Shown here in pieces: positions 1-30,458 of a DNA stretch of 30,458 nucleotides. Both the position numbers and the translations under genes were made by a program. Under the pieces are notes generated by a model. That model was not told where the DNA came from and did no database searches. It saw only the letters and a list, made by a program, of their open reading frames with translations. The stretch is from an archaeon (GTDB lineage Archaea > Methanobacteriota_B > Thermococci > Methanofastidiosales > NM3): contig RXIG01000022.1 of NCBI GenBank assembly GCA_004212155.1, positions 1 to 30,458 on the forward strand. The letters are read 5' to 3'. The first letter of the stretch is position 1; every line of letters starts with the position of its first letter.

Positions 1-31
1 ATTTTATATAGTTCGGTTTGCATGGTTTCAC

Positions 32-994
32 ATGGTATCGTTTGAGTCCTACATCCTCAAGCAGCAGTACAAGAAGGTCGCCGCCCTCGGCGACAGGCTG
101 CAGCGTGTCGACGAGCTCATCAACTGGCACCCGTTTCGAAAGATCGTTTCCGGCATCTACGACAACACGTCCTCCAAAGGCGGACGGCCCAACACCGACC
201 CCATCGTCATGATCAAGCTCCTGCTCCTGCAGGCCTGGTACGGCCTCTCCGACCAGGAGATGGAATACCAGTCCACCAATCGCATCGACTTCATACGCTT
301 TCTGGGATTTCCGGACAGGGCTCCGGACTACTCCACCGTCTGGCGCTTCCGAGAGCGGCTCGCCAGGAAGGGAAAGGACCGCGAGATCTGGGACGAGCTG
401 CAGCGCCAGCTCGACGCCCGCGGGCTTTCCGTAAGGAAAGGCGTCATGCAGGACGCCACTTTCATCGCCGCCGACCCCGGCCACGCCAAGGTCGACACAC
501 CGCGCGGGGACGAGACCAGCACGCGCAGGAACAAGGAGGGGACGTGGGTAAAGAAGGGAGGACGCAGCTACTACGGCTACAAGCTCCACTCGAAGGTGGA
601 CCAGGACTTCCAGCTGTTACGCGCGATCGAGACGACGCCCGCCTCGGTGCACGACAGCCAGGTCGACCTCTCGCTTCCCGGAGAGGTCGTCTACCGCGAC
701 CGCGGCTACGCGGGCGCACCGGCGCGCGGCTACGACGCGACGATGGGAAAGGGCGCGCGGTACTGTGTGGTAGGCGTGCGCGGCCAGCTGCGAAACGCGC
801 GCATCAGCAGGAAGCGCACGCCCGTCGAGCGCCACTACGCTGTGATCAAGGCGCGCTACGGTTCGGGCCACGTGCGCGTCACGACGCTTGCGCGAACGCG
901 GGTGAAAAACACGTTCGCATGCTTTTGCTTCAATCCCGACCAGCTCGCCACGCTGTGCCGGCAGGTCACGCCGCGCCGGCAGGGCGCGGCGTGA
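32..994 (+). mobile_element. IS5-family transposase (archaeal type, DUF772 + DDE_Tnp_1); left end of the element lies outside the window
   Basis: 320-aa ORF with GGRP..DP..M.K.LLLQAWYGLSD, PDYSTVWRFRERL, DDE residues (QDATFI, YRDRGY, RTPVERHY) and YYGYKLH. TATA-like TTTTATATA at 2-10. Confidence 0.93.
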
Positions 995-1119
995 CCTGCC
1001 CAGTGCGAGCTATCGTTCCGGGGGCAAAAAGGCCCGGAAGGAACGAAAAAAAAGACAAAACGGTGTCGCATATGGCTGATTTTTGGGAATATAGTAAGGG
1101 GAAAGTTAGAAAAGCTACT

Positions 1120-1133
1120 TAATCATAATCCTC
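1120..1133. repeat. Candidate right terminal inverted repeat of the IS5 element (TAATCATAATCCTC)
   Basis: About 125 nt past the transposase stop and resembles from memory the TAATC...CCTC ends of archaeal IS5 elements. The partner left IR is not in the window, so it cannot be confirmed. Confidence 0.4.
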
Positions 1134-1138
1134 TCAAT

Positions 1139-1183
1139 ATAAAAAAAATAAAAAAACAAAAATAGAAAAAAATAAAGGAAAAT
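1139..1183 (-). terminator. Oligo-T tracts (archaeal intrinsic terminator) for glnA
   Basis: Several runs of 4-8 A on + (T on -) beginning just after the glnA stop at 1191. Confidence 0.6.
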
Positions 1184-1190
1184 AGACGCG

Positions 1191-2516
1191 CTACACGCCG
1201 ATGTAGTTCTCGACCTCCCAGTCCGAGACGTTGGTCTTGTACTGCTTCCACTCGAGGTTCTTGGCGGCCAGGAAGTGCTGGTAGGCGATGGTGCCCATGG
1301 CCTTGTGGATGACCTCGTCCTTCTCGAGCTCGAAGAGTGCCTCCTGGAGGGTGGACGGCAACATGCCGAGGCCGATGTCGTCGCGCTCCTTCTTGTCGAT
1401 CTTGTAGATGTTCTTGTCGATGGAGTCTCCCGGGTCGATCTTGTTCCTGATGCCGTCGACGCCGGCCGAGAGCATCACGGCGAACGCGAGGTAGGGATTG
1501 CACGACGAGTCGGGTGAGCGAAGCTCTGCGCGGCGCGCCTTTGGCGTCGCGGCGGGGATGCGAACGAGCGACGAGCGATTGCGCTGGCCCCAGATCATAT
1601 AGATTGGCGCCTCATAACCCGGGACCAGGCGCTTGTACGAGTTGACCGTTGGATTGGTGACCGCTGTAAGGGCCTTTGCATGCTTGAGGATGCCTCCGAT
1701 GTAGTAGCGGGCCGTATCCGAGAGCTCCCCCTCGTCGTTGAAGACGTTTTTGCCGTTCTTCGTGTCGTAGATCGACTGGTTGACGTGCATCCCGTTTCCC
1801 GCCTTGCCGGTAAACGGCTTGGGCATGAACGTCGCCACCGTCTCGTACTGGCGCGCGATCATCTTGACGATGAACTTGTAGGTGATGACCTGGTCGGCGA
1901 TCGGCAGCGCGTCGCCGAACTTGAAGTCGATCTCGTGCTGGCCGTTTCCCACCTCGTGGTGCTCCACCTCGAAGTCGATGCCCATGTCCATCATGGCAAG
2001 GGCGCTGTCCTTGCGGATGTCCTCTGCCAGGTCGAGCGGAGAGAAGTCGAAGTAGGAGCCGCGGTCGTGGGGCTCATAGCCCCGCTCCGTCTGTTTGAGC
2101 AGGTAGAACTCGAGCTCGGGGCCGACGTTGAACTGCATGTCCTGGCCGAGCGTGTCCTTCATGTAGTTGATGGAGCGCTTGAGCACGTAGCGCGGGTCGC
2201 CCGCGAACGGCTGCTTACCGTCGTAGGTGTAGACGTCGCATATGATGCGCCCCGTCTTCTTGTTGTGGTTGACCCAGGGAAAGATGCTAAACGTCGAGAG
2301 GTCGGGGCGAAGCATCATGTCAGACTCCTGGATACGGGCGTAGCCCTCGACGGACGAGCCGTCGAACATGGCACCGTCGTCCATGACGTCGCCGAGGTTC
2401 TTCGAGGGTATGGCCATGTTCTTGACAGTGCCGTTGATGTCGACGAACTGCAGGCGTATGAACTTTACGTTTTGTCGTTCTATCGTGTTGAACACTTCTT
2501 CTTCCAATCCATTCAC
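1191..2516 (-). CDS. glnA: Glutamine synthetase type I (alpha-like)
   Basis: FIRLQFVDING, MFDGSSVEGYARIQESDM, HHEVGNGQHEIDF, TFMPKP..GKAGNGMH, NSYKRLVPGYEAP, NRSSLVRIP, ELRSPDSSCNPYL. GTG start at 2516 has AGGTGA upstream and gives 441 aa. Confidence 0.97.
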   Translation of the reverse strand: MNGLEEEVFNTIERQNVKFIRLQFVDINGTVKNMAIPSKNLGDVMDDGAMFDGSSVEGYARIQESDMMLRPDLSTFSIFPWVNHNKKTGRIICDVYTYDGKQPFAGDPRYVLKRSINYMKDTLGQDMQFNVGPELEFYLLKQTERGYEPHDRGSYFDFSPLDLAEDIRKDSALAMMDMGIDFEVEHHEVGNGQHEIDFKFGDALPIADQVITYKFIVKMIARQYETVATFMPKPFTGKAGNGMHVNQSIYDTKNGKNVFNDEGELSDTARYYIGGILKHAKALTAVTNPTVNSYKRLVPGYEAPIYMIWGQRNRSSLVRIPAATPKARRAELRSPDSSCNPYLAFAVMLSAGVDGIRNKIDPGDSIDKNIYKIDKKERDDIGLGMLPSTLQEALFELEKDEVIHKAMGTIAYQHFLAAKNLEWKQYKTNVSDWEVENYIGV

Positions 2517-2747
2517 GTGGTTCACCTGTATACGTTTGAGTTTGCTAAAGTGTATGCATATAAAAAGCTTTTCCTCGACATATGAACAGTATGAAAAATA
2601 AAATATGAATATTCGTTTAAAATTGCACAAAACGTGCATAGCGTTGATGAGTAATGATAAAGATAAAAAGATATAAAAATAGTAAAATATAATACCAATA
2701 CCTTTTATATATTGAAGGCAATGATAAATAACAATCAAGGTGAGCAT

Positions 2748-3137
2748 ATGGAACAGGGTCTTGAAGAGAGCATTCTCGACTACCTCAAAACGACCGATGC
2801 GGGGGCCACGGCAAGCGAGATCTCGCGTGCGCTTGACATCAATCGCATGACGGCGGTCAAGTACCTCGAGGTAATGAGGGCTACAGGTCTTGTCGACTTT
2901 CGCAAGGTCGGCATGGCTAAGCAGTACTATGCGACATCCAATCTGTCATACGCCCAGGCGGCGCTCCTGCTGCAGGCCAGGCAGCTCCTCCACTCCATTG
3001 AGACTGTCGACGACCACCTCGAGGTCTTCCGGGACACGATCACGAGCCATCTGGAGATCATCGCCTCCTACAAGAAGCAGGACAGGCAAAAGTTTTTGAA
3101 CATCATCGAAGAAGCAAGGGAAGAGTTATCGAAATAA
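2748..3137 (+). CDS. Winged helix-turn-helix protein, probable transcriptional regulator, with helical C-terminal domain
   Basis: ILDYLK..GATASEISRALDINRMTAVKYLEVMRATGLVDFRKVGMAKQYY is a wHTH pattern. AGGTGA RBS at 2738-2743. Divergent from glnA. Confidence 0.8.
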   Translation: MEQGLEESILDYLKTTDAGATASEISRALDINRMTAVKYLEVMRATGLVDFRKVGMAKQYYATSNLSYAQAALLLQARQLLHSIETVDDHLEVFRDTITSHLEIIASYKKQDRQKFLNIIEEAREELSK

Positions 3138-3150
3138 GTAGTTGGCGAAC

Positions 3151-4047
3151 ATGAAGCGCTTCATCATCACGCTCATTCTCATCCTGCTCACGATCTCCCT
3201 CGTGGACGCGCAGGAGTTCTCCCCCACCGTCGACATGACGTCGCCCGAAGGCGCCGTGGTGGGAGGCACGTTTGACATCGACGTCGTCATTTCGGACACC
3301 TACATCGAGAACGCGACCTTCGAGGTCCCTGAGGAGTCGTCGCCCGGATGGGGCGAGGTCGAGCAGGGGTACTTCACCTTCAGCCCGCGAGAGCACACCA
3401 TCGACGTGCTCACCGAAGATGAGACGAAGACGCTCACGTTTTCCGTAACGGTCTCGGATGACGCGCCGGAAAAGGTGTTTTCCATACCGCTCGCGTTCTA
3501 CGGCAAGGCGGGCGAGTGCGCCGAGGGATGCAGGCCGTTCAGGCTCACCTACGAGGTGTCGGTCGAGACGGTCGACATTGGCATCGCCGAAGATCGCATC
3601 GATCAGGGCGACACGGCGTATTCCAACGAATCGTACGCCGCGGCCAAGGTCTACTACGAGCAGGCGCTCACGCGCTACCAGAAGGCGGGAAACGACGACA
3701 TGGCAGCATCCATCCGGGACATGATCGACGACTGCGAGACGGGAGCCGAGGCGAAACAGCTCTTCGATGCCGCAATGAACAAGCACGCGGCGGGCAATCT
3801 CGAGGGCGCATGCAGGGATTTCGCCGACGCAAAGGAGCTCTACCAGGAGCTTGGCAACGAGGAAAAGATAGCAACGATAGACGGCTACCTCGAAGAGTGC
3901 GGGACCGTGACACCCGCGCCTGGCGATGACAACGGCGCCGGCACGACGACCTACCTGCTCATCGGGCTCGTCCTCGTCGTCATATTCATCGGCATCGTGG
4001 CCGTGCGCGCATACGCGCTCAAGGCGGCAGTAAAAAAGTATAAATAA
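3151..4047 (+). CDS. Secreted, C-terminally anchored surface protein (Ig-like domain + TPR-like helices)
   Basis: Signal peptide MKRFIITLILILLTISLVDA, acidic beta-rich domain, TPR-like repeats (GDTAYSNESYAAAKVYYEQALTRY), C-terminal TM helix and basic tail. Confidence 0.8.
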   Translation: MKRFIITLILILLTISLVDAQEFSPTVDMTSPEGAVVGGTFDIDVVISDTYIENATFEVPEESSPGWGEVEQGYFTFSPREHTIDVLTEDETKTLTFSVTVSDDAPEKVFSIPLAFYGKAGECAEGCRPFRLTYEVSVETVDIGIAEDRIDQGDTAYSNESYAAAKVYYEQALTRYQKAGNDDMAASIRDMIDDCETGAEAKQLFDAAMNKHAAGNLEGACRDFADAKELYQELGNEEKIATIDGYLEECGTVTPAPGDDNGAGTTTYLLIGLVLVVIFIGIVAVRAYALKAAVKKYK

Positions 4048-4068
4048 AGAACACTGCCCATATAGCTC

Positions 4069-5334
4069 ATGCGACGACGCTGGCTTATCGTCTTGATGGT
4101 GCTCGGACTGTTTCTCGTGCCAATGCTGCCCGCGACGGCAGACGAACCCTACACACCGCCCACCATCTCCATCGATGCACCGACCTCCGTAACCCCCAAT
4201 ACCAACGTGAATCTGAAGGTAACGATCGTCAACACGACCGGAACGCGCATGTGGCGCAGCAAGGTCTCACTTGACATCAACAGCATCCCTTCTTCGGTGC
4301 GCCAGTACCTCCAGTTCTACGAGACCGAGTACGAGCTTACCAAGTACAAGGAGGATATGCACGGCCACGACCGCATGGAACCGTCCGAATCGATCACGAA
4401 GACGTTTCGTGTCAAGGTCACCAACGAGGCACCAGCCATGACGATACCGCTCTACGTCACGCTCGAGACCGAGGTCGGCGAGTGCGAGGAGGGATGCGCC
4501 CCGTACTTCAGGACGGTTGAGGTACCCATACAGGTGATACGCAACGCGCCAAGCGTCATCCTCGACCTCGATTCCGAGGGCATCGCCCTCCAGGCGGGCG
4601 AATGCGAGATCGCCAAGGGCAGCTTTTCTGTGAACTACACGCTCACGAACGGATCGGACTACACCGCCTTCAACGTGAACGTCAACATCGAGTCGCCCGA
4701 CATTCAGCTCTCCACATCGATCACGCCCCAGATGCCGCTGACATCCATGGGTCCGGAGGACGAGGTGACGGGCACGGCATATATGGTCACAGGACACATC
4801 TCCCCCGGAACGTACTCGATCACCATCGTAGCGACATACCAGGACTGGTACGGCAAGGAGTTCATTGCGAGCGCCCCCCTCACGATCACCGTGGCCACCG
4901 ATGCATATGACCTCTATGCACAGGGCGAGCGCCTCATCGCCGCGTGCGAGTACGACGCTGCGCGCGACTACCTCACCGAGGCGCGCGACACGTACCAGGA
5001 GGGCGGCAACGTCACCATGACGCACCTGTGCGAGGAGCTCATATCGCTTTCCTACGGCCATGAAACACTCCTATCCGCACAGGAAGCGTATTACAACGGC
5101 GATTACGAGGACGCTCTCGCAGGCTTTACCACTGCCAAGGGACACTACGCCTCGGCGGATGACTGCCCGGGCAAGGAGCTTGCAGAAGAGGGCATATCGG
5201 CATGCAACGCCGCGCTCTCGGGCGTCGCGCCCATTGACGAGGGTGACGAGGGGGGGATGTCGACGCTCGAGCTTTCCCTGATCGTTGTAGTGCTGGTGCT
5301 TGCCGGGCTGCTCGTGCTCTCCCTGAGAAAGTGA
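4069..5334 (+). CDS. Secreted, C-terminally anchored surface protein (two Ig-like/CARDB-like domains + TPR-like helices), paralogue of the upstream gene
   Basis: Signal peptide MRRRWLIVLMVLGLFLVPMLPATA, beta domains (ISPGTYSITIVATYQD), TPR-like helices (YYNGDYEDALAGFTTAKGHY), C-terminal TM helix + RK. Confidence 0.8.
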   Translation: MRRRWLIVLMVLGLFLVPMLPATADEPYTPPTISIDAPTSVTPNTNVNLKVTIVNTTGTRMWRSKVSLDINSIPSSVRQYLQFYETEYELTKYKEDMHGHDRMEPSESITKTFRVKVTNEAPAMTIPLYVTLETEVGECEEGCAPYFRTVEVPIQVIRNAPSVILDLDSEGIALQAGECEIAKGSFSVNYTLTNGSDYTAFNVNVNIESPDIQLSTSITPQMPLTSMGPEDEVTGTAYMVTGHISPGTYSITIVATYQDWYGKEFIASAPLTITVATDAYDLYAQGERLIAACEYDAARDYLTEARDTYQEGGNVTMTHLCEELISLSYGHETLLSAQEAYYNGDYEDALAGFTTAKGHYASADDCPGKELAEEGISACNAALSGVAPIDEGDEGGMSTLELSLIVVVLVLAGLLVLSLRK

Positions 5335-5335
5335 C

Positions 5336-5512
5336 CTAGACACCGCGTCCCGACAACGTATCCTTTCGCTCGGCGACCGTGACGATGCCGACGAGTATGA
5401 TGCCTGCATATCCGAGCAATACGACCTCCGACATGACCTCGGGCGTCTCGATGGCCGCCACGACAAGGGCGCATAGGAAGGCACATACCACAAACAGTTT
5501 GCACAGCATCAT
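5336..5512 (-). CDS. Small 58-aa putative two-TM membrane protein (not in ORF track)
   Basis: Read by hand: MMLCKLFVVCAFLCALVVAAIETPEVMSEVVLLGYAGIILVGIVTVAERKDTLSGRGV*. GAGGA upstream; exactly fills the gap with its stop 1 nt from the convergent stop at 5334. Confidence 0.55.
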   Translation of the reverse strand: MMLCKLFVVCAFLCALVVAAIETPEVMSEVVLLGYAGIILVGIVTVAERKDTLSGRGV

Positions 5513-5663
5513 ATATCCTCGCGTTCCACGATAAAAAGATATCGTTTGATACTCCTATTGCTCATCAATACTATATAAATCTTGCTATCAATTATACACC
5601 ATTTCATGCAAAGCGCGCACATACATAAGAATTATAAACAAGGGCATGGTAGAGTGTCGTGCT

Positions 5664-6818
5664 ATGCCCACCAACGTGACATACGAGTATATCAAGGCCG
5701 AGGAGGAGTACCACAACGCCTCCACGGACAGGGAGCGGATGCAGGCGCTCGAGAAGATGCTTACCGCCGTGCCCAAGCACAAGGGCACCGAGAAGCTCAT
5801 CCTCCAGATCAAGCGAAAGGTCACGAAACTGAAAAAGGAGATGGAGGCCAAGGAGGCGAAGAAGGGCGGCGGCAAGGGCTTCAACATCCGCAAGGAGGGT
5901 GCCGCGCAGATCGTGCTCGTCGGACAGCCCAACGCAGGCAAGTCGTCGCTTTTGCAAAAGATCACCAACGCCGACGTCGAGGTGGGAAACTACCCCTTCA
6001 CCACCGTCGACCTCATACCCGGCATGCTCAAGACCCACGACATACAGATACAGCTCGTAGAGGTGCCGGGCATCATCGAGGGTGTCTCGTCGGGCAAGGG
6101 CATGGGGCTGCAGCTCATGTCGTCGATACGCACGTCCGATGCGCTTCTTATCGTCCTTGACGGGAGCAACGAGCCAGCACGCCAGCTCCGTTCCATCCTC
6201 TTCGAGCTCGACCGCGGCGGCATCAAGATCAACAGGCGCCGCCCTGACATCGAGGTGCAAAAGCACGTCACGGGCGGCATCGAGATCGTCGGCAAGAACC
6301 ACATCGAGGGCAGCGTCAAGGACGTCAAGGAGATATTTACCGACTTTCGCATCACGTCGGGGCGCGTCGTGATCCGCGAGGACGTGACGCTTACCGAGAT
6401 CCAAGAGGCGCTCGAGGAGTCCACCGCCTACAAGCGCGCCATCGTGGCAGTGACCAAGGCAGACATGTTCGGGCCCTCCGTCATAGAGGAGCTCAGGCGG
6501 GAGTTTCCCCAGTTCTCATTCTTTCCCGTCTGCATCTACACGGAGCAGGGGCTTGACGCGCTCAATGACGAGATATACGTCGTGGCAAACATCAAGCGCA
6601 TATTCACCAAGAGCCCTGGCGAGAAACCCGCCTATCCCCCGGTAGCGCTCAAGAAGGACGCCACCGTGCTCGACGTGGCAAAGAAGGTGCACAAGTCCAT
6701 AGCAAAGAACTTCAAGTACGCAAAAGTATGGGGTACGTCGGTAAAGTTCGATGCTCAGCGCGTGGGCGAGGACCACGTGCCAAACGACGGCGACACCGTC
6801 GAGATTCACATCAAGTAG
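5664..6818 (+). CDS. DRG/Obg-family GTP-binding protein with C-terminal TGS domain
   Basis: PKHKGTEKL, G1 GQPNAGKS, G2 YPFTT, G3 variant EVPG, G4 TKAD, TGS (FKYAKVWG.S.KFDAQRVG..H...DGDTVEIH). Confidence 0.95.
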   Translation: MPTNVTYEYIKAEEEYHNASTDRERMQALEKMLTAVPKHKGTEKLILQIKRKVTKLKKEMEAKEAKKGGGKGFNIRKEGAAQIVLVGQPNAGKSSLLQKITNADVEVGNYPFTTVDLIPGMLKTHDIQIQLVEVPGIIEGVSSGKGMGLQLMSSIRTSDALLIVLDGSNEPARQLRSILFELDRGGIKINRRRPDIEVQKHVTGGIEIVGKNHIEGSVKDVKEIFTDFRITSGRVVIREDVTLTEIQEALEESTAYKRAIVAVTKADMFGPSVIEELRREFPQFSFFPVCIYTEQGLDALNDEIYVVANIKRIFTKSPGEKPAYPPVALKKDATVLDVAKKVHKSIAKNFKYAKVWGTSVKFDAQRVGEDHVPNDGDTVEIHIK

Positions 6819-7279
6819 CCGCGCACGTCTGCAAGCGAATGGATGTCGCGCCCGAGGCAAAGCGCCGTGATGCCGAGCGCGCGTGCCAGGATGACATTTT
6901 TGAGGTCGTCGTCAACAAATATCATGTCACGATAGCCCATGCCGTTCCTTTGCAGCGACAGGTGGAGGCGTCGCAGCATCTCACGCTTGGATATCGTGGC
7001 GATCTGCGGCCGGAAGAATCGGTCGCCAAGCCCGAGCGCACGCAGCGCGTGCTGCGCGTGGAGTGGAAGATTGAACGATGCTATCGAGACGACGACGCCG
7101 CGGTCGCGCAGCTCGTCGAGAAGCGGCCTCGCATCGGGGCGGAGGTGGAGCAGCCTTCCGCGCGCGTCGCGCAGCGTGTCCTCGGAAACGCGCGTGAAAG
7201 GAAGCGAGAGGAACGAGACGCACCCGCCGTCGCAGGTCCAGAGCGTGTCGTCGAGGTCAAGCACCACTGCGCACGCCAC
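6806..7279 (-). CDS. Magnesium-dependent phosphatase-1 (HAD subfamily IIIC)
   Basis: HAD motif I VVLDLDDTLW, motif II SIASFN, motif IV IFVDDD..N. Confidence 0.85.
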   Translation of the reverse strand: MACAVVLDLDDTLWTCDGGCVSFLSLPFTRVSEDTLRDARGRLLHLRPDARPLLDELRDRGVVVSIASFNLPLHAQHALRALGLGDRFFRPQIATISKREMLRRLHLSLQRNGMGYRDMIFVDDDLKNVILARALGITALCLGRDIHSLADVRGYLM

Positions 7280-7805
7280 AGGCGGCCACCGCCCCCCATA
7301 TCGCTATGAGCCCGCCGAGGATGAGCAGGACGCGTCCGGCGGGTATCGCCTGGACGACGTTCCAGAGCATCTCGGGCACCGAATCGGTCTCCGAGACGCC
7401 AAAGTACGCCTGCCCGTCCCTGACGATGTAGACATGCCCGGGCTGCACGACCACCTCGGACTCCTGGTTGAGGTACGCGTTGAGCGAGCGTGTCAGGATG
7501 GCGCGGTCCTCGCAGTCGCCCGCGCCGCGCAGGATGGTCTCGGAGGGGTGCGCCCAGTACTCGAGGTTGCCGTACACGTCGTAGTCGCTTTTCCAGGGGA
7601 TGTTTCGTGCGACCCACGACTCGGGCTGCTCGCCCGTGATGAGGAGGTGGTCGCCGACGAGCGTGACGAGCTCATCGTCGGGGTCGACAAGCGCGTCGAG
7701 GCCGTCGAGCTCGCGCTGCACCTGCACAACGCCAAGCGGCACGTTGGGGTAAAGCACGAGAAGCACCCATGCCACCGAGAGCACGACTCCTATGATCTTT
7801 CGCAT
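7257..7805 (-). CDS. Membrane-anchored transglutaminase-like cysteine peptidase domain protein
   Basis: YWAHPSETILRGAGDCEDRAIL motif, downstream PGHVYI, N- and C-terminal TM segments. Confidence 0.75.
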   Translation of the reverse strand: MRKIIGVVLSVAWVLLVLYPNVPLGVVQVQRELDGLDALVDPDDELVTLVGDHLLITGEQPESWVARNIPWKSDYDVYGNLEYWAHPSETILRGAGDCEDRAILTRSLNAYLNQESEVVVQPGHVYIVRDGQAYFGVSETDSVPEMLWNVVQAIPAGRVLLILGGLIAIWGAVAACGVRSGA

Positions 7806-7914
7806 ATCCCCATTTTCACGCATCGCTTAATAAATCTGATGAAAAATATCCCTGAAAAGACCACTTCCGCACATAAACAGAAAACTATATATGAGTGGCA
7901 ACGCTCTATTTCTT

Positions 7915-8127
7915 ATGCACGACGATATCGAGAGGATCTATGAAATATTAGAGGAGATACGGTCCGAACTGCGTGAATTGAAGGAGCTTCAAAAGTCGTC
8001 CCAGCACTCGTCGTCCCACGAGGAGGTCGGTCGCAGGATATCCTCGCCGCCCACGAGCAGCAACTACGTGGAGATCCGAGAGAAGAGCAAATGGGACAGC
8101 TCGTCGATCGATGGCCTCATAGAGTGA
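7915..8127 (+). CDS. Small hypothetical protein with N-terminal coiled coil
   Basis: IYEILEEIRSELRELKELQK heptads. TATA about 25 nt upstream. Stop overlaps the nnr ATG (TGATG). Confidence 0.65.
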   Translation: MHDDIERIYEILEEIRSELRELKELQKSSQHSSSHEEVGRRISSPPTSSNYVEIREKSKWDSSSIDGLIE

Positions 8128-9521
8128 TGACCATGGACATGCGTATCATCGACACCAATGCACGCTATTTTGGGCTTCCTCCCCGGATCCTCATGGAAAA
8201 CGCCGGGCGCGGGATCGCCGACTACGTGCGCACCAACTTCGATGCTGGGAAGGTCGCCGTGGTGTGCGGCTCGGGCAACAACGGTGGTGACGGGTTCGTC
8301 ATTGCGCGCCACCTCTCCGAGCATGCGGACGTGCACGTCATCCTTGTGCAGGACCCTGCGAAGATCCGTTCGCAGGAGGCACGGGACAACTACGAGCTCC
8401 TCTTGGCCTCAAACGTGAAGGTAACTGCTTCTCCCACACCCAAGCTCCACTGGAACTACGACCTCATCATCGACGCGATGCTCGGAACGGGCGTCTCGGG
8501 CTCGGTCCGCGAACCCTACGCATCCTACATCTCGATGATCAATCGCCTCGACGTGCCCGTCGTGTCGGTCGACCTGCCATCTGGACACGGCACCGACTTG
8601 CCGATCAAGTCCGACTGCACCATATCGCTGCACCAAGCGAAGGTCGACGGGGCCGTCGTGCTCCCACTCGGGATCCCCTCCCCGCTTTCGCGCCGGTGCG
8701 GGCCGGGCAACGTGAAGTTCCTGCATCGCCGTCACAAGCTTGCCCACAAGCGCCAGGGCGGCGTCGTGGCCGTGGTGGGGGGATCGAACACCTACCACGG
8801 GGCGCCCGCATATGCGAGCCTCACCGCCGCATCGATATGCGACCTCGTCTACGTGCTCTGCCCCGAGCGCGTCGGGGACGCGCTGCGGTCGATGAGCCCG
8901 GACCTCATCATCGAGTCACAGCACGCGCCAACGATAACGAGACCGCTTGTCGACAGCCCGACGCTTTCTGCCGTCAACTGCATCCTGTGCGGTGTCGGTG
9001 CGGGGCGCACGCATGACACGATCGAGGCGCTCCAGCATCTCTGCGAGTGCGCCACCGTGCCGCTCGTCGTCGACGCCGACGGCATCTACGCGCTCAAAGG
9101 AAGGCTCGACCTGCTCGACGAGACCGTCTGCATCACGCCGCATGCCAAGGAGTTCGAACAGCTTTTCGGACAACTGCCCGAAGAGATTGATGAGCGTACA
9201 AAGAGCGTCGAACAGGTGGCAAAGAGGTATGGCTGCACGATCGTGCTCAAGGGTGCCACGGACATCATCTCCAACGGTACTGAGACATGGCACAACATCA
9301 CCGGCAACGAGGGCATGACAACGGGCGGCACGGGTGATGTGCTGGCCGGATGCATCGCCGCGTTCGCCGCGACGAATCCGCTCTTTGAGTCGGCGCTTGG
9401 CGCCACGTTCGCCGTGGGGCGAGCAGGGGACGTGGTGCATGCAAACAAGGAGACCTACTTCACCGCAAGCGACGTCATCGATGCGCTACCCGGCGTGCTC
9501 GCGTTCTGCAGGAAGTATTGA
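8127..9521 (+). CDS. nnr: Bifunctional NAD(P)H-hydrate epimerase/dehydratase (YjeF)
   Basis: LMENAG, CGSGNNGGDG, IIDAMLGTG, VSVDLPSG, then VVDADG, ITPHAKEF, VLKG, MTTGGTGDVLAG. Confidence 0.95.
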   Translation: MTMDMRIIDTNARYFGLPPRILMENAGRGIADYVRTNFDAGKVAVVCGSGNNGGDGFVIARHLSEHADVHVILVQDPAKIRSQEARDNYELLLASNVKVTASPTPKLHWNYDLIIDAMLGTGVSGSVREPYASYISMINRLDVPVVSVDLPSGHGTDLPIKSDCTISLHQAKVDGAVVLPLGIPSPLSRRCGPGNVKFLHRRHKLAHKRQGGVVAVVGGSNTYHGAPAYASLTAASICDLVYVLCPERVGDALRSMSPDLIIESQHAPTITRPLVDSPTLSAVNCILCGVGAGRTHDTIEALQHLCECATVPLVVDADGIYALKGRLDLLDETVCITPHAKEFEQLFGQLPEEIDERTKSVEQVAKRYGCTIVLKGATDIISNGTETWHNITGNEGMTTGGTGDVLAGCIAAFAATNPLFESALGATFAVGRAGDVVHANKETYFTASDVIDALPGVLAFCRKY

Positions 9522-9638
9522 TCCCCCGGATCCATACGGGCAGCCAGTCCGAGACGCATGCCCCCGCACGAAAGGGGAAAAAACCATATATAACACATGG
9601 TTAGAATCATTTTTAAATGCACTATCATACGTGATACC

Positions 9639-10613
9639 ATGACTACGACAGCCTCGAGCCCGGGCAACCTCTTCCTGTGCGGGGAGCACGCAGTCGTCTA
9701 CGGCTATCCCGCCATCATCTGCTCGGTGGAGCAGCGCACCGCGGTCACCGTCACGCGCACCGACAATCCTTCCATCGAGGTCACGTCCGTGGAGTTTGGC
9801 ACCGCGCGCGCCAAGATCGAGGAGCGAGACATCATGGTGACGACCCCGAACGACGAGCTGGCCATATTTCTCGACCTCGTCAGGTCGCTCGGCCTGCCGT
9901 CGGGATTTACCGCATCCATCACCTCAAGCATTCCCGTGCAAAGCGGCATGTCCTCGTCGACCGCCGTTCTTGCAAGCTTCCTCTACGCGCTGAGAAACGA
10001 GTTCTCGCTTCCCATCGAGCCGTCCTCGTTCTACGACCTCCTGCTCCCGCTTCAAAAGAAGGTGCACGGGGGCAAGGCAAGCGGGTCCGAGATCTTCTCC
10101 TCGACGTTGGGCGGCTTCCACCGCATCGAGCGCCGCGACGACGTCGTGGAGTCGCACAAGCTCTGCGAGCACGACCTTGACATCGTCATCGCCGACACGC
10201 GTGTGCATGCGCCGACATCGCTCACGGTGGGCTACCACGTGCCCAGCCTCATAGATCGCAGGCGCGACCTCGTCTTTGAAACGTTCGACAGGATACGCGA
10301 CATCACCAACGAAGCACAAAAAGCGCTCCAAGATGGCGATGCTCAAAAATTGGGAAAGCTTATTAACGAAAATCACCATATGTTACAACGCCTCGGCCTT
10401 TCCCATCCAAAGCTTGACGATTGCGTTGGCGAGGCGCTGGACGCCGGCGCCCTCGGCGCGAAGCTCTCGGGCAGCGGTTGGGGGGGCATCATGTTCGCGC
10501 TCGTCGACGACGAGCACGCCGAGGACGTGAAAGCGGCACTCGAGCGCACAAGGGCGACCGTGATAGCCACCTCCATCGGAGGAGAGGGCACGAGGGTGGA
10601 GGAACATATATGA
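9639..10613 (+). CDS. mvk: Mevalonate kinase-like GHMP kinase (non-canonical active site)
   Basis: GEHAVVYG.PAI, PVQSGMSSS (motif II), HGGKASG, LG.SHPKLD, GALGAKLSGSGWGG (motif III). First gene of the modified MVA cluster. Confidence 0.85.
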   Translation: MTTTASSPGNLFLCGEHAVVYGYPAIICSVEQRTAVTVTRTDNPSIEVTSVEFGTARAKIEERDIMVTTPNDELAIFLDLVRSLGLPSGFTASITSSIPVQSGMSSSTAVLASFLYALRNEFSLPIEPSSFYDLLLPLQKKVHGGKASGSEIFSSTLGGFHRIERRDDVVESHKLCEHDLDIVIADTRVHAPTSLTVGYHVPSLIDRRRDLVFETFDRIRDITNEAQKALQDGDAQKLGKLINENHHMLQRLGLSHPKLDDCVGEALDAGALGAKLSGSGWGGIMFALVDDEHAEDVKAALERTRATVIATSIGGEGTRVEEHI

Positions 10614-11164
10614 ACATCGTAGTAGGCATCACCGGCGCTTCGGGCTACAGGCTGGCACACGAGGTCGTCAGGGGGCTTGGCGAGCATGAGGTCAACGTGC
10701 ACCTCATCACCACGAAGCCTGCCGAGACGATAGCGGCCATCGAGGGCGAGAATCCGGAGAGGACGCGGGAGCTCGCATACAGGCATTATCGGGAGGACGA
10801 GCTCGAGGCGTGCATTTCCTCGTCGACCTGCCCCATGGACGGCATGGTCATCGTTCCATGCTCGCTCAAGTCGCTCTCGGCCATCACCCACGGCTACTGC
10901 AACAACCTCATCATACGCTGCGCCGAGAACATGCTCAGGATGAAAAAGCCGCTTGTCGTCATGCCCCGCGAGACTCCCCTTTCCGCACAGGCACTTGACA
11001 ACATGGCGCAGCTCGTGCGCGACGGCGCCATCATGCTGCCGCCGATCATCGAGTACTACACGCGTCCGCACACCATCGAGGACCTCAATCACTTCTTTGT
11101 CGGCAAGGTTCTCGATACGTTCGCGATCAAGCACAACTATCCCAAGTGGAGAGGTATCAGATGA
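10610..11164 (+). CDS. ubiX: Flavin prenyltransferase
   Basis: IVVGITGASG, DGMVIVPCS, NNLIIR.A, PRETPL. ATGA overlap with mvk. Confidence 0.93.
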   Translation: MNIVVGITGASGYRLAHEVVRGLGEHEVNVHLITTKPAETIAAIEGENPERTRELAYRHYREDELEACISSSTCPMDGMVIVPCSLKSLSAITHGYCNNLIIRCAENMLRMKKPLVVMPRETPLSAQALDNMAQLVRDGAIMLPPIIEYYTRPHTIEDLNHFFVGKVLDTFAIKHNYPKWRGIR

Positions 11165-12474
11165 CGGACCTTCGCTCGCTCTTGTCGAGGCTTGATCGAG
11201 AAGGCCGCCTCACGCGCATACGCAAGGACGTCGACCCGTTCCTCACGGCCGCATCCATCGCATCGGCGCTCGACGGGCGGGCCGTGCTCTTCGAGAACGT
11301 GCGCGGACACGAGATGCCGGTCGTCGCCGGCATCGGGAGCCACAGGGACCACTACGCATCGGCACTGGGCGTTGGTCGCGACGACCTCCTCGGGCATATC
11401 GCTGCAGCGTTTGACTCGAACGGGTATCCGCCCGAGATCGACGACGCTCCGTGCAAGGAGCGCATCGATGCCGCCCCGTCCCTCGACCGATTGCCCATAC
11501 TGACGCACTTCAAGGGTGACGGGGGACCCTACATCACGTCGGGCGTCGCCGTGGTGCGCGACCCAGAGCTTGGGCAAAACCTGAGCTTCCACCGCCTCAT
11601 GAAGATCGGCAAAAACAGGCTCGTCGCCCGCATCGTCGAGGGGCGCGGGACCCACACGGCGCTTGTCAAATCGGGGGGGGAGCTCGACATCGCGATCTGC
11701 ATCGGCGCACCGCTTCACGTGCTGCTCGCCGCCGCATGCTCGCCGCCCCCGGGCCACGACGAACTGCGCATCGCCTCGGCGCTTGCACCGACGCCGGTGG
11801 TGAGGGCGGAGGGTTCCGACCTGCTCGTCCCGGCGCAGACGGAGATCGTGCTCGAGGGGCGCATCACCAGCGAACTGGCCGACGAGGGCCCGTTTGTCGA
11901 CCTCACCCAGACGCCTGATGTCACGCGGCGCCAGCATGTGGTCGAGATCGACACGATGACGACCCGCAACGATCCGTATTACCATGCGCTCATGCCCGCG
12001 TCCGACGAGCACAAGCTGCTCATGGGCATGCCGCGCGAACCGAGCATATTCCATGCTGTCGGCCGTGCCGCCGACGTGAGAAACGTCGTTGTCACCCCGG
12101 GCGGCTGCTCGTGGCTCCATGCCGTGGTGCAGATTGCGCCAAAGCGCGAGGGCGACGCGATGCGCGCCGCCAAGGGTGCGTTTGAGGGGCACGGTTCGCT
12201 CAAGCACTGCGTCGTCGTCGACACCGACGTCGACGTCTACGACCCTGCGGACATCGAATGGGCGCTTGCCACACGCGTGCAGGCGGGACGCGACGTCAAG
12301 GTGTTCAAGGACCGGCCTGGCTCCTCGCTCGACCCTTCGGCCTTCCATGAGGAGGGGAAGAAATCCCGCACCGACAAGGTCGCGATCGACGCCACCGTCC
12401 CCCGCGGCGCCGATGACGGCGCGTATCGCAAGGTGCGCTATGCGCCCGTCGACCTCGACGACTACCTGGAGTGA
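11161..12474 (+). CDS. ubiD: UbiD-family prFMN decarboxylase, probable trans-anhydromevalonate 5-phosphate decarboxylase
   Basis: LPILTHF.GDGGPYITSG, NLSFHRL, EIVLEG, EGPFVD, EHKLLMGMPREP, GGCSWLHAVV, VVVDTDVD, EWALATRVQ. Context with AcnX and mvk. Confidence 0.92.
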   Translation: MTDLRSLLSRLDREGRLTRIRKDVDPFLTAASIASALDGRAVLFENVRGHEMPVVAGIGSHRDHYASALGVGRDDLLGHIAAAFDSNGYPPEIDDAPCKERIDAAPSLDRLPILTHFKGDGGPYITSGVAVVRDPELGQNLSFHRLMKIGKNRLVARIVEGRGTHTALVKSGGELDIAICIGAPLHVLLAAACSPPPGHDELRIASALAPTPVVRAEGSDLLVPAQTEIVLEGRITSELADEGPFVDLTQTPDVTRRQHVVEIDTMTTRNDPYYHALMPASDEHKLLMGMPREPSIFHAVGRAADVRNVVVTPGGCSWLHAVVQIAPKREGDAMRAAKGAFEGHGSLKHCVVVDTDVDVYDPADIEWALATRVQAGRDVKVFKDRPGSSLDPSAFHEEGKKSRTDKVAIDATVPRGADDGAYRKVRYAPVDLDDYLE

Positions 12475-12477
12475 GCC

Positions 12478-13683
12478 ATGATGGAACTGACACCCGACGA
12501 ACAGGCGACCTACGACGGCGAGCGCGGACCCGTCCAGCAAAAGGCGATGGAGATCCTCGTTGCGCTTGGAAAGATCTACGGCGCACGATCGCTTGTCCCC
12601 GTGACGAGCGTCCAGATAGCGGGTGTCAGCTACAAGAATCTGGGAATGCCCGGCAAGGAGTTCATACGATGGTGGGTCGACCAGGGCGCCCGCGTGCGCA
12701 GGCTCGCCACACTCAATCCCGCAGGCATCGACCGCAATCGCTGGAAGGAGCTTGGGTTTCCCGAGGAGTTCTCGACACACCAGAAGGAGATCATCGACGA
12801 CTACGCCATGCTCGGCATAGAACCGACATGCACATGCACGCCGTATGAGATCGGCAATCTCCCGAAGTTTGGCGACCACATCGCATGGAGCGAGTCGTCT
12901 GCCGTCTCGTTCGCAAACACCTACATCGGTGCGCGCACGAATCGGGAGGGGGGACCCTCGGCGCTTGCAGCGGCGATCGTCGGCAAGACCCCCTGCCACG
13001 GCTACCACCTCGACGAGCAGCGCGCGCCTGGCGTAGGCTATGACGTCACAGCAACGATCAGCAGCGAGGCCGACGCCGGCGCCCTGGGCATCGTGGCCGG
13101 GCGCGATGCGGGCTCGCGCGTCCCCTTCTTCTCAGGCCTTCCCCCGTTCGAGACGGGATGGTACAAGCAGCTTGGCGCCGCCATGGCGGCGGCGGGCTCG
13201 GTCGCGCTCTACCACGTCGACGGCCAGACGCCGGAGGCCCGGGCGAAGACGGTAGGCCCCCCTGACGAGACGAGGCCCGTCGAGAGCCTCGAGCCCGCCT
13301 ACGAGCTGCTCAACAGCGGGGGGGAGCGCATCGACTTCGTCTCGCTCGGATGCCCCCACGCGTCGCTTGAGGAGATCCACCGCATCGCGGAGATGCTTCG
13401 GGGAAGGAATGTCAGCGTGCCCCTCTGGATCACGACATCCGTTGCCACCGCGGCACAGGCCGACGAGTACGGATACGCGGCAGTGATCGAGGGCGCGGGA
13501 GCGCGCGTTGTGTGCGACACGTGCATGGTCGTCTCGCCCATCGAGACGTTCGGCTACGAGACCGTCGCCACCAACTCCGCGAAGGGATGCTACTACCTGC
13601 AGTCGTGGTGCGGCGTCGAGACGAGATACGGCGACGTCCGCTCATGCATCGAGGCTGCCTGCACGGGACGGTGGCCGCAATGA
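12478..13683 (+). CDS. Aconitase X catalytic subunit, probable phosphomevalonate dehydratase large subunit (DUF521)
   Basis: GVSYKNLG, TLNPAG, TCTCTPY, AWSESSAV, GARTNREGGPSALAAA, GCPHAS, CDTCMVVSP, TNSAK. Confidence 0.93.
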   Translation: MMELTPDEQATYDGERGPVQQKAMEILVALGKIYGARSLVPVTSVQIAGVSYKNLGMPGKEFIRWWVDQGARVRRLATLNPAGIDRNRWKELGFPEEFSTHQKEIIDDYAMLGIEPTCTCTPYEIGNLPKFGDHIAWSESSAVSFANTYIGARTNREGGPSALAAAIVGKTPCHGYHLDEQRAPGVGYDVTATISSEADAGALGIVAGRDAGSRVPFFSGLPPFETGWYKQLGAAMAAAGSVALYHVDGQTPEARAKTVGPPDETRPVESLEPAYELLNSGGERIDFVSLGCPHASLEEIHRIAEMLRGRNVSVPLWITTSVATAAQADEYGYAAVIEGAGARVVCDTCMVVSPIETFGYETVATNSAKGCYYLQSWCGVETRYGDVRSCIEAACTGRWPQ

Positions 13684-14075
13684 AGGCGCGCATCATCAAG
13701 GCGGGGCGCGCACGGGGACGCGCACTCGTGAGCGCCATGGCACTCTCGTTCCTCGGCGGCATCGACCCGGAGACGGGAACGGTCATCGCCCGCGACTCGG
13801 ACATCGCCGGGGAGTCGATCGCAGGGCGCATCCTCGTCTTTCCCCGCGGAAAGGGATCGACCGTCGGATCATACATATTGCTCCGCCTGAAGAAAAACGG
13901 CGTCGCGCCGCTTGCCATCGTCAACGAGCTCTCCGAACCCATCGTTGCGGTGGGCGCCATCATCGCGGACATACCCATGGTCGACAAGGTCGATATCTCC
14001 CAGATCGCCACGGGCGACGAGGTCTCCATCGACGGGGAAAACATTGAAGTACGCACAGACGTAAAGGGAGCGTAG
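13680..14075 (+). CDS. Aconitase X swivel subunit, probable phosphomevalonate dehydratase small subunit (DUF126)
   Basis: LSFLGGIDPETG, ILVFPRGKGSTVGSY, EPIVAVGAIIADIPMVD. ATGA overlap with the large subunit. Confidence 0.93.
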   Translation: MKARIIKAGRARGRALVSAMALSFLGGIDPETGTVIARDSDIAGESIAGRILVFPRGKGSTVGSYILLRLKKNGVAPLAIVNELSEPIVAVGAIIADIPMVDKVDISQIATGDEVSIDGENIEVRTDVKGA

Positions 14076-14081
14076 ATAGAA

Positions 14082-14582
14082 ATGTGGAAGGATATCGAAC
14101 AGCACTTCAAATCGTCGCCGAAACGGCGGGAGGTGGCATCGCTCCTGCTCATGCTCGGCCTGTCATGCAACGACGAGCTCAAGGTCTTCTGCCAGGACAT
14201 CGAGGTGCCTGTGAAAAAGATCGCCGACACGCTCGGCATCGACCGGCGCGTCATCACCGAGACGGTGCGCGACATCATGGCCGACGAGAAGTTGCGGGGC
14301 GTCTTCTCCGAGCTCAAGCCCCGCGCGTTCCTGCGCGACGCGGCAAGCGCGCTCGACCTCGGCGTCGTCGAGATCGAGGCGGTGCCCGAGACCGTCGGCA
14401 TCGTTGCGGGGGTGTCGTCGATCATCGCCTCCGAGGGCCTTTCGATCCGCCAGGTCGTGGCCGACGATCCTGACCTCTTCCCAAGCCCGAAGCTCACCAT
14501 CGTCACGGACAGGAAGATGCCGCCCTACCTGCTCGAGAAGATACTCAAGATCCACGGCGTGCGGAAGGTGTCGATCTATTAA
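14082..14582 (+). CDS. COG2150-type predicted regulator of amino acid metabolism (HTH + ACT domain)
   Basis: IADTLGIDRRVI HTH-like segment and ACT-like GIVAGVSSIIASEGLSIRQVVADDP...PKLTIVT. Confidence 0.85.
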   Translation: MWKDIEQHFKSSPKRREVASLLLMLGLSCNDELKVFCQDIEVPVKKIADTLGIDRRVITETVRDIMADEKLRGVFSELKPRAFLRDAASALDLGVVEIEAVPETVGIVAGVSSIIASEGLSIRQVVADDPDLFPSPKLTIVTDRKMPPYLLEKILKIHGVRKVSIY

Positions 14583-14610
14583 CGGCGACCAAATCGGACC
14601 GCGCAGGGGC

Positions 14611-15297
14611 ATGATGTCGCTTCCGCTCGGCAATCCGCTCGTCTTCTTCCTCATCATACTCATCCCGCTCCTGCTTGTCGTCCTCTTCATCAATGTTGTC
14701 GAGGCGGCGTTCCAGCGCATCGGCCTCTCACCGATGATGGCGTCGGTGCTCGTCTTCGCGACGATCCTCGGCAGCCTTGTCAACATCCCGCTGAGGAAGG
14801 TAACGTGCGTGCGCACAGTGGAGCGGCCCATGGCCTCGGGATTCTACCACTTCATCTATCCCCAGTCGACGCAGGGCTACGTGGAGCAGTGCGACACGAC
14901 GATAGCGATCAACGTCGGCGGTGCCATCGTGCCGCTGCTTTTGTGCATCTACATGTTCGCGCGCTATCCCGAATACCTCTTCCCGTGGTGTGCCGTCACG
15001 ATACCGATCATGGTGGGGATTTGCTACAAGATATCGCGAGTGGTGCCAAACGTCGGCATCGTGATGCCCACGTTCGTGCCGCCGCTCATGTCGGCCGGGC
15101 TCGCTCTGCTCTTTGCCGGCGATGCGTTCCCGGTCGCGCTCTCTTTCGTGACAGGGGTGCTTGGCGTCATCATCGGCGCCGACCTGCTCAATCTCAACAA
15201 GATATCGCAGACCACCGCGCGCACCATCTCGATCGGCGGCGCCGGAACGTTTGACGGCATCTTCCTTACAGGCATAATAAGCGTATTTCTAGTATGA
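14611..15297 (+). CDS. DUF1614 family membrane protein
   Basis: GSLVNIP, IAINVGGAIVP, GVIIGADLLNL, SIGGAGTFDGIFLTG; multiple TM helices. Confidence 0.88.
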   Translation: MMSLPLGNPLVFFLIILIPLLLVVLFINVVEAAFQRIGLSPMMASVLVFATILGSLVNIPLRKVTCVRTVERPMASGFYHFIYPQSTQGYVEQCDTTIAINVGGAIVPLLLCIYMFARYPEYLFPWCAVTIPIMVGICYKISRVVPNVGIVMPTFVPPLMSAGLALLFAGDAFPVALSFVTGVLGVIIGADLLNLNKISQTTARTISIGGAGTFDGIFLTGIISVFLV

Positions 15298-15307
15298 GGT
15301 GAACATA

Positions 15308-15613
15308 ATGGCGATAGTGAAGATCTCGTGCCCGCACTGCGAGGATGCGGTGTTTATCGAAGTTACCGAGGAGAAGGGAACCTACGGCACGCGGCTGAAT
15401 GCAACGGTGCTGCCCTCCGACAAGGCGAGGCTGCGCCTCTTCGAGGAGGTGCTAAGCGGCGTGCTTGAGCGCCACAATGGCATCGCCCCGCCGTCGATCG
15501 TGGTGATGGAGGGCACAAAGCGCGGGCTCAAACAGGAGTTTGTGCGAAAAACGCTCAACGCCTACGTCAACACCGGCAAGCTCCACATTGAAAACGGCAA
15601 CGTCATGCGTTAG
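15308..15613 (+). CDS. Hypothetical protein with CPHC knuckle and winged-helix-like C-terminus
   Basis: GAGGTGA RBS before ATG 15308, KISCPHC, C-terminal helix pattern GLKQEFVRKTLNAYVNTGKLHIENG. Confidence 0.7.
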   Translation: MAIVKISCPHCEDAVFIEVTEEKGTYGTRLNATVLPSDKARLRLFEEVLSGVLERHNGIAPPSIVVMEGTKRGLKQEFVRKTLNAYVNTGKLHIENGNVMR

Positions 15614-16842
15614 GCTATCTGTATCGGCACCGGCACGAAGCACAGTATGAACGTGACAAGCGCGAGGATGCCGATGACACGCGACGTGGTCGAGAGGGGC
15701 TTTAGCTCGTTGAGCGGCCCTGGATGGCCGCCCCGCGTGATGAAGTAGGCGATAAATCCCCATATGAGCCAGCCCGACCACGTGTACTGCCCCAGATTCA
15801 AAAACCCGCTTTCCGATAGCAGGCCGAGGATGCCGATGAACATGAGCACGCGCACGACGAGTTTTGATATCAGCTGATGGCCACGCTGGCCGAAGATCGC
15901 GCGCGTCACGTGGCCGCCGTCGAGCTGCCCGGCGGGCAGGAGGTTGAGCATCGTCACGAAAAGCCCCACCCATCCTGCAAACGCAAGGGGGTGTATCCAG
16001 ACGTTCATGCCCTGGGGCACGCTTATCGACAGTTCCGAGAGCGCCATGAAGAGGAGCGAGCTGCCGAGCGTGAAGCTTCCCTCGCCAAAGGCGCTGCCCG
16101 GGACGATGTAGGAGAGGCGCATGCCGATGATCGTCACCGGTATCGCCACGGCGACCCCGATGAGGGGGCCTGCGGCGCCGACCTTTATCGCATCGTCGTT
16201 GGTGGGGATGGCCGACTTCATCTTGATCAGCGCGCCGAGCGTTCCCAGGGGGAGAAACGGCATGGGTATGAAGTAGGGCCACGACGAGTCGATGCCGCTT
16301 CGTATCGACTGGATCTTGTGTCCCATCTCGTGGCACCCGAGGATGGCAAGCAGGCCGAACGAGAACGAGAGCGCGCCGTTCCATACGTTGTCCATGAGCC
16401 CCTCCTCGACCAGGGGGAGCGAGAGCGTGTATCCCGCATAGATCGTCGAGAGCACGGTGGCGATGAAGAGGCCGATGTAGACGATGGGGCGCGAGAACGT
16501 GCCCTTCCCTTCCTCATGACGCTCCACCAAGAACGCGTAGTAGCGACCATTGCGCTCCCTGGCGAACGCATCGTATCCCATTGGCGAGAAGGCGGAGCGC
16601 ACGGCATCGTAGTCGGGCTCCGTCGAGCCGAGGTCGACCGATACGACCTGGCCGTTTGAGGAGACCCTCTCGACGTTGAGACGTCCGCGCGCCGCCTCGC
16701 GCACCTTGTCCAGCACGGTGGGGGTGCCATCGCCCCGCTCCTCGTTGAGGAGCGCGCCGCAGCGCGGACACTCGGGGGAGTCGCTTCGCTCATCGGCAGA
16801 TGCCTCGTAGCCGCACTTGGGGCACACGTATCGCTTGTCCAT
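15610..16842 (-). CDS. Site-2 protease (M50 intramembrane metalloprotease) with N-terminal zinc ribbon
   Basis: HEMGH, PYFIP, GTLGALI, AGPLIG, NLLPAGQLDGGH; N-terminal CPKCG...CPRCG. Confidence 0.93.
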   Translation of the reverse strand: MDKRYVCPKCGYEASADERSDSPECPRCGALLNEERGDGTPTVLDKVREAARGRLNVERVSSNGQVVSVDLGSTEPDYDAVRSAFSPMGYDAFARERNGRYYAFLVERHEEGKGTFSRPIVYIGLFIATVLSTIYAGYTLSLPLVEEGLMDNVWNGALSFSFGLLAILGCHEMGHKIQSIRSGIDSSWPYFIPMPFLPLGTLGALIKMKSAIPTNDDAIKVGAAGPLIGVAVAIPVTIIGMRLSYIVPGSAFGEGSFTLGSSLLFMALSELSISVPQGMNVWIHPLAFAGWVGLFVTMLNLLPAGQLDGGHVTRAIFGQRGHQLISKLVVRVLMFIGILGLLSESGFLNLGQYTWSGWLIWGFIAYFITRGGHPGPLNELKPLSTTSRVIGILALVTFILCFVPVPIQIA

Positions 16843-16950
16843 TGCCACAAATCAGGGACGCGGTATTTAACTTTACCGTCGCTTCAGGCGACAATGCATA
16901 TACGGTGGTGCCCACCAATACCTTTTAAACTGACGATGAGAGTGAGCACC

Positions 16951-18897
16951 ATGGATTTCTTCCCCTACGAGCACCTGCGCCCAAAGCAGGGGGAGTTCAT
17001 ATCGACCGTCTCCGAGGCGGTGCACCTCGGAAAGAATGCCGTTCTCGAGGCCCCGACGGGATTCGGCAAGACCGCATGCGTCCTGGCAGCCGTGCTCCCG
17101 GCCGCGCGCGAGCTCAACAAGAAGGTGGTATACCTCTGCCGCACGCACAAGCAGATGGACCGCGTCATCGAGGAGCTCAAGGCGATAGCGCGAAAGGAAC
17201 CCGTCACGGCTCTCTCGCTTCGGGGCAGGAAGGAGATGTGCCTCTCGCCGCTCGTGCTCAATCATACGCAGGACTCGAGCTCATCGATGTACGTATGCAG
17301 GCTCCTGCGCAAGATGAAGCGCTGCACCCACTACAACGCGACCAAGGAAAAGGAGGAGCGCGCCTACGAGCTCGAGGTTCTCTTCTCCCGGGGGCCCGTC
17401 TACAGCCACGAGATCAAGGAGGTGTGCGAACGCGAGGCGATGTGCCCCTACGAGGTCGCCAAGGCGGTGATGAAAAACACGGAGGTCATCGCATGCTCGT
17501 ACATGTACCTCTTCCACCCCGACATCCGGGAGGGATTCCTCGAGGGGCTTGGCGTCACGCTCGAGGACGTCATCGTCGTCATAGACGAGGCGCACAACCT
17601 GCCCGACCTCGCAATCGACCTCGGCTCGTCCCGCCTCTCGCTCAACGCGCTCAAAAACGCCTCGCGCGAGGCGTCCGAGTACAACGAGCGCGACATCGCG
17701 GCGCTCTTCGAGATGACGTACCAGGCGATGCTTGCGCTCGACTCGAAGTACAAGCTCGAGATGGGCGACGAGGCGCGCATCATGCCCGCCGAGCTGCTCG
17801 GCTACTTCTTCGGCAAGCGCCACACCCCGTTTCTCAAGGAGAAGAACCTCACCGAGCTCGAGGAGTTCCTCGGCTATGTGGTCAAGCAGGGCGAAGAGGT
17901 GCAAAAGGAGATGCTCAAGAAGGGCAAGCCTCCGCGCTCCTACATCCACAGCTGCGGCGTTTTCCTGAGCAACTGGCTCGCCATGCGGGGCAGGAAGGAC
18001 TTTTGCTACCTGCTCGTGAGCTACCAGACCAAGGCGGAGACACAAAGCGTCCGCCTCGAGATCGTCGACCTCGACCCACGAAACATCACTACGCAGGTCA
18101 CCTCGGCCTGCCACTCCGCCATCGCCATGTCGGGCACGCTATCGCCGCTTGTCGCCTACGCAGAGACGATAGGCCTCACGACCTACGAGGCGGGGCAGTA
18201 TCCCTCCCCGTTCCAGCGCTCGAACATGCTCGTGCTGGCGGCGCGCGGCGTGACGACGAAGGGGTCGTATCGCGGGCTCGAGATGTACCGCAAGCTCGCC
18301 TCCAAGGCTGCCGAGGTCGCCAACAACACGCCCAAGAACGTCGGCATCTTCGCACCGTCGTATGAGGTGCTCGAGGGGCTGCTGGCCGGTGGATTCAGAT
18401 ATATCGTCGAAAAGCCGCTCTTCGTCGAGTCGCGCAAGCTCTCGTCTGCCGAAAACGACGAGCTCGTTCGCACGTTCAAGGACCACGAAAGCCACGGCGG
18501 CGCCGTGCTGCTCGGCGTGCTCGCGGGGCGAAACGCCGAAGGGCAGGACTATCCCGGCGACGAGATGAACTGCGTGATACTGCTCGGGATACCATATGCG
18601 CGCCCGACGGCGCGCGTCAAGGCGCAGATCGACTACTACACCGAGGCGTTTCCCTCCAAGGGGCGCTATTACGGATACTATCTCCCCGCGCACCGCAAGC
18701 TCAATCAAGGGGCGGGACGTGCGCACCGCCGCCTCGAGGACAAGGCCGCCATCGTCTTTCTTGACTACCGCGTGCTCCAGCCGTTCGTGAAAAAGGACGT
18801 TTCCGGATGGATCGCCCGCTCGCTTCGGCCCATCGACGACAAGCCGGGGCTCCTGGCACGCTACATCGAGACGTTCTTCTACGGCGTACCGAAGTGA
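16951..18897 (+). CDS. xpd: XPD/Rad3-family Fe-S SF2 DNA helicase
   Basis: FPYEHLRPKQ Q-motif, APTGFGKT, four Fe-S Cys (EMCL, YVC, KRC, MCPYE), IDEAHNL, MSGTLSP, EGQDYPG, QGAGRAHR. Confidence 0.92.
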   Translation: MDFFPYEHLRPKQGEFISTVSEAVHLGKNAVLEAPTGFGKTACVLAAVLPAARELNKKVVYLCRTHKQMDRVIEELKAIARKEPVTALSLRGRKEMCLSPLVLNHTQDSSSSMYVCRLLRKMKRCTHYNATKEKEERAYELEVLFSRGPVYSHEIKEVCEREAMCPYEVAKAVMKNTEVIACSYMYLFHPDIREGFLEGLGVTLEDVIVVIDEAHNLPDLAIDLGSSRLSLNALKNASREASEYNERDIAALFEMTYQAMLALDSKYKLEMGDEARIMPAELLGYFFGKRHTPFLKEKNLTELEEFLGYVVKQGEEVQKEMLKKGKPPRSYIHSCGVFLSNWLAMRGRKDFCYLLVSYQTKAETQSVRLEIVDLDPRNITTQVTSACHSAIAMSGTLSPLVAYAETIGLTTYEAGQYPSPFQRSNMLVLAARGVTTKGSYRGLEMYRKLASKAAEVANNTPKNVGIFAPSYEVLEGLLAGGFRYIVEKPLFVESRKLSSAENDELVRTFKDHESHGGAVLLGVLAGRNAEGQDYPGDEMNCVILLGIPYARPTARVKAQIDYYTEAFPSKGRYYGYYLPAHRKLNQGAGRAHRRLEDKAAIVFLDYRVLQPFVKKDVSGWIARSLRPIDDKPGLLARYIETFFYGVPK

Positions 18898-18929
18898 AGT
18901 ATTTTTAATGTGAACGTACAAGGAGTGCC

Positions 18930-19655
18930 ATGGACAGATACTGCCGTAACGTCACGTTCTCGGGAATTGGCGAGGAGGGACAGCGCAGGATCGAGGAAAG
19001 CAGCGTCGCCGTCGTGGGGCTTGGTGCCCTGGGCGGAACGATCGCCACGCACCTCGTGCGGGCGGGAGTTGGCACGCTCACCGTCTGCGAGCACGACACG
19101 ATCGATGTCCACAACATCCAGCGCCAGCTCCTCTACACGGAGCCGGACGTGGGGAGACCAAAGCTTCACACGGCCGTCGAGGCGCTCGGGAAAATGAACT
19201 CATCCGTGAAGATACGGGCATACGACGAATTCCTTGATAGCAACAACGCAGAGCGCATCCTGGGCGGCGCAGACCTTGTCGTCGACGGCACCGACCGCAT
19301 GGGCCCGCGCTACGTGATGAACGCGTTCTCCGTCGCCCACGGCGTCCCTTACATCTACGGCGGCGTGCTTGGCGGATACGGCATGACGCTTTCGATCGTG
19401 CCCCCTGCGACACCGTGTCTCGCATGCGTCTTCCCCCCGAGCGAGAGGATGGACCACCTCCCCACGTGTGCCGACGTGGGCATCGTCAACACGGTCCCCG
19501 CCATCATCGGGTCGATGCAGGCCACCGAGGCGCTCAAGGTGATCGTTGGCGGGCCGCACTCGAAGGACCTCATCATCTACGATGTCTGGGAGCAGACGTT
19601 TGACAAGGTGCCTGTGAAAAAGAGGCCGGGATGTCCCGTGTGCGGCTCAGGGTGA
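18930..19655 (+). CDS. ThiF/MoeB/HesA-family E1-like adenylyltransferase
   Basis: IGEEGQRRI, VGLGALG, NIQRQLLY, VVDGTD, PCLAC, catalytic-type PTCA..G, C-terminal CPVC. Confidence 0.93.
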   Translation: MDRYCRNVTFSGIGEEGQRRIEESSVAVVGLGALGGTIATHLVRAGVGTLTVCEHDTIDVHNIQRQLLYTEPDVGRPKLHTAVEALGKMNSSVKIRAYDEFLDSNNAERILGGADLVVDGTDRMGPRYVMNAFSVAHGVPYIYGGVLGGYGMTLSIVPPATPCLACVFPPSERMDHLPTCADVGIVNTVPAIIGSMQATEALKVIVGGPHSKDLIIYDVWEQTFDKVPVKKRPGCPVCGSG

Positions 19656-19790
19656 GTCGTCGTTGACCCATACGACCTTCTTCCCGATGAAGATCTTCTT
19701 GCCCTTGTTGACCTTTTTCTTCTTTGATTCCTTGCGCTTCTGTGCAAGGGACTTGCCCTCGCCCTGTCTCCACTTCTTCGACTTTGCCAT
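19647..19790 (-). CDS. Small (47 aa) extremely lysine-rich protein
   Basis: MAKSKKWRQGEGKSLAQKRKESKKKKVNKGKKIFIGKKVVWVNDDSP*. GGTGA RBS overlaps the GNAT stop codon; AAG-dominated Lys codons. Confidence 0.65.
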   Translation of the reverse strand: MAKSKKWRQGEGKSLAQKRKESKKKKVNKGKKIFIGKKVVWVNDDSP

Positions 19791-19795
19791 TCGCA

Positions 19796-20329
19796 TCACC
19801 GCATCTGTGTGTCGTGCTCCTCGCGCAGTATCCCCATGACCATCGCGTCGTGGTAGGCGCCGTTGCCGTAATGGTGGCGCCGCAGCACGCCCTCGCGGCT
19901 GAATCCGCACTTCTCGTAGCTGCGTATCGCGCGTTCGTTGTACGCAAAGACGGTAAGGTAGACCCTGTTGAGATTGAGCGTACCGAACGCGAAGGAAAGG
20001 AGCGTTTGCATCGCGTCGGTGCCAAGCCCCGTGCCCCAGCAGTCCTTCTCGCCGATGACGATGCCTGCCTCTGCCTTCCTGGCAACCCAGTCGATGTCGT
20101 GAAGGCCGACGTTGCCGATATGCCTGTTCGTGCCTCGCTCGACGATGCCAAAGACCTTGTTGCGATCGTCGGACTGCTGGCGCTCATACCACGACGTCTC
20201 CTGGTCGAGGGAAATGGGATACGTGACCAGAAGGTAGGTGGTGATCTCGGTGTCGTTCATCCATTGGTGCATGCGGGCGATGTCCGTGCGCTCGAGCGCG
20301 CGAAGCATGGTGCGCTTACCCTCGATCAT
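19796..20329 (-). CDS. GNAT N-acetyltransferase, RimJ/RimL family
   Basis: LRALE..D, HIGNVGL, AEAGIVIGEK..WGTGLG, NERAIRSYEKCGF..EGVLR. Confidence 0.92.
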   Translation of the reverse strand: MIEGKRTMLRALERTDIARMHQWMNDTEITTYLLVTYPISLDQETSWYERQQSDDRNKVFGIVERGTNRHIGNVGLHDIDWVARKAEAGIVIGEKDCWGTGLGTDAMQTLLSFAFGTLNLNRVYLTVFAYNERAIRSYEKCGFSREGVLRRHHYGNGAYHDAMVMGILREEHDTQMR

Positions 20330-20331
20330 GC

Positions 20332-21057
20332 CTACACCCCTGAGACGATCTCTCGCACCGCGTCATGGTCGTCAGCGATGCGGGCAAAAGAGAACGCGTC
20401 GCAGTACTCGAGGATGGCCTGGGCGCTTGCGGTGTCACGCACCGAGTTGTTGCCTATAAGGAAGAGGTCATCCGGGATCTCCCGAAAGACACTGAAGTCG
20501 GGCGCGTCCTTTCCCTTGAGCATCGCATCGACGTGGAGCACGTCGCAGCAGCCCTCCACCGCGTTGGCGATGGCAAGCTCCGGTACGATGTTTCCGCGAA
20601 ACTTCAGGACCGTCGTGACGCCAAGCTCGTTTTTGATCTGCCAGAGGATCTCCTGGAGCTTCGAGAAGTCGTAGAGCAGCGCCTGTCCGGCGCCGATGGA
20701 GGTCATCTCGTCCTGGCGGCAGTGGGCGTCGATCTCCACGATGCCTCCCGCCTCGGCGATGACTGCGGCCGCGTCAAGGTAGCCGCCGACGGTGGCAGAA
20801 CGGATGTTGACGGCGACAAGCGCCTCCGATTCGCGGGCGATTGCCACCTGCTCCCGGATGTAGTCCTCATGGTTGTGAACGAAAAATTCACTGCGTCCGC
20901 GCTCGATCATCTTCTTGGTCTGGGACTTGGCAACGTCGTCGACGCTAAGGCCGCCGATGGTCACCATGCCGAGCCCGAGGGCGCCGAGGTCGCGGCAGTA
21001 CGCTCCATCGTTTCGGCCCGCGTATGCTGCCAGCACTGAGGGGTGTCGCAATCTCAA
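20332..21057 (-). CDS. MJ0144-family dihydrouridine synthase-like TIM-barrel protein
   Basis: VLAAYAG.NDG, ERGRSEF, VAVNIRS, EIDAHCRQ.EM...GAGQALL, LHVDAM, IGNNSVRD, SFAR. Confidence 0.82.
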   Translation of the reverse strand: MRLRHPSVLAAYAGRNDGAYCRDLGALGLGMVTIGGLSVDDVAKSQTKKMIERGRSEFFVHNHEDYIREQVAIARESEALVAVNIRSATVGGYLDAAAVIAEAGGIVEIDAHCRQDEMTSIGAGQALLYDFSKLQEILWQIKNELGVTTVLKFRGNIVPELAIANAVEGCCDVLHVDAMLKGKDAPDFSVFREIPDDLFLIGNNSVRDTASAQAILEYCDAFSFARIADDHDAVREIVSGV

Positions 21058-21977
21058 TCAATCACCAAATAGCGTTTGATATCCTCTCCAAGCGCCCTGC
21101 TCGTATATAAATCTTTCATGAATATGTCGGTCGCATGCACCCCGAGGCCCATCTCCTCGAGTTCGGGCACAAGCGCCGCATCGGATGTGTCGATGATGAT
21201 GTCATCAAGGATGGAGTGGTAGATCTCGGCGACGCCTACGGCGGAGAGCGTGTATCCAAGACCGTGCATGAGCGTGGTCGCAGGACCGCTGAACGCGCCC
21301 GACCCCACAAGCGGGCTGACAGCGACGGTGCGCTTCTCCTTGCACAGCTCGTAGATCTCCGAGACGGACAGTATGGGAAGGATCGACGTCACGGGATTCG
21401 AGGGTCCGATGAGGACGACATCGGACGCCTCGATGCAAGCGCGCAGCTCCCCGGTGATCGTCGCCGTGTCGCTCCCGTTGAACGCGACGGCATCGACGAT
21501 GTGCCTGCCCCTGTCGCGCACCCAGAACTCGTGGAACGTAAGGGGTCCTTCGTCGGTAGATACGATGGTCTGCACGGGGTCGTCGCTCATGGGAAAGACG
21601 CGCTCCTCGATGTTCCAGCGCTCGCACTGCTCACGTGTGACCTGGGAAAGCGTTGCACCTTCCGAGAGCCTCACGGTACGATACAGCTTCGTGGCGCGGT
21701 CCTTGTCCCCCATGCGCAGGAGCTCGTTGTAGCCGAACGCGAGCATGGCGTCATACGTGTGGAACGTATCGTCTGCCATTCCGTACCACTTCTGCTGGTC
21801 GATAACGCCTGCAAGGGCATAGATGACAGAATCGAGGTCGGGCGACATGCGAGAACCGCTCACGAGCGTGTCCTCTGCGGTGTTTGCCACCACACATATG
21901 GAATCGCGTGCAAGCACCCTCTGGAGGCCCATGAGGAGCTTGGGCGTGCCCGTTCCCCCGGAGAGAACAGTGATCAT
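21054..21977 (-). CDS. cofD: 2-phospho-L-lactate transferase (coenzyme F420 biosynthesis)
   Basis: MITVLSGGTGTPKLL, NTAED, SPDLDSV.Y, GDKDRAT, PMSDDPV, FHEFWV, IGPSNPVTSI.PIL, VAVSP..G..AFSGPA. Confidence 0.93.
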   Translation of the reverse strand: MITVLSGGTGTPKLLMGLQRVLARDSICVVANTAEDTLVSGSRMSPDLDSVIYALAGVIDQQKWYGMADDTFHTYDAMLAFGYNELLRMGDKDRATKLYRTVRLSEGATLSQVTREQCERWNIEERVFPMSDDPVQTIVSTDEGPLTFHEFWVRDRGRHIVDAVAFNGSDTATITGELRACIEASDVVLIGPSNPVTSILPILSVSEIYELCKEKRTVAVSPLVGSGAFSGPATTLMHGLGYTLSAVGVAEIYHSILDDIIIDTSDAALVPELEEMGLGVHATDIFMKDLYTSRALGEDIKRYLVID

Positions 21978-22056
21978 TACAGCTAATGCAAAAAGTGTGA
22001 ATAAAAATGTTGTGAGGGAAATGTCCCTCGATGTAAGAAAAAAGAAACGCCGGGGC

Positions 22057-22308
22057 CTAGAGCTTTTCTAGCCTGGCGTTTATCTCCTTGAGCTCCGTCT
22101 CGAGCCTGCCCTTGAGCGCCTCGAGCCGTGACTTGTCGTCCTCAGGATACCAACGGCAGTAGAGGCCGCGTCCGGGGCCTCTGCCGCGGCCTCGGCCGCG
22201 CATCGGCCTGCGCACGGGCATTGCATCGCTTCCGCTCACACACGGGCCCATGCCCCATCCGGTGCCGGGTCCTTCCCCGTTTGGTCCTGTTCCATCTCTT
22301 CCTGGCAT
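22057..22308 (-). CDS. DUF5320 family protein
   Basis: MPGRDGTGP.GEGPGTGWGMGPC, RG-rich middle, C-terminal coiled coil. GAGGTGA RBS. Confidence 0.85.
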   Translation of the reverse strand: MPGRDGTGPNGEGPGTGWGMGPCVSGSDAMPVRRPMRGRGRGRGPGRGLYCRWYPEDDKSRLEALKGRLETELKEINARLEKL

Positions 22309-22322
22309 ATGTCTCACCTCTT

Positions 22323-22640
22323 TTATTCATCGATGACCATATCGGCATCGTCCACGATCTCGAGCCCCCTGCCGTGATAGATCGACTCTATCACCTTCCG
22401 ACGCGCCTCCTGAAGGTCCACCCAGAGCGTCTTTCGGGAGACGCCCATCGCTTCGGCGGCATCCTCCTGCGTCAACCCCTCATGGTCAACGAGGCGCATG
22501 GCCTCGAGCTCTTCGAGTCGGATGGTGAGGGCGCTTGGGAGCTGTCGGTCCGATGGCCCGAATCGGCGGTGTCGCGGGATTGCCGCGATGTGCCTGGGCC
22601 GTCGGCCTCGTCCTCTCCTGCGTCCTCGTCCGAATGGCAT
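22323..22640 (-). CDS. DUF134 (UPF0251) predicted DNA-binding protein
   Basis: RGRRPRHI, EELEAMRLVDHEGLTQEDAAEAMGVSRKT, ARRKV. Confidence 0.9.
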   Translation of the reverse strand: MPFGRGRRRGRGRRPRHIAAIPRHRRFGPSDRQLPSALTIRLEELEAMRLVDHEGLTQEDAAEAMGVSRKTLWVDLQEARRKVIESIYHGRGLEIVDDADMVIDE

Positions 22641-22657
22641 GATGATCACTTGTTAAT

Positions 22658-22671
22658 TACACATATGAGTA
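22658..22671. promoter_or_regulatory. Imperfect palindrome TACaCATATGaGTA, candidate operator of the DUF134-DUF5320 operon
   Basis: 12 of 14 positions self-complementary; lies between the - strand TATA box (about 22677-22684) and the DUF134 start. Confidence 0.5.
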
Positions 22672-22750
22672 GTAAATATATAAAGTTTTCGGTTCTCCTA
22701 AATTTTTATTAAAAAATGATGCTTCATTCCGCTCATGAAAATGATGGCAT

Positions 22751-23539
22751 TCAGATTACCTCCTGGCGCAGCAGCGCGAAGAATCGCTCCCGCGCATAAC
22801 GCTCGTTCCACGGCGTGTGGCCGCACTGCGCAAGAAGCTTGAATCGAAAGTCGCGAACCGTTCGTGAAAGCGGGTCGAAAACACCTTCGTATGGATGGGG
22901 GTCGTAGTCCCCGTGCAGCGCGACGATGGGACATGTGACGGTGCGCGCGGCATCGAGCAAGCTCCCGTCGGTGCGCATCGCGCGCGCCTCCGCCCATACA
23001 TAGCGGTTCACCTCCGGCTGGAACTCGACGACATCGCTTTCCATCCCCAGCGGGTCGAACGTATCCGCCTTTTCCATGAGGGCGCCAAACCGTGCGAACA
23101 GCTCGTGTTCCATCGGGGACGACCGGTCGTTGAGGGCGTCGAGCAGTTCAAGCGCCTCGCTGCGATCGTCGCGGCCAAGGCGCGAAAGCCTCGTGCTCAT
23201 GACCACCTCTGCATGGTCATCCTCGAACGGGCCACTGCCGATGAGTATGAGCTTTTTGACCTTGTCTGGATGCCGGGCTGCGTAGAATATGCCAAGCCAG
23301 GCGCCCCATGACCATCCGATGAGCATGACAGGCGGGTCGGCGTGCCCCGAGATCTGCTCATGGAGCTCGTCGACCTGTCCGACGACCGACATTGCGGACT
23401 GATACGGTTCCAGCACCCCTATGTCGCGTGAGAGCTCGTGCGCCACCGGGGCCATGCCCCTGGGGGCGCCAGGACCGCCGTGCAGCACGGCGATCGAGTA
23501 CGGGGGCCCGCCATGCATTCGAAGGGACGTATGGGGCAT
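22751..23539 (-). CDS. Alpha/beta-fold hydrolase
   Basis: VLHGGPGA oxyanion motif, nucleophile elbow GWSWG, HGDYDPH, CGHTPW. Start position uncertain. Confidence 0.9.
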   Translation of the reverse strand: MPHTSLRMHGGPPYSIAVLHGGPGAPRGMAPVAHELSRDIGVLEPYQSAMSVVGQVDELHEQISGHADPPVMLIGWSWGAWLGIFYAARHPDKVKKLILIGSGPFEDDHAEVVMSTRLSRLGRDDRSEALELLDALNDRSSPMEHELFARFGALMEKADTFDPLGMESDVVEFQPEVNRYVWAEARAMRTDGSLLDAARTVTCPIVALHGDYDPHPYEGVFDPLSRTVRDFRFKLLAQCGHTPWNERYARERFFALLRQEVI

Positions 23540-23651
23540 TGACAAGAGTGGAGAGGGCCTCCATGAAGTATTTTTTCCTCTGTGTTGCAGGGGGGTGAAA
23601 CACGTGGCGCATGATAAACCATATATATGTCACCTGCAGACCTGACACCCA

Positions 23652-23825
23652 ATGAACGACATCGTCGTGTGCCCCCATTGCGGATTCAGGTTCTCTCGCG
23701 CATACTCGCGTATCAAGATGTGCGGGGGGTGTCCACAATCGGTGGGACAGTGCGGCAGCATCATGTGCCCCCGCTGCAAAAAAGAGTTTGGTCTTCATGA
23801 GGGTAATAGCTTCGGGAACGTTTGA
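23652..23825 (+). CDS. Small 57-aa Cys-rich metal-binding protein (not in ORF track)
   Basis: Read by hand: MNDIVVCPHCGFRFSRAYSRIKMCGGCPQSVGQCGSIMCPRCKKEFGLHEGNSFGNV*. Seven Cys; TATA (CATATATA 23620-23627) about 25 nt upstream. Confidence 0.75.
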   Translation: MNDIVVCPHCGFRFSRAYSRIKMCGGCPQSVGQCGSIMCPRCKKEFGLHEGNSFGNV

Positions 23826-24228
23826 CCACCTCCACGACGGCCACAGGCTCTTCATCTCCACCGCCATCGAAAAGGGGTATGCGCTCATAGGGCTTACCGT
23901 CGACGCCATGACAGAGGATAAGGAATATGCCGGGCTCATACAGCCCTACGAGGTCAGGAAGGCTGCCATCATCGAATGGCTAGCGCTTGAAGGGTATGAA
24001 CATGGCACCCATTACGAGATCCTCCCCATATCGACCCCCATAGGATTCGCATGTGACATGGAACGTTGCGATGCGATCCTCGTGACAGAGGAGAACGAGG
24101 AAATGGTCGAGGGGATCAACAGGTGCCGCGCGCTTCGCGGACTCGCGCCGCTGCGAACGGAACGCTGCGGCCTCCTCAGGGACAGGCGGGGAAAGATATC
24201 CTCGACACGCATCCGCTCATCGATCTAG
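23797..24228 (+). CDS. coaD: Archaeal-type phosphopantetheine adenylyltransferase (HxGH nucleotidyltransferase)
   Basis: SGTFDHLHDGH, IGLT.D, IQPYEVR, IN..R..RGL.PL, KISSTRIR. Confidence 0.85.
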   Translation: MRVIASGTFDHLHDGHRLFISTAIEKGYALIGLTVDAMTEDKEYAGLIQPYEVRKAAIIEWLALEGYEHGTHYEILPISTPIGFACDMERCDAILVTEENEEMVEGINRCRALRGLAPLRTERCGLLRDRRGKISSTRIRSSI

Positions 24229-25143
24229 GCGCGTGAGCCGCGCGATGAACATGCCGTTTGAATCGTTCGTGTGCGGATGGATCCTGCCGCAAAGCGAGAC
24301 GCCCTCGTTGAGCCGTTTCCCGAACGGTGACGCAAACGCAGGGGATATGACCGCATGCGACGCCAGGAGCGGCTCCGTTCGCACAGGCTGTGTCCTGAGC
24401 GCCCAGTCGATGACCATCTCGTTTTCCTCCGGCTCAAGGGAGCACGTCGCATAGACGACGGTGCCACCCGGCCTGACCGACGCTATCGCCTTCTCGATCA
24501 GACCCTTTTGCAGCGCCTGCATGAACACTATGTCCTCCCGCCCGCGCGACGTCTTTCGCGTAGGGTCCTTTCGCATGACGCCGCTTCCCGTGCAGGGGGC
24601 GTCAAGCAGCACCCTGTCGAACTTCGTGGAAGGGGTAAACGTCCGGGCATCGGACTGTATGATGATCGTGTCGCGGCAGCCCATTCGAGCGACGTTGTTC
24701 TTGAGCGCCTGGAGCTTGGATGATGAAACGTCGGTGGCGACGACGACCCCTGTGTTTGCCATGAGCTGGCAGACATGCGTCGTCTTCCCGCCGGGGGCTG
24801 CGCACATGTCCCACACGGATTCGTTGCGCTCGCATGCAAGCTGGGGCGCGACCGCCATCTCTGCGGCGCCCTGGAGATAGAAGTGGCCAAAGAGGTGCTC
24901 AGGCGTCGATGACAGGGAAAATTGCGCATCGATGATGCGCATGCCCACCGTATCAATGGGTTCAAGGGACACACCGCGACGCCTGAGGTGTGAAGAAAGC
25001 GCATTGAAGCTCGTCTTGAGCGTGTTGACCCGAAGCGTCGTGTCAAGCGGCCGATCGATGGTTGAGAGAAAAGAGTCGAGCTCGGCACCGTAGAGTTCCT
25101 TGTAGCGCTCGTACATGTAGGGGCTCAGTGTCGCAGGCACCAT
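24217..25143 (-). CDS. RsmB/NOL1/NOP2-family RNA m5C methyltransferase
   Basis: LRVNTLK, DMCAAPGGKT, FDRVLLDAPCTGSG, VVYATCSLEPEENE. Confidence 0.95.
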   Translation of the reverse strand: MVPATLSPYMYERYKELYGAELDSFLSTIDRPLDTTLRVNTLKTSFNALSSHLRRRGVSLEPIDTVGMRIIDAQFSLSSTPEHLFGHFYLQGAAEMAVAPQLACERNESVWDMCAAPGGKTTHVCQLMANTGVVVATDVSSSKLQALKNNVARMGCRDTIIIQSDARTFTPSTKFDRVLLDAPCTGSGVMRKDPTRKTSRGREDIVFMQALQKGLIEKAIASVRPGGTVVYATCSLEPEENEMVIDWALRTQPVRTEPLLASHAVISPAFASPFGKRLNEGVSLCGRIHPHTNDSNGMFIARLTRLDR

Positions 25144-25188
25144 AACCGACCTCGTCGCTGGCTTGCCATGCCCTCCGTCAGGTGCGCA

Positions 25189-25467
25189 TCACGTCGATGC
25201 GTCCGAATGCACCTTCTCGCTGACGATGCGCTCCCGTTCGTTGGTCGTCGAAAGCTCGCCCAGCATCTTGTTGAGCTTGGTCGTGCTAAGCTTGAAGTAC
25301 TTGCAGTAACGGGTCATCTCGTCCTCGCTCCGCTTGTAGGGCGTGGTAAAAAAGACGTTTCGCGTGAGAAAGTCGACCGACTCCTCGCATAGTTTGGTCG
25401 ATTCCCTGTTGCAGATCCTGCATGCACTGTAGCGTTCGAGTACCACATGGATATCGTCGTCGGACAT
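25189..25467 (-). CDS. Hypothetical protein (92 aa; CxxC plus two further Cys)
   Basis: Fills the gap between radB and the methylase on the same strand; GAGGCGA RBS-like site upstream. Confidence 0.65.
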   Translation of the reverse strand: MSDDDIHVVLERYSACRICNRESTKLCEESVDFLTRNVFFTTPYKRSEDEMTRYCKYFKLSTTKLNKMLGELSTTNERERIVSEKVHSDAST

Positions 25468-25501
25468 GGTGTCGCCTCACATTTATCTAGGTTGAGGGGG
25501 T

Positions 25502-26167
25502 TTATAAACGTTGCCCAATGTCGACAAGACCCGCATCTGAGAGGACGAAATAGCACGTCCTCCCCTCGGGGAGGAAGGGGTGGCGCACGAGGAGCGCCTT
25601 CCTGCGCGAGTTCGTCTTGCGTTCGAGCATGATGATGACCTTCGACCAGTAGCGCACGGTGTTGCCGCCGATGGGAACGAGCTCGTTGGAGTCGAACTTC
25701 CCGTATACGTGGTTCGTGATGATAACGGGGATGTTGCGTTTGCGGGCGATGCGCGAGAGGACGAGCAGCTGGAGGCTCAGGTCGCTAACGAGCTCCACTC
25801 GCTTGTCGGCGTCCGTCGCGTCGACCTTGTAAAGCGACACGAGCGAGTCGATAACGATAAGCCCCACGTCGTCGGAAAGCGAGCCCTCAAGGCCGCGGAC
25901 GATGGCCGTCTGCTCCTCAAGCGTGTCGGGGTTGAACACGCGTATGTCGCGCAGGAGCTTCGTGCCGCCCATCTGGACCGCACGTTCTGCTGAAAATCCG
26001 TTCTCCGTATCGATGTATACGGTGCGCCTGCCCGCATCTGAGACTGCCTTGGCAGCCTGAAGGCAGTAGGACGTCTTGCCTGTGGCATACTCACCGTAGA
26101 CCTGCGTGATCGACCCGTCGAGCAGTCCCTTGCTCAACAGATCGAGAGGGGGGCACCCGATCTCCAT
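25502..26167 (-). CDS. radB: DNA repair and recombination protein RadB
   Basis: RecA core without the RadA N-terminal HhH: GC..LD.L..G, ITQVYG..ATGKT, YIDTENGFS.ER, IVIDSL, VIITNHVY, GG...RYWSK, basic RHP patch. Confidence 0.9.
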   Translation of the reverse strand: MEIGCPPLDLLSKGLLDGSITQVYGEYATGKTSYCLQAAKAVSDAGRRTVYIDTENGFSAERAVQMGGTKLLRDIRVFNPDTLEEQTAIVRGLEGSLSDDVGLIVIDSLVSLYKVDATDADKRVELVSDLSLQLLVLSRIARKRNIPVIITNHVYGKFDSNELVPIGGNTVRYWSKVIIMLERKTNSRRKALLVRHPFLPEGRTCYFVLSDAGLVDIGQRL

Positions 26168-26180
26168 CGCACACACCAAT

Positions 26181-26213
26181 CTTTATATGGTAGTTCCCCG
26201 AGCATCTTATAAA
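26181..26213. promoter_or_regulatory. Compact divergent promoter region radB/nurA
   Basis: TTTATAT on + (26182-26188) and TTTATAAG on - (26213-26206) within a 57-bp intergenic gap; AGGTGA RBS before nurA. Confidence 0.55.
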
Positions 26214-26224
26214 GGTGATGCCCG

Positions 26225-27073
26225 GTGCCGACCCCACTAAAAGATCTCGTTTCACAGCTCCGCAACGGCAGGGACAAGCATCCCATGTCCCAGGAAACGG
26301 AGCCTGTCGGAGAACCGCTGCCTGAGCCTGTAGCAGCCATCGACGGCGGATCGAGCATGCTCTGGTCGAACGGCCGCAGGTCGATAGGCGTTGTGAGATG
26401 GGGATATGTCGTCTACGAGCCAACGTTTGAGATCCGGTGCGCCCGTACGCACAGCGAGTTCTTGCTCGTCGAGGAAGGAAGCGAACAGCTTGACGAGGCC
26501 CGGCATCGGCGCGAGGTCGAGACGATACGCGAGGCGGCATTGCATGCGCGATACGTGCTTGTCGACGGGGCCCTTGACGCGTCGTCAGGACCGCTGCTTG
26601 CCGACGTGCTAGACGATGTCACGCCGGAGACAACGGTGGTCGGCGTGTCGAAGAAGAGCTCCCTTTCCGCGACCGGCGGCGACTACCCCGAGACATGGTA
26701 CTCCCTTCCGCCACGCACCTATGTCTTGCCAACCATGGCGCGCGAGAGGGAATCGGCGCTGCCTGGCACGACCCTGTCGTTTGCCTCACTGCACGCCCTT
26801 GGCCCAACGCTTCGCATCGATGTGGCAGGCGACCTGGAGCGTGCGCTCAGGGTGGCGCGCCACTATGCGGGATACCGCCTCTGTCCCGGCTACCCGTTCC
26901 CGCTCATCGAGGCCCATCGGGCATGCTGCCTCGATGACAAGAAGCACATCTATGAAACGATGCTGCAAAGGGAGATGGGACGCCAGGGCCTGCTCAGGGA
27001 CTACGTGCGGGGAAAGAAAAGAGGGGAACGGACGGCGTATGAGATACACACCGTCCTTGACGGCCTCGTCTAG
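26225..27073 (+). CDS. nurA: NurA-domain nuclease (RNase H-like)
   Basis: VAAIDGGS, conserved E (RRREVE region), VLVDGAL, VVGVSKKS, GYPFPLIEAH. Confidence 0.8.
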   Translation: MPTPLKDLVSQLRNGRDKHPMSQETEPVGEPLPEPVAAIDGGSSMLWSNGRRSIGVVRWGYVVYEPTFEIRCARTHSEFLLVEEGSEQLDEARHRREVETIREAALHARYVLVDGALDASSGPLLADVLDDVTPETTVVGVSKKSSLSATGGDYPETWYSLPPRTYVLPTMARERESALPGTTLSFASLHALGPTLRIDVAGDLERALRVARHYAGYRLCPGYPFPLIEAHRACCLDDKKHIYETMLQREMGRQGLLRDYVRGKKRGERTAYEIHTVLDGLV

Positions 27074-27504
27074 TCGGGTATGACGACCGTCTTTGCTGCC
27101 ATGTCGCCCAAACGCTGCCTTTCGTTTGAAATGAGTATCATGATTATCCCGAATATGTACAATGTCGGGAGGTAGTCGATGATGCGCAACAGGTTGCGTA
27201 TGAAGGCGGTCACGAGGTCCATGGGGGCCCCGTCCTCCCGAACGACGCGTATGTGCATGATGCGCTTGCCAAGCGACTGACCCGATGTTCCCTCGAGTAT
27301 GGTAAAGTACAGTATCCAGAGCACGGTCGTGACGATCATGACCGTGAACATGGCGGCGATCGCCTCTGCGACGTTGCCAGTGGAGATGGCAAAGCTCGCG
27401 CCTCCGATGCCGAGCGCGATGAGGACGCCGGTAACGATCCCGATAAGTATCTGATCGATGATGGCCGCTACGGCCCGTTCTACCAATCCTGCATAATCAC
27501 TCAT
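27070..27504 (-). CDS. RDD family membrane protein
   Basis: ERAVAAIID, GQSLGKRIMHIRVV, IRNLLRIID, QRLGDMAAKTVV. AGGTGA RBS. Confidence 0.92.
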   Translation of the reverse strand: MSDYAGLVERAVAAIIDQILIGIVTGVLIALGIGGASFAISTGNVAEAIAAMFTVMIVTTVLWILYFTILEGTSGQSLGKRIMHIRVVREDGAPMDLVTAFIRNLLRIIDYLPTLYIFGIIMILISNERQRLGDMAAKTVVIPD

Positions 27505-27581
27505 AGTATCACCTAAGTCATTACTGGGATACGCTATCACTTTAAAAAGGTTTATTGCAGCCCTGGGCGCGTGAGCGTTCC

Positions 27582-28241
27582 TTACCTTGTGCGCTTGCCA
27601 AAGATTGCCTCGCCGATCCGCACCATCGTTGCCCCCTCCTCGACGGCAACACGGTACGTGTTCGACATGCCCATCGACAGCACGCATGCGTCATCGGAAA
27701 GCATCGGTTTCCTGCATATCGTGTCAAAGAGCTTGCGGGTGATGGAAAAGTATGGCCGTGCGTCCTCCGGGTCCTCGACGAACGGGCCCATCGTCATGAG
27801 GCCCCTGAGTGTGACGTGTTCAAGCTCCGATACCTCACGGGCGAGCTGCAGCGCGCCCTCGGGGAGCACGCCCTCCTTTTGCTCCTCATTGCCGCTGTTA
27901 ACCTCAAGCAGTATCGGCATGACGACGTCCTTGGCCTCTGCCCGCTTGTCGATGTGCTGGGCGGTGGCAAGCGAGTCGACCGTCTCTATCATGCCAAAAT
28001 GTTCGATGAGCTTGTTGATCTTGTTCTTCTGGATCCGTCCGATGTAGTGCCATCGAACATCATGGCCTATCTCCTCGATGACGGGGATGGCCTCCTGGAG
28101 GTAGTTCTGTCCGAAGGTCGTGATGCCTGCATCGATGGCCTCGCGCACCTCATCTGCCGTCCTGGTCTTGGCCGCCGCCTGGATGACCACGGACCGAGGT
28201 AGCGAGTCGCGGATCTTTTCGATGTTCTCCCTGATGCCCAT
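27582..28241 (-). CDS. yggS: YggS family pyridoxal phosphate homeostasis protein
   Basis: AAAKT, FGQNYLQE, WHYIGRIQKNK, LLEVNSG.E.QKEG, GLMTMG, LSMGMS, GATMVRIGEAIFG.R. Confidence 0.95.
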   Translation of the reverse strand: MGIRENIEKIRDSLPRSVVIQAAAKTRTADEVREAIDAGITTFGQNYLQEAIPVIEEIGHDVRWHYIGRIQKNKINKLIEHFGMIETVDSLATAQHIDKRAEAKDVVMPILLEVNSGNEEQKEGVLPEGALQLAREVSELEHVTLRGLMTMGPFVEDPEDARPYFSITRKLFDTICRKPMLSDDACVLSMGMSNTYRVAVEEGATMVRIGEAIFGKRTR

Positions 28242-28346
28242 GTTCCCACTCACCGATGTTACATCCCTAGAATGTATATAAAATTTATGTAGCTTTATTT
28301 TTAGGACCATAAGTATGATAAATTATGATAATATACTATATGTCGT

Positions 28347-29180
28347 ATGAAACGAAAGATTATCCATATTGACGAGGACACGTGTGACGGATGCGGCGAG
28401 TGCATCCCGGAATGCCCTGAAGGGGCGATACAGATCATCGACGGCAAGGCGCGTCTCGTGAGCGACCTGTTCTGCGACGGCCTCGGCGCCTGCCTGGGAA
28501 GCTGTCCCAACGATGCCATCACCATCGAGGAGCGTGAGGCAGAGCCCTATGACGAAAGGCTGGTGATGGAGCGCATCGTGGAGGGAGGGCCCTCGCTCAT
28601 CGAGGCGCATCTGCGCCATCTCAAGGACCACGGCGCCACCGACTATCTGCAGGAGGCAGTATCGTATCTCGAGGAGAACGGTATCAACGTGCCAACCATC
28701 ACGGGCGGCAAGGCGCATGCGTGTGCTGGGACATGCCCCGGTCGCGAGGCACGCACGCTCGAAACGACAGAAGGCCAGGAGAGGGCGGCATCTACCACTT
28801 CGCGTCTCGGCCACTGGCCCGTGCAGCTGCATCTCCTGTCCCCCTTAGCGCCCTACTTCAAGGAAGCCGACGTCCTCCTGGTCGCCGACTGCGTCGCCTA
28901 TGCGCTCGCGGGATTCCACGACCGATTCCTTGCGGGAAAGAGCATCGCCATCGCCTGTCCAAAGCTTGATTCGAACAAGGACGCCTATATCGAGAAGCTG
29001 CGGCTCATGATTAACGAGGCGAAGATCAACACGCTCACTGTCATCAAGATGGAGGTTCCGTGCTGTTCCGGTATCGTCAGGCTGGCGCAGGAGGCTGCCT
29101 CCCGCGCATCGAGGAAGGTGCCCATCAAGAGCATCACGGTAAGCATCCGTGGCGAGATCATCGAAGAGAAATGGATTTAA
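28347..29180 (+). CDS. 4Fe-4S ferredoxin-domain iron-sulfur protein with C-terminal Cys-containing domain
   Basis: [54 protein letters not shown]. Confidence 0.88.
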
Positions 29181-29196
29181 ATTATATATAGAAAAT

Positions 29197-29204
29197 TTTA
29201 TAAA
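29197..29204 (+). promoter_or_regulatory. TATA box of tRNA-Gly
   Basis: TTTATAAA preceded by purine-rich GAAAA, about 35 nt upstream of the mature tRNA 5' end. Confidence 0.55.
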
Positions 29205-29238
29205 CTGGTTCATGGATGTAAGTGCGCTTAAAAAGAGT

Positions 29239-29311
29239 GCGGCCGTAGTGTAGTGGCCCAGCACTTGAGCCTTCCAAGCTCATAACCCGGGTTCAAATCC
29301 CGGCGGCCGCA
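29239..29311 (+). tRNA. tRNA-Gly (anticodon TCC), no intron, CCA not encoded
   Basis: Acceptor stem GCGGCCG/CGGCCGC, D arm GTG...CAC, anticodon stem TGAGC/GCTCA with loop CTTCCAA, T arm CCGGG-TTCAAAT-CCCGG, discriminator A. Confidence 0.97.
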
Positions 29312-29455
29312 CTGCGCTTTCTTCCACGGCATTATTTTTGCATAGTGATTTTACAACTCATTGCAAATGAAAAAATAAGTCAATATTGATTCTTTTTTAA
29401 AGAAAGAATGAAAAATTTATTAGTAAGCTCGTAGATATGTAATACGGGTAATACA

Positions 29456-30244
29456 ATGGGTGATATAAAGGTAGGTACCTGTGGGTACCAGCGTTATGAT
29501 CCCCCAGGTGATTGGAAGAAGAAGTACAAGAACAAGCTGCAAGCCTATTCTGACGAATTCGAGACCTGTGAGCTGAACAGGACTTTCTATAAACTGCCCA
29601 TGACGCGAACGGCAAAGCGCTGGCGCCATGATGTCATGGAGGGATTCGATTTTACGATGAAGGCGTGGCAGGCGCTCACGCATCCGACGAGTAGCCCCAC
29701 ATGGAGGAAACGAAAGGACGACCTGACCGTCGAGCAAAGCGAGTCGTACGGACATCTTCACCCGAACGAAGAGGTGTTCCATGCGTGGGGACGGACACGG
29801 GACGTTGCCGAAGCGCTCGATGCGAGCGTATGCGTCCTGCAGACGCCCCAGCGATTCGACTGCTGCGAGGAGAACGAGGAGAACATGGAGGAACTGCTCT
29901 CCGAGGTCGACCGGAACGGTATGCATCTCGCCTGGGAGCCGCGCGGCGACTGGTTGGAGCATCCTTCGGAGGTAAAGAAGGTATGCAAGCGGTGCGACCT
30001 CGTGCACATCGTCGACCTGATGCGACGTGATCCGGTCGCCACGGGCGACGTGGCATACGTGCGTCTGCACGGCCTCAACGAGGACGAGTACAACTACGAC
30101 TATGCCTACTCTGATGGTGAGCTCGAGGAACTGGTGCAGAAGCTGGAGCGCCTTGCGCGTACCCATGATACGGTATACTGTATGTTCAACAACACCTGCA
30201 TGTTTGACAACGCCATGAAACTGCGTGAGATAATATCCGGATGA
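29456..30244 (+). CDS. DUF72 (YecE) family protein
   Basis: IKVGTCG, ELNRTFY, FTMKAWQALTH, VLQTP..F, WEPRG, YVRLHG, YAYSD.EL, YCMFNN..M..NA. Confidence 0.92.
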   Translation: MGDIKVGTCGYQRYDPPGDWKKKYKNKLQAYSDEFETCELNRTFYKLPMTRTAKRWRHDVMEGFDFTMKAWQALTHPTSSPTWRKRKDDLTVEQSESYGHLHPNEEVFHAWGRTRDVAEALDASVCVLQTPQRFDCCEENEENMEELLSEVDRNGMHLAWEPRGDWLEHPSEVKKVCKRCDLVHIVDLMRRDPVATGDVAYVRLHGLNEDEYNYDYAYSDGELEELVQKLERLARTHDTVYCMFNNTCMFDNAMKLREIISG

Positions 30245-30429
30245 CGGTGTACTGAGAAAAAAGATGAATTTCTGCGTATTTGATTAAAAAGCATTAGTTT
30301 AGCCAATTTTCCCTTAATTACATAGACGATTGTGCCTTCGTAACTGAACACTGTTCCTTAACATACGTTCGTTTCCTTTTTAAATGCCTCAACCACACGC
30401 CATATCAAGACCTTGAAGAGGTGCATATC

Positions 30430-30458
30430 ATGATGAAGAAACTCATACCACTGTTTGG
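30430..30458 (+). CDS. 5' fragment of a gene truncated by the window edge (MMKKLIPLF...)
   Basis: GAGGTG RBS at 30418-30423 and a signal-peptide-like start; too short to assign. Confidence 0.45.

Follow-up and report, generated by a model that had tools for sequence, protein, structure and literature searches.

Can a mevalonate kinase (MVK) do without the Lys/Asp pair of its active site? Work on MVKs treats this pair as invariant and essential, as in passages of PMC6283576 that describe the Asp as the presumed base and the Lys as salt-bridged to it, in contact with the gamma-phosphate and 'strictly conserved among MKs'. The same source reports that changing the Asp of human MVK to Ala or Asn lowers kcat more than 40,000-fold, and that a Lys-to-Met change costs about 56-fold. 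The question is raised by one gene in the 30,458-nt stretch of archaeal DNA that we analysed (the window). An earlier note, made from the sequence alone, described it as a full-length MVK gene in which Asn and Glu replace the two residues, and proposed that the site is a co-evolved alternative and not the result of decay. Because the human Asp and Lys mutants lose kcat, full activity of such a site is not self-evident.

Replaced residues in the active-site motifs

Direct translation of the open reading frame gives 324 aa with zero internal stops, and the start at 9639 is the same in relatives and in the gene call of the sequence collection, which likewise gives 324 aa. The motifs read as the earlier note had them (Table 1): motif I (residues 7–17) is SPGNLFLCGEH with Asn10, the loop HGGKASGSE ends in Glu151 (GAG, 10089–10091), and motifs II and III are SGMSSST and GSGWGG. 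The note had allowed that another Lys or Asp might align at the two catalytic sites. Instead, phmmer alignments with the M. mazei (6mde/4hac), MKbur (8teb) and L. major (2hfs) enzymes put Asn10 under the Lys of PGK and Glu151 under the Asp of S-x-x-D (human Asp204, M. mazei Asp138); Lys and Asp are present in all four PDB alignments inspected. The motif-I Lys expected of an MVK is therefore Asn10 here, and the catalytic Asp is Glu151, which keeps the carboxylate on a longer side chain. The Glu-for-Asp change is chemically conservative.

A further replacement lies at position 139, where Gln stands for a conserved Glu that we take to be rat Glu193, a ligand of Mg-ATP. Its M. mazei equivalent, Glu127, was assigned by counting along the phmmer alignment in the numbering of PMC6283576. 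At the Mg-ATP ligand positions, then, the sequence alignment gives Gln139 for Glu and an unchanged motif-II Mg/ATP serine, Ser107. Elsewhere in motif II the invariant Gly is replaced by Ser105 and the Ala by Thr108. The HGGKASGSE loop exceeds the canonical H-G-x-P-S-G-x-D by one residue (an HGG insertion, G144), and it retains Ser148, the serine of the mevalonate site.

Table 1. Coordinates of the variant MVK gene, its active-site positions and the neighbouring operon features in the window.
Feature	Position	Strand	Basis
A/T-rich TTTTTAAA box, ~21–28 nt upstream of the MVK ATG	9611..9618	+	direct sequence reading
Variant mevalonate kinase, GHMP_kinases_N + GHMP_kinases_C	9639..10613	+	324 aa, profile matches, model
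Asn10, motif-I Lys position (M. mazei Lys9; human/rat Lys13)	AAC 9666..9668	+	alignment
Motif II phosphate-binding loop SGMSSST, residues 102–108 (canonical GLGSSA)	9942..9962	+	translation, alignment
Gln139, conserved-Glu position (M. mazei Glu127)	CAA 10053..10055	+	alignment
Loop HGGKASGSE, residues 143–151	10065..10091	+	translation, alignment
Motif III glycine-rich loop GSGWGG, residues 278–283	10470..10487	+	translation
UbiX-family flavin prenyltransferase	10610..11164	+	TIGR00421 175.4 bits
UbiD-family decarboxylase	11146..12474	+	TIGR00148 321 bits
Aconitase-X (AcnX) large subunit, candidate phosphomevalonate dehydratase	12478..13683	+	PF04412 484 bits
Aconitase-X (AcnX) swivel (small) subunit	13680..14075	+	PF01989 115.8 bits

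Family and fold

Both GHMP domains are recognised above their cut-offs (PF00288, 41.7 bits; PF08544, 69.8 bits), and the protein scores 188.7 bits against TIGR00549, the NCBIfam MVK equivalog, for which the cut-off is 163.05. With the stricter NCBIfam MVK model, NF003036, it reaches 179.8 bits, far below the cut-off of 403. Other members of the superfamily fit poorly: the homoserine kinase model TIGR00191 gives 34.1 bits against a cut-off of 168.25, with thrB models generally showing weak similarity (34–43 bits), and the phosphomevalonate kinase (PMK) model TIGR01220 gives 41.7 bits against 165.7.

Searched with phmmer against all PDB chains, the protein finds mevalonate kinases as its top matches (M. 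mazei 6mde, E 6.7e-31). Of its 31 sequence matches there, not one is closer to it than the canonical MVKs aligned above. An AlphaFold2 model built with 33 clade members as input is confident (pLDDT 96.1, pTM 0.93). In a Foldseek comparison with the PDB, MVKs take all of the 12 top places, led by M. mazei MVK 6mde/6mdf (TM 0.87/0.93), and the sequence identity to 6mde is 31%.

Conservation of the replacements

We surveyed positions 10, 139 and 151 in the query and its 120 best matches, taken as 90%-identity clusters (n = 121). The triad is N-Q-E in 106 of these and S-Q-E in six; five more are N-terminally truncated and carry Q-E, and the four K-E-D sequences are the weakest matches. Altogether 117 of the 121 are x-Q-E. 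In a broader set, which joins the query to 150 representatives at 50% identity, Glu151 occurs in 33 and Asp in 110, nearly all of the latter with Lys at position 10, while a third, odd class accounts for eight.

A full-length alignment of 252 sequences separates 130 variant from 112 canonical enzymes, with 10 of other patterns. Position 151 is Glu in 130/130 variants and Asp in 112/112 canonical sequences. Position 10 is Lys in all 112 canonical sequences and in no variant, where it is Asn (118), Ser (7), Gln (3), Thr (1) or a gap (1). At position 139, 129 of the 130 variants have Gln, against Glu in 95 and Asp in eight of the 112 canonical enzymes. Asn and Glu thus co-occur, which the earlier note had proposed to check, and Asn10 and Glu151 stand, but its description of a double change was too narrow: it missed Gln139, and the remodelling extends to nine signature positions (N10, F12, S105, T108, Q139, the inserted G144, A147, E151 and S154), all of which fall within three active-site motifs. 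The canonical counterparts are Ile for F12, Gly for S105 (112/112), Ala for T108, Pro for A147 and Val, Ile, Thr or Ala for S154.

Ser107, Ser148, Thr193, Lys275 and the motif III glycines are common to both types. Some features vary among the variants. Lys or Arg is found at position 146 in 109 of 130 (84%), against 19 of 112 canonical sequences, and is missing in the other 21 variants; Trp281 of motif III is frequent rather than universal (92/130); and the His of GEH is replaced by Tyr, Phe or Pro in 21/130.

The replacements also recur in independent assemblies. The motifs are unchanged in a 97%-identical locus from another MAG. Contigs from three other studies, among which one contig-bearing run (X1) is possibly the source sample of the genome, show no change at the Asn10 and Glu151 codons among the differences listed, which speaks against the sequencing errors that the earlier note had considered. 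The replacements, common to 130 relatives, go far beyond chance. Judged by this conservation, the Asn10/Gln139/Glu151 replacements are neither decay nor sequencing error, and the earlier proposal of a co-evolved alternative site holds at this point.

One RNA-library run (X11) also yields contigs over parts of the variant MVK gene; contigs cannot show transcription.

The operon and its genome

As claimed before, the gene is translationally coupled and heads its operon. Its TGA stop (10611–10613) overlaps the ATG of UbiX (10610–10612) in an ATGA, and the genes for MVK, UbiX, UbiD and the large and small AcnX subunits are tightly packed. Upstream lies a NAD(P)HX epimerase/dehydratase gene, and the 117-nt A/T-rich intergenic gap before MVK contains the TTTTTAAA box, which is possibly an archaeal TATA box, from which the operon would be transcribed with a short leader or none.

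We take UbiX, UbiD and AcnX to represent the archaeal-type mevalonate route, in which a phosphomevalonate dehydratase is followed by an anhydromevalonate-phosphate decarboxylase. The UbiD-family protein is the candidate for the latter, its substrate being assigned from context and pathway knowledge. Passages of PMC11052028 are consistent with this route for the UbiD and AcnX genes.

The genome comprises 1.49 Mb in 28 contigs and is 89.84% complete. In it the variant is the single match above the TIGR00549 cut-off, so that a search for a second, canonical MVK, a possibility raised in the earlier note, found none above that cut-off. The other two GHMP matches were rejected as MVK candidates: one is thrB (contig 10), which adjoins thrC (threonine synthase) and aspartokinase, and the other is a sugar-kinase-like gene adjoining a HAD phosphatase gene. 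Genes for HMG-CoA reductase (HMGR) and isopentenyl-phosphate kinase (IPK) are present, the latter outside the MVK operon. We also searched this 89.84%-complete genome for the MDD family and did not find it. The variant is thus associated with MVA genes in a genome where no other MVK was found. By sequence, fold and context, we regard the protein as an MVK homologue that lacks the canonical catalytic residues.

Exchange of the kinase among related genomes

We searched 31 genomes of the same order (G000, the genome considered here, included) with the profile at the MVK cut-off. A match above the cut-off occurs in 27 of them, and none has more than one. The triad is N-Q-E in four genomes, G000 and G001 of genus g1 and G003 and G005 of genus g2, and K-x-D in 23, including G002 of the same genus and G004 and G006 of the same family.

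The comparison with G002 is the most direct. Its gene order, NnrDE-MVK-UbiX-UbiD-AcnXL-AcnXS-orf14082, is identical to that of the window, and the operon neighbours are 62–78% identical; the MVKs are 28% identical, and the slot in G002 holds a canonical K-E-D enzyme in place of the variant. G004 and G006 show the same pattern, but with the order of UbiD and UbiX swapped. The flanking genes of the window are 34–60% identical to those of DPANN loci, far below their similarity to the relatives. As read from gene order and identity, the kinase alone was exchanged, one MVK type having displaced the other in situ, and this displacement is a strong argument for equal function. Most likely the variant displaced the canonical MVK in this euryarchaeal lineage by horizontal transfer.

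The variant in other archaea

We examined 52 loci from named MAGs, found with a pattern derived from a 10-sequence alignment; the pattern contained PGN, and the Asn10 of all 52 loci is accordingly a matter of ascertainment and no independent evidence. Most are labelled Iainarchaeum, Aenigmatarchaeota, Nanohalarchaeota, Undinarchaeota or Micrarchaeota, and a few Bathyarchaeota, Borrarchaeum, Methanosarcinales or Patescibacteria. In our best reading, the variant belongs to a deep MVK subfamily whose members come largely from DPANN archaea.

Of the 52 loci, 43 carry one or more additional MVA genes within the fetched flanks. UbiD/AcnX genes are nearby in 27 and PMK/MDD genes in seven. One Undinarchaeota MAG contig carries, in this order, MDD, PMK, variant MVK and IDI2, and in the loci of the classical route a separate PMK (243–249 bits) is found one or two genes from the variant. 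Both the AcnX/UbiD and the PMK/MDD routes start from mevalonate 5-phosphate. This compound is the expected product of the variant MVK because it is the common entry to both lower routes, and passages of PMC11052028 support their need for it.

Origin of the variant type

The trait columns were removed before all three phylogenetic analyses. In a FastTree phylogeny, all 26 full-length variant representatives fall on one side of a branch with a support of 62. Two quick IQ-TREE searches of 68 rows (26 variants, eight members of the third class and a random draw of 34 from the 109 Asp-type sequences) split the variants into three groups. One of these, a long-branched trio (P0135, P0136 and P0220), is attached to a long canonical row in the mixture-model tree. 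Under LG+G4, keeping the variants in one group gives a tree that gains 22.46 lnL over the free quick tree (p-AU 0.76). In our view the three-way split should not be regarded as evidence for several origins. A single origin of the variant type would be consistent with these data, which favour it weakly.

A model for the variant active site

Our preferred reading, to which we give a probability of roughly 0.77, is that the gene encodes a functional mevalonate 5-kinase of an alternative active-site class, predicted to feed the archaeal-type MVA pathway encoded downstream. The enzyme would convert ATP and (R)-mevalonate to mevalonate 5-phosphate, on which the AcnX dehydratase and then the UbiD decarboxylase, with its cofactor from UbiX, would act.

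Within the site, the Lys/Glu/Asp constellation is replaced as a set by Asn/Gln/Glu. Glu151, on its longer loop, may stand in for the Asp, serving the C5 hydroxyl either as general base or as proton relay. The Lys+/Glu- pair would become a neutral Asn/Gln pair, leaving the net charge of the site unchanged, and Asn10 and Gln139 could form hydrogen bonds instead of ionic contacts. Mg-ATP may still be held by Gln139 together with Ser107, and Lys or Arg at position 146, where present, might place a positive charge near the gamma-phosphate. The Gly-to-Ser and Ala-to-Thr changes bring two additional hydroxyls to the phosphate loop.

A different account keeps the reaction and its product and supposes a truly different mechanism or use of cofactors, such as a base-free, substrate-assisted 'direct phosphorylation' of the kind proposed for homoserine kinase, another preference for metal or nucleotide, or a loss of feedback inhibition. 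All three charged catalytic residues are changed, the Glu that would bind Mg is now a neutral Gln, the phosphate loop has lost a Gly that is otherwise invariant, and passages of PMC6283576 discuss a base-free route for MVK itself as well as for GHMP kinases. However, the presence of Glu151 in every variant sequence argues that a carboxylate is still needed, and with the ATP-binding motifs II and III kept, the sequence gives no hint of another phosphoryl donor. We consider such a departure in mechanism unlikely.

It is far less probable that the enzyme phosphorylates something else, whether as a mevalonate 3-kinase, a kinase of another hydroxy acid or a PMK, the MVK name being an artefact of homology. 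The differing catalytic residues, the loss of the mevalonate-contacting GEH His in 21/130 variants and the NF003036 score under its cut-off would fit this idea. Against it, the variant fills the slot that a canonical MVK has in the syntenic operon of G002, a genome of the same genus, no other MVK scores above the cut-off in the four variant-carrying genomes, a separate PMK co-occurs where the classical route is present, and the MDD/M3K family was not found in the 89.84%-complete genome. Both AcnX/UbiD and PMK/MDD, moreover, require mevalonate 5-phosphate. Among the options that the earlier note offered, a different substrate or product is for these reasons the least likely: the gene sits in a canonical-MVK operon slot, and both routes from mevalonate 5-phosphate occur alongside the variant. 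Scarcely credible at all is a catalytically dead or decaying relic, or a sequencing or assembly artefact. Residues held essential in the literature are indeed replaced, but the signature is strongly conserved over 130 sequences, as under purifying selection, the frame is intact and translationally coupled, the AlphaFold2 model is confident, and independent MAGs and contigs have the same codons. HMGR, IPK and the lower pathway are, moreover, all retained in the genome, and the variant is its sole MVK candidate.

Relation to known kinases

Canonical MVKs (EC 2.7.1.36; M. mazei 6mde/6mdf/4hac, rat/human 1kvk, 2r3v) have the same GHMP fold and motif architecture as the variant, and the GEH His, Ser107, Ser148, Thr193 and Lys275 are common to both. 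The differences from the M. mazei enzyme are Lys9 to Asn10, Glu127 to Gln139 and Asp138 to Glu151; with respect to canonical MVKs there are also the one-residue insertion in the base loop, the Gly-to-Ser and Ala-to-Thr changes of motif II and the change of Ile to Phe at position 12. Homoserine kinase, a GHMP kinase without the Lys/Asp pair, provides a precedent for other catalytic solutions according to passages of PMC6283576. It has no ionisable residue at the site of the Asp, however, whereas Glu151 is invariant in the variant MVK. The Thermoplasma-type kinases, mevalonate 3-kinase (M3K) and mevalonate-3-phosphate 5-kinase, are likewise alternative archaeal kinases acting on mevalonate. Thermoplasma M3K is an MDD homologue, a family not found in the 89.84%-complete genome, and the operon here encodes the AcnX/UbiD route as opposed to that of Thermoplasma.

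That the MVKs of DPANN archaea cluster apart from other archaeal MVKs appears in passages of two studies (Hoshino & Gaucher 2018, PMC6107057; Microorganisms 2024, PMC11052028), and the published 'DPANN MVK' cluster is probably the same clade as the variant. Main-text passages of both papers mention neither altered catalytic residues nor an occurrence by displacement in non-DPANN euryarchaea. Databases already label proteins of the variant type 'mevalonate kinase', by homology. No description or assay of an Asn/Gln/Glu MVK was found in the full-text literature searched, whose coverage leaves out most subscription journals, and no characterised Asn/Glu MVK is among the closest of the 31 PDB matches. 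As far as homology and conservation indicate, the variant is probably an undescribed active-site constellation that works like an MVK.

Implications for MVKs and for DPANN archaea

The Lys, the Asp and the Mg-ligand Glu are replaced together in a large natural clade, whose enzymes could serve directly to test what each of these residues does in GHMP kinases. A second implication concerns DPANN archaea with 'MVA genes' and the question whether they can make isoprenoid lipids of their own. The euryarchaeon considered here retains the other steps of the pathway and has a DPANN-type enzyme as its only MVK candidate, an argument that this enzyme works.

It is tempting to go further and propose that the N-Q-E enzymes form a class of MVK with a mechanism of its own, with a neutral Asn/Gln pair and a Glu on an enlarged loop, that acts as a portable 'plug-in'. 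We put this forward tentatively and think the odds are against it. If it were true, the class would differ measurably in metal or nucleotide dependence, in pH optimum or in insensitivity to feedback by isoprenyl diphosphates. Feedback-resistant or otherwise unusual MVKs are wanted for isoprenoid engineering. In this picture a single MVK type works with the lower pathway of either kind, archaeal or classical, across DPANN archaea, and has taken the place of the canonical enzyme in one euryarchaeal family or more.

Other MVK-like proteins

Eight proteins (P0139, P0145, P0146, P0157, P0166, P0193, P0201 and P0244) form a third MVK-like class, in which the site of the motif-I Lys is occupied by Glu or Gln. 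In the sequence alignment, these proteins read G[RK]AS[KR]-[TIV]G where canonical MVKs read GxPSG-xD; in most members, the Gly two residues ahead of the Asp is replaced by Lys or Arg, and the Asp column itself holds Gly. Judged from this alignment, the active site of the third class looks charge-swapped. All four of the members tested pass the cut-off of TIGR00549, the NCBIfam MVK equivalog model (163.05 bits).

The window's own genome encodes a second GHMP kinase of 322 aa (G000:C17:7737-8567; L002:1474-2442), with an RVDLSGG-type N-terminus and a score of 102.5 bits against the MVK model, below cut-off. Its 3′ end is overlapped by a HAD-like phosphatase gene, which makes a role as sugar kinase or sugar-phosphate kinase probable. 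Sub-threshold matches to the MVK model that resemble it also occur in the relatives.

An MVK-like tandem paralogue with a divergent N-terminus (L054:6984-7922, +) was seen at locus L054, immediately upstream of an MVK with the variant residues Asn10/Gln139/Glu151 (N-Q-E; L054:7989-9038). The paralogue scores 119.9 bits against TIGR00549, below cut-off, with the match limited to model positions 73-276, and a PMK gene lies two genes downstream at this locus.

Two further N-Q-E kinases are notable for their source labels: the source given for P0113 is a eukaryotic transcriptome (eukprot), and L038 comes from a Patescibacteria-labelled MAG, where PMK and MDD adjoin the kinase gene. These labels could reflect contamination, misbinning or transfer.

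The MVK gene and its surroundings in the window and in relatives

At position 10253, the window has A and the contigs of all four runs compared have C, a synonymous difference (Ile205, ATA to ATC). A Pfam search with the 166-aa ORF returned no match; the ORF occupies the same position in relatives, at 67-78% identity.

Other features of the window
Feature	Coordinates	Strand	Remark
ORF, 166 aa	14082-14582	+	Directly after AcnX small subunit
DUF1614 membrane-protein gene	14404-15297	+	Next after 166-aa ORF
CofD (F420 biosynthesis)	21054-21977	-	Ordinary archaeal housekeeping gene
Glutamine synthetase	1191-2747	-	Ordinary archaeal housekeeping gene
XPD-type helicase	16894-18897	+	Ordinary archaeal housekeeping gene

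The NnrDE-MVK-UbiX/UbiD-AcnX operon is conserved between the window (at positions 8091-14582) and loci from a same-genus genome (G002, L093) and two same-family genomes (G004, L094; G006, L095), with the order of UbiD and UbiX swapped in G004 and G006. Its MVK slot is filled by a canonical kinase in some genomes and by an N-Q-E kinase in others, and this split occurs inside one GTDB family, even inside one genus code.
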